A stretch of 32,000 nucleotides of DNA, taken from an uncultured Alphaproteobacteria bacterium. Lineage in GTDB: Bacteria > Pseudomonadota > Alphaproteobacteria > Rs-D84 > CACZYB01. Under the pieces are notes generated by a model. That model did not search any database. It was given only the letters and a program-made list of their open reading frames with translations, and was not told the origin of the DNA. The translations under genes were made by a program, and so were the position numbers. Shown here in pieces: positions 1-32,000 of the stretch. Numbering within the stretch: position 1 is the first letter of the stretch; every line of letters starts with the position of its first letter. The stretch lies in assembly GCA_934246625.1 (NCBI GenBank), contig CAKQHZ010000002.1, positions 180,001 to 212,000 on the forward strand. Reading direction: 5' to 3'.

Positions 1-289
1 TGAATGAAATGAATTTATCGTCCTTTAACAATTTGTCCTTGAATAAATTAAGGCTTTGTATCTCTTTATTAAGATATTTTATTTTGATTGTATTTTCTTC
101 AAATTCGGAGCTTTTTGGTTGAAGGTTGTTTTGGTCATTTGAAAGTAGGTTTATTTTGTTTTGCACAGATTTTATTTTTTTTGAAATAATGCTTTGTGCG
201 GATACATCAATTGTTCTGCCTTCTTCTGTTTTATTTAAAGAATTTATGAATTCTTCTATTTCTATAATATCTTTGTTTGAATTTGCCAT
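1..289 (-). CDS. hypothetical protein, N-terminal part only (gene runs off the left edge); charged, coiled-coil-like
   Basis: A reverse-strand ATG at 289..287 opens a frame (MANSNKDIIEIEEFINSLNKTEEGRTIDVSAQSIISKK...) that stays open to position 1. It is missing from the supplied track because the window edge truncates it. It has the same orientation as ftsK and lies just downstream of it. No recognisable motif. Confidence 0.4.
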   Translation of the reverse strand, partial: MANSNKDIIEIEEFINSLNKTEEGRTIDVSAQSIISKKIKSVQNKINLLSNDQNNLQPKSSEFEENTIKIKYLNKEIQSLNLFKDKLLKDDKFISF

Positions 290-358
290 AATATATTCCT
301 TTGTTTATACCTATATAATAAACTTTTTTGTTATATTATGCAATGAGTTATTTTTCCT

Positions 359-2635
359 TTATTGGTTTTTAGTCAAGATTGTGCGTTTGCCAGTTGAATC
401 TGGAGCAGAAAGAATTCCGTTTTCTTGCATTTTTTCAATAAGGTTTGCGGATTTGTTGTATCCTATGCCAAGACGACGTTGAAGATATGAGATTGATGGT
501 CGGTCGGCTTCTAAAATAATTTGAACGGCTTGGTTGTAAAGGTTTTCATCTTTGTTTTCCTTTGTATCATTGAATACGGTTTTATCAAGAAGACTTAATG
601 CAGAATCCTTTGTCGGTTTTTCTGATGTAATATTTCTGACATAGTTTGGTTTTGCCTGAGCCTTTATAAATGTAACAACGTGTTCAATTTCGTCTTCGGA
701 TACAAATGCACCGTGAATACGGATAAGGTTGCCACCCATAGCCATATAAAGCATATCTCCCTTTCCAAGCATAAGTTCAGCACCTTGTTCATTGATAATG
801 GTTCGGCTGTCGATTTTGGAAGCTACACGATAGCTTATACGATTAGGAAAGTTTGATTTGATTGTTCCAGTGATAACATCGACAGATGGTCGTTGTGTAG
901 ACAGTATTAAGTGTATACCAGCAGCACGTGCCATTGCGGCAAGTCTTGCGATGGCGGCTTCAACTTCCTTTCCCGCAACAAGCATAAGGTCAGCCATTTC
1001 ATCGACAATGACAACAATATATGGAATAGGTTTGATTTCGATTTTTCTTTCTTCCATTATTGGTTCGCCAGTTTGTGGGTCAAAGCCAGTTTGAACTTCA
1101 CGTGTAATGAATTGTCCAGCCATTGATTTTGCCTTTTGGTTATAGGATTCAATGTTTTTTGCACCAAGGGCGGACATATTTCTATTTCTTTCTTCCATTT
1201 CACGAACTGCCCATTTAAGTGCAGCGACAGCCTTTATTGGGTCTATTACAACAGGGATAAGTAAGTGTGGAATGTCGTTATATACTGAAAATTCCAACAT
1301 CTTTGGGTCAATCATTATGAATTTGCATTCGTCAGGTGTGAATTTGTAAAGAAGTGAAAGTATCATTCCGTTCACACCAACTGATTTACCAGAACCAGTT
1401 GTTCCAGCAATAAGTAAGTGAGGCATTTTTGCCAAATCTACGAATACAGGATTTCCACTTGTATCACTTCCAAGTGAAATAGGAAGAGTGTGTTCGGTTT
1501 TTGCAAAGGTTGAGCTTTCGAATTGTTCGCGAAGATATACCATTTTTCGGTGTGTGTTTGGAAGTTCTATACCAATTTTGTTTGTTCCTGGAATAACTGC
1601 AACACGGGCAGAGAGGGCTGACATATTTCGTGCAATATCTTCGGATAATGCAGTGATGCGAGATGTTTTTATTCCACGGCCAGGTTCCATTTCAAAAAGG
1701 GTGATAACTGGACCTGTTTTTATGCTTGTGATTTTACCTTCTATACCAAATTCGGTGAGAATGTTTTCAAGCATTTTTGCCTTTTTTACATTTATTTCAT
1801 CGTTAATGTTTGAATTTTTATCTGATTTAATAGGGTTAAGTAAATCAGTTGTTGGAAGAATGTATTTTGGTTTTGTGTTTATAATTTTTCGTTCAATTTT
1901 TGGCTCAGTTGGTTTTAAATCTTCTACAGAAGAAATTGATTTTTCAGTAGGTGTTTTCCTTTTTAATTGTGCAATCTTTATAGTTTGTTTTTTTAGTATT
2001 TTTGATTGGATAAAGTTTAATGTCTTTATATAAAGTTCGATTGATTTTTCTCTTATATATATGATGGAATTTTTATCCATATTTAGTGCATAGTAAAGTG
2101 TTAATATGTTTAAAGCAATGCTTAGTAAAACAAGGATAATTTGAAAGTATGGTGAAAGGTTAAGTGTTGTTAAAATATCCTTTAAATCGGATTTTATTAT
2201 AAAGCCAGTAAGTCCGCCAAGTCCAGTTTGAGTTGGAGATGTCCTAAATATAATGTTTGATAGATAAGATAAATTTAATGATAAAAATATTGTGCTTAAT
2301 ATCATATAAATTGAAATTTTTTTATATGAATATTTTAAGTATGATTTTTTTATAAAATATCGGCCAAAGATATATAAAAAATAATTTGTTAAAAAAGATG
2401 TTAGACCTAAAAGTTCATACATAAACTTTGCATAATTTGAGCCAATTTTCCCACATAAATTTTTTATTTGAAATGTTGATGCGGTTGTAAAACTATTGTC
2501 TGTTTGTGTGAATGAAAGTAGAGAAATTGTGAAAAACAAACTTAAAAAAACAAGAAAGACACCAAAAGCCTTTTGGCATAACTTTATTAAATAATGCTTA
2601 ATGGTTTCTGGTATGAAGCTTTCTTGTTTTTTCAT
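359..2635 (-). CDS. ftsK: DNA translocase FtsK
   Basis: 758 aa. N-terminal multi-TM region, Lys/Pro-rich linker, and a motor domain with Walker A GTTGSGKSV and Walker B VVIVDEMADLM. C-terminal gamma winged-helix (SISYLQRRLGIGYNKSANLIEKMQENGILS). Confidence 0.95.
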   Translation of the reverse strand: MKKQESFIPETIKHYLIKLCQKAFGVFLVFLSLFFTISLLSFTQTDNSFTTASTFQIKNLCGKIGSNYAKFMYELLGLTSFLTNYFLYIFGRYFIKKSYLKYSYKKISIYMILSTIFLSLNLSYLSNIIFRTSPTQTGLGGLTGFIIKSDLKDILTTLNLSPYFQIILVLLSIALNILTLYYALNMDKNSIIYIREKSIELYIKTLNFIQSKILKKQTIKIAQLKRKTPTEKSISSVEDLKPTEPKIERKIINTKPKYILPTTDLLNPIKSDKNSNINDEINVKKAKMLENILTEFGIEGKITSIKTGPVITLFEMEPGRGIKTSRITALSEDIARNMSALSARVAVIPGTNKIGIELPNTHRKMVYLREQFESSTFAKTEHTLPISLGSDTSGNPVFVDLAKMPHLLIAGTTGSGKSVGVNGMILSLLYKFTPDECKFIMIDPKMLEFSVYNDIPHLLIPVVIDPIKAVAALKWAVREMEERNRNMSALGAKNIESYNQKAKSMAGQFITREVQTGFDPQTGEPIMEERKIEIKPIPYIVVIVDEMADLMLVAGKEVEAAIARLAAMARAAGIHLILSTQRPSVDVITGTIKSNFPNRISYRVASKIDSRTIINEQGAELMLGKGDMLYMAMGGNLIRIHGAFVSEDEIEHVVTFIKAQAKPNYVRNITSEKPTKDSALSLLDKTVFNDTKENKDENLYNQAVQIILEADRPSISYLQRRLGIGYNKSANLIEKMQENGILSAPDSTGKRTILTKNQ

Positions 2636-2649
2636 AATATTGCATAATA

Positions 2650-2859
2650 TTATTTTTTTGTTTTTGCATTTGATTTTTTCTTAGAAGGTGTTTTTTTAGA
2701 AGAAGGTTTTTTTGTTGGTTTTGCCTTTTCTTCCTTTATTGTTTTTTTAAATACATTTATGCCTTCTGCAAAGTTTTGCATAATCTTTGGAAAACGTCCA
2801 GCACCAAAGACTATAAGAACGATGATTAAGATAAGCAATAATTCTTGAAAACCTATCAT
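2650..2859 (-). CDS. tatA: Sec-independent (Tat) translocase subunit TatA/E
   Basis: 69 aa. N-terminal TM helix followed by the FGAGRFP hinge motif, an amphipathic helix and a Lys-rich tail. No tatB or tatC is adjacent. Confidence 0.85.
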   Translation of the reverse strand: MIGFQELLLILIIVLIVFGAGRFPKIMQNFAEGINVFKKTIKEEKAKPTKKPSSKKTPSKKKSNAKTKK

Positions 2860-2869
2860 TGTATGTTCC

Positions 2870-3706
2870 TTATTTTACAACAAAGCAAGAAACTTTGTAT
2901 GCTTTTAATTGATTACAAATATCTGTTGCCTGTTCAGAAGTTGCGATGTTTGAAACACGTAATCTGTAGTATGTTTTTCCATTTACTTCTGTTTTATTTA
3001 TTGTATGAGATTTGTTTCCCAAAATTGATGGATATTTCTTTGATAAATTATCCCATTCTGTTTTGGCAGCTGACTCTGTGCTTGTTGATACTAATTGAAT
3101 ATTCCAAATACCTGTTTTTGTAAGTGGGTTTGGTGTCAATGAAAGTTCAACTTCGCCAGGGATACCAGTTTTCTTTTCAACAAATTTTTCTTCTTTATAA
3201 GATGTGATTACAGGAGCCTTTTTTTCAACACGTTCTGTTTTTGCAACTGGTTTTACAGGAGCCTTTTTAACAGAAGGTTTCTTTGCTACCTTTTTAGGAA
3301 GAGGAGCTGGTTGAGAAGGTTTTGCAATTTGATTTTGTGAAATAAATTCCTTTGTTTGTAAATCAAAAGCATTTGGATTTTCATATATAGATGCGTTTTC
3401 AAATACTTCGTTTGATTGATTTATATCAGGAGTTATTTTAAATGGTTCTGATGGTTGTGAAATTGTTGGAATTTCAGCCAAATTGTTAATATCAGAAGAT
3501 TTCTTTTTTGAAGTTAAAAGAACTGCTAAAATTGCGGCGACAACTGCACCAGCACTTATTGCAATTACAATATTTTTTAATCCAGATTTATCGGTCTTTT
3601 CCCCGTAGTTGATGCCAGAAGAAGATGTATTTTCTTCATCAAAATTTTCGTTTTTGATTTCTCCAAAAAATTCGTTCTCTCTATCAATCATAATTTTTCC
3701 CTTCAT
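2870..3706 (-). CDS. SPOR domain-containing (peptidoglycan-binding, division-site) membrane protein
   Basis: Single TM segment (IVIAISAGAVVAAILAVLL), Pro/Lys-rich linker, and a C-terminal SPOR-like domain (WNIQLVSTSTESAAKTEWDNLSKKY...YYRLRVSNIATSEQATDICNQLK). The alternative start ATG at 3691 has a better SD (AAGGGA). Confidence 0.8.
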   Translation of the reverse strand: MKGKIMIDRENEFFGEIKNENFDEENTSSSGINYGEKTDKSGLKNIVIAISAGAVVAAILAVLLTSKKKSSDINNLAEIPTISQPSEPFKITPDINQSNEVFENASIYENPNAFDLQTKEFISQNQIAKPSQPAPLPKKVAKKPSVKKAPVKPVAKTERVEKKAPVITSYKEEKFVEKKTGIPGEVELSLTPNPLTKTGIWNIQLVSTSTESAAKTEWDNLSKKYPSILGNKSHTINKTEVNGKTYYRLRVSNIATSEQATDICNQLKAYKVSCFVVK

Positions 3707-3910
3707 TTTATTAGAGTATCTTTATTATATACCAAAAATAAAAATATTTCTAGTATATTTTTTATAATTTATTTGTATAAATTTACAGCAACTTTAGGTT
3801 GAAAATCTTAATATTTTCGAAAAACGCGATATATGTTGTTGACTTTTGAAAAGAATCGGCATAGTGTGAAATTGTTCTTTATTTGTTCCATATTTAAGGA
3901 GGAGGGTAAA

Positions 3911-4279
3911 ATGATACATAAAAAGGAACTTTCGGAAAATGACACGAATGAGGTTTTATTTGATTGTGCAGAGGAGGCTTGGTTTTGGTATTGCAAATAT
4001 GAAAATAAAAATCCTTTTAAATCAAAAAATTCAAATAAAGTTATCGTAAGACCTTGTGTTTTAGATGATATTTATATTTCTGTTGTAAAGTTATATTTGG
4101 CAAAGAAAATCAGTGAAAGACATATAAAAACTCTTGTAAAATATGGCAGATTGCTTTGTCCACCAGATGCAAGAATCAAAGAAGAGGAAATGGAGGCGTT
4201 ATGGTGGGACGATGCGATGGATAAATTGGAAACAGTGTTGATTAAAAAGGGAATTGTTCGATGCAAGAATTTGGATTAA
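3911..4279 (+). CDS. hypothetical small protein (122 aa), Trp/Cys-containing, helical
   Basis: A strong SD (AAGGAGGAGGG) lies 5-6 nt upstream of ATG 3911, which is internal to track ORF 3833..4279. The 3' end overlaps the next ORF by 19 nt. I recognise no family. Confidence 0.6.
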   Translation: MIHKKELSENDTNEVLFDCAEEAWFWYCKYENKNPFKSKNSNKVIVRPCVLDDIYISVVKLYLAKKISERHIKTLVKYGRLLCPPDARIKEEEMEALWWDDAMDKLETVLIKKGIVRCKNLD

Positions 4280-4641
4280 CTTATAAATGGGATAATGTGT
4301 GGGTTGTGTTTTCTCCGTTTACAAATTTTAAAATTTTGAAATTTTTACATTTGGGGTTTAAACATTGCTTTGTAATTTTAGAAAACTGTGGCAATTTCTT
4401 TATTGTAGATCCGTTGGCTTTTAAAATAGAAGTGTATTCGTTTTATTTAGGTAAAGATAACCTGTTTCCCTATTTACAAAAAATGGGAATGACGGTTGTC
4501 AAAACAAATATCAAAGGTGATTTTAAAACAAATTGGCATTTTTCAATTTTTACTTGTGTAGAAGTGGTAAAAAGGATTTTAGGAATATCCAAAATATCAA
4601 TAATTACGCCTTATCAACTTTATAAATATCTTGTAAAATAA
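4261..4641 (+). CDS. hypothetical protein (126 aa); possible permuted papain-like/NlpC-P60-like fold (His before Cys)
   Basis: SD AAGGGA lies 8 nt upstream, and the start overlaps the upstream ORF. GFKHCFVIL (His on a strand) is followed about 65 aa later by FTCVEVVKRILG (Cys at a helix N-terminus, resembling xCSELV motifs of permuted NlpC/P60-LRAT-type enzymes). The fold assignment is inference only. Confidence 0.5.
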   Translation: MQEFGLTYKWDNVWVVFSPFTNFKILKFLHLGFKHCFVILENCGNFFIVDPLAFKIEVYSFYLGKDNLFPYLQKMGMTVVKTNIKGDFKTNWHFSIFTCVEVVKRILGISKISIITPYQLYKYLVK

Positions 4642-4710
4642 TATACTGGATTTTATTTTATTTTTTGATATACTTTTTATGTATTGAATATAATATATAA
4701 AAGGAGTGTT

Positions 4711-5940
4711 ATGTTTAATTTTAATTTTGGATTGCCTGACTTTTCTTTGATTTTTGATTATGTTGGCAATTTTTATTATTGGCTTAAAATGTCAAATGCA
4801 GGACGTCTTGTCATTGCAAGTTTTATTTTACTTTTTGCTTTTATTGTAAAGGATATTTTTTCCTTTTTTATTGTTAAGTTATTAAACTTTTTGGTGTTGA
4901 AAAAAATTACTTATGGTCAGGAAAAATCATTACGTGAAATTGGCCAGCCGATTGAATTTATTCCAATTGTAGTTGGAAGTTATTTCGCTATTTCTGTATT
5001 GAATATTCCTTCATATCTTGTTTTTTATACAAGAAATTTATTGAAATCACTTTATGTATTTAATACTTTTTGGCTTATGTATTCCTTTATTGGCCCAGTG
5101 GCTGTAATATTTAAAAAAACACATCTTGATAATACAAAAACCGTTATTATTACTTGGACTGCACGAATTTTAAAATTCCTTGTGTTTATAATTGGTTTTT
5201 CTGTGTTTTTGGAAAATTGGGGTGTCGAAGTCAGCACATTGATTGCTTCTTTGGGACTTGTCGGTATGGCTGTGGCTTTGGGTGCACAGGATATGTTTAA
5301 AAATATTATTTCTGGTATGGCAATTATTTCAGAAAAAAGATTTAATATCGGCGATATTATTAAAATTGATAATTCAGCTAATCCAATTGAGGGTGTCGTT
5401 GAAAATATTGGTTTTCGTTCTACTATGATACGAAAGTTTGATAGGGCCCCATTATATGTCCCAAATAGCACTTTGGCAGATGCCGCAGTGATAAATTTTT
5501 CTTCACGTAGATATAGACGTATAGAGTGGATTATTGCGCTTGAGTATAGAACAACTGCAAATCAGCTTAGATATATTCGTCAGGAAATTGAAAAATATTT
5601 AATTGAAAATAATACTTTTGTAAAGCCTCCTGAATCAATTATGCAAGTCAGAATTGATAAAATTGGAACATCTTCTATTGATTTGTTGGTGTATTGTTTC
5701 GCAAATACTAATGTATGGGCAGAATGGCTTAAAATAAAAGAAGACCTTGTTTTAAAAATTAAGGAAGTCGTTGAGGAAGCAAGAGCAAACTTTGCTTATA
5801 ACTCTACATCAATTTATGTGGAAAAGGTTGATAACAATCTTGTAAAAAGACGTTTGCCAAATGAATTGATTTCTGAGATAAAAGATGATAAAAATAAGGT
5901 TGATAATAATTTATATTTATTTCAGTCTGAGGATATATAA
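4711..5940 (+). CDS. mechanosensitive ion channel, MscS family
   Basis: Several N-terminal TM helices, then the pore helix and beta-domain signature GLVGMAVALGAQDMFKNIISGMAIISEKRFNIGDII. The start is placed at ATG 4711 (SD AAAGGAG 5 nt upstream) rather than the track's TTG at 4684. Confidence 0.9.
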   Translation: MFNFNFGLPDFSLIFDYVGNFYYWLKMSNAGRLVIASFILLFAFIVKDIFSFFIVKLLNFLVLKKITYGQEKSLREIGQPIEFIPIVVGSYFAISVLNIPSYLVFYTRNLLKSLYVFNTFWLMYSFIGPVAVIFKKTHLDNTKTVIITWTARILKFLVFIIGFSVFLENWGVEVSTLIASLGLVGMAVALGAQDMFKNIISGMAIISEKRFNIGDIIKIDNSANPIEGVVENIGFRSTMIRKFDRAPLYVPNSTLADAAVINFSSRRYRRIEWIIALEYRTTANQLRYIRQEIEKYLIENNTFVKPPESIMQVRIDKIGTSSIDLLVYCFANTNVWAEWLKIKEDLVLKIKEVVEEARANFAYNSTSIYVEKVDNNLVKRRLPNELISEIKDDKNKVDNNLYLFQSEDI

Positions 5941-5942
5941 TA

Positions 5943-6641
5943 ATGTCTATGTTTAAACAAATTATGAAAAAAAATATTACTATCAATATTGTGTCTTTTA
6001 TTGGATTTTTACTTGTCCGATTGGTTCAATTGCTTTCATGGACAAAGTATGTTAATCGAAAAAAATTGACAGATTATCTTAAAACTGGGAAGCCTGTGAT
6101 TGTTGTGTTTTGGCATTCAAGAAGTATGCTTATGACAAAGGTGTGGCCGAAAAAATATCCTGTGTATGGAATTTTTTCAACTCATAGTGATGGTCGTATT
6201 ATTGGAAAAATTTATAATCATTTGGGTATTAAAAATGTGCTTTCTTCCTCTAAATCCACAGTCGGAGCAAAGGAAGTTGTGTTTAAGTTTTTACGACTTT
6301 TGAAAAGTGGTGTGTCAGTTGGACTTACTCCTGATGGTCCATTGGGACCAGTGTTTACTTTTGCAACGGATAGTGTGTTCTTATTTGCAAAGTCAAGTGG
6401 GGCTCCGATTGTTCCTTTGTATGTATCCGCAAGTAGAGTGAAATTTTTAAATAGTTGGGATAAATATATGATTGTAAAACCTTTTTCAAAATCAATTATT
6501 GAAGTTGGTGATTTTGTTTGGGTTGATAAAAAGGCAACAGATGCAGAAATTTCAAAAATTAAGGCTGATTTAACAAAAGTTATGGTAGAAAAAACTGTGG
6601 CGTTGGATAAGAAAATGAATGTGTATAACAAAGGAGAATGA
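5943..6641 (+). CDS. DUF374-type lysophospholipid acyltransferase family protein
   Basis: N-terminal TM. Motifs FWHSR, STHSDGRIIG and GLTPDGPLGP are typical of the DUF374 proteins that commonly sit directly upstream of waaA. Its stop overlaps the waaA start region. Confidence 0.8.
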   Translation: MSMFKQIMKKNITINIVSFIGFLLVRLVQLLSWTKYVNRKKLTDYLKTGKPVIVVFWHSRSMLMTKVWPKKYPVYGIFSTHSDGRIIGKIYNHLGIKNVLSSSKSTVGAKEVVFKFLRLLKSGVSVGLTPDGPLGPVFTFATDSVFLFAKSSGAPIVPLYVSASRVKFLNSWDKYMIVKPFSKSIIEVGDFVWVDKKATDAEISKIKADLTKVMVEKTVALDKKMNVYNKGE

Positions 6642-6643
6642 TT

Positions 6644-7921
6644 ATGAAATTGTATTTATATAGATTATTAACTTTTTTAGCAAAACCTTTTATAAGACCT
6701 ATTCTTTGTATAAGACGTAAAAATGGACTTGAAACCACAGATAAAAATCGAAAGTGTGAACGTTTTGGTTATGCTTCTGTGAAACGTCCAAGTGGAAAAG
6801 TTTATTGGTTTAATGCCGCATCGGTTGGTGAAAGTAATTCTATTATTTCAGTTGTAAATGAAATACTTGATTATTATAAAGATGTGTCTGTTTTGATTAC
6901 AACTACAACTTTGACTGCAGGTAATAATATTGCAAAAAAATTTAATGGCAATAAACGTGTTATTCATCAATTTTTGCCTATTGATAGACGTGCTTATGTT
7001 GATAGATTTTTCAAGTATTGGAAACCAACAGTTGGATTTTTTGTTGATAGTGATTTTTGGCCTAATCTCATTTTATCTGCAAAGGCAAATAATGTTCCAT
7101 TGATTTTGTTAAATGGTCGAATTTCAGATAGGTCATTTGCTCGATATGAAAAAAATTTGGATTTTTGTAAGCCTTTGATGTCTGCTTTTATTTATGGTTT
7201 TGGTAAATCTGAAGAAGATAGAAAACGTATTGAGGTTATGGGTATAAAAAATACTGTTTGTGTTGGTAATTTAAAGTATGGTGTGCCAGTGCTTGGTTAT
7301 GATAAAGATGAGTTAAATAAACTTAGAAAAATGATTGGTAATAGACATTTGTTTGTCGTTTCAAGTACTCACCCAGGAGAAGAAGAACGTTTGCTTTGTG
7401 GATTTTTGATAATAAAGAAACGCTATCCTGATGTGCTTATGATTATTGCTCCTCGCCACCCTGCACGTGGAGCAGAGATAAAGGATTTTGTCGTTGCAAA
7501 TGGACTTAAGGCATCTCTTCGTTCCGCTGGTGAACCAATTAAAGCTGATACAGATGTTTATGTTGCTGATACAATGGGCGAACTTGGATTATTTTATACT
7601 TTGTCAAATGTTGTGTTTGTTGGTGGGTCATTTGCAAATATTGGAGGACATAATCCAATGGAACCTGCTAGACTTCATTGTGTTGTGTTAAGTGGTAAGA
7701 TTATTCATAATTTTAAGGAAACTTATGATATTCTTATTAAACATAATTGTGTTGCAATGGTTGATGATGAAAATGATTTTGCAAGTAAGGTTAAAAGTTT
7801 CTTTGAACACCCTGATATTATGAAACAGTATATGGATAAGGCGTTTGAAGTGGCTGAACGTGAAGCTGATGTTTTGGAAAGAACTATGGATAAATTAAAG
7901 CCTATTTTGGATAATGTTTAA
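6644..7921 (+). CDS. waaA: 3-deoxy-D-manno-octulosonic acid (Kdo) transferase
   Basis: About 425 aa. N-terminal WFNAASVGE motif and C-terminal GGSFANIGGHNPMEPA motif, as in WaaA/KdtA. ATG 6644 lies 7 nt after SD AAGGAG; the track ORF starts at 6638. Confidence 0.9.
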   Translation: MKLYLYRLLTFLAKPFIRPILCIRRKNGLETTDKNRKCERFGYASVKRPSGKVYWFNAASVGESNSIISVVNEILDYYKDVSVLITTTTLTAGNNIAKKFNGNKRVIHQFLPIDRRAYVDRFFKYWKPTVGFFVDSDFWPNLILSAKANNVPLILLNGRISDRSFARYEKNLDFCKPLMSAFIYGFGKSEEDRKRIEVMGIKNTVCVGNLKYGVPVLGYDKDELNKLRKMIGNRHLFVVSSTHPGEEERLLCGFLIIKKRYPDVLMIIAPRHPARGAEIKDFVVANGLKASLRSAGEPIKADTDVYVADTMGELGLFYTLSNVVFVGGSFANIGGHNPMEPARLHCVVLSGKIIHNFKETYDILIKHNCVAMVDDENDFASKVKSFFEHPDIMKQYMDKAFEVAEREADVLERTMDKLKPILDNV

Positions 7922-7933
7922 GGTTTTTGTTTT

Positions 7934-8617
7934 ATGAATGTGTATTGTTCTTTTGATAACAAAATTGTAAAAAATTTTGATAAGGAATTGTTCCTTAAAA
8001 TTGAAAATTATCTTCTTTTGTCTGGTGTTGCATCGGATAAAGAAGATTTTTCAGTTATTAAAGAGCGACTTGTTAATCCTCCTCATCTTTTGCCAGAAGA
8101 GTTTGCATACGAAGTTTTTTATGTGATACTTGCAAGTGGGTTTAAGCAAAAAATTGCAAAGGAAAAATTTCTTCAAATAAAATCATTTATTGAAAATGGT
8201 GGTTGTGTTTTGCCCGAAAATTTGCTTGTGATTTTTGGTAATAAAAATAAAATCAATGCCATTTGTCGTGTGTGGAATAATAGGGATAATTATTGTAATA
8301 ATTTTTATTTGCAACCGGATATTGATTCAAAGATGAAGTATTTGGCGACTTTGCCACACATTGGTGAAATTACAAAAAATCATTTGGCACGAAATCTTGG
8401 TATAAATCAGGTAAAGTATGATGTGTGGATACAAAGACTCGGAATTGCATTATATGGTGATGATACTATGGTCGATGGTTTTCCTTTATCCGATTGTGTA
8501 AAATGTGCTTGTGATAAAATGTTTGATAAACTTGTTTGTGATACAAAACTTCCTCGCGGATATATTGATGTTGTGTTGTGGAAGGCGTGTCAAATAGGGG
8601 TACTTTTCTTTAAGTAA
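7934..8617 (+). CDS. hypothetical protein with a helix-hairpin-helix motif; HhH-GPD (endonuclease III/glycosylase)-like
   Basis: 227 aa. LATLPHIGEITKNHLARNLG resembles the LPGVGxKTA HhH element. It is followed by YDVWIQRLG, which resembles the VDTHvxRvxxRLG segment carrying the catalytic Asp. The C-terminus is Cys-rich. The family call is inference. Confidence 0.55.
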   Translation: MNVYCSFDNKIVKNFDKELFLKIENYLLLSGVASDKEDFSVIKERLVNPPHLLPEEFAYEVFYVILASGFKQKIAKEKFLQIKSFIENGGCVLPENLLVIFGNKNKINAICRVWNNRDNYCNNFYLQPDIDSKMKYLATLPHIGEITKNHLARNLGINQVKYDVWIQRLGIALYGDDTMVDGFPLSDCVKCACDKMFDKLVCDTKLPRGYIDVVLWKACQIGVLFFK

Positions 8618-8688
8618 AAAGGTATTCTTTCATTAAAATAATCCTTGAGTTTTCTTTGATTTACTTGTATCTTTTTGTATATAGATAA

Positions 8689-9690
<1,002 letters not shown>

Positions 9691-10572
9691 ATGAAGCGTT
9701 TTGGCAAAGTTTTTGCACGATTTATTTGTGTCTTTATTTTAAATAAAAATTTACGAAGAAGGGTTCGTTGGATATTGGACCCTTGTTCTCCACCAAATTT
9801 GATAAAATATTTTGGGAAAAAGTATTTGCCGAAAGTTCAAATTTCAAAAAAATTTAATTGTGGGGAAAAATCAGATTATATTTTTCAATGTTGGCTTCAA
9901 GGGTATGATAATGCTCCAAATATTGTAAAAAATTGTATTGATAGTGTGGAAAAATTTAAGGGGCATAGAAAACATATTATTATTACAAATGAAAATCTTT
10001 CTGATTGGGTGAATATACCACAATTTATTTTGGACAAGTATAAAAATGGTGAAATAGGTCATGCTCATTTTGCAGATATTTTGCGACTTTATTTACTTTC
10101 ACAATATGGTGGGTATTGGATTGATACGACTTGTTTAATGACAGATAATATTCCTGATGTTATTGAGAATAGTAATTTCTTTATGTTCCACTCTTCTGGA
10201 AAATGGGAGTGGACATTGATAAATAATTGTTTTATCCGTTCGTATAAGGAAAATAGTTTTATTAACTCTTGGCGTGATATGTTGACTGAATATTGGAGGG
10301 GTGAAAATAGGGCGTTGGATTATTTCTTTTGCCATTTGCTTTTCAGGACATTGCTTTTGAATCCAATGTTGAAATCTGAATTCGATAAAATGCCAATTAT
10401 TTCACAAGAGGAGATTCACAAACTTGCTTTTTGTTTGGGAGATGAGTTAAATCAAAAACAAATTGATGAGGTTTGTAAAGTTTCATTTATACAAAAACTG
10501 ACTTATAAATTATCAAATGGAGAGTTTGATAATCCAAAGTCAGTTGCGTCAATATTAAATAAAAGAGATTAG
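9691..10572 (+). CDS. capsular-polysaccharide-synthesis-type glycosyltransferase (Caps_synth / Gly_transf_sug-like)
   Basis: The ATG directly abuts the obg stop. IFQCWLQG...NAPNIVKNCIDS and HAHFADILRLYLLSQYGGYWIDTTC resemble the conserved core of Caps_synth/OCH1-like sugar transferases. Confidence 0.7.
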   Translation: MKRFGKVFARFICVFILNKNLRRRVRWILDPCSPPNLIKYFGKKYLPKVQISKKFNCGEKSDYIFQCWLQGYDNAPNIVKNCIDSVEKFKGHRKHIIITNENLSDWVNIPQFILDKYKNGEIGHAHFADILRLYLLSQYGGYWIDTTCLMTDNIPDVIENSNFFMFHSSGKWEWTLINNCFIRSYKENSFINSWRDMLTEYWRGENRALDYFFCHLLFRTLLLNPMLKSEFDKMPIISQEEIHKLAFCLGDELNQKQIDEVCKVSFIQKLTYKLSNGEFDNPKSVASILNKRD

Positions 10573-11111
10573 TTAAAGCTGTCCAAACATTTTTCGATTT
10601 CGGATTTTAATCCATCGGCTTTTGAAAGTGCGATGGCACTTGTTATTGTGGAACCAACAGATGTTGCAGTCGATGTAATATTAGTTATATTTTTAATAAC
10701 TTTTGAATTATTATTTGATGGCATTGTGTTTGCTTCACCATTATTTTTTGCATCAATTTTGCCCTTTACTGTGGTTGCAATGTTGACTGCACTTGATGCG
10801 GTTCCAACTCCTGAAATAGCGATTGTTCCCGCGGAAAGTCCAAGCATAATATTTATATTTTCATCTGAAATTCCCTGACACGCAGAACGGGATTGTTCGC
10901 GTTTTGTAAGAAGTTGGTTATATTCTTTTTCCTTTCTTTCAATTTCCTTTTGTTTATCTTTTAATTTATTATTGTATCCAGTATTTCTTGCGGTAAGACT
11001 TGTATTTTCAATTTGTAATTTTTCAAGTTGTTTTGTAAGTTCTTCGGCAGTTTGTGAAAATGCAGGAGATGTTAACATAGTCATAATAAGTATTGTTAAA
11101 AATTTTTTCAT
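10569..11111 (-). CDS. secreted coiled-coil / Gly-Ala-Ser-Thr-rich protein, paralog A (unknown family)
   Basis: Signal peptide MKKFLTILIMTMLTSPAFS/Q, a heptad-like segment, SRSAC, then GLSAGTIAISGVGTASSAV and a C-terminal ...EIEKCLDSFN. Start ATG 11111..11109 shares one base with the upstream stop (TAATG) and has SD AAAGGA 9 nt upstream. The track ORF extends to 11129. Confidence 0.7.
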   Translation of the reverse strand: MKKFLTILIMTMLTSPAFSQTAEELTKQLEKLQIENTSLTARNTGYNNKLKDKQKEIERKEKEYNQLLTKREQSRSACQGISDENINIMLGLSAGTIAISGVGTASSAVNIATTVKGKIDAKNNGEANTMPSNNNSKVIKNITNITSTATSVGSTITSAIALSKADGLKSEIEKCLDSFN

Positions 11112-11944
11112 TAGAATGATCCTTTGCAATCTTTTACTTGTTGAGCGATTGTGTTTATAAGGGCGGTTGCAACACTTGAACTTATTGCTGTTCCAGCAGA
11201 TGCAACTGTGCCAACGATTGTTGAAACATTTGAAACGGTTTCAAGGACGTTGTTTGTTTTTTGTTGCTTTGCCCATTTTTCATCTTTATTTTTTGTAGTA
11301 GTTTTTTTGTTATCAGAATTGGTTGCACAACCTCCAGCAGAAGGTCTATTATCCCCATCAATAGTTGCAAATTTATTTTGGTTTTTAAGTTGGTCTTTTT
11401 CATATTTTTTATTAAATTGTTCTTCGTTTTTTTGTAAAAATGAAGTCGTTGTTGCGGTTGCATGTGCAAGTGTTCCAACTCCAGATGCACTGACTGTACC
11501 AATTAGCCAGCCCTTTATTTCATCAATTTTTTTAGGGAGTATATTTCTGCAAGTGCTTTTTGATTTATTTTGTTGTGTTTCTAAATTTGAAAAATTTTCT
11601 TCTATATCAGAAAGTTTTTTTGTAAGGTCATTAAACTTTGTTTGTTTTTCCTTTATTTCATTATTTAACACTGTATTTTGTGTAGTCAAAGTTGCAATTT
11701 TTTGTTGCATTTCTTCGACGGATTCTGTCGGTTCGGAAGAGGTTTCTACTACTTCGGGTTCTTGGATTTTTACATAAGTTTCTTCTGGTAGTTCAACTGG
11801 CTGTGTAGATTTTGTGGGTGTGGTTGCACGGATAATATTTTTTCTTTGTGGACCATTTTTGGTTGCTTGGCGTTTTCTTGCTCCTTCAACTGAATTTGCA
11901 AGTATTACAATACCTAGCAAAAAGATGCTGATTTTTTTATTCAT
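11111..11944 (-). CDS. secreted coiled-coil / Gly-Ala-Ser-Thr-rich protein, paralog B (unknown family)
   Basis: Signal peptide MNKKISIFLLGIVILANSVEG, an acidic Pro/Glu/Thr linker, a coiled-coil segment, SKSTC, GWLIGTVSASGVGTLAHA, and C-terminal TVASAGTAISSSVATALINTIAQQVKDCKGSF. It aligns by eye with paralog A. SD AGAGGAG is upstream. Confidence 0.7.
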   Translation of the reverse strand: MNKKISIFLLGIVILANSVEGARKRQATKNGPQRKNIIRATTPTKSTQPVELPEETYVKIQEPEVVETSSEPTESVEEMQQKIATLTTQNTVLNNEIKEKQTKFNDLTKKLSDIEENFSNLETQQNKSKSTCRNILPKKIDEIKGWLIGTVSASGVGTLAHATATTTSFLQKNEEQFNKKYEKDQLKNQNKFATIDGDNRPSAGGCATNSDNKKTTTKNKDEKWAKQQKTNNVLETVSNVSTIVGTVASAGTAISSSVATALINTIAQQVKDCKGSF

Positions 11945-11999
11945 GATATTTTCTCCTCTGTTTAAAGAAATATATCATAAAATTGAATATGTGTAAATA

Positions 12000-12740
12000 T
12001 TATAGTTTGAAATGTTCACCAAGATAAACTTTGCGGACATCTGTGTTGCAAACTATTTCATTTGGGGTGCCTTCGCATAGCACAGTTCCGTTGTGAAGAA
12101 CATAAGCACGGTCAGTAATTTCCAATGTTTCACGAACGTTGTGGTCGGTGATTAAAACTCCGTATCCCTTATCCTTTAGGTGTGAAACAAGGTTTCTTAT
12201 ATCATTTACAGCGATAGGGTCAACACCAGCAAATGGTTCGTCAAGCAAGATAAAGTCAGGATTTGCTGCCAATGCTCTTGCAATTTCAAGACGACGTCTT
12301 TCACCACCAGAAAGGGCGATTGCAGGGCTTTCACGTAAATGTGTAATTGAAAATTCGGCAAGAAGTTCATCAAGTTTTTGATTACGTTTGTCTTCGTATG
12401 GTTCAACGACTTCTAAAACTGCCATAATGTTGTCTTCAACTGAAAGTGAGCGGAAGATTGAGGATTCTTGAGGAAGATAGCCAATTCCCTTTTGTGCACG
12501 GTGATAAAATGGAAGTTTTGTTATATTTTCACCATCTAAAGTAATAGAACCTGTGTCAGGTGTTATTAGTCCAGTTATGCAATAAAAACATGTTGTTTTT
12601 CCAGCACCATTTGGACCAAGGAGACCGACTGCTTCGCCTTGTTTTACATGAATAGATACATTTTTCAATACTGGGCGTTTTGAATAACTTTTTGCAATGT
12701 TTTTTACAATGATTTCTTTTACTTTATTTTCGTTTTCCAT
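12000..12740 (-). CDS. lptB: LPS export ABC transporter ATP-binding protein LptB
   Basis: Walker A GPNGAGKTT, signature LSGGERRRLEIARAL, Walker B ILLDEPFAGVD and H-loop ITDHN. It lies immediately downstream of lptA. Confidence 0.93.
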   Translation of the reverse strand: MENENKVKEIIVKNIAKSYSKRPVLKNVSIHVKQGEAVGLLGPNGAGKTTCFYCITGLITPDTGSITLDGENITKLPFYHRAQKGIGYLPQESSIFRSLSVEDNIMAVLEVVEPYEDKRNQKLDELLAEFSITHLRESPAIALSGGERRRLEIARALAANPDFILLDEPFAGVDPIAVNDIRNLVSHLKDKGYGVLITDHNVRETLEITDRAYVLHNGTVLCEGTPNEIVCNTDVRKVYLGEHFKL

Positions 12741-12751
12741 TTAATGACCTA

Positions 12752-13504
12752 TTATTTATCTGTTGAGAACACACCTTTTACTTTGCTTTCACCATCTTTT
12801 GGAAGAATGCGAGCAATACCAGTTTTCATATCATAAATGATTTTTCCACCAGAAAGGTTTGCTTGGTTTCCCTTTTTAAAATATACGTTTCCAGAAATTG
12901 TGGCATATCCATTTTGTGGGTTATATTCTGAAGTGTCGCCATAAAGTTCCTCTGTGCCATCAATAAGTTTTATGTTGCCGTTTGCAATTACCTTTTTAAG
13001 TTGGTTTTGTTTAGATTTTCCAGTTTTTGCAAATTCAACTTTTATATTATCAGCAAAAAGTTTTCTTCCAGAGTTTATAATTTGTGCATTTTTTGCAGTG
13101 GCATAGTTTTTATTTTTATAGTAGATGACTTCGTCCTTTGCGATAATTTCGCTGTCGCCATTTTTAAGGGTTGTTGGATTATCCTTTGATATAAGGTTTA
13201 TGATTTCATTATTTATGTCGTATGTTAATTTGTCGGTTTTGATGTTTTCCTTTACAGATACTATATTTACATTATCGGTTGCAACTACCTTATATATTTT
13301 TTTGTTGGGTTCTTTATAAAAAGCCTCTATAAAATCAGCCTTTAGTTCATATTCAGAAGTTTTTGCAATGGCATTTTGCTTCATTGTGATTTTTTGTTCC
13401 CTTTGGTTCCATTCCAAGCCATTGTCCGCGGAAAGTTCAATGTCTTCGGCAAATGAAGATGTTGAAAAAAATACCATCAATATCAATAAAAATATTTTAA
13501 ACAT
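12752..13504 (-). CDS. lptA: LPS transport periplasmic protein LptA (OstA-like)
   Basis: Signal peptide MFKIFLLILMVFFSTSSFA/ED, a beta-jellyroll-type repetitive sequence, and a position directly upstream of lptB. The start is moved to ATG 13504 (SD AAAGGA); the track ORF extends to 13558. Confidence 0.8.
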   Translation of the reverse strand: MFKIFLLILMVFFSTSSFAEDIELSADNGLEWNQREQKITMKQNAIAKTSEYELKADFIEAFYKEPNKKIYKVVATDNVNIVSVKENIKTDKLTYDINNEIINLISKDNPTTLKNGDSEIIAKDEVIYYKNKNYATAKNAQIINSGRKLFADNIKVEFAKTGKSKQNQLKKVIANGNIKLIDGTEELYGDTSEYNPQNGYATISGNVYFKKGNQANLSGGKIIYDMKTGIARILPKDGESKVKGVFSTDK

Positions 13505-13561
13505 AATTTGTCCTTTTATTATTTTTTGTATTATAAAGGAAAGATGTTTTAAAAACAATAA

Positions 13562-16335
<2,774 letters not shown>

Positions 16336-16399
16336 AATCTACCTTTTTATTATATTTTTTAATTATATAATATTTTTAATTTAAAAAAAGAAAAAAATT

Positions 16400-16408
16400 T
16401 GTTATAAT
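16400..16408 (+). promoter_or_regulatory. candidate extended -10 promoter (TGTTATAAT) for ftsQ-ftsA
   Basis: A TGnTATAAT match lies about 30 nt upstream of the ftsQ GTG, in the AT-rich divergent intergenic region between rsmE and ftsQ. A second TGATATACT at 16417-16425 is too close to the SD. Confidence 0.35.
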
Positions 16409-16438
16409 GTTCCTAATGATATACTAAAGGGGATAAAA

Positions 16439-17179
16439 GTGCAAATACAAGAGTTTTTTTCAAAAGCCAAAAAAATATGCTTGGTGTTTTTTGTGATTTT
16501 TTGTGTTTCTTATCTTATCATTTCTTTACGACAAAGATTTGTTGGTGATGATGCTTTTCTTCTTGATTATCCTGAGGTAGTTTTTAAGGGGGATTTGTCG
16601 ATTGATAGAGAAATGGCTATTGCAGATATTAAAGATGTCCTTAATAAACATAATCTTCTTTCAAATCCGAAAAGTTTTTCTGTTGATGTAGATGAGGTAA
16701 AAGATGATTTTCTTCAACTTTCATGGATAAAAAATATTGCTGTGGTAAAGGAGTATCCTTCAAAATTATTGTTGGTTATTGAACCAAAAAATATTATTGC
16801 ATATATGTTCAATAATGATGAATATTTCCCTGTTGATGAAATGGGTAATATTATACCAATAAGTGTTGATTATAAATCTGGATTGATTATTAGTGGAGAG
16901 GGAGCAAATGAAAATTTGCTTGATTTCCTTATGGTCCTTAAAAAATATCCAAAAATTATGGAAAAGGTTGTTTATCTTCAATTTATAAATGGTTTAAGAT
17001 GGAATGTGTTTTTATATGCTATTGAAGATGGTATTGTAGTAAAACTTGATAACGAAGATTTTGAAATGGGACTTCAAAAAATTGAACGACTTGATGATTA
17101 TCAGGATTTGTTAAAACGAAATATTTCTGAAATTGATGTAAGGGATATAAATAGATTGCTTGTTAAACAAAGGAATTAA
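16439..17179 (+). CDS. ftsQ: cell division protein FtsQ
   Basis: GTG start with SD AAGGGGA. Single N-terminal TM (ICLVFFVIFCVSYLIISL) and a POTRA-like segment (LSWIKNIAVVKEYPSKLLLVIEPK). It lies immediately upstream of ftsA. Confidence 0.8.
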   Translation: MQIQEFFSKAKKICLVFFVIFCVSYLIISLRQRFVGDDAFLLDYPEVVFKGDLSIDREMAIADIKDVLNKHNLLSNPKSFSVDVDEVKDDFLQLSWIKNIAVVKEYPSKLLLVIEPKNIIAYMFNNDEYFPVDEMGNIIPISVDYKSGLIISGEGANENLLDFLMVLKKYPKIMEKVVYLQFINGLRWNVFLYAIEDGIVVKLDNEDFEMGLQKIERLDDYQDLLKRNISEIDVRDINRLLVKQRN

Positions 17180-17180
17180 A

Positions 17181-18431
17181 ATGATTGATAGAAAAAGTGT
17201 GATTGGTTTTCTTGATATTGGAACAAGTAAAGTTGTTTGCCTTATTGGTGCAATTACAAATGATGGTGTGCCTGTGTGCCTTAGTATTGGTGAGGCAATT
17301 AACGAAGGTTTTTCCAATGGGAAAATTACTGATGTTTCTAAGTTGGCATTTGCTATCAATCAGGCTGTGGCGATTGCAGAAAATAAAGCCAAGTGCAGAA
17401 TAAAGGAAGTTGTGGTTTCCCTTTCTGGATTTCAATTTAAATCACATTTTTTAAATTCAAAAATTGGGTGGAATTTTGAAAAAAATATTACCTTTAAAGA
17501 TATTGAGCATTGCACTAAACGTATTCCAATTCAAAAGCATATCAATATAGATGATTATTCGGTTATTCATATAATTCCAATAAAATATATTATTGATGGG
17601 AAAAAGGAAGTTGTTAATCCATTAAATCTTTCTGCTTCTACACTTAAAATAATTTATCATATTATTGTTGTTGATAGTCTTATGATGAATGATGTGATAG
17701 ATGCAGTTAAAAAAACAAATCTTAAGGTTAAAGATGTTGTCGCAAATTCGTATGCGTCAGGGCTTTCATCTTTGGTTGATGATGACAGACGTGTCGGAAG
17801 TATGATTATTGATATTGGAAAATCATCTGTGTCTGTGGGTGTGTTTTTTGAAAATAATTTTATTTATACTTTTTCATCTCCTATTGGTGGGGACTATATA
17901 ACTAACTATATTTGTAAAAATACCAATATTAAATTTGATGAAGCAGAACGTATAAAAAAGAAATATGGTGCTGTGAAACCTTTGCCTATTGATTATTCTG
18001 AAGTAATTAACGTATCGGTTATTTCTGATAATGGCGAAGAAGAAAGTGTTGATATGGTAAAATCTGACATTTTGAATATTATTTATCCAGTTGTAAAAAT
18101 GTCATTTAGTGTTATTAAGAAATATATTGAAGATAAAAATTTTACACCATTTGTTAATCGTATAATTATTACTGGTGGTGGCGCGTTGATTGAAAATGTT
18201 AAGGGGGTTGCAGAGGAGGTTTTTGAACTTCCTGTGCGTGTGGCAAAACCAATAAAGTTAGATGGACTTAATGAAGAATATGTGAATGTTTCAAATGCAA
18301 CTTTGATTGGGCTTTTCCTTTTTAATTTTTATAAATCTTCAAGTGCATTAAAACTTAATTCTGAAATTGAATTTGAAAGGGATAATAGTCTTTTTGGTAA
18401 AATCAGAAAATTTATCAATGATAATTTTTAG
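17181..18431 (+). CDS. ftsA: cell division protein FtsA
   Basis: Actin-like ATPase motifs GFLDIGTSKV, IIDIGKSSVSV and IIITGGGALI. The start is placed at ATG 17181, 2 nt after the ftsQ stop (SD AAAGGA); the track ORF starts at 17160. Confidence 0.92.
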   Translation: MIDRKSVIGFLDIGTSKVVCLIGAITNDGVPVCLSIGEAINEGFSNGKITDVSKLAFAINQAVAIAENKAKCRIKEVVVSLSGFQFKSHFLNSKIGWNFEKNITFKDIEHCTKRIPIQKHINIDDYSVIHIIPIKYIIDGKKEVVNPLNLSASTLKIIYHIIVVDSLMMNDVIDAVKKTNLKVKDVVANSYASGLSSLVDDDRRVGSMIIDIGKSSVSVGVFFENNFIYTFSSPIGGDYITNYICKNTNIKFDEAERIKKKYGAVKPLPIDYSEVINVSVISDNGEEESVDMVKSDILNIIYPVVKMSFSVIKKYIEDKNFTPFVNRIIITGGGALIENVKGVAEEVFELPVRVAKPIKLDGLNEEYVNVSNATLIGLFLFNFYKSSSALKLNSEIEFERDNSLFGKIRKFINDNF

Positions 18432-18491
18432 GGTTTTATTGTATGTGCTTTTATGTTATTATAGTGTTAGGAAAAATATAAGGATTTTAAT

Positions 18492-20294
18492 ATGTTAGAT
18501 TTGAAAAAAAATGATGTGATGTCTGTGTATTATGATAATTCAAAGTATAATTTGTCATCAATACTTCTTCCATTTAAGGGAATGATAAGACGTATTTTTG
18601 GACTTTCATTTTTAATAAATGTTTTAAGTGTTTTGATACCTTTGTGTATTATGTATTTGATTGATGGAAAGTTTAATTTATCACTTGATTCAAATGGACT
18701 TTTTAACATTGTGTTTTTGACATCTGTGCTTGGGTTTAACTTTTTATTTCGTTATATTCGTGCGGGTATGATAAATTATGTTTTGTTAAATATTGATAAT
18801 AATATTTGCAAAAATATTTTGGATAAGGTTTTTAAATTACCAGCAAGGAAAATGGAAAAAAAGAAAGAAGCCTTTTGGACAACTTTGTTTGCGGATATTG
18901 ATGTTATTCGAAATGGTCTTTCTGGTTCCTATATTGTGAATATTACAGATATTCCTTTTGTGCTTTTGTTTATTGGTGTGATTGGAATTTTGCTTGGTAA
19001 ATATTTCTTTGTCATTCTTTTATTTTTACTTATGTATGCAATTTTTATTATGTTTGCATCTTATGTTTTGGGAATTGTTGATGATAAGGAAAAAATGGCG
19101 ATAAAGGAACGTGATGAACTTATATCTGGGTCAATACATAATCTTTCATCGTTGAAAACTTTGTCTTTGACAGACAAGGTTATGAATATGTGGCATGATT
19201 ATCAAAAAAGTATAGTTGATATTACATACAAAAGAAATTATACCTTGGATATTTGTTTGGTGTTGAATTATGTTATTTTCTTTTTGGGATTGATTGTATT
19301 TTCTTTGATTGGTGTTTATGCAGTTAATTTGCATATTATGAGTATTGGAACTTTGGTTGCTGTGCTTTTACTTTTTACTTTGAATTTTTATTTGATTAAC
19401 AGCTTTTTAAAATATCTTCCTCAATATTTTAAATTTATCAATTCTATTGAACGTTTAAGTCAAGTTATGGCGGAACAAGTTGATGCCCTTAAAACCGAAG
19501 AGGTGGAGGATATTACTCTTGGTAATTTGGAACTTAAAAATGTGGTGTTGGAAGATAGTTTGAAAAACATTATTTTAAAAGATGTTAACTTTACCTTTAA
19601 AGAAGGAAGTGTTTATGTTGTGCGTGGTAAGAATACTTTTGATACATCTTTATTTTTAAAAAGTTTGATTGGTGCATATGATATTTCAAATGGTGAAATA
19701 CTTTTTGACAGATATGATGTTGCGAACCTTAAGGCTGAAAGTCTTAAAAACTATATACACTATCTTGGGGTAAATTATTTTATCATTGAAGGAACGGTGA
19801 AAGAAAATTTGAATTGCTTTTTGAATGAAAGCGATACTTCCTTTGCTGGATTTGTTGATTATAAAAAGGTTGCGAAAATGTTCGGCCTTGATGAAATAAT
19901 TGCAAAACTTCCAAATGGATATAATACGATTATTGATAGTAAAACAGATTTGTTGACACAGGAGGAAATGAAACTTTTGAGTATTGCTCGTGTGTTTGTT
20001 GGTAATCCAAAGGTTATGATTTTTGACCAACCATTTTTAGGACTTAGAAAAATTTATAAGGAAAAGTTGATAAAGGCGTTTGCCGAATTTTCTTCTGATA
20101 AAATTATTATTGTTTCAACAACGGAAAAGGATATTGGAAAACGTAAAGTTATTAACATTGAAAATGAAAAAATTACAATGTTGACTTCTGATACTTTTGA
20201 TGAGGCTTTGATGGATATAAATGCCAAAATCGAAGAAGAAGATGCAACAGAAAATCGTGCATTGTTTAGACGAATTTTTAGGAAGAAAGACTGA
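18492..20294 (+). CDS. ABC exporter-like protein (type I TMD + NBD) with degenerate ATPase motifs
   Basis: 600 aa. The N-terminal six-TM exporter-type domain resembles T1SS PrtD/HlyB-type permeases (FLINVLSVLIPLCIMYLID). In the C-terminal NBD, Walker A reads VRGKNTFDTS (19620-19649), the signature reads LTQEE (19953-19967), Walker B reads VMIFDQP (D-Q at 20025-20030) and the H-loop reads VSTTEK. Confidence 0.8.
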   Translation: MLDLKKNDVMSVYYDNSKYNLSSILLPFKGMIRRIFGLSFLINVLSVLIPLCIMYLIDGKFNLSLDSNGLFNIVFLTSVLGFNFLFRYIRAGMINYVLLNIDNNICKNILDKVFKLPARKMEKKKEAFWTTLFADIDVIRNGLSGSYIVNITDIPFVLLFIGVIGILLGKYFFVILLFLLMYAIFIMFASYVLGIVDDKEKMAIKERDELISGSIHNLSSLKTLSLTDKVMNMWHDYQKSIVDITYKRNYTLDICLVLNYVIFFLGLIVFSLIGVYAVNLHIMSIGTLVAVLLLFTLNFYLINSFLKYLPQYFKFINSIERLSQVMAEQVDALKTEEVEDITLGNLELKNVVLEDSLKNIILKDVNFTFKEGSVYVVRGKNTFDTSLFLKSLIGAYDISNGEILFDRYDVANLKAESLKNYIHYLGVNYFIIEGTVKENLNCFLNESDTSFAGFVDYKKVAKMFGLDEIIAKLPNGYNTIIDSKTDLLTQEEMKLLSIARVFVGNPKVMIFDQPFLGLRKIYKEKLIKAFAEFSSDKIIIVSTTEKDIGKRKVINIENEKITMLTSDTFDEALMDINAKIEEEDATENRALFRRIFRKKD

Positions 20295-20947
20295 TGAAAA
20301 AAAATATTTTAATATCTGCAAGTTTAACATCAACTGATTATTTTGATATAGAAAAAACTATTGCTTTGGTAAATAGCTCTTCTGTGGATAGGATTCATTT
20401 TGATGTTATGGACGGTGTATTTGTGCCAAATATTACCTATGGTCCAGATTTTATTTCATCGGTTAAATTACACACAAAAAAATTTTTTGATGTGCATCTT
20501 ATGATTATCAATCCTTTGTCCTATATTGAAAGATTTGTTGATGCTGGTGCAGATTTGATAAGCGTGCATATTGAGGCAAAAAATACTATGAAGTCGATAA
20601 AACTTATTAAATCTTTTGGTGTGAAGGCAGGGATTGTTATCAATCCAAAGACCAGTTATAAAAAGGTTTTGAAGTATTTGGATTTTGTTGATGAAGTTAT
20701 GGTGATGAGTGTTGAACCTGGGTTTGGTGGGCAAAAATTTATTGTTGATGTTGTGCCAAAAATTCAAAAAATTTCACAAATTATAAAAAGTAAAGGTAAA
20801 AAAATTTTGTTGCAAGTTGATGGTGGAATCAATTTTGAAACGGGTAAACTTGTTATTGATAGTGGTGTTAATTCTTTGGTTGTTGGAAGTTTTTTATTTA
20901 ATCAAAAAAATTTTGATAAAACAGTTCTTAAATTAAAAAGTTTATAA
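20294..20947 (+). CDS. rpe: ribulose-phosphate 3-epimerase
   Basis: Motifs HFDVMDGVFVPNIT, DVHLM, MSVEPGFGGQKF and VDGGIN. The start overlaps the upstream stop (TGATG). Confidence 0.93.
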   Translation: MKKNILISASLTSTDYFDIEKTIALVNSSSVDRIHFDVMDGVFVPNITYGPDFISSVKLHTKKFFDVHLMIINPLSYIERFVDAGADLISVHIEAKNTMKSIKLIKSFGVKAGIVINPKTSYKKVLKYLDFVDEVMVMSVEPGFGGQKFIVDVVPKIQKISQIIKSKGKKILLQVDGGINFETGKLVIDSGVNSLVVGSFLFNQKNFDKTVLKLKSL

Positions 20948-20959
20948 TCTATATTTTTA

Positions 20960-20988
20960 TTTACAAAAATTTAATTATGTATTAAGAT
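20960..20988 (+). promoter_or_regulatory. candidate sigma70-type promoter (TTTACA-17 nt-TAAGAT)
   Basis: The -35 TTTACA is at 20960-20965, followed by a 17-nt spacer and the -10 TAAGAT at 20983-20988, just after the rpe stop. This would start a transcript near 20995, about 220 nt upstream of the first Cys-rich gene. Confidence 0.35.
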
Positions 20989-20995
20989 GAAATTA

Positions 20996-21212
20996 GGTTT
21001 GGAAGTTATTCTGAACTTAGTGTCCTTAATGGATACGGGATTGTCGAAGGTCCTTTATAGTCTGCGTATAACGCAATGTTATATGGTAAATGCCCCCGCC
21101 TTTAGTGGGGAGCCCTTGATGTATGTTCAGAGGATATATCTTTATGTCCTTAAAGATCTTGTGGAATCATTTCAGACTATATGATTTTCGAACTCCCCGC
21201 CGTTAAGGATAA
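20996..21212 (+). ncRNA. candidate structured 5' leader / cis-regulatory RNA (unclassified)
   Basis: GC-rich blocks sit in an AT-rich background. A local hairpin spans 21092-21113. A 9-bp long-range pairing joins 21056-21064 to 21173-21181. An alternative 8-bp helix joins 21105-21112 to 21193-21200. TGTCCTTAA occurs at both 21021-21029 and 21145-21153, and each copy is complementary to the SD region TTAAGGA at 21203-21209. Confidence 0.3.
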
Positions 21213-21629
21213 ATGGGAAAAATTTTTGTGTTTTTGCACAAAATAAAGGGGAAAAAGAACATGAACAAGAAGTTATCAATATTGGTATCTACATTTTTAT
21301 GTGTAGCGTTATCATCTAATGTAAAATCAGAAACATTAATAGAGTCATTACAAAGGTATTGTGTGCCAACTGCTGAAGTTTGCGGAACTGTGGCAAGGGC
21401 AACATACAACACATCGGAAAGTGCTTGCGAGTGTTCGGCTTGCGGAATGTATTATGATAAAACTTCCAGAAGTTGTCAGACTTGTCCAGAGGGAACTTAT
21501 GTGAACAACAGATACTCCACAGAGTGCATAAGGCCAGATTGTGGCATAGGCAATTATGGAGTTGTTGAAACTGGCAAAACCGATTGTGGAATAGGATTTT
21601 ACAAAGTAGCTTTATCCAGTTGTAAATAG
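21213..21629 (+). CDS. secreted cysteine-rich protein (CxxCPxGTY / DCGIGxY modules), unknown family
   Basis: The signal peptide (MNKKLSILVSTFLCVALSS) is preceded by a short MGK... extension. The alternative start ATG 21261 has SD AAAGGGG. The roughly 100-aa mature part has 11 Cys, with SCQTCPEGTYV and a duplicated DCGIG(N/F)Y. GC content is visibly higher than in neighbouring genes. Confidence 0.7.
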   Translation: MGKIFVFLHKIKGKKNMNKKLSILVSTFLCVALSSNVKSETLIESLQRYCVPTAEVCGTVARATYNTSESACECSACGMYYDKTSRSCQTCPEGTYVNNRYSTECIRPDCGIGNYGVVETGKTDCGIGFYKVALSSCK

Positions 21630-21636
21630 GAGATAT

Positions 21637-21677
21637 GGGAGGAGGTATTTTCTTATGGTTTTTGCTTCCTCCCTCCC
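21637..21677 (+). other. GC-rich hairpin sequestering an SD-like GGAGGAGG
   Basis: GGGAGGAGG (21637-21645) pairs with CCTCC(C)TCCC (21668-21677) across a 22-nt loop that contains ATG 21655. No U-tract follows on either strand, so it is not a canonical terminator. Confidence 0.5.
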
Positions 21678-21711
21678 AAAAGATAAGATGAGGTGTTTAA
21701 TGAGAAAAAGA

Positions 21712-21776
21712 GTCAGCACAAAAGTACGAAGTGCAACGGTAGCCCTAAAGGGACGGAGGGCAGTTGCTTTGCTGAC
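21712..21776 (+). ncRNA. candidate structured RNA element: three coaxial helices (7+5+5 bp)
   Basis: GTCAGCA (21712-21718) pairs with TGCTGAC (21770-21776). GCAAC (21733-21737) pairs with GTTGC (21763-21767). GCCCT (21742-21746) pairs with AGGGC (21757-21761). The internal loops are asymmetric, and the element is about 50% GC in an AT-rich background. Confidence 0.3.
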
Positions 21777-21849
21777 ATACTAAACCCTTAAAGAAAAATA
21801 AGAAAAATGGAGAAATAATGGAAAAGTTTTTAAAACTAGAACCTTATAA

Positions 21850-21910
21850 GAGCACACCCCGCAAGGGGGGGTAAGGGGTGTGCTCGGTAAAATTGATGTA
21901 TCAATTTTAC
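21850..21910 (+). other. twin perfect hairpins (11-bp GC-rich followed by 10-bp AT-rich)
   Basis: GAGCACACCCC (21850-21860) pairs with GGGGTGTGCTC (21875-21885); an inner alternative is CCCC-GCAA-GGGG. One nucleotide later, GTAAAATTGA (21887-21896) pairs with TCAATTTTAC (21901-21910) across a TGTA loop. No U-tract follows. Confidence 0.5.
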
Positions 21911-21964
21911 ATACATTAAAATTAAAAACTAATATTAACAAACTAAACTGAAAGGTAAAATAAA

Positions 21965-22684
21965 ATGGGAAAAATGAAAAATATGAACTTATTGTTGGTA
22001 ATGACAACTTTGCCAATGACTGCAAAAGCCGATCTTTTTAAATGTATGGCTTGTACTAATAAACCTGCTAACGCTCACTATACATCCGGCGGAACCAATA
22101 CCTCCAATTGCTCTTGGTCTTGCGATAGCGGATATACTAAAAATGATAATTTATGCTGTGCAAATAAACCTGATAATTCTTATTATTACTCCAATAATTG
22201 TGGTTGGAATTGTAATAGCGGGTATGCATCTTGTAATAGTCGTTGTATTAAAGATGAAAGAATTGCGAATTCATCATACAATTCAAGTTGTGAGCTAGAA
22301 TGTAATAAAGGATATAAACCTGTTTATACAACAACTGGTGGAGGTTGTTCATTTACTGTGAAGACTTTATCTGAGTGTAAAGTTGATCCTTGGGTTCACT
22401 GTGCGACAACAGCTAATGCTATATATATTCAATTTACTCATACTACTGAATATGGTGAATCATGTGCTAGCTCACAAAGAAAATATTATTCTGCGGGAAC
22501 TTCATTTAATCCTGTTTTTAGAAGTTGGGAAAAAGGTAGGTGTGCTTATGTGATGTTTAGAATATATAAAACATCAGATCAAACACTTTTAAAAACAGTA
22601 TCAGTCAGCGTTTTCAAGACACAATTTGATTATGACCAAAGATATATTTATTGTGATGGAAAACTTCAAAAATATACTGAATAA
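21965..22684 (+). CDS. secreted cysteine-rich repeat protein (3x C-x-[WL]-x-C-[DN]-x-G-Y modules), unknown family
   Basis: Short signal peptide (MKNMNLLLVMTTLPMTAKA) and 18 Cys. Three tandem modules between 22052 and 22315 read CTNKPANAHYTSGGTNTSNCSWSCDSGY, CANKPDNSYYYSNNCGWNCNSGY and CIKDERIANSSYNSSCELECNKGY. The first codons (ATGGGAAAAAT...AAYATGAAC...TTGGTA) are shared with the upstream Cys-rich gene. Confidence 0.72.
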   Translation: MGKMKNMNLLLVMTTLPMTAKADLFKCMACTNKPANAHYTSGGTNTSNCSWSCDSGYTKNDNLCCANKPDNSYYYSNNCGWNCNSGYASCNSRCIKDERIANSSYNSSCELECNKGYKPVYTTTGGGCSFTVKTLSECKVDPWVHCATTANAIYIQFTHTTEYGESCASSQRKYYSAGTSFNPVFRSWEKGRCAYVMFRIYKTSDQTLLKTVSVSVFKTQFDYDQRYIYCDGKLQKYTE

Positions 22685-22689
22685 AAAAG

Positions 22690-22714
22690 AAAAGGGGTTT
22701 TGCCCCTTTTTTTT
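22690..22714. terminator. bidirectional intrinsic terminator between convergent genes
   Basis: AAAAGGGG (22690-22697), loop TTTTG, CCCCTTTT (22703-22710), with an A-run upstream and a T-run downstream. It sits between the stop of the Cys-rich gene (22684) and the stop of epmA (22713). Confidence 0.8.
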
Positions 22715-23771
22715 ATAGTGTTGGAATTTCGGTCCAAAGAATATCCTTTATATCATTTGCACCAGTTGAAAGCATTATTAAGCGGTCAATTCCCATTGCA
22801 ATGCCAGTGGCTGGGTCCATATTTTCTATGGCTTCGATAAAACTTTCATCAATAGGATATGTTATGCCGTATAATTCCTTTTTTGTTTGCATATCGTGTT
22901 CAAAGCGAGCACGTTGGATTTTTGCATCGGTTAGTTCGGTGAATGCATTTGCAAGTTCAACTCCACAAACATAAAGTTCGAATCGTTCAGCAATATTTTT
23001 ATTGGTATCCTTTGCCTTTGAAAGGGCAGCTTGATGAATTGGATATTCATAAAGGATTGTTGGTTTTTCACAGCCAAGATTTGGTTCAATATATTCGAAC
23101 ATAAGTTTTTCGTATATGTCGTCCCATGTATCAATTTGTGATACGTTGATGTTTAGTGATTTTGCCTTTTCTTCCAATAAATGTTTTGATGGGTTTTCTG
23201 GATTATCTATTGTTGCGAGTATATCAAAGTGGCAAAATTTTTCAAATGCTTCCTTTACAGTTAATTTTTCCATACCATTAAATGGAGAACATTTTTTACC
23301 ATTGTGTTCAAAAAATTCTTTGCCGATTGATGATAATGCGGATTTTAAAATTTTTTCGCAATCGTCCATAAGTTTTGTATAGTCGTAATGTAATCTATAC
23401 CATTCTAACATTGTGAATTCAGGATAGTGTGTAGGAGATACAATTTCGTTTCTGAAGGTATGAGTAAATTGATAGATATTTTCCATACCGAAACTTAGCA
23501 ATTTTTTCATTGCGAATTCAGGTGATGTATGAAGGTATAAAGTTTTTGGGTTTGTGCCAGTTATGTCCAAAAATTTTGTTTCAAATGCGGTAAGGTGGAC
23601 TTCCATTCCTGGGCAATATTGAAGGATAGGGGTGTCAACTTCGGTAAAAGATTCTGTTGAAAAAAATTTTTTGATTGCGTTTATGATTTTGTTTCGCATC
23701 AAAAGAAAAGGAAGTTTCCTTTTGAAAACTTCCCTTGCTTTGTATGTATGTAAATTATTATTTTGCATCAT
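22713..23771 (-). CDS. epmA: elongation factor P--(R)-beta-lysine ligase (EpmA/GenX/PoxA, LysRS paralog)
   Basis: About 350 aa class II aaRS catalytic core without an anticodon-binding domain. Motif 1 is FTEVDTPIL, motif 2 is FTHTFRNE...PEFTMLEWY and motif 3 is GIAMGIDRLIML. The start is placed at the MMQNNN Met pair (23771/23768). The longer track ORF (to 23906) is a low-complexity read-through antisense-free overlap with rplY. Confidence 0.85.
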   Translation of the reverse strand: MMQNNNLHTYKAREVFKRKLPFLLMRNKIINAIKKFFSTESFTEVDTPILQYCPGMEVHLTAFETKFLDITGTNPKTLYLHTSPEFAMKKLLSFGMENIYQFTHTFRNEIVSPTHYPEFTMLEWYRLHYDYTKLMDDCEKILKSALSSIGKEFFEHNGKKCSPFNGMEKLTVKEAFEKFCHFDILATIDNPENPSKHLLEEKAKSLNINVSQIDTWDDIYEKLMFEYIEPNLGCEKPTILYEYPIHQAALSKAKDTNKNIAERFELYVCGVELANAFTELTDAKIQRARFEHDMQTKKELYGITYPIDESFIEAIENMDPATGIAMGIDRLIMLSTGANDIKDILWTEIPTL

Positions 23772-24426
23772 TTGTTTCTTCAGCTTTCTTTGCAGCCTTT
23801 TCTTCTTGAGCAGAAGGAACTTCAGCTGATACAGGAGCTTCTGTTTCAACAACTTCTTCAACAGCAGAAGTAATTGTTGCGATTGTGAATGGTTCGTGTG
23901 ATGCAAATCTTAAACCATTTGGTAATTTAACAGATGTTGAGTGAATTGATTCAGCAACATCAAGGTTTTGAACATCAACTTCGATTGCGTCAACCATATC
24001 TGATGCTTTACAGATAACTTCAGCTGAACGGCTAACGATGTTAAGAACAGCACCTTTTTTAACACCAGCACAAATGTCTTCGTTGATAAATTTGAATGGG
24101 ATTTCAACAGTAATTTCTTTGTTCAAATCAATTCTTAAAAAGTCAACGTGAATAGGACAATCTTTTACTTTGTCGTATTGAATTGCTTGGCAAAGTGCAA
24201 GTTCTTTTTTAGCTTTACCTTCAATTTCAAGTTCAAATTGACGAGTTCTGAAACCCTTTGTTTGCATTTGTTTAAGTAAATCTTTTGGAGTAATAGAGAT
24301 AAGTTCAGGATCTTGTTTATTTCCATAAATAACAGCAGGAATTAAACCAGCTCTTCTTGTTGCACGTGCGGCCCCCTTACCACTTGTTTGTCTTGGTTTT
24401 ACATTTAAAACTACTTTATTTGTCAT
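23758..24426 (-). CDS. rplY: 50S ribosomal protein L25 (general stress protein Ctc form)
   Basis: The N-terminal KPRQTSGKGAARATRRAGLIPAVIYG signature, a two-domain length (222 aa) and an Ala/Glu-rich C-terminal tail. Confidence 0.93.
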   Translation of the reverse strand: MTNKVVLNVKPRQTSGKGAARATRRAGLIPAVIYGNKQDPELISITPKDLLKQMQTKGFRTRQFELEIEGKAKKELALCQAIQYDKVKDCPIHVDFLRIDLNKEITVEIPFKFINEDICAGVKKGAVLNIVSRSAEVICKASDMVDAIEVDVQNLDVAESIHSTSVKLPNGLRFASHEPFTIATITSAVEEVVETEAPVSAEVPSAQEEKAAKKAEETNDAK

Positions 24427-24559
24427 TTTTATATCCTTTTTTATTTTAAATTTTATTAACTAATTTGCCTCCAAGGGTGCAAATTATGTTGGGGAGTATA
24501 TCATATTTGTTTGTAAATGCAAGGATTTTCTTTGTTTTTTTATTTATATAAATTTATTG

Positions 24560-24588
24560 TTGACATTTATAATTATTTTGTCTATATT
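24560..24588 (+). promoter_or_regulatory. candidate sigma70 promoter TTGACA-17 nt-TATATT
   Basis: A perfect -35 (24560-24565), a 17-nt spacer and the -10 TATATT (24583-24588), about 40 nt upstream of ATG 24628 (SD GAGGTG). Confidence 0.5.
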
Positions 24589-24627
24589 TATCTTAATCGA
24601 TTCTTTTTAATATAAGCGAGGTGAAAA

Positions 24628-25338
24628 ATGGAAATTATAAATAGCTTTAATAAAAACTTTGAAAATGAATGTTCTTCAAAAAAGAAGAAACTTTTTTATG
24701 ATAAGGAGGCTTTTAAAAAAGCTCTTAGAAATAAAAAAATTATGGGAAATCTTCTTCTTGCTTCTGTTCTTGTTGGTTGGTTTTCTTACTCATTTACTTC
24801 AAATCGTATTGCCGAAAAAAGAAGAATTGCTGATTTTGCGATGATTCAAGGGGTGGCTCTTGATGAACCTCATATTTTTACAAGAACTTTTGAAAATGGT
24901 TCTTTTGTTGAGGCAAAATATACAAATGCTTTTGATTATGTGAATGGATATGGTGCTATTTTAGATTCTTATGTGCCTGTGGATATAAATGGTGATAATG
25001 AAAAAGATTTAGATTTACATATCGTTGTGAAAACACGTTATGATAAAATTTCTCCTAATCAAATGTTTGCTTTGACTAATATCAAAAGTGGGTCAAAGTT
25101 GGTTTTGGAAGGCAAAATTATAAAAGATGAATTTGGTCGTCCAGTAAATGTTGTTTATCCTAAAAATGGAACAGGAGTAAACAAAAGTGGGGCTGTCGTT
25201 GTTGATAAAGAACGTGGTCCCGATTATATAGATATGAAAAATTTGCTTTCTATTGATAATTGTAAAATGAAAAATACGTTGAATAAGAATAATCAAAAAA
25301 TATTTGATGAAAACTTTAAACGTGTTTATTCACGATAA
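24628..25338 (+). CDS. hypothetical membrane-anchored protein
   Basis: 236 aa. Lys-rich N-terminus, a single TM (LLLASVLVGWFSYSF) and a roughly 180-aa extracytoplasmic domain with no motif I recognise. It has its own promoter and terminator. Confidence 0.6.
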   Translation: MEIINSFNKNFENECSSKKKKLFYDKEAFKKALRNKKIMGNLLLASVLVGWFSYSFTSNRIAEKRRIADFAMIQGVALDEPHIFTRTFENGSFVEAKYTNAFDYVNGYGAILDSYVPVDINGDNEKDLDLHIVVKTRYDKISPNQMFALTNIKSGSKLVLEGKIIKDEFGRPVNVVYPKNGTGVNKSGAVVVDKERGPDYIDMKNLLSIDNCKMKNTLNKNNQKIFDENFKRVYSR

Positions 25339-25395
25339 AATATAAAAAATAATTAAGAAAGTGAACAATATATTTTGTTCTCGTTAATGAAAATT

Positions 25396-25420
25396 GGCTC
25401 CTGTGATGGAGCTTTTTTTT
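25396..25420 (+). terminator. intrinsic terminator
   Basis: GGCTCC (25396-25401), loop TGTGAT, GGAGC (25408-25412), followed by T8. Confidence 0.7.
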
Positions 25421-26345
25421 ATTCTTTTTTTAGTTCGATTACACGGATTATTCCGTTTAAATCCTTAAAGTAATTTATAAATTTAAAACCAAAGGCTTCG
25501 AATATTTTTTTTGCATCTGCTTCTTGACCCTTTCCAATTTCAAGAAATATTTTGCCGTTTGTTTCGACTATGTCCCAATAATAAAGTGCCTTTGATATGT
25601 TTCTGTATTCGTCCAAGCCATCGTTGCCTCCGTATAATGCAATGCGAGGTTCATATTTTTTTACATCTTTATCAAGGGTTTTCATTTCCTTTTTTGTTAT
25701 GTATGGTGGGTTTGAAATTATTATGTTGAACTTTTTATCCTTTATTTTTTTATGTGGTTGTTTGTTGCACCAATTATGTTTTATCATTGTTGCACGATTA
25801 TCCAAAGATAACTTTTTTGCATTTTCCTTTGCGGTTTTTAAAGTGTCGTCCTTTATATCAATACCAAAGCCAATGGCGTTTTCATATTCGGTTAGTAATG
25901 TTAACAATAAACAACCAGAACCAGTTCCCAAATCAATTATTTTATATGGAAGAGATTTGTCCTTAAATTCTTTTTTTACTGCATCAACCAAAGTTTCGCT
26001 GTCGGGACGTGGAATTAAAGTATGCTTTGAAACCTTGAATGGAATTGACCAAAATTCACGTTCCTTTGTTATTTGAGCAATAGGTTCATTTTTTGCACGG
26101 CGTTTTATAAGTTTTATATATTCCTTATATTGTTTTTGTGGGACTTCGATTTTTGGATTTGAAATAAAAAGATGGTGCTCTATGCCCAAAATGTATGAAA
26201 GAAGGACACGAGAATCTAAATCAAAAGTTTCAATATTGGCATTTTTTAAAATGTCTTTGCCTTCTGATAAAATATCACATACTGTATGTTTTTGTTCTTT
26301 GTTCATCATACATACAATTTTGCATAGTTTTATAAATTTTTCCAC
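25419..26345 (-). CDS. prmC: peptide chain release factor N5-glutamine methyltransferase
   Basis: SAM-binding DLGTGSGCL, catalytic IIISNPPYI, and REFWSIPFKVSKHTLIPRPDSE as in PrmC/HemK. GTG start with SD AGGAAG. Confidence 0.9.
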   Translation of the reverse strand: MEKFIKLCKIVCMMNKEQKHTVCDILSEGKDILKNANIETFDLDSRVLLSYILGIEHHLFISNPKIEVPQKQYKEYIKLIKRRAKNEPIAQITKEREFWSIPFKVSKHTLIPRPDSETLVDAVKKEFKDKSLPYKIIDLGTGSGCLLLTLLTEYENAIGFGIDIKDDTLKTAKENAKKLSLDNRATMIKHNWCNKQPHKKIKDKKFNIIISNPPYITKKEMKTLDKDVKKYEPRIALYGGNDGLDEYRNISKALYYWDIVETNGKIFLEIGKGQEADAKKIFEAFGFKFINYFKDLNGIIRVIELKKE

Positions 26346-26357
26346 AAGTATGACTTC

Positions 26358-27221
26358 CTATTTTATAAAATGATTTATTATTTTTTTAACCTTTGTTTCA
26401 GAATCTCCAAGAATATCAAATTTTGGAGCATATTCCACAAATTCCGCACATATCATTTTTGGGGTATTTAGCATTGGTAAAATTTCATTTATAAAATCAA
26501 ATCTTATGCCGTTTTTCTCTGGAACTTGGACGGCTGTAAAATCGGTTGTTGAAAGAACATCAAAATCAAATGAAATTATGTATTTTTTTCCATTTAATTT
26601 TTGTAGGACGGTTTTTACAGTGTCCTTTAGGTAATCAATGTTGTTGACCAAAGAGTTATCGGTTGTAAAAATGTTTTCAGATTTTACAAATTGAAGTTCA
26701 GATGGTTCGTATGAACGAGCACCAATGAAAAAAAGGTTTTCCTTTTTTAGTGGGATTTCGTTTGTGCCAAGTGATAAATATCTTTCATCACCATATCCAA
26801 GAAGATGGCGGACATTTGTCCCATGGGGTGAGCCTGAGGCTTCTTTTTTTGAAGATTCAGGGGTATGTATATCAAAGTGTGCATCAATATAAATAAGCCC
26901 TATGTCTTCGTTTGGGTAAAATTGTTTTACTGCTTTGAAGTGGGCAAAGTTTACGCTGTGATCTCCACCAACGAAAATGTGATTTTCAATTTCATCTTTT
27001 GATAAATTTGATATGTGGTTGTAAATGATTTTTTGAATTTCAAAATTTTCAGAAAATCTGTCAGCCTTTAATTTTTCAATATCAAATTCCCATGTTGGAG
27101 ACAACATTTCCCATTTGTGATTTTTATATATTGTTTGAATTTTAAGAGGAGCTTTTTCACATCCATCTATGATAGGATTTTTTTGTGCTCCTCTTCCATA
27201 ATTTACACCAATGAAAAGCAT
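26358..27221 (-). CDS. arginase-fold ureohydrolase family protein (arginase/agmatinase/formiminoglutamase-like)
   Basis: Metal-binding motifs GGDHSV, IYIDAHFDIH and SFDFDVL. Substrate specificity cannot be read from the sequence. Confidence 0.8.
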   Translation of the reverse strand: MLFIGVNYGRGAQKNPIIDGCEKAPLKIQTIYKNHKWEMLSPTWEFDIEKLKADRFSENFEIQKIIYNHISNLSKDEIENHIFVGGDHSVNFAHFKAVKQFYPNEDIGLIYIDAHFDIHTPESSKKEASGSPHGTNVRHLLGYGDERYLSLGTNEIPLKKENLFFIGARSYEPSELQFVKSENIFTTDNSLVNNIDYLKDTVKTVLQKLNGKKYIISFDFDVLSTTDFTAVQVPEKNGIRFDFINEILPMLNTPKMICAEFVEYAPKFDILGDSETKVKKIINHFIK

Positions 27222-27222
27222 C

Positions 27223-28161
27223 TTACTTTTCCGTTGAAATTAGGTATGTTGTTGCTTCCATAGCGGATTGTGCACCAGATGCGGCTGCAATTACAACTTG
27301 TTTAAAACGAGGGTTTTTAACATCACCTGCGGCAAAAACTCCATCAATATCAGTTGCACAAAGGTCTGGTTTTGTGATTATGTAGCCAGCGTTATCAAGT
27401 GGAACTTTTCCTTTGAAAATTTCAGTTTGAGGAACATTTCCAACAGCAATGAATAAACCGCTTGTTTCATAAGTTGTTCTTTCCTTTGTATCAACATTTT
27501 CAACAGTGATGCTTGAAAGTTTTCCCTCTGTTTCGGTTGCTTCTACAACAACGGAATTCCAAATTGTTGAAACGTTTGGAGTGTTGAAAAAATGTGTTTG
27601 ATTTATGTGTTCTGCAGTAAAGTGGTCGCGACGATGAATTACAGTTACCTTTTTGCAAATTGTTGAAAGATGTAATGCTTCGTATATTGCAGAATTTCCA
27701 CCACCAACGACAAATACTTCTTTATCCCTAAAGAAAAAACCATCGCAAGTTGCACAGTATGAAATGCCGTGGCCAGTTAATTTTTCTTCGTTTGGAAGTC
27801 CAAGTTTTCTGTAGGTTGAACCTGTTGCAATGATGACTGCATCAGCGGTGATTTCATTATCATTTTCGCATTTTATTGTAAAAGGACGTTTTGAAAAATC
27901 AACTTCAACAACTGTGTCAGCAAGAATTTCGGCACCAAAAATTTCGGCTTGTTTTCTCATTTGCTCGGTTATGTAAATACCATCAATTTTTTCTGTGAAA
28001 CCAGGATAGTTTTCAAGGGCAAATGTTTTTGTGATTTGACCACCAAATTCCATACCTGTGATTATAAGAGGGTGATTTCCATTTCGACCAGCATATATTC
28101 CAGCAGAATATCCAGCAGGACCAGAACCAATAATTACGACTTCTCTATGTTGTTGTTTCAT
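27223..28161 (-). CDS. trxB: thioredoxin-disulfide reductase
   Basis: FAD motif IIGSGPAGYSAG, redox-active CATCDG and NADPH motif VVGGGNSA. 312 aa. Confidence 0.93.
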   Translation of the reverse strand: MKQQHREVVIIGSGPAGYSAGIYAGRNGNHPLIITGMEFGGQITKTFALENYPGFTEKIDGIYITEQMRKQAEIFGAEILADTVVEVDFSKRPFTIKCENDNEITADAVIIATGSTYRKLGLPNEEKLTGHGISYCATCDGFFFRDKEVFVVGGGNSAIYEALHLSTICKKVTVIHRRDHFTAEHINQTHFFNTPNVSTIWNSVVVEATETEGKLSSITVENVDTKERTTYETSGLFIAVGNVPQTEIFKGKVPLDNAGYIITKPDLCATDIDGVFAAGDVKNPRFKQVVIAAASGAQSAMEATTYLISTEK

Positions 28162-28222
28162 TTATATCTCCTTTTTATGTATTTTTTGAGATTATAGATT
28201 AGTGGCATTTTTTTTTCAAGGG

Positions 28223-28948
28223 TTAATATCTTAGTTCAAGTTCTTTTACTATAGATTTTAATTTTTCTATGAAGTCCTTGTCGGTGAAAAATTGCATTAT
28301 CATTTGTTGTGATGGATTTGCTGGGTTGTCCTTTTCAACTGGGCGGTATCTTTGCACGGCATATTTTTTTACCCCAAGTTTTGTTATGGTTTCGGCAATT
28401 TCAAGTATGTCTGATTTTGTTAAAACTGTTGGGTCGGCGGTTGTGCGGACTTCTAAATCTTTGTTTTGTGATAAAAGGTATGTAAGACTTTCGAATGCTT
28501 GCTCTCCACTTCCTTTTACCTTTGTGATTTCATAATATTTTTCACATGGTGCTTTTATATCAAAGCCAATCCAGTCAATGTATGGAGAAAGTTTTTTAAG
28601 ATTTTCAGGAAAACAACCGTTTGTATGAAGACCGATTTTAAAATGTGGTGCGAATCTGTGAATATCTTCGATTGCGGTAATTATTTCATCTGCTTGGGCA
28701 GAGGCTTCTCCACCGCTGAAGACTACGGCGTCTAAAATTTTTGTTCTTTTTCTTAAAACATTTAAAATATATTCCCAGTTTTCCTTATCTTGTTCGGTTG
28801 GGCGGTGAAATTCAAAAAGGTGTGGATTGGAGCAGTAAATACATCTCCAGGGACAACCTTGTAAAAAAATAACTGATGAAATTTTTTTTGGATAATCGAT
28901 TGTTGTAAATGGGACGAATCCTCCGACTATGATATTTGAATTTGCCAT
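28223..28948 (-). CDS. nrdG: anaerobic ribonucleoside-triphosphate reductase activating protein (radical SAM)
   Basis: CPWRCIYCSNP (CxxxCxxC cluster) near the N-terminus, GGE motif (VVFSGGEA), and a position downstream of nrdD. Confidence 0.9.
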   Translation of the reverse strand: MANSNIIVGGFVPFTTIDYPKKISSVIFLQGCPWRCIYCSNPHLFEFHRPTEQDKENWEYILNVLRKRTKILDAVVFSGGEASAQADEIITAIEDIHRFAPHFKIGLHTNGCFPENLKKLSPYIDWIGFDIKAPCEKYYEITKVKGSGEQAFESLTYLLSQNKDLEVRTTADPTVLTKSDILEIAETITKLGVKKYAVQRYRPVEKDNPANPSQQMIMQFFTDKDFIEKLKSIVKELELRY

Positions 28949-29011
28949 AAAGCCTCCTTTAAAATTATAAAATATATTATATTTGTTTTGTTGGATATAG
29001 TCAAGAAAAGC

Positions 29012-29045
29012 ATAAAATAAAACCTCTCGAAAATGAGAGGTTTTT
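29012..29045 (-). terminator. intrinsic terminator after the small nrdD-C ORF
   Basis: AAAACCTCTC (29019-29028), loop GAAAAT, GAGAGGTTTT (29035-29044). Read on the minus strand, the hairpin is followed by ATTTTAT. Confidence 0.7.
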
Positions 29046-29063
29046 AATCAATAAATTTTGTTG

Positions 29064-29264
29064 TTATGCAATCTTTTTATCATAAACACAATTGCAATTC
29101 ATTGAGGATAATGTAGCAGATTCTGTGAAATATTTTCTTTCATAAAATTCTGATTTTTTACCTTTGTTAAAATTAGCAACTGGACGGCAATATCCCATAG
29201 CACGAGTCCAAATTTCACATTTAGTTCTTTTGCTGTTATCTAATTTTTTTTCAAATGTTTCCAT
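29064..29264 (-). CDS. stand-alone glycyl-radical domain of class III RNR (NrdD C-terminal segment as a separate 66-aa protein)
   Basis: TRAMGYCRPVANFNKGKKSEFYERKYF matches the NrdD C-terminal glycyl-radical motif RxxGY...N-GK--E---R (Gly codon at 29193-29195). It has its own strong SD (AAGGAGG, 7 nt upstream of the ATG) and lies 66 nt downstream of the large nrdD stop. Confidence 0.75.
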   Translation of the reverse strand: METFEKKLDNSKRTKCEIWTRAMGYCRPVANFNKGKKSEFYERKYFTESATLSSMNCNCVYDKKIA

Positions 29265-29330
29265 TATATCCTCCTTATGTTTTGTTAATATTATTATATT
29301 CCTTTTTTCTTATGTTATCAATATCAAAAT

Positions 29331-31460
29331 TTAATGGTTTGTTTTTTCTTTTGATATGATTTCTTCATCACAGATTGGACAGTATTCGTGTTCACCTGCG
29401 ATATATCCGTGTTTAGGGCATATTGAAAATGTTGGTGTTATTGTTATGTATGGAACATGATAATTTTCAAATACCTTTTTTATAATTTGTTTTGCAACTT
29501 CGGTGTTGGAAATTCTTTCTGCCATATAAAGGTGAAGAACTGTGCCACCAGTATATTTTGTTTGAAGCGCATCTTGAATATCCAATACTTCGAATGGGTC
29601 ATCTGTATATCCTACAGGAACTTGAGATGAATTTGTGTAGTATGGAGCATCTTTTTTTCCAGCTTGGATAATATCAGGGAAAATTTTTGCATCTTCCTTT
29701 GCAAATCTGTAAGTTGTTCCTTCTGCTGGAGTTGCTTCTAGGTTATAAAGGTTGCCTGTTTCTTCTTGGAATTCAACCATTTTTGCACGAATGTGATCCA
29801 AAAAGTCAGATGCCATTTTTTGACCACGAGCATCTGTGATGTCGTATTCGTCGTTTGTAAAGTTTCTTATCATTTCATTGATACCATTTACACCAATTGT
29901 TGCAAAGTGGTTGCGAAGTGTGCCAAGGTATCTTTTTGTAAATGGATAAAGTCCACCATCGATAAGTTTTTGAATTGTTTTTCTTTTGATTTCCAAACTT
30001 GTTTTTGCAAGTTCCATAAGAGAATCTAATTTATAATATAGTGCTTCTATATTACCCTTATATTTATAACCAAGTCTTGCACAGTTGATTGTTACAACAC
30101 CAATAGAACCTGTTTGTTCAGCAGAGCCAAATAATCCGTTTCCACGTTTTAAAAGTTCACGAACATCAAGGCGAAGACGACAACACATTGAACGAACATC
30201 TGTTGGTTTTAAATCAGAATTCATAAAGTTTTGGAAATATGGAAGACCGTATTTTGCAGTCATTTCGAATAATAGGTCTGCATTTTCACCTTCCCAAATA
30301 AAGTCATTTGTGATGTTGTATGTTGGAATAGGAAATGTAAATGGACGTCCCTTTGCATCACCAGAAGTCATAACTTCAATATATGCTTTGTTTATCATAT
30401 CCATTTCTTTTTGAAGGTCGCCATAGGTAAATTCTTCTATTTCCTTTCCACCGATTTTTGGGTGTTGTGGGGCTAAATCCTTTGGACATACCCAATCGAA
30501 TGTAAAGTTTGTAAATGGAGTTTGGGTTCCCCAACGGCTTGGAACATTAAGATTGTATATAAGTTCTTGCATTTTTTGTTTTACATCTTTGTATGTCATA
30601 TTATCAAGACGAACAAATGGTGCAAGGTATGTATCGACTGATGAAAATGCTTGTGCACCAGCCCATTCATTTTGAAGAGTTCCCATAAAGTTAACCATTT
30701 GACCAACTGCAGATGATAAGTGTTTTGGTGCAATAGATTCAACGTGTCCTGGAACACCATTGAAACCTTCTTCTAATAATGCACGAAGGGACCAACCTGC
30801 ACAATATCCAGATAACATACTTAAATCATGTATGTGAAAGTCGCCATTTCTGTGTGCATCACCAATTTCCTTTGGATATATATATGAAAGCCAGTAGTTT
30901 GCAACAACTTTACCAGAGATATTTAAAATCATACCACCAAGAGAATAGCCTTGGTTTGCATTTTCATTTACACGCCAATCAAGTTGATTAAGGTATTCAG
31001 AGATTGATTTTTCAACATCAATTTTGATTTTTTCAGAATCACGGCTTTGTGCACGTTTTTCACGATATAAGATGTATGCTTTGGCGGTTTCATAAAAATT
31101 TGCATCAATAAGAACTTGTTCAATTATGTCTTGGACTTTTTCAATGAAAACGGCTTGGGTTCCATCATATTTGTGATTTAATACTTTGATTACATTATTT
31201 GTTAATTTTATAATTTGTTCAGGAGAGAAGGGAGTTGTTGCTTCGCCAGCAAGTTTTATGGCATTTTCGATTTTTTCAATATTAAAATCAACAACTTCCC
31301 CATTTCTTTTTACAATTTGTTTGATATTTAATTTTTCAATAGGTGTTAGATTTATGATTTTTTCGTTTTGTTGGTCAGTAGTTTTACACACTTTAGTCTC
31401 TCCTTTTTGATTCGTAAAAATATCATAAATTATTGATTTTTTACTATTTGTTTTTCCCAT
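29331..31460 (-). CDS. nrdD: anaerobic ribonucleoside-triphosphate reductase, large polypeptide (ends after the Zn ribbon)
   Basis: 709 aa. N-terminal ATP-cone (IVKRNGEVVDFNIEKIENAI), class III barrel motifs (finger-loop-like RSMCCRLRLD, GSIGVVTIN), and a C-terminal Zn ribbon CPKH...CPIC. The ORF then stops without an RxxGY glycyl-radical motif. Confidence 0.93.
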   Translation of the reverse strand: MGKTNSKKSIIYDIFTNQKGETKVCKTTDQQNEKIINLTPIEKLNIKQIVKRNGEVVDFNIEKIENAIKLAGEATTPFSPEQIIKLTNNVIKVLNHKYDGTQAVFIEKVQDIIEQVLIDANFYETAKAYILYREKRAQSRDSEKIKIDVEKSISEYLNQLDWRVNENANQGYSLGGMILNISGKVVANYWLSYIYPKEIGDAHRNGDFHIHDLSMLSGYCAGWSLRALLEEGFNGVPGHVESIAPKHLSSAVGQMVNFMGTLQNEWAGAQAFSSVDTYLAPFVRLDNMTYKDVKQKMQELIYNLNVPSRWGTQTPFTNFTFDWVCPKDLAPQHPKIGGKEIEEFTYGDLQKEMDMINKAYIEVMTSGDAKGRPFTFPIPTYNITNDFIWEGENADLLFEMTAKYGLPYFQNFMNSDLKPTDVRSMCCRLRLDVRELLKRGNGLFGSAEQTGSIGVVTINCARLGYKYKGNIEALYYKLDSLMELAKTSLEIKRKTIQKLIDGGLYPFTKRYLGTLRNHFATIGVNGINEMIRNFTNDEYDITDARGQKMASDFLDHIRAKMVEFQEETGNLYNLEATPAEGTTYRFAKEDAKIFPDIIQAGKKDAPYYTNSSQVPVGYTDDPFEVLDIQDALQTKYTGGTVLHLYMAERISNTEVAKQIIKKVFENYHVPYITITPTFSICPKHGYIAGEHEYCPICDEEIISKEKTNH

Positions 31461-31471
31461 TTTCTCTTTAA

Positions 31472-31518
31472 TTACAAGATATAGTATTTTTTTTAATGTT
31501 GCAAACTATATTTTGTGT
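31472..31518 (-). promoter_or_regulatory. two candidate NrdR boxes overlapping the nrdD promoter
   Basis: Read on the plus strand, TTACAAGATATAGTAT (31472-31487) matches the NrdR-box consensus ACACWATATATWGTGT at 12/16 positions, and AAACTATATTTTGTGT (31503-31518) matches at 14/16. The starts are 31 bp apart (three helical turns). The boxes lie 12-58 nt upstream of the nrdD ATG. Confidence 0.45.
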
Positions 31519-31572
31519 TTTTTGTTAAAAAATTTTCTTGACGGTTAAAAATGTAGAAAAATCTTGAATTTA

Positions 31573-31581
31573 TGGTATAAT
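31573..31581 (+). promoter_or_regulatory. candidate extended -10 promoter (TGGTATAAT)
   Basis: A TGnTATAAT match lies about 38 nt upstream of ATG 31619 (SD AAGAGGAGA at 31601-31609). Confidence 0.35.
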
Positions 31582-31618
31582 GATTTTGTAAAGTTATAAA
31601 AAAGAGGAGAAAACTGCG

Positions 31619-32000
31619 ATGAATTGGCTTTATTCTATCATGGGGTTTGTATGTTTTTTAAGTGTTTTTTGGGGTGTTTGGAGTAGCAAATATTTCCTTT
31701 CTAGCCCTAATTTCCAAGGAGTCGGTGGAATCCTTCCTCAAGATATGGCTTATATGATTTTTGCTGTGATTATTCCTATTATTTTATTGTTGTTTGTTGG
31801 GATATTTTTATTTGTGGCGATTTCGAATCATACAAATAAAAATGTTTTGGTAAGTTTGCTTAATGGTAATAAATCACAAATGTCATCACTTCAAATCCTT
31901 TGTAAGTCATTGATAGAAGTAAGAAAACTTGGTTTTACGAATCAATTTTTTCTTAATTTGCCGATTGTTTTGAATGATATTAGTGTTTCTCTTGCTGGAA
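31619..32000 (+). CDS. hypothetical membrane protein, N-terminal part (runs off the right edge)
   Basis: ATG 31619 follows a strong SD, and the frame stays open to the window end. MNWLYSIMGFVCFLSVFWGVW... and MAYMIFAVIIPIILLLFVGIFLFVAI look like TM helices. It is missing from the track because the edge truncates it. Confidence 0.5.
   Translation, partial: MNWLYSIMGFVCFLSVFWGVWSSKYFLSSPNFQGVGGILPQDMAYMIFAVIIPIILLLFVGIFLFVAISNHTNKNVLVSLLNGNKSQMSSLQILCKSLIEVRKLGFTNQFFLNLPIVLNDISVSLAG

Follow-up and report, generated by a model that had tools for sequence, protein, structure and literature searches.

It is seldom that a structured RNA class of about 200 nt comes to light with solid covariation behind it, and past ones have been riboswitches, ribozymes or protein-scaffolding RNAs. 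The C4 RNA of phage P1 offers a possible analogy for an RNA that undergoes processing. Alphaproteobacteria possess anti-Shine–Dalgarno (anti-SD) small RNAs (sRNAs), namely AbcR/alpha-r15 and the CcsR 'cuckoo' RNAs, which carry C/U-rich motifs and have a promoter and terminator of their own. In a further family, sRNA-Xcc1 (RF02221), the sRNA is borne on integrons or mobile elements and lies upstream of symE (10.1101/2025.06.18.660453); it also occurs upstream of an ORF6N gene (10.1101/2020.03.17.996009).

The window analyzed here, a 32,000-nt stretch of DNA from an uncultured, host-associated lineage of AT-rich gut Alphaproteobacteria, carries an element between rpe and a pair of genes for Cys-rich proteins. 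We found that this element belongs to a previously undescribed family of highly structured RNAs of 185–230 nt with their own predicted promoters, which adopt a ground-state structure (Fold A) and retain the complementarity for a competing one (Fold B). Like the pbuE adenine and c-di-GMP-I riboswitches and other terminating riboswitches or attenuators, these RNAs are promoter-proximal, covary strongly and pair their 5′ and 3′ ends to close a junction of several helices. Five lineages carry a predicted intrinsic terminator, with an SD and an ORF following inside ~60 nt, and a conserved alternative helix could compete with the terminator base. Unlike riboswitches, they match no curated class in sequence or structure, include one orphan locus, and in the window lineage have no convincing terminator. 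The downstream genes are heterogeneous and mostly uncharacterized, without the shared function of classical metabolite riboswitch regulons, and the RNAs are larger than most aptamers.

In Fold B, the 3′ half would resemble the sRNA-Xcc1 model, with a G-rich/C-rich outer stem around two hairpins and a short tail behind them, and each RNA lies in variable DNA ahead of a small gene. However, this sRNA-Xcc1-shaped fold is not the minimum-energy one and its outer stem is invariant; the new RNA is twice as long, has a different ground-state fold, and is found without an integron, symE or ORF6N context and without a plasmid or phage match. The sRNA-Xcc1 model scored 26.4 bits at one homologous locus (L093) and 19.5 bits at another (L116), against a gathering threshold of 53, and did not match the window. 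With AbcR/alpha-r15 and CcsR, the new RNA appears to share an alphaproteobacterial host, a C-rich motif complementary to purine-rich SDs, and a predicted promoter and terminator. It differs from them in that its C-rich motif is base-paired rather than looped, in being much larger and branched, and in giving no Rfam match to these families.

The element and the true start of the downstream gene

The rpe gene ends at 20947. A first-pass annotation of the window had placed the next start codon at ATG 21213, leaving a gap of ~265 nt. However, the true start of the next gene is ATG 21261, which opens a 122-aa product in public gene calls, encodes a signal-peptide-like N-terminus and is preceded by the SD AAAGGGG at 21245–21251. 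Together this SD and ATG (21245–21263, plus strand, as are all features below) begin the first Cys-rich secreted-protein gene (21261–21629). The intergenic gap is indeed long, but it therefore measures 313 nt. The start regions of L001 and L002 align at the SD/ATG 21261 site of the window. TTAAGGA, previously taken as the SD of ATG 21213, is instead part of the 3′ strand of a helix that we call P0. As both SD and start codon had been misassigned, the SD-sequestration mechanism falls in the form in which it was first stated. A small conserved hairpin, UUUUGUGU-UUUU-GCACAAAA, lies between the RNA and the SD in the minimum free energy (MFE) structure (21224–21243), and L001 and L002 carry UUUUACGAU-UUUU-AUCGUGGAA at its position.

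Upstream of the element, a candidate sigma70-type promoter occupies 20960–20988, with a −35 box TTTACA (20960–20965), a 17-nt spacer and a −10 box TAAGAT (20983–20988). This site had been noted before and matched 9 of 12 positions in our consensus scan; transcription is predicted to start at ~20995. Sigma70-like sites, at the level of consensus only, stand at the equivalent position in L001, L002, L003, L113, L112, L093, L092 and L118. The GC-rich blocks reported earlier against the AT-rich background were also evident, G + C being 0.39–0.43 across 21000–21200 vs ~0.28 in the flanks.

A structured RNA absent from Rfam

The plus strand of 20990–21215 folded at −84.8 kcal/mol (z = −7.4), and none of 200 shuffles was as good; the minus strand reached only z = −3.1, an asymmetry caused by G:U pairs. 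All sequence features listed by the first-pass annotation were present where it had placed them. Its overall reading, a structured and Rfam-negative RNA with a local hairpin, a 9-bp helix and an alternative pairing, held up, but not its SD mechanism or its pseudoknot. That the RNA matches no known riboswitch class had been judged by eye; Rfam 15, whose 4227 covariance models include all curated riboswitches, 6S, tmRNA, SRP and RNase P, agreed, giving no family at the gathering threshold anywhere in the window. Searching 20800–21400 at E ≤ 10 returned chance-level matches only, six homologous loci likewise matched no Rfam family, and ARAGORN reported neither a tRNA nor a tmRNA. The motif CCCCGCCnTTA does occur twice as described (0.39 copies expected), but this count by itself is not significant because 6 of 100 shuffles reach 2. 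A second repeated box, TGTCCTTAA, has two copies in the element and five in the whole window.

Several known RNAs were considered and rejected. A tmRNA or tRNA-like domain could be read into UUCGAAC and GGAU.ACGGGAU, but UUCGAA forms the 3′ side of helix P3, which covaries, and a T-arm, tag ORF and CCA are all absent. Neither RNase P (GAAAGUCC) nor 6S RNA fits in length or branching, and Rfam matched neither, so both were ruled out.

It is highly improbable that the region is no RNA element at all and represents a 65-aa protein gene (20987–21184) or a palindromic DNA repeat or MITE. Automated gene calls for the species include the 65-aa ORF in three public assemblies, and the region does form a long imperfect inverted repeat. 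However, the ATG of this ORF overlaps the −10 box, and substitutions in the helices are compensatory rather than synonymous. Conservation of the ORF as a protein, which the first-pass annotation had named as counting against an RNA, was not found: stops and frameshifts interrupt it in every homolog, and beyond L002 and L001 the ORF itself is absent. This objection to an RNA thus does not arise, and protein coding was rejected. A repeat element, such as a Rickettsia palindromic element, was likewise rejected, since the sequence occurs once in the 32-kb window and in no additional copy at the other loci examined, and its fold is strand-asymmetric.

Fold A is maintained by compensatory changes

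Fold A comprises a hairpin on the 5′ side (P1), a long rod that closes the structure (P2–P3–P4) and a junction with hairpins P5–P7, and it was the MFE structure of every homolog core. The rod pairs 21037–21064 with 21173–21197 in ~24 interrupted base pairs that close the P5/P6/P7 junction; this nested long-range fold, rather than the pseudoknot once offered as an option, is the MFE. Covariation was counted on a helix alignment registered by hand and built with artificial anchors, because MAFFT misplaces P4 and P5 in distant members. With this hand-made register and about eight independent lineages, 23 of 45 pairs had changed on both sides, which amounts to the covariation-supported structured domain generically expected of a riboswitch. 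Of the 356 alignment cells, 98% were paired. None of 500 shuffles matched the double-change count, and controls with a slid register gave 3–7 double-changed pairs vs 23 in Fold A.

Ahead of the conserved core, a 5′-terminal hairpin (20992–21019) forms in the MFE, in the window as a 13-bp stem reaching 21021; L001, L002, L113 and L093 have a hairpin of differing sequence at this position. P1 (21020–21036; GUGUCC-UUAAU-GGAUAC) is in the core MFE of all homologs, and three of its six pairs changed on both sides. In the model, P1 can open and form the long-range helix P0 instead, in which the 3′ strand CCGUUAAGGAU (21200–21210, containing TTAAGGA) pairs with 21022–21032 in the MFE. Compensated versions of P0 are present in L002 (13 of 14 pairs) and L001 (11 of 14), and at the position of its 3′ strand L003 and L113 have a predicted intrinsic terminator with sequence in common with P1. 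Both TGTCCTTAA boxes had been proposed to pair with TTAAGGA. For the first box this pairing is real and covaries in L002 and L001 as P0, whereas the second turned out to form the 3′ side of P7b, a hairpin inside the P7 arm.

Within the rod, the 5′ strand of P2 is GGGA (21037–21040), paired in the MFE with UCCC at 21194–21197. P2 is mostly invariant G:C, with compensatory versions GGGC:GCCC (L113) and GGAG:CUCC (L118) vs GGGG:CCCC (L093). The 5′ strand of P3, GUCGAAGGUC (21043–21052), pairs with 21183–21193 with one A bulged at 21191 or 21192; five of ten pairs were double-changed and 100% of cells were paired. P4, the 9-bp helix recognized at the outset, pairs UAUAGUCUG (21056–21064) with 21173–21181. 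All nine of its pairs covary with no broken cell, and within ±3 kb nothing but the 5′ strand pairs strongly with the 3′ strand. The 3′ strands of P4 and P3 (21173–21193) were placed by the MFE and the helix alignment.

Three hairpins emerge from the junction. P5 (21065–21085; CGUAUAAC-GCAAU-GUUAUAUG) is variable: it is in the MFE of the window, and every homolog has at least one hairpin of unrelated sequence in this region. P6 (21092–21113) is the local hairpin noted earlier and is also in the MFE; 98% of its cells are paired, with one-sided changes only. Its 3′ strand bears the near-invariant GGGGAG at 21107–21112, invariant in 9 of 10 distinct sequences. P7 (21114–21164) is an arm whose outer helix is double-changed in five of five pairs and whose inner hairpin P7b (21130–21138 with 21143–21151) differs in sequence among the window, L002 and L001 while pairing is kept. 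The arm also holds conserved internal-loop motifs, RUGYAUGUNCARAG on one side and UAAAGAYC opposite. The junction strand GGAAUCAUU (21164–21172) is conserved in sequence.

Fold B, a proposed alternative pairing of the C-rich tail

The near-invariant C-rich tail CUCCCCGCC (21193–21201), whose partner in Fold A is the GGGA of P2, has a second partner in Fold B, GUGGGGAG (21105–21112). The complementarity of GTGGGGAG (21105–21112) and CTCCCCGC (21193–21200), already pointed out in the first-pass annotation, is kept in homologs as a helix of 9–10 bp, and the mutually exclusive pairing of GGGGAG with the CUCCCC tail is conserved. The helix reaches 9–10 bp in nearly all lineages, with mismatches in L113 and L114, and it lacks true covariation because it is almost invariant. 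The lengths of tail and partner nevertheless vary together: L003 and L113 have GGUUGGGGAG with CUNCCCGGCC, L118 has GGUCGGGGAG with CUCUCCGACC, and in these three an extra U has its counterpart in an additional G or A of the tail. Fold B also contains a small alternative hairpin between 21164–21170 (GAAUCAU) and 21181–21187 (AUGAUUU), with 95% of cells paired and three double changes, all in the L092/L116 clade. When forced, Fold B was 10–22 kcal/mol less stable than Fold A.

An intrinsic terminator is predicted after the tail in five lineages (L003, L113, L118, L093 and L092/L115/L116). These terminators are at consensus level, and the post-tail hairpins escaped a simple scan for terminators. 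The MFE puts the terminator directly after P2 in L093, L092 and L118; in the flanks of L003 and L113 terminators form as local hairpins, and the full-length MFE pairs the flank with P1. No convincing terminator was found in the window, L001 or L002. The Fold-B helix overlaps the terminator base by 2–4 nt in L003, L113, L118, L093 and L092, a short overlap with the less stable fold.

Homologs and genomic context

Homologs were found in eight lineages of uncultured gut Alphaproteobacteria, at five genomic sites. The element is 83% identical in DNA to that of L002, next to an rpe protein that is 71% identical. A covariance model built from the window lineage alone recovered, at full length, L001 (76.7 bits), L118 (68 bits), L093 (66.6 bits) and L003 (38.1 bits); with filters off, it also recovered L115 and L116 at 22 bits (E ~5e-4). 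L113 scored only 6.3 bits because of large insertions and was missed by nhmmer; we accepted its homology through L003 and L112, to which its sequence is a near base-for-base match outside the inserts. In IMG/VR, a 17-nt tail pattern gave 11 random matches only and a two-block pattern gave four, in GC-rich coding DNA; blastn against plasmids and phages returned nothing. A set of 5.8 billion proteins yielded just two relatives of the Cys-rich protein, which is therefore unusable as a handle for further loci.

In all but one of the eight lineages, the RNA is followed at 39–78 nt by the start of a co-oriented ORF, a 5′-UTR-like arrangement judged from gene positions. These ORFs are unrelated among lineages. 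They encode Cys-rich secreted proteins in the window and L001, an 84-aa XRE-type HTH protein in L115–L117, a 99-aa uncharacterized protein in L118 and an uncharacterized protein with a signal-like N-terminus in L113; in L003, a 2-codon ORF lies at 39 nt and a Cys-rich gene ~215 nt after the tail. The orphan RNA of L093 carries a predicted terminator, is followed by no gene of its own and is convergent with an ABC-F gene. Neither functional coherence nor a family assignment pointing to a ligand emerged from the downstream genes. Contigs often end just downstream of the RNA.

Sequence turnover around the RNA is rapid. Between strains, the two Cys-rich proteins are 56% (cys1) and 44% (cys2) identical beside an identical rpe, and close relatives (L106, L108–L110 and L118–121) lack the RNA and its cargo at the same site. 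L115 and L116 are two alleles in one species, with 100% identical LpxA and identical flanks, in which P3, P4, P7 and the terminator loop have been swapped wholesale while pairing is kept. As the region downstream of these alleles is identical, nothing there covaries with the variable helices. A model of the P1 C4 type with a downstream target was rejected on this ground and for want of a site within ±3 kb, and an integration-site model was rejected because neither a direct repeat of the RNA 3′ end nor an adjoining integrase was present.

Discussion

Compensatory conservation and a near-constant place upstream of small, fast-evolving genes indicate that the RNA is probably a regulatory leader. 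The specific reading that we prefer, tentatively and at a little under even confidence, is a new cis-acting attenuator or riboswitch-like leader conserved upstream of such genes. From the structure, conservation, context and complementary alternative helices observed here, we infer transcription, switching, control of termination and the existence of a signal. The RNA would form the 5′ leader of whichever small gene follows, with Fold A, in which the P2–P3–P4 rod closes the P5/P6/P7 junction, as its ground state. In Fold B, GGGGAG of P6 would leave its local partner and join the tail in the 9–10 bp helix, and the GAAUCAU/AUGAUUU hairpin would take the place of the 3′ halves of P3 and P4. In the five terminator lineages, Fold A would abut the terminator and leave its stem intact, so that transcription stops, whereas the Fold-B helix would use up the 2–4 bottom nucleotides of the stem and permit read-through. 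Since Fold A spares the terminator and Fold B consumes its base, the RNA would act as a transcription-attenuation switch, riboswitch-like, answering to some signal. In the window lineage, the terminator would have decayed and the 3′ flank would pair with the opened P1 as P0; there, transcription of the RNA probably continues into the Cys-rich gene pair.

A stand-alone sRNA gene, whose product acts in trans or binds a protein and whose place beside variable genes is incidental or marks a recombination or insertion hot spot, is possible but rather unlikely. The promoter-like site in all lineages would suit such a gene, as would the orphan L093 locus, the maintenance of the RNA at five different sites and its architecture, weakly like the sRNA-Xcc1 model. 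The consensus-level terminators point the same way, but the window, L001 and L002 have no convincing one. The tail is complementary to the GGGGA-type SD of these genomes, yet in the ground state it is base-paired in P2, and within ±3 kb, the range of our search, there was no complementary target. The co-oriented ORF at 39–78 nt in seven of eight lineages is placed with a regularity surprising in an unrelated neighbor. Between riboswitch and sRNA, the genomic context leans toward a cis-acting leader.

Less probable still, the RNA might confer specificity on a small variable module for immunity, incompatibility or self-recognition, with P3, P4 and P7 allele-specific and with possible processing, by analogy with C4, at GGGGAG:CUCCCC plus GCC. 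The exchange of P3, P4, P7 and terminator loop between the L115 and L116 alleles with pairing preserved would fit this idea, and so would the absence of RNA and cargo from the same site in relatives, the hypervariable cargo beside an unchanged rpe, the frequent contig breaks just downstream and the XRE-type repressor-like gene of L115. However, integrase and transposase genes are missing from the window, as are direct repeats of the RNA 3′ end, no second target site was found nearby, and neither the plasmid and phage collections nor IMG/VR gave a match. We give a similarly small chance to a bolder reading: a new class of large regulatory RNA switch in uncultured gut Alphaproteobacteria that gates small regulators as well as secreted or surface proteins of hypervariable sequence, and in which the swappable P3/P4/P7 would encode recognition specificity (for a nucleic acid in trans or for self vs non-self) and not serve as scaffold alone.

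Because the RNA precedes fast-evolving secreted or surface-like proteins and small repressors, as a leader it may control host-interaction or variable-island genes in this lineage. Two conserved, mutually exclusive folds together with helix-swapped alleles in one species recommend it as a tractable system in which to study RNA switching and the upkeep of RNA structure amid rapid sequence turnover. Over this RNA, public assemblies carry a spurious annotation of a 65-aa protein.

A structured RNA precedes the first Cys-rich gene

The rpe gene ends at 20947. A first-pass annotation made from the sequence alone, whose motifs were all found in the window, had started the next gene at ATG 21213 and read TTAAGGA as its Shine–Dalgarno (SD) sequence. 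However, public gene calls for this species start at ATG 21261, a codon preceded by the SD AAAGGGG, and yield a product of 122 aa, which has a signal-peptide-like N-terminus (MNKKLSILVSTFLCVALS); TTAAGGA is instead the 3′ strand of a long-range helix, P0. With the first Cys-rich gene (cys1) starting at ATG 21261, the non-coding gap after rpe is therefore 313 nt.

The G+C content is 0.39–0.43 over 21000–21200, compared with ~0.28 in the surroundings. The fold energy of 20985–21215 on the plus strand was −84.8 kcal/mol against a shuffle mean of −52.8 (z = −7.4; 0 of 200 shuffles as good), and the reverse strand gave z = −3.1, an asymmetry that G:U pairs would produce in an RNA read off the plus strand. 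The motif TGTCCTTAA has five copies on the plus strand of the window (9531, 16636, 21021, 21145 and 25958; expected 0.31; 0 of 100 shuffles reach five). Three of them lie outside the element at positions with long ORFs listed, and the excess may be a codon-usage effect.

Public assemblies carry a 65-aa gene over the RNA, at 20987–21184 in the window and on three contigs of the same species (L094, 3194–3391; L095, 1961–2158; L096, 1957–2154). The protein conservation that would speak against an RNA, as the first-pass annotation had pointed out, was not found: the ORF is disrupted in the related loci L002 and L001 and missing from the other homologs. As it is not kept in relatives, the annotation is very likely spurious.

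The Rfam search proposed by the first-pass annotation returned no family at the gathering score across the entire window. Permissive scans of the element and six homologous loci gave chance-level matches only, and ARAGORN detected no tRNA or tmRNA. The sole recurrent weak match was sRNA-Xcc1 (RF02221), at 26.4 bits in L093 and 19.5 bits in L116, two homologous loci; membership was rejected, since the gathering score is 53 bits and the window had no match. The architecture of the model nevertheless pointed to an alternative fold of the element (Fold B). The finding holds up, and the RNA constitutes a new family.

Homologs occupy five genomic sites

By the relatives of its rpe protein, the window belongs with MAGs of uncultured Alphaproteobacteria from gut and rumen. 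In L002 the element lies directly 3′ of rpe with 83% DNA identity, versus 71% for the rpe protein, and this position is also kept in L001. A two-block DNA pattern recovered two further copies from metagenomes (L093 and L092), and contigs encoding neighbouring proteins added L094–97 (window species), L114 (a strain variant), L113, a truncated L112 and L115–117. A covariance model (R1) built from Fold A, the minimum-energy fold, in the window lineage only matched at full length L001 (76.7 bits), L118 (68 bits, a copy newly detected in this way), L093 (66.6 bits), L003 (38.1 bits) and, with filters off, L115 and L116 (~22 bits, E ~5e-4).

The family comprises ten distinct sequences, which represent about eight lineages. 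They occupy five genomic positions: one after rpe; one behind an OMP gene, 2.7 kb from rpe; one in the interval separating an ABC-F gene from a 181-aa gene; one upstream of lpxA; and one between bamA and lpxD. Every copy has a sigma70-like hexamer pair ~30–40 nt 5′ of the conserved core. Plasmid collections, phage collections and IMG/VR contained no match to the element.

Compensatory changes support Fold A

The core minimum-energy fold is identical across all homologs. It consists of a local hairpin (P1, 21020–36); three pairings, P2 (21037–40 with 21194–97), P3 (21043–52 with 21183–93, one A bulged) and P4 (21056–64 with 21173–81); and the junction hairpins P5 (21065–85) and P6 (21092–21113, with an invariant GGGGAG on its 3′ strand) and junction arm P7 (21114–64). 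Because MAFFT misaligns the variable helices, strands were registered by hand, with artificial anchors keeping the alignment gapless, before pairs were counted. Standard pairs filled 98.3% of 356 cells, a percentage inflated because the register was chosen to pair. Both sides were altered in 23 of 45 pairs, and 0 of 500 shuffles did as well; when the 3′ partners were shifted by 1–3 columns, only 3–7 such pairs were left. These changes affect all nine pairs of P4, all five of outer P7, 5 of 10 in P3 and 3 of 6 in P1, while P2 and P6 show mainly invariant G:C pairs or changes on one side. Compensation in P2 is seen as GGGC:GCCC in L113 and GGAG:CUCC in L118 versus GGGG:CCCC in L093. That whole helix sequences are exchanged while complementarity is retained holds regardless of the register chosen.

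In some homologs, internal P5 hairpins followed by U-runs were flagged by a simple terminator scan (L093, 5948–5970, minus strand; L113, 3817–3846); these could reflect premature termination within the RNA or coincidence in AT-rich sequence.

Complementarity for a second fold is conserved

The pairing of GTGGGGAG with CTCCCCGC noticed in the first-pass annotation is conserved as a 9–10 bp helix, in which GGU(U)GGGGAG binds CUNCCC(C)G(N)CC of the tail, a near-invariant C-rich strand (21193–21201). Where L003, L113 and L118 have an additional U, the tail carries a matching additional G or A. This outer helix, essentially invariant and mismatched in L113 and L114, combines with P7 and a small hairpin into the three-way junction of Fold B. 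The latter pairs GAAUCAU with AUGAUUU, becomes GACUG with CAGUU in L092 and is a perfect 7-bp stem in L116, giving three double changes within a single clade. When forced, Fold B was 10–22 kcal/mol less stable than Fold A.

Beyond the tail, the 3′ flank and the opened P1 hairpin have complementary sequences, forming helix P0, in the window (GUCCUUAAUGG with CCGUUAAGGAU), L002 (13 of 14 pairs) and L001 (11 of 14 pairs), with a different sequence in each. In L003 and L113 the equivalent flank forms a predicted intrinsic terminator with the P1 stem sequence repeated in its own stem, which would permit a pair of local hairpins or else a single long-range duplex.

Predicted terminators and ORFs follow the RNA in most lineages

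Intrinsic terminators are predicted after the tail in five lineages (L003, L113, L118, L093 and L092/L115/L116). The minimum-energy fold sets the terminator directly against P2 in L093, L092 and L118; those of L003 and L113 were read off the sequence, because their full-length fold pairs the flank with P1. Judged from the sequences, the Fold B helix would take the bottom 2–4 nt of the terminator 5′ strand.

A co-oriented ORF starts 39–78 nt past the tail in 7 of 8 lineages. In the window and in L001 its products are Cys-rich secreted proteins; the L113 product has a signal-like N-terminus, L115–117 encode an XRE-type HTH protein of 84 aa, and L118 encodes a 99-aa protein of no known type. The short ORF of L002 was left unclassified because the contig ends there, and in L003 just a 2-codon ORF lies at 39 nt, the Cys-rich gene starting ~215 nt past the tail. 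The exception is L093, where the RNA is convergent with the ABC-F gene and has no gene downstream.

The RNA and its cargo behave as a variable module

Close relatives have the same sites without RNA and cargo: in L106 and L108–L110 a convergent epmA-like gene directly adjoins rpe, and lpxD-fabZ-lpxA is uninterrupted in L118–121. The RNA and downstream gene therefore behave like an inserted, variable module. Next to an identical rpe and an almost identical RNA the cargo is hypervariable, cys1 being 56% identical in L114 and the second Cys-rich gene (cys2) 44% in L095. Both genes (21261–22684 in the window; compared in L094–L097, L114 and L098) are mosaic, with C-terminal parts identical between strains, and apart from a weak Ephrin_rec_like match neither matched a family. 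The L092 species holds two RNA alleles, L115 528–705 and L116 ~255–400 (both minus strand), on contigs whose LpxA is 100% identical and whose flanks are identical as well; P3, P4, P7 and the terminator loop differ in sequence with complementarity kept.

Numerous public contigs end within or just past the Cys-rich genes. Downstream of the 84-aa HTH gene, L115 1–240 (minus-strand reading) contains, immediately ahead of the contig end, direct repeats of the form GTCATCCC.CGATT....AGCAATCG and of units with CTGTCA, which may explain why all contigs break there.

Possible functions of the RNA

Taken together, the element represents a family of conserved RNAs outside Rfam that are strand-specific and highly structured. 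Each lineage has a promoter-like site, most have a predicted terminator and nearly all have an ORF downstream, and complementarity for a second fold is conserved. The favoured, though tentative, reading is a cis-acting attenuation switch that would respond to some signal: under Fold A the terminator would stay intact, and Fold B or P0 would take away its base or strands. The first-pass idea of a structured leader with alternative helices, riboswitch-like or sRNA, holds in general; its specific anti-SD mechanism fails with the reassignment of TTAAGGA and of the start codon.

A stand-alone sRNA, for which the L093 copy could be cited and against which the ORFs of the other lineages could be set, is rather unlikely. 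A specificity-bearing RNA of a variable module is less likely still, with the divergent alleles and the hypervariable cargo on one side and the lack of any match in the plasmid and phage collections or IMG/VR on the other. The absence of any RNA element, with the 65-aa gene call set against the fold energy and the two-sided changes, is highly improbable. Other functions, such as a protein scaffold or ribozyme, account for the small remainder.

Other elements near the Cys-rich genes

Immediately 3′ of cys1 there is a conserved hairpin of the form GGGAGGAGG...(U-rich loop)...GCUUCCUCCCUCCC (window 21636–21680; L003 7522–7570; L098 ~3840–3878); in L003 it separates the RNA from the Cys-rich gene. 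The 3′ strand of this hairpin is CU-rich and resembles an anti-SD motif. The cys1–cys2 spacer holds a second element (window 21712–21778; L098 ~4038–4105), closed by GUCAGCA/UGCUGAC around an inner CCC-UAAA-GGG hairpin, which is conserved in two lineages with a few compensated pairs and has no Rfam match. A GC-rich hairpin, GAGCACACCCC...GGGGUGUGCUC, is present at 21851–21887, and the equivalent place in the L098 spacer carries a hairpin of other sequence, AUCGCCCUCCC...GGGAGGGCGAU. Further downstream, the ORF of an EpmA/PoxA-like class II tRNA-synthetase paralog (22713–23906, minus strand) is mechanically 397 aa long, with a low-complexity N-terminal extension overlapping the L25 gene; because public calls give 352 aa, the true start is probably internal.

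Follow-up and report, generated by a model that had tools for sequence, protein, structure and literature searches.

Cassette exchange and strain-level hypervariability of a cysteine-rich gene with a Sec-type signal peptide at the rpe–epmA locus of an uncultured gut bacterium

The central feature of the locus described here, a new result that an earlier note on the same DNA had missed, is the strain-to-strain swap of a cassette in one cysteine-rich gene (gene 2), combined with hypervariability of the sequence. The 5' part of this gene is 97–99% identical at the nucleotide level across both allele types. In other strains, the flanks of which are 99.3–99.4% identical, the cassette found in our DNA (cassette A) is replaced by an unrelated cassette B of 735 nt that carries its own terminator. 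The breakpoints are exact (22136 and ~22712), the swap beginning after residue 57. Taken with the substitution counts given below, the data fit a strong, arms-race-like diversifying selection on gene 2.

The window, by which we mean the whole stretch of 32,000 nucleotides that was analysed, belongs to an anaerobic, diderm, uncultured bacterium of the human gut known mainly from Hadza and other gut metagenomes. As the earlier note had read it, two genes are indeed flanked by rpe (TIGR01163, 232 bits, cutoff 212.6) and epmA (TIGR00462, 363 bits, cutoff 287). The pair was found at this place in every strain examined, and in a related species, with flank proteins 75–91% identical, the gene 2 ortholog adjoins epmA. 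The mechanical open reading frames are 21213..21629 and 21965..22684, both on the + strand; every gene call in at least 15 related contigs, however, starts gene 1 not at 21213 but at 21261 (MNKK, behind AAAGGGGA), and all related contigs have it called as 122 aa. Cysteine makes up 12 of 122 residues in gene 1 and 18 of 236 in gene 2, compared with 1.1% across the other genes of the window, and the motifs cited for these module-bearing proteins are readable in the translations. The coordinates of the features are collected in Table 1.

Table 1. Features of the rpe–epmA locus in window coordinates
Feature	Position	Strand	Remarks
Structured leader / candidate non-coding RNA	20960..21260	+	GC-elevated, upstream of gene 1
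Promoter-like site	20960-20988		in the leader of gene 1
Mechanical 65-aa ORF	20987-21184		within the leader; GC3 42%, codon-adaptation z -7.7
8-bp hairpin	21224-21243		-7.2 kcal/mol, z=-2.0
Gene 1	21261-21629	+	122 aa, 12 Cys
Gene 1 signal peptide	21261-21329	+	from the N-terminal sequence
Hairpin directly 3' of gene 1 stop	21637..21673	+	GGGAGGAGG...CCTCCCTCCC; -19.3 kcal/mol, z=-2.8
Candidate 42-aa very basic ORF	21655..21783	+	behind a GGAGG site
11-bp GC hairpin with poly-G in the loop	21850..21885	+	~95 nt upstream of gene 2; -23.2 kcal/mol, z=-4.8
Poly-G tract	21865-21871		7 G in the window
Perfect palindrome GTAAAATTGAT-GT-ATCAATTTTAC	21887-21910	+	within element 21887..21935 (z=-4.7)
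Gene 2	21965-22684	+	239 aa, 18 Cys
Gene 2 conserved 5' part	21965..22135	+	signal peptide and Cys module 1
Gene 2 signal peptide	21965-22030	+	
Gene 2 Cys module 1	22043-22135	+	CMACTNKPANAHYT...CSWSCDSGY
Allele-specific cassette A	22136..22712	+	modules 2-3, C-terminal domain, stop, own terminator
Gene 2 Cys module 2	22154-22225	+	in cassette A
Gene 2 Cys module 3	22232-22315	+	in cassette A
Gene 2 C-terminal domain	22316-22681	+	122 aa, beta-rich; in cassette A
Cassette A terminator	~22686-22714	+	

Both proteins begin with a sequence resembling a Sec signal peptide (MNKKLSILVSTFLCVALSSNVKS/E in gene 1 and MGKMKNMNLLLVMTTLPMTAKA/D in gene 2). The mature part of gene 1 comprises 99 aa with 11 Cys and contains SCQTCPEGTYV as well as two copies of DCGIG[NF]Y; the core motif C-x2-C-P-x-G-[TY]-[YF] is present in one copy (CQTCPEGTY), which is kept in the divergent allele, and is absent from gene 2. 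The three modules of gene 2 end in CSWSCDSGY, CGWNCNSGY and CELECNKGY, respectively. CxxC motifs number 1–3 per protein, and neither has a C-terminal hydrophobic segment. The proposal that the two genes are paralogs sharing their first codons and a conserved export signal had to be dropped: BLASTP of gene 1 against gene 2 gives E=2.3, the signal peptides and the mature parts are unrelated, and the common 5' string is a 17-nt purine-rich, ribosome-site-like sequence with 82% identity. No second copy of gene 2 was found in the window.

Among six type-B strains, the gene 2 cassette has accumulated 83 nonsynonymous versus 9 synonymous changes and the flanks 10 versus 27 (odds ratio 25, p=2.7e-12). 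One stretch of 119 codons in gene 2 holds 114 nonsynonymous and no synonymous pairwise differences, and cassette A of the window differs from that of strain L002 by 9 nonsynonymous and 0 synonymous substitutions. The summed pN/pS is 2.9 overall in gene 2; the values for the housekeeping neighbours are 0–0.4 wherever more than one substitution was available. The reading frames of the ~17 distinct alleles examined are intact, with no frameshift or premature stop, and all indels in the aligned allele DNA are multiples of three. The Cys and Gly positions are kept, the C-terminal ...DTISVQNC.G.CAILYKLK is invariant even at 50% overall identity, and signal peptides persist even in alleles in which the signal sequence has been replaced. 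An origin of the variable patches by a diversity-generating retroelement (DGR) was considered and dropped, since these patches hold 3-, 6- and 9-nt indels and the window contains neither a template copy nor a reverse transcriptase (no such domain among its proteins). The ortholog beside epmA in the related species combines A-type modules with a B-type head; the alleles are therefore module mosaics. Gene 1 is near-invariant across most strains and does not change along with the cassette type of gene 2; in strain L015 its N-terminal half is deeply divergent (pS 0.55, pN 0.31).

The spacer between the two genes is rich in hairpins. The one directly behind the gene 1 stop has an equivalent in strain L015 that is followed by a T-rich tail and is terminator-like. 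The candidate 42-aa ORF, for which the family search returned no match, lies within a GC-rich block of ~260 nt that is missing from L015. The hairpin closer to gene 2 bears in its loop the poly-G tract, the only run of at least 7 G or C in the window, which is positioned upstream of the -35 site, outside both the coding region and the core promoter. Across nine assemblies, in which homopolymer lengths may hold errors as they derive from metagenome assembly, the tract has 7 G (the window and L018), 8 G (L002, L016, L019, L020 and L023) or 9 G (L001 and L022). The palindrome-bearing element that follows overlaps two promoter-like sites for gene 2, and at the level of consensus the palindrome itself looks like an operator.

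The view that the proteins belong to no described bacterial family holds. Neither reaches a curated threshold in Pfam or NCBIfam, PHROG yielded no match with E below 0.4 for either, and the PDB sequence search gave nothing or E of 0.2 or more; the type-B allele likewise shows nothing above threshold in Pfam, NCBIfam and PHROGs. Relatives of the gene 1 protein were limited to two other protein clusters among 5.8 billion. Besides its own allele, an exhaustive phmmer search of 1.84 billion representatives with the C-terminal domain of gene 2 retrieved four proteins of strongly repetitive sequence. Their E-values are inflated, many weak repeats being added up in each, and the allele is the only credible relative. 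One of the four, P0042, which its C-terminal sequence would label as a T9SS-type beta-sandwich repeat protein, shares the motif VRFRIY..D.TLLY.K.V.V; this may be taken as a weak hint at a beta-sandwich in the gene 2 domain, not at homology.

The eukaryote-like modules of the earlier note have a weak basis in gene 1, which matches Ephrin_rec_like (GCC2/GCC3, PF07699; residues 78–114 of the 138-aa ORF version) with 18.6 bits and E=0.0016, but this falls short of the gathering cutoff of 23.1, as does the 18.8 bits of the allele P0014; gene 2 has no match to this family. The modules do share with the PF07699, TNFR and EGF types a length of ~30–35 residues and four spaced Cys, gene 1 having in addition CxxCPxGTY. 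The C-x3-C-x2-G-Y endings in gene 2 recall the EGF signature, but the latter requires C-x-C spacing (C-x-C-x2-[GP]-[FYW]-x(4,8)-C), and no EGF match was obtained at E of 1 or less, nor any Pfam TNFR match on the window proteins. Confidence in the AlphaFold2 models is low (pLDDT 46.5 for gene 2 from an alignment of 2 sequences and 47.5 for type B from 12); the models predict stacks of beta-hairpins, and no modelled fold would back a binding role. Foldseek found no match of the type-B model with E of 0.001 or less. Its best matches, ALK TG/EGF domains and TNFR1 (E ~1–4, that of TNFR1 being ~4), were rejected as evidence.

Giant Cys-rich surface proteins of SR1/Absconditabacteria (loci L003-L008 and L026-L042) contain a counterpart of module 1 of gene 2, with 61–68% identity. 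They share with gene 2 the module C-x2-C-[TS]-N-K-P-A-N-A-H-Y-T...C-x-W-x-C-[DN]-x-G-Y, which in them directly follows a C-x2-C-E-V-G-T-Y module resembling that of gene 1. Unlike the proteins of the window, which are small and, as read from their sequence, soluble, the SR1 giants measure 1,000–1,750 aa, possess an N-terminal membrane anchor, use genetic code 25 and belong to a different phylum; they are unannotated and oral. The anchor in the module-bearing SR1 proteins fits the role of an extracellular stalk. A comparison with six SR1 proteins gave no match to the C-terminal domain of either type A or type B, and the literature yielded nothing relevant on Absconditabacteria with cysteine-rich proteins.

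The explanation that we prefer, and to which we give about an even chance, is that the locus is resident and of the contingency type, and that the variable proteins which it encodes are exported, braced by disulfides and engaged in binding. Two Sec-exported proteins would meet something outside the cell. Gene 2 would consist of the conserved signal peptide and module 1 followed by a replaceable part, in which the further Cys modules may form a rigid stalk and the beta-rich C-terminal domain a 'head'. Homologous recombination, anchored in the conserved module 1 on one side and at the epmA end on the other, would swap the head cassettes (A in the window, B elsewhere), positive selection would act also on patches inside the cassette, and expression of gene 2 may be switched or adjusted by the poly-G tract in the hairpin just before its promoter. 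Gene 1 would encode a smaller protein of Cys modules that includes a single ephrin-receptor-like repeat, and is usually conserved and preceded by a long structured leader. The earlier suggestion of exported, disulfide-dense proteins stands as far as the Sec-type signal peptides and the density of cysteine are concerned, while disulfide formation, the surface or extracellular location, a role in binding or as an antigen, and control by the G-tract are what we infer from them and from the locus. Against this reading count the lack of homology to any protein with a known function and, in agreement with the earlier note, the lack of a Dsb-type oxidase in the window. Strong diversifying selection on gene 2 accords with the interface role that the note proposed (adhesin, effector or toxin).

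Phase-variable contingency loci with homopolymer tracts occur in Campylobacter, Helicobacter, Neisseria and Haemophilus. The locus resembles them in the hypervariable exported protein, the allele cassettes and the strain-variable poly-G (G7/G8/G9) by a promoter, but the tract of gene 2 falls within neither the -35/-10 interval nor the reading frame. The Hcp proteins of Helicobacter, small, secreted, disulfide-bonded proteins with Sel1-like repeats, also come from a host-associated diderm, are rich in Cys and have reported positive selection; they are, however, helical, whereas the proteins of the window are predicted to be all-beta and give no Sel1-like repeat signal. The Giardia VSP type combines many CxxC motifs with a C-terminal transmembrane anchor and a conserved tail, and our proteins have neither many CxxC motifs nor a hydrophobic end.

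The conserved N-terminal part, the wholly exchangeable C-terminal cassette, the sharp breakpoint and the strong diversification are likewise shared with polymorphic toxin systems (CDI, Rhs, MafB), in which a conserved N-terminus is joined to a variable C-terminal domain and accompanied by an immunity gene. A small, Sec-exported product could act as a secreted polymorphic toxin or as a bacteriocin, with its conserved export and stalk part delivering interchangeable killing domains against competitors. We consider this unlikely: the terminator of each cassette abuts the epmA stop and leaves no room for an immunity ORF, gene 1 does not follow the cassette type, Pfam, NCBIfam and PADLOC-independent searches revealed no toxin domain, no delivery machinery is present, the proteins are very small, and searches of phages, plasmids and viral contigs found no relative. 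Since no anchor, lipobox, outer-membrane or secretion-system signal is visible in either protein, both could remain periplasmic in the diderm host, as would be expected of inhibitor or immunity proteins that block toxins, lysozymes or phage proteins arriving from outside and that diversify to keep pace with these; genes of this kind are typically small, strain-variable and fast-evolving. On the other hand, neither protein resembles a known family of immunity proteins or inhibitors, Cys-rich stalks of several modules are a usual trait of extracellular proteins, SR1 has the related module in giant anchored surface proteins, and the neighbourhood is free of effector and secretion-system genes, so that this reading appears to us rather improbable.

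The earlier note suggested a horizontal origin and, among other roles, host-interaction effectors; the corresponding alternative is a foreign islet, acquired recently, with genes for eukaryote-like effectors that act on the host, for instance as receptor mimics. The elevation of GC on which the note relied was confirmed for ~20950-22135, that is, for the leader, gene 1 (GC 38.5%, GC3 30.9%, codon-adaptation z -3.8, against a background of GC 32.1±3.0 and GC3 22.2±3.6), the spacer and the first 162 nt of gene 2 (GC3 38.9%), but not for the bulk of gene 2, which overall is ordinary (GC 32.8%, GC3 19.8%, z=+0.4). The real outliers are the two non-coding spacers, with 34% and 36% GC against 14–27% in all others, and structured non-coding elements together with gene 1 account for most of the signal. 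The codons GCC, CCC and GGG said to mark the genes are absent from gene 1 and number one, none and one in gene 2; such triplets sit in the non-coding flanks. The foreign origin could draw further on the weak ephrin-receptor, TNFR-like and EGF-like signals, on the module common to SR1 across phyla, with its 34-nt stretch of 91% identical DNA, and on the GC of the atypical part (~38%), which is like the 37–39% of SR1. It is weakened by the synteny of the locus in all strains and in the related species, which speaks against a recent import, by the native codon usage in most of gene 2, by the lack of mobility genes and by the failure of every eukaryote-like match to reach its threshold, and we think it improbable. 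Recent transfer from SR1 was dropped as well: the sole DNA-level match is the stretch of 34 nt, made of codons favoured by both AT-rich genomes. Least of all do we credit decaying or non-functional ORFs under relaxed constraint at a recombination hotspot. The orphan status of the family, with no homologs detected outside the lineage, and the very high substitution rates would agree with decay, but pN/pS is well above 1 rather than near it, and the intact frames, the in-frame indels, the invariant residues and the retained signal peptides described above argue against it.

Variable exported proteins are the means by which bacteria living with a host hold out against antibodies, phages and competitors, and to our knowledge nearly all described cases concern pathogens that have been cultured. 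The evolutionary signature of such proteins, with allelic cassettes, an excess of nonsynonymous changes and a homopolymer of variable length, is found here in a gut commensal not yet in culture, on domains absent from databases. The locus also gives a concrete object for studying the selective forces that act on this bacterium in the gut. Heads A and B represent two new domain types, and the Cys-module family crosses phyla to SR1. It is conceivable, though we rate it as very unlikely, that the latter link is a truly biological one, more than the sharing of a building block, and that the gut bacterium secretes small soluble modules of the episymbiont- or host-receptor-adhesion type as decoys or competitors at the cell–cell interface, an arms race with the partner (episymbiont, phage or host immunity) driving the swapping and turnover. 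As a strain marker, gene 2 is far more discriminating than its 99%-identical flanks.

The element of 300 nt upstream of gene 1 could conceivably be a second, independent novelty, an undescribed class of regulatory RNA. Its MFE is -92.4 kcal/mol with z=-6.8; a repeated run gave z=-5.9 for the + strand and -2.9 for the - strand, the reference of 48 windows over the 32 kb having a mean z of -0.84 (sd 1.28). Rfam holds no match to it. The 65-aa ORF inside this leader was rejected as a gene on account of its codon usage and of the strongly folded region in which it lies; its pN/pS is ~0.3–1.4, calculated from very few changes, and it is probably not coding. The hairpin insert that the earlier note had seen within the shared 5' region of gene 1 does exist (the 8-bp hairpin in Table 1), but, as the gene starts at 21261 and not at 21213, it belongs to the 5' leader and not to the coding sequence.

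Among the same-species contigs, whose flanks are 98.8–99.4% identical to the window, the gene order rpe, leader, gene 1, gene 2, epmA is kept throughout. Many share an identical gene 2 through the codon after CDSGY, beyond which it differs completely up to the epmA stop: where the window has its 577-nt type-A cassette, these contigs have a type-B cassette of 735 nt with its own terminator. In the type-B product a glycine-rich domain precedes a hypervariable region studded with Cys, and the end (...DTISVQNC.G.CAILYKLK) is invariant. Six type-B strains show 83 nonsynonymous and 9 synonymous substitutions in gene 2, versus 10 and 27 in the flanking genes (Fisher p = 2.7e-12); the summed pairwise pN/pS is 2.9, and 2.5 within the most variable part, while one stretch of 119 codons holds 114 nonsynonymous differences and 0 synonymous ones. 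Two type-A alleles differ by nine nonsynonymous and no synonymous changes, including Cys125 to Arg, by which the allele of the related strain L002 loses this cysteine. The changes in gene 2 lie in short patches with in-frame indels, separated by perfectly conserved blocks. A diversity-generating retroelement is disfavoured because of this pattern and because neither a template copy nor a reverse transcriptase was found in the window. Gene 1 is near-invariant among the strains except in L015, where its N-terminal half is unalignable at the DNA level and its C-terminal half is 84% identical; this strain also carries another signal peptide in gene 2, and its spacer between the two genes is shorter by about 260 nt.

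The locus is a real feature, and it belongs to a known kind, the variable exported-protein loci; what is new is the undescribed domains of which it is built. The results speak for a contingency-type locus of exported, disulfide-braced proteins, and it is in this sense that we infer its function. The distal domain of the gene 2 protein is under strong diversifying selection and appears exchangeable by recombination, for which the conserved first module and epmA may serve as anchors. Host antibody, phage, a competitor or an episymbiont could be the selecting partner.

Other readings are ranked lower. A toxin is opposed by the lack of an immunity gene at the locus. The proteins might instead be periplasmic immunity proteins, in keeping with the lack of any visible surface-sorting signal. 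Decay of the locus is opposed by the intact reading frames, by pN/pS above 1 and by the invariance of key residues.

A recent import of eukaryote-like genes, one form of the horizontal origin suggested in the earlier note, conflicts with the synteny of the locus, with the native composition of gene 2 and with the age of the locus. In a related species (GCA_014803575.1), whose flank proteins are 75–91% identical to those of the window, a gene 2 ortholog adjoins epmA and has A-like modules (CCANAPANA...CGWTCNSGY) fused to a B-type head, i.e., C-terminal domain, with 50% identity; this argues that the locus is ancestral in the lineage and that its alleles are module mosaics. The composition signal itself is real, although it is distributed otherwise than had been proposed, over the spacers and gene 1 and not the bulk of gene 2. 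The strongest GC outliers are the two spacers (34% and 36%, versus 14–27% in every other spacer). The GC3 of gene 1 is 30.9% versus 22.2 ± 3.6 in 28 window genes, with a codon-adaptation z of −3.8; as a whole, gene 2 is unremarkable (GC3 19.8%, z = +0.4), the elevation being confined to its first 162 nt. None of the codons GCC, CCC and GGG, which the earlier note named as rare elsewhere in the window, is used in gene 1.

Features of the locus and its surroundings (window coordinates unless a contig is named)
Feature	Position	Strand	Remarks
Structured leader or small RNA candidate	20960-21260	+	GC-elevated, between rpe and gene 1; much more stable fold than that of shuffled controls
Leader hairpin	21224-21243		−7.2 kcal/mol, z = −2.0
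Gene 1	21261-21629	+	starts MNKK, preceded by AAAGGGGA
Mature part of gene 1	21330-21626	+
Hairpin	gene 1-gene 2 spacer, after gene 1 stop		from folding
42-aa very basic ORF, MVFASSLPKDKMRCLMRKRVSTKVRSATVALKGRRAVALLTY	21655-21783	+	perfect GGAGG site upstream; candidate ORF only
Poly-G tract in loop of 11-bp GC hairpin	21865-21871		upstream of gene 2; G7 in window
Perfect 11+11 palindrome	gene 1-gene 2 spacer		overlaps promoter-like hexamers
129-nt extra block	L001:5837-5965		inserted after window ~21914
Gene 2	21965-22684	+
Start of type-A cassette	after 22135	+
Overlap of epmA start and L25 (ctc) stop	23758-23771	−	14 nt

The earlier note was right in part in what it observed; its interpretation was also right in part, but for the wrong reasons. 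The two ORFs lie between rpe and epmA where it had placed them, its Cys motifs read correctly in the translations, and the extreme cysteine content stands (12 of 122 residues in gene 1 and 18 of 236 in gene 2, versus 1.1% in the other window genes). Every independent call of gene 1 on related contigs gives the same start, and therefore the hairpin insert described within this gene belongs to the leader, outside the protein. What had been taken for shared first codons is only a 17-nt purine-rich string with 82% identity, and the similarity of the supposedly paralogous proteins is not significant (BLASTP E = 2.3). The two have no more than a style in common, Cys modules behind a Sec-type signal peptide. 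Odd numbers of cysteines are present in the mature protein of gene 1 (11) and in that of the divergent allele P0014 (nine), which may leave one cysteine free or engaged in an intermolecular bond.

The region ahead of gene 1 folds best among the 48 windows sampled (mean z = −0.84, sd 1.28), with z = −6.8 and −5.9 in two runs on the plus strand and −2.9 on the minus strand, and it has no match in Rfam. It may be a structured leader or a small RNA, perhaps undescribed; the 65-aa ORF called within it by gene finders has the poorest codon usage of the window (z = −7.7) and is probably spurious. The basic ORF of the second spacer sits within a GC-rich block of about 260 nt that strain L015 lacks. 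The poly-G tract, located in the window and at the matching site in L001, L002, L016 and L018–L023, has 7, 8 or 9 G across nine assemblies of the same species, and this difference makes it a candidate phase-variation tract. The 129-nt block, carried by L001, L016, L020 and L023, absent from other strains and independent of the gene 2 allele, contains the site AAGGAGG together with a hairpin rich in GC (GCGAGCC...GGCTCGC), and could represent a small element, mobile or recombined.

Neither protein is claimed by any curated family. Gene 1 scores 18.6 bits against Ephrin_rec_like, under the cutoff of 23.1; gene 2 has no match in Pfam and nothing meaningful in NCBIfam, PHROG or PDB. A search of 5.8 billion protein clusters gave two relatives for gene 1, and for gene 2 one full-length relative and eleven proteins with only its first 57 residues in common. 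An exhaustive HMMER search of 1.84 billion representatives with the C-terminal domain of gene 2 yielded nothing beyond the allele itself and noise inflated by repeats. AlphaFold2 predicted beta structure throughout at low confidence (pLDDT 46.5 and 47.5), and Foldseek gave no significant match.

The peptide NKPANAHY, sought in 185,579 species genomes and the JGI metagenomes, was confirmed at 23 loci, 22 of them with 61–68% identity over residues 27–57; one of the 22 is titled candidate division SR1 and comes from an oral sample. All 11 loci of the translated subset use code 25 and have 37–39% GC. In most translated loci the module lies within a Cys-rich ORF of ~1,070–1,750 aa (three are cut by the contig end and L042 is short), and the six genome loci have a membrane anchor at the N-terminus and carry the module immediately behind a C-x2-C-E-V-G-T-Y module resembling that of gene 1. 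At the remaining locus (L043:281-841, on a 1-kb metagenome contig of 38% GC) the encoded Cys-rich protein bears the CxxC-S-NKPANAHY module and, beyond it, one transmembrane helix at the C-terminal end with a short tail, a layout usual in type I membrane proteins. At the DNA level SR1 and the window match over just 34 nt, in codons favoured by both genomes, and therefore no recent transfer is claimed. The most fitting description of the module is that of an extracellular stalk unit common to very distant bacteria. The SR1/Absconditabacteria giants (L003–L008, L026–L042; e.g., L003:4573-9846) are unannotated proteins of 1,000–1,750 aa, without a Pfam match, having a repetitive Gly/Asn-rich region, many Cys modules and C-terminal halves that differ widely between MAGs.

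The window itself has 31.9% GC and is read in the standard genetic code; almost all of it is taken up by long table-11 ORFs, three of 32 ending in TGA. Its genes are those of an anaerobic diderm, among them WaaA (Kdo transferase), LptA, LptB, FtsK, FtsQ, FtsA and a protein with a SPOR domain, as well as NAD-dependent DNA ligase, thioredoxin reductase, an arginase-family protein, and the anaerobic ribonucleotide reductase NrdD and its activase. Exact copies of window proteins are carried by stool-metagenome contigs, those from Hadza assemblies reaching up to 715 kb in length. An alternative TTG-started epmA ORF has 397 aa; gene calls on related contigs use 352 aa instead.

Follow-up and report, generated by a model that had tools for sequence, protein, structure and literature searches.

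The spacer between two neighbouring genes, A and B (positions 21630-21964 of the window, by which is meant the whole 32,000-nt stretch of DNA that was analysed), is a mosaic rather than one regulatory RNA: it consists of the stem of the gene A terminator and, after it, small hairpin-forming insertions, one of them with a G-run of strain-dependent length. The anatomy of this strain-variable, layered leader linking gene A to gene B can be given with good confidence, and the explanation that best accounts for the whole, a leader built up in layers by insertion and coupled to gene B in a phase-variable manner, is advanced tentatively. The locus is an accessory island encoding two fast-changing secreted Cys-rich proteins, the products of genes A and B. 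Its host belongs to an uncultured AT-rich alphaproteobacterial lineage of the gut or rumen. The spacer was compared across 11 near-identical assemblies and 1 related species, and the features are located in Table 1.

Table 1. Positions in the window of the spacer features and of the start of gene B
Feature	Position	Strand	Description
Hairpin 1	21637-21677	+	11 pairs, 21637-21647/21663-21673, then CCCTCCC tail to 21677
Accessory block	21678-21930	.	about 253 nt; missing from the 75-nt short allele
Shine-Dalgarno sequence (SD) and 27-codon ORF	21690-21783	+	SD GAGGTG 21690-21695, ATG 21700, stop 21781-21783 (sequence, fold)
uORF	21809-21874	+	SD GGAG 21809-21812, ATG 21818; 18 codons with 7 G (window), TAA 21872-21874
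Direct repeat 1	21830-21838	.	TTAAAACTA, left of the two-hairpin unit
Two-hairpin unit	21839-21915	+	77 nt; hairpin 3 (21850-21885) and hairpin 4 (21887-21910), between 9-nt direct repeats
Poly-G tract	21865-21871	+	in the hairpin 3 loop; hypermutable
Direct repeat 2	21916-21924	.	TTAAAATTA in the window, TTAAAACTA in other strains; indel point of the 127-nt module
uORF stop and gene B start	21949-21967	+	TGA 21949-21951 (8-G strains) overlaps weak SD AAAGG 21951-21955; ATG 21965

An initial annotation of this DNA had placed four hairpins and two mini-ORFs in the spacer, and all of them were recovered from the sequence at the same positions and exceed what chance would produce. The minimum free energy (MFE) fold contains all four hairpins, which are mutually unrelated in sequence; the fold energy is -81.2 kcal/mol on the + strand (z = -2.9) and -77.4 kcal/mol on the - strand (z = -4.5), and the sub-block 21690-21915 folds with z = -3.5. 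The description of the spacer as GC-rich is right locally, with a peak over the hairpins, but not overall, where 100-nt windows across the spacer range from 0.19 to 0.43 GC against a window average of 0.32. Pairs of an SD and an ATG number 2-3 per 335 nt in the spacer, compared with about 0.08 expected from the roughly 15 non-gene pairs counted by eye in 64 kb on both strands. The 42-aa ORF (21655-21783) has the coordinates assigned to it, but its ATG at 21655 is lost in five assemblies (L002, L019, L021, L027 and L028); its internal start at 21700, preceded by GAGGTG, recurs in every strain that carries the accessory block, with the motif in the weaker form GAAGTG in two of them. The 27-codon ORF that begins there encloses the 65-nt three-helix element GTCAGCA...TGCTGAC (21712-21776), in which the strain substitutions, at 21741, 21750 and 21754 (n=3), all fall at positions unpaired in the MFE fold, a pattern that is not significant. 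No homolog of the 27-codon ORF was found outside this species, and the peptide sequences of the uORF and the mini-ORFs are not conserved between species.

The mosaic character of the spacer is apparent from its length, which takes three allelic values (75, about 335-345 and about 462-473 nt) among strains that are about 99% identical in the flanks. In a global alignment of L021 with the window, L021 has just GTTTTATT between CCCTCCC and TATTAACAAAC, and the reading of the spacer as a single element fails because hairpin 1 persists, with covariation, in this short allele from which hairpins 2-4 are missing. Hairpin 1 starts 8 nt past the stop codon of gene A, with its left arm GGGAGGAGG at 21637-21645 and the ATG at 21655 in its loop, and four distinct variants of its sequence retain it, with A-U, C-G and U-G at one pair and several G-U changes elsewhere; 93% of cells are paired in these variants, compared with 57-70% in slid controls. 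In the short allele (L019, L021) the CCCTCCC of hairpin 1 is followed by GTTTTATTTATT, which completes a canonical intrinsic terminator with gene B directly after it, whereas in the window AAAAGATAAG follows the stem and no such terminator is formed. Hairpin 1 is accordingly the stem of the intrinsic terminator of gene A, the U-tract of which has been replaced in the window by the accessory block; this displacement probably lets transcription of gene A run on into gene B. The earlier observation that the hairpins lack U-tracts and are not ordinary terminators agrees with a terminator scan of 21630-21964 on both strands of the window, which returned 0 sites.

A first insertion is the two-hairpin unit. 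Hairpin 3 has a perfect 11-bp stem, GAGCACACCCC/GGGGTGTGCTC, around the 14-nt loop GCAAGGGGGGGTAA; neither the 32-kb window nor about 52 kb of this genome holds another perfect stem that has 7 bp or more and a GC content of 60% or more. Hairpin 4 is likewise perfect, the palindrome being GTAAAATTGAT/ATCAATTTTAC. The 9-nt direct repeats on either side of the unit are TTAAAACTA and TTAAAA(T/C)TA. Removal in silico of the unit and one repeat leaves a 15-codon uORF, MEKFLKLKTNINKLN and a stop, that ends on the SD of gene B, and with 8 G the unit amounts to 87 nt, exactly 29 codons, in frame in the uORF. The direct repeats are AT-rich, and an allele without the module could just as well have lost it by deletion between repeats that were already there. 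A copy of the unit occurs in the related species L005 at a non-orthologous intergenic site, where the 47 nt of 21848-21894, which take in hairpin 3 and the first arm of hairpin 4, match at 97.9% identity and the longer stretch 21848-21919 matches at 89%; in this copy a compensatory change in hairpin 4 from G-C to T-A leaves the palindrome perfect. On the + strand, the C-to-T changes seen in L020 turn pairs at the foot of hairpins 3 and 4 into G-U.

These observations suggest that the hairpins may be the palindromes of small non-autonomous insertion elements resembling MITEs or Rickettsia palindromic elements (RPEs). A target-site duplication of the kind that marks MITEs is present around both the 77-nt unit and a further, 127-nt module; the unit stands at two non-orthologous loci across two species, and strains differ in whether they carry the 127-nt module. 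The 77-nt unit shows no terminal inverted repeats, and the genes called in 52 kb include no transposase or recombinase gene and no RAYT (IS200/IS605-like) transposase Pfam domain. The extra copy at an unrelated L005 locus would also be expected if the hairpins belonged to a REP-like, high-copy dispersed repeat, an outcome that the initial annotation had named as fatal to its proposal and that is half borne out: in a related species the unit does recur, at a locus unrelated to the present one, but the L005 copy is the only one found outside this locus. Within about 52 kb of this genome the unit has no second copy and no further perfect hairpin is GC-rich, one locus standing against the many copies that define REP and BIME elements; the unit is absent from about 100 kb of seven related MAG loci (L003, L004, L006-L010); and no two of the four hairpins are related in sequence. 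A REP-like identity is therefore extremely unlikely.

The 127-nt module provides a second insertion. It is present in half the strains (L018, L022, L023, L027 and L028), at direct repeat 2, is flanked on each side by ATTAAAACTA, the same direct repeat as that of the 77-nt unit, and contains an SD, AAAGGAGGAG, a GTG mini-ORF and a GC hairpin; its terminal inverted repeats are just a weak AT-rich 10-nt pair. Its whole length has a homolog in a module that precedes the epmA-adjacent Cys-rich gene of L005 (local alignment score 40, compared with 23.3 +/- 3.4 for shuffles, 0/300 of which scored as high). The orthologous module that is called module a in L005 has lost the G-run, and its homology with the 5' flank of the L005-x copy is likewise above chance (score 45; shuffles 19.3 +/- 2.7, 0/500). 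Because these homologies exceed the shuffles, the succession of an SD, a mini-ORF and a GC palindrome, twice ahead of the gene, can be taken as common to the two species, which share the architecture in diverged sequence and whose EpmA proteins are only 80% identical. The presence of the module in L005 suggests that the long form of the spacer may be ancestral. Two further candidate homologies were discarded: that between the 127-nt module and the block of the window is not significant (128/300), and a 5' similarity between the window block and the L005 copy, TTAATGrGAAAA...TCAGCAC, was dropped when 67/300 dinucleotide shuffles scored as high.

The uORF in which the unit sits ends, in the window, in the loop of hairpin 3; the initial annotation had reported this as an 18-aa ORF at 21818-21874, and its coordinates are right. 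Its SD, GGAGAAATAATG, is typical of the lineage and its frame enters hairpin 3, so that the remodelling of this hairpin by translation, as had been proposed, is plausible. Where the ribosome would stop depends on the G-run in the loop, which differs among assemblies about 98-99% identical in the flanks, with lengths of 6 (L028), 7 (the window, which is L026), 8 (L001, L020, L022, L023 and L029) and 9 (L002 and L018), as read from metagenome consensus assemblies in which homopolymer errors are possible. With 8 G, the modal state and the sole length that keeps the frame, the uORF encodes 44 aa and ends at the TGA at 21949-21951; with 6 or 9 G it ends at a TAA just past hairpin 3. Among close strains, then, homopolymer length differs as in contingency loci, and it determines in which frame the uORF continues and where it stops; expression of gene B would be affected only by way of the proposed coupling.

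The tract is the sole run of at least 7 G or C in about 52 kb of this genome. In relatives, poly-G tracts lie in the signal peptide of an orthologous Cys-rich gene, with 8 G in frame in L003 and 9 G, frameshifted, in L004, which has also a C9 tract in the spacer of a TTGACA...TAAAAT promoter; these are classical positions for phase variation. A role of the present G-run as a promoter spacer was considered and rejected, no -35/-10 pair being visible around the tract by eye.

In L027 the loop of hairpin 3 is inverted to TTCCCCCCCCTTGC between perfect 11-bp arms that are kept, which is what would be seen if hairpin 3 were an inverton, that is, a site-specific switch flipped by a recombinase. This is the least probable of the identities considered: at 14 nt the segment is too short for a promoter to fit in it or for an invertase to bend it, so that the promoter-bearing segment characteristic of invertons is missing, no recombinase gene is found in 52 kb, and inversion of the loop is expected in short hairpins from template switching during replication (PMC8794818). 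DNA-level processes of this kind, template switching and slippage, would keep the stems perfect yet unstable.

The proposed coupling would work as follows. Slippage in the G-run would shift the site at which uORF ribosomes stop. With 8 G, these ribosomes would unwind hairpins 3 and 4 and terminate on the weak SD of gene B, 13 nt before its ATG (the gap measured in L020 and L029), and so favour its translation; with 6, 7 or 9 G they would halt in or just past hairpin 3. Expression of gene B would thus be phase-variable, in a lineage that uses poly-G in this way at other Cys-rich genes. Such a phase-variable coupling is suggested by the arrangement of the sequence but must be called doubtful. 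It could operate only in the medium allele, because in the long allele (n=5 strains) the 127-nt module places a stop immediately past direct repeat 2 and bars the uORF from the gene B SD at any G length.

The same SD-led short ORF, with its stop codon in the loop of hairpin 3 and a structured region directly upstream of gene B, could be read instead as a classical leader-peptide attenuator, or as a single riboswitch-like leader for gene B. The suggestion of leader-peptide control in the initial annotation was of this kind, and it is sound as far as the existence of SD-led ORFs but fails for want of a U-tract terminator and of any pairing with the gene B SD. No hairpin is followed by a U-tract; the gene B SD is unpaired in the predicted fold and enters no alternative pairing, and classical attenuation is unlikely because no predicted structure sequesters it. 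Moreover, the position of the stop moves with G length between strains, the content of the modular spacer varies, and gene B of the short allele is driven from a plain SD without a leader. An attenuator or riboswitch-like leader is thus highly improbable.

More weight must be given to the possibility that the anatomy is as described here but without function, the spacer being the debris of insertions, selfish or neutral, in an island prone to recombination, in which poly-G slippage and loop inversion are inherent instability and the SD-led mini-ORFs remain from the 5' ends of genes. This account, which is quite possible though less than probable, explains readily why the accessory block and the 127-nt module are each present or absent among near-identical strains, so that none is required, why the peptides are not conserved, why the uORF coupling is broken in the long allele, and why, in the strain comparison, gene B alleles are exchanged independently of spacer alleles. 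It explains less readily that an SD, mini-ORF and GC-palindrome architecture also precedes the ortholog in the L005 species, in spite of the divergence of EpmA, that the modal 8-G state is the in-frame state, and that G-runs of at least 7 are nearly absent otherwise in this genome and stand at classical phase-variation sites in relatives.

A more far-reaching version of the layered, phase-variable leader is improbable on present evidence but can be stated precisely. The palindromic segment of about 77 nt, with its hypermutable loop G-run, would be a portable cassette which, inserted in frame in an SD-led uORF, acts as a mobile plug-in module for phase variation via translational coupling, and selection for such a relay would account for the architecture in L005. 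Whether ribosomes melt both hairpins and reach the downstream start would then be decided by loop inversion and by slippage of the G-run within the range 6-9. Coupling via such a cassette would differ from control by the gene's own reading frame or promoter.

The near identity of the two-hairpin unit at different loci in two species, with covariation in hairpin 4, is also compatible with an independent small-RNA gene, made up either of the block or of hairpins 3 and 4 plus the sequence that flanks them upstream, in which the hairpins form the structured 3' end; the significant fold agrees with this, and the substitutions that create G-U pairs fit a + strand RNA. Such a gene is nonetheless very unlikely. 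A scan for an upstream promoter gave none that was convincing, the hairpins have no U-tract, the similarity of the 5' flanks of the two copies does not rise above the shuffles already cited, and the unit lies between direct repeats, in frame in a uORF, and is found neither in the short allele nor in seven other relatives. The comparison with known RNA families that the initial annotation had called for yields no family, whether of riboswitches, sRNAs, leaders, tmRNA, 6S, SRP or group II introns: Rfam gave 0 matches at the gathering threshold over the whole window, and in E-value mode over 21400-22200, up to E = 10, it gave chance matches to eukaryotic snoRNAs and miRNAs alone, far below gathering. 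ARAGORN found no tRNA or tmRNA.

Searches in other sequence collections were similarly negative. The exact pattern GAGCACACCCCGCAAGGGG had 6 matches in JGI metagenome contigs, all by chance in unrelated GC-rich contexts without the hairpin, and an exact-pattern scan of viral contigs had 0. A six-frame composite translation of the spacer had no match at E <= 10 among 5.8 billion proteins, so the spacer cannot be recognised as a pseudogene, nor has any ORF across it been called elsewhere. Three other identities were rejected: domain V of a group II intron, suggested by a GAGC start and GNRA loop, has the wrong geometry and no Rfam Intron_gpII match; the GTTRRRY core of an integron attC site is not seen on reading the sequence; and, as regards the target hairpin of a DGR, the genes called in 52 kb contain no reverse-transcriptase domain and the variation is not confined to adenines.

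The locus offers a lesson for annotation: a hairpin-dense spacer with the appearance of a riboswitch or small RNA can consist of small insertion elements stacked on a terminator, and comparison at the level of strains quickly resolves such cases. It also points to a contingency-locus lifestyle, with poly-G tracts, allele-swapping Cys-rich secreted proteins and indel-polymorphic leaders. If the coupling is true, a uORF switch that depends on poly-G would add to the routes to phase variation one that is transferable.

The spacer can be compared with several known systems. Hairpin 1 resembles intrinsic (Rho-independent) terminators in its GC-rich stem of 10-11 bp, to which the short allele adds GUUUUAUUUAUU; in the window, unlike such terminators, its U-tract is displaced by the accessory block, and hairpins 2-4 are never accompanied by one. 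Homopolymeric-tract contingency loci, in which slipped-strand mispairing produces phase variation, are familiar from Campylobacter, Neisseria, Haemophilus and Helicobacter. The present G-run resembles them in that it varies from 6 to 9 among near-identical strains and adjoins the gene for a hypervariable secreted or surface protein, and in that the poly-G tracts of relatives lie in a signal-peptide coding region and a promoter spacer. It differs from them in its position in an intergenic hairpin loop within a uORF, outside both the reading frame and the -35/-10 spacing of gene B, on which its effect would be indirect.

A variable G-repeat in an mRNA leader is known to control expression in the tlpB leader of Helicobacter pylori, where the repeat is targeted by the sRNA RepG and its length tunes expression post-transcriptionally (PMC8295292). 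Both repeats vary in length in the 5' leader of a surface-related gene, and comparable tuning may occur at gene B; here, by contrast, no partner sRNA is identified, the repeat lies in a hairpin loop within a predicted uORF, and the organism and gene family are unrelated. Template switching creates and maintains perfect hairpins (PMC8794818), and hairpin 3, with its 11-bp arms kept and its 14-nt loop reverse-complemented in one strain, and hairpin 4, with its compensatory changes, resemble its products, although the inversion here is a single event and the mechanism is putative.

The closest parallels to the modules are MITEs, RPEs, Correia elements and ERIC (PMC10969869). The 77-nt unit differs from these in having no terminal inverted repeats, both modules have a very low copy number in the available sequence and no visible parent IS element or transposase, and the host ORF is a 15-codon uORF rather than a protein gene. 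The modules share with these elements their short length (77 and 127 nt), hairpin formation, bracketing by direct repeats, variability among strains and one copy at a non-orthologous site in another species. MITEs and RPEs insert in frame, and the hairpins of MITEs affect transcripts (PMC10969869); correspondingly, the unit in its 8-G form is an in-frame insertion in an ORF, as is typical of RPEs, and the modules stand shortly ahead of a gene, a position from which the hairpins of MITEs are known to act on transcripts.

The hairpins and the two short ORFs which the initial annotation described in the spacer (21630-21964) between gene A and gene B, two genes for Cys-rich secreted proteins, are all found at the coordinates it gave when the sequence is read directly, and the minimum-free-energy fold of the spacer, which has an energy of -81.2 kcal/mol (z = -2.9) on the + strand and -77.4 kcal/mol (z = -4.5) on the - strand, includes all four hairpins. 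The clustering of hairpins in the spacer is far above chance, because the 32-kb window, when scanned for perfect stems (7 bp or longer, 60% GC or higher), yields hairpin 3 alone, and ~52 kb of the same genome yields no further such stem; the reading of the hairpins as a high-copy REP is disfavoured. The earlier description of the spacer as GC-rich holds locally and does not hold for the spacer overall. A terminator scan of the spacer detected no terminator-like site on either strand, in agreement with the earlier view that the structures in the window are not ordinary terminators, and an explanation in terms of a classical attenuator is disfavoured. The search of Rfam that had been proposed yielded no match at gathering thresholds and only chance matches at E <= 10, and ARAGORN produced no match; the interpretation of the spacer as an independent sRNA is likewise disfavoured.

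Features of the gene A-gene B spacer and its surroundings (window positions)
Feature	Position	Description	Basis
rpe	20294-20947	upstream; the next 265 nt are GC-richer	
gene A	21213-21629	signal peptide, Cys-rich	
hairpin 1	21637-21677	ATG 21655 within loop	sequence reading
42-aa ORF	21655-21783		ORF call
65-nt multi-helix element	21712-21776		sequence reading
18-aa ORF	21818-21874		ORF call
hairpin 3	21850-21885	perfect 11-bp GC-rich stem, loop GCAAGGGGGGGTAA	
hairpin 4	21887-21910	perfect 10-11-bp AT-rich stem, starting two nt past the end of hairpin 3	
gene B	21965-22684	signal peptide, Cys-rich	
epmA and rplY		downstream of gene B, minus strand	

Eleven same-species assemblies with flanks ~98-99% identical were gathered by exact-protein and homolog look-ups (loci L001, L002, L018-L023 and L026-L029). 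The spacer measures 75 nt in the short allele (L019, L021), about 335-345 nt in the medium allele (the window, L026, L020, L029) and about 462-473 nt in the long allele (L018, L022, L023, L027, L028). Comparison of these strains shows a mosaic, composed of the terminator stem of gene A, nested strain-variable hairpin modules between copies of one shared direct repeat, and a G-run that is hypermutable and lies in an invertible loop, so that the original reading of the spacer as a single regulatory element stands only in part. The short allele contains, of the hairpins, hairpin 1 only, followed by GTTTTATTTATT, a Shine-Dalgarno sequence (SD; GGAG) and a gene B of diverged sequence, an arrangement which is a textbook terminator and ribosome-binding site. 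Hairpin 1 belongs to gene A, because the short allele retains it alone and because its stem pairing is kept in the four sequence versions found among strains. One pair is A-U, C-G or U-G by strain, three pairs alternate between Watson-Crick and G-U, and 93% of the alignment cells are paired compared to 57-70% in slid controls; the covariation that had been named as a check on the structures is thus seen at hairpin 1, and its wobble pairs fit + strand RNA. In the window, a block of roughly 253 nt (21678-21930) displaces the U-tract of hairpin 1, and with this tract gone, transcripts of gene A likely extend into gene B. ATG 21655 is missing in L002, L019, L021, L027 and L028, and is not a real start for the 42-aa ORF. 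L028 also has a 9-nt deletion (AAGAAAAAT) at 21791-21799, between short repeats upstream of the SD of the upstream ORF (uORF), another slippage polymorphism in the same leader.

A blastn search against relatives, all of them MAGs of uncultured Alphaproteobacteria from gut and rumen, matches 21848-21919 with 89% identity to a non-orthologous intergenic site in L005, a related species whose EpmA is 80% identical. The L005 copy lies between a 146-aa gene and a 192-aa gene, and hairpin 3 with the first arm of hairpin 4 is 97.9% identical over 47 nt. Hairpin 3 differs there in one loop base alone, and hairpin 4, with a loop one base longer, carries a compensatory G-C to T-A change, which extends the covariation to this stem. 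Homology farther 5' of this copy was considered and dropped, the similarity being no better than that of shuffles. The 77-nt unit of hairpins 3 and 4 (21839-21915) is flanked in the window by TTAAAACTA (21830-21838) and TTAAAATTA (21916-21924), the second repeat being TTAAAACTA in other strains. Deletion of the unit and one repeat in silico restores a 15-codon ORF, MEKFLKLKTNINKLN, which starts at ATG 21818 after a lineage-typical SD (GGAGAAATAATG) and stops at TGA 21949-21951, overlapping the weak SD of gene B 13 nt ahead of the gene B ATG. With 8 G, unit and one repeat together span 87 nt, or exactly 29 codons, which makes the unit an in-frame insertion into this uORF. Three diverged copies share one frame into GCACACCC, their ATG-to-hairpin distances being 34, 37 and 40 nt, and their peptides differ. 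Pairs of SD and ATG are rare by chance: an estimate made by eye from the list gives ~0.08 expected per 335 nt, against two to three observed. A second direct-repeat pair, ACATACTAAAC and ACAAACTAAAC at 21775-21785 and 21938-21948, 163 nt apart, brackets the uORF and the two-hairpin unit, a hint that the block contains an additional duplicated or inserted layer.

The G-run in the hairpin-3 loop, the sole G or C run of at least 7 in ~52 kb, has 6 G in L028, 7 in the window (which equals L026), 8 in L001, L020, L022, L023 and L029, and 9 in L002 and L018. In L027 the entire loop is reverse-complemented to TTCCCCCCCCTTGC with the arms intact; a recombinase-driven inverton is disfavoured as the explanation. 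In L020, C-to-T changes give G-U pairing at the base of each of these two stems, hairpin 3 and hairpin 4. The uORF stops inside the hairpin-3 loop with 7 G, so that the stop first described for the 18-aa ORF is correct for the window and elsewhere depends on G length: with 6 or 9 G it lies just past hairpin 3, and with 8 G on the gene B SD (medium alleles) or where a second module begins (long alleles). Ribosomes translating the uORF would likely pass hairpins 3 and 4 to the gene B SD depending on G length, and this would count as a kind of phase variation. However, this coupling step fails in long alleles, and the orthologous L005 module has lost the G-run; that the modules are neutral insertion debris with no function is nearly as likely. 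Other poly-G/C runs in relatives occupy classical phase-variation or contingency-locus positions: L003:1738 (G8) is in frame in the signal-peptide coding region of an orthologous Cys-rich gene, L004:5600 (G9) is in the same region, frameshifted to an early stop, and L004:4206 (C9) is in a TTGACA...TAAAAT promoter spacer upstream of another gene. The short metagenome contigs L001 and L002, which are independent of each other and named in different styles, both end at the base equivalent to window 21878, four nt inside the 3' arm of hairpin 3 and just past the G-run, and several relatives' MAG contigs likewise end within or beside the Cys-rich gene, which suggests population heterogeneity or sequencing failure there.

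Long alleles have 127 extra nt at the second direct repeat, with ATTAAAACTA on both sides; they hold a mini-ORF that starts with GTG, its SD (AAAGGAGGAG) and a further GC hairpin. Homology of this module extends over its entire length to a module b upstream of the epmA-adjacent Cys-rich gene of L005 (local alignment score 40, compared to 23.3 +/- 3.4 for shuffled sequences, 0/300 as high). Just upstream of b, module a, with a degenerate hairpin 3 and no G-run, shows homology to the sequence on the 5' side of the unit's copy in L005 (45 compared to 19.3 +/- 2.7, 0/500 as high). A layout of SD, mini-ORF and GC palindrome, occurring twice ahead of this gene, is thus common to two species. Either the window derives from an ancestral long form, whose second module it lost by deletion between repeats, or modules recurrently insert at this target.

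The whole block 20948-22712, from the leader through gene A and the spacer to gene B, is an accessory island, because rpe directly adjoins epmA in three relatives (L006, L008 and L010; EpmA 70-73% identical). In L003, L004, L005 and L009, closer or similarly distant MAGs, the contig breaks within or just before the epmA-adjacent Cys-rich gene. The sole Pfam match of genes A and B is a sub-threshold Ephrin_rec_like on gene A. Strains with 99% identical flanks show swaps in parts of gene A and in the C-terminal two-thirds of gene B, which is either 236-239 aa or 281-296 aa long depending on the strain; judged from L018, L019 and L021, this pattern resembles the replacement of alleles at a locus for variable secreted proteins. 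The stretch from the rpe stop to the gene A start (20948-21212) is strongly structured on the + strand (-85.8 kcal/mol, z = -7.2) and more weakly on the - strand (-55.5, z = -3.1), has no Rfam match, and is assigned a 65-aa ORF by gene callers. It is ~99% identical even in L019 and L021, despite a gene A that is only 56% identical there, and of the 7 substitutions that strains carry at positions predicted to pair, 5 preserve pairing (four G-U to A-U, one C-G to U-G). This candidate 5' leader or ncRNA for gene A is possibly of more interest than the gene A-gene B spacer.

The modules are inferred to be small non-autonomous palindromic insertion elements, whose perfect stems may be preserved through DNA-level template switching (PMC8794818). 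There is a modest chance that the locus would represent a new, portable uORF-based phase-variation device. Its components, small palindromic insertions and a simple-sequence contingency tract, are both of known kinds: the spacer modules are like MITEs or RPEs (PMC10969869), and the proposed G-dependent uORF bears a loose analogy to the G-repeat of variable length in the leader of H. pylori tlpB (PMC8295292).
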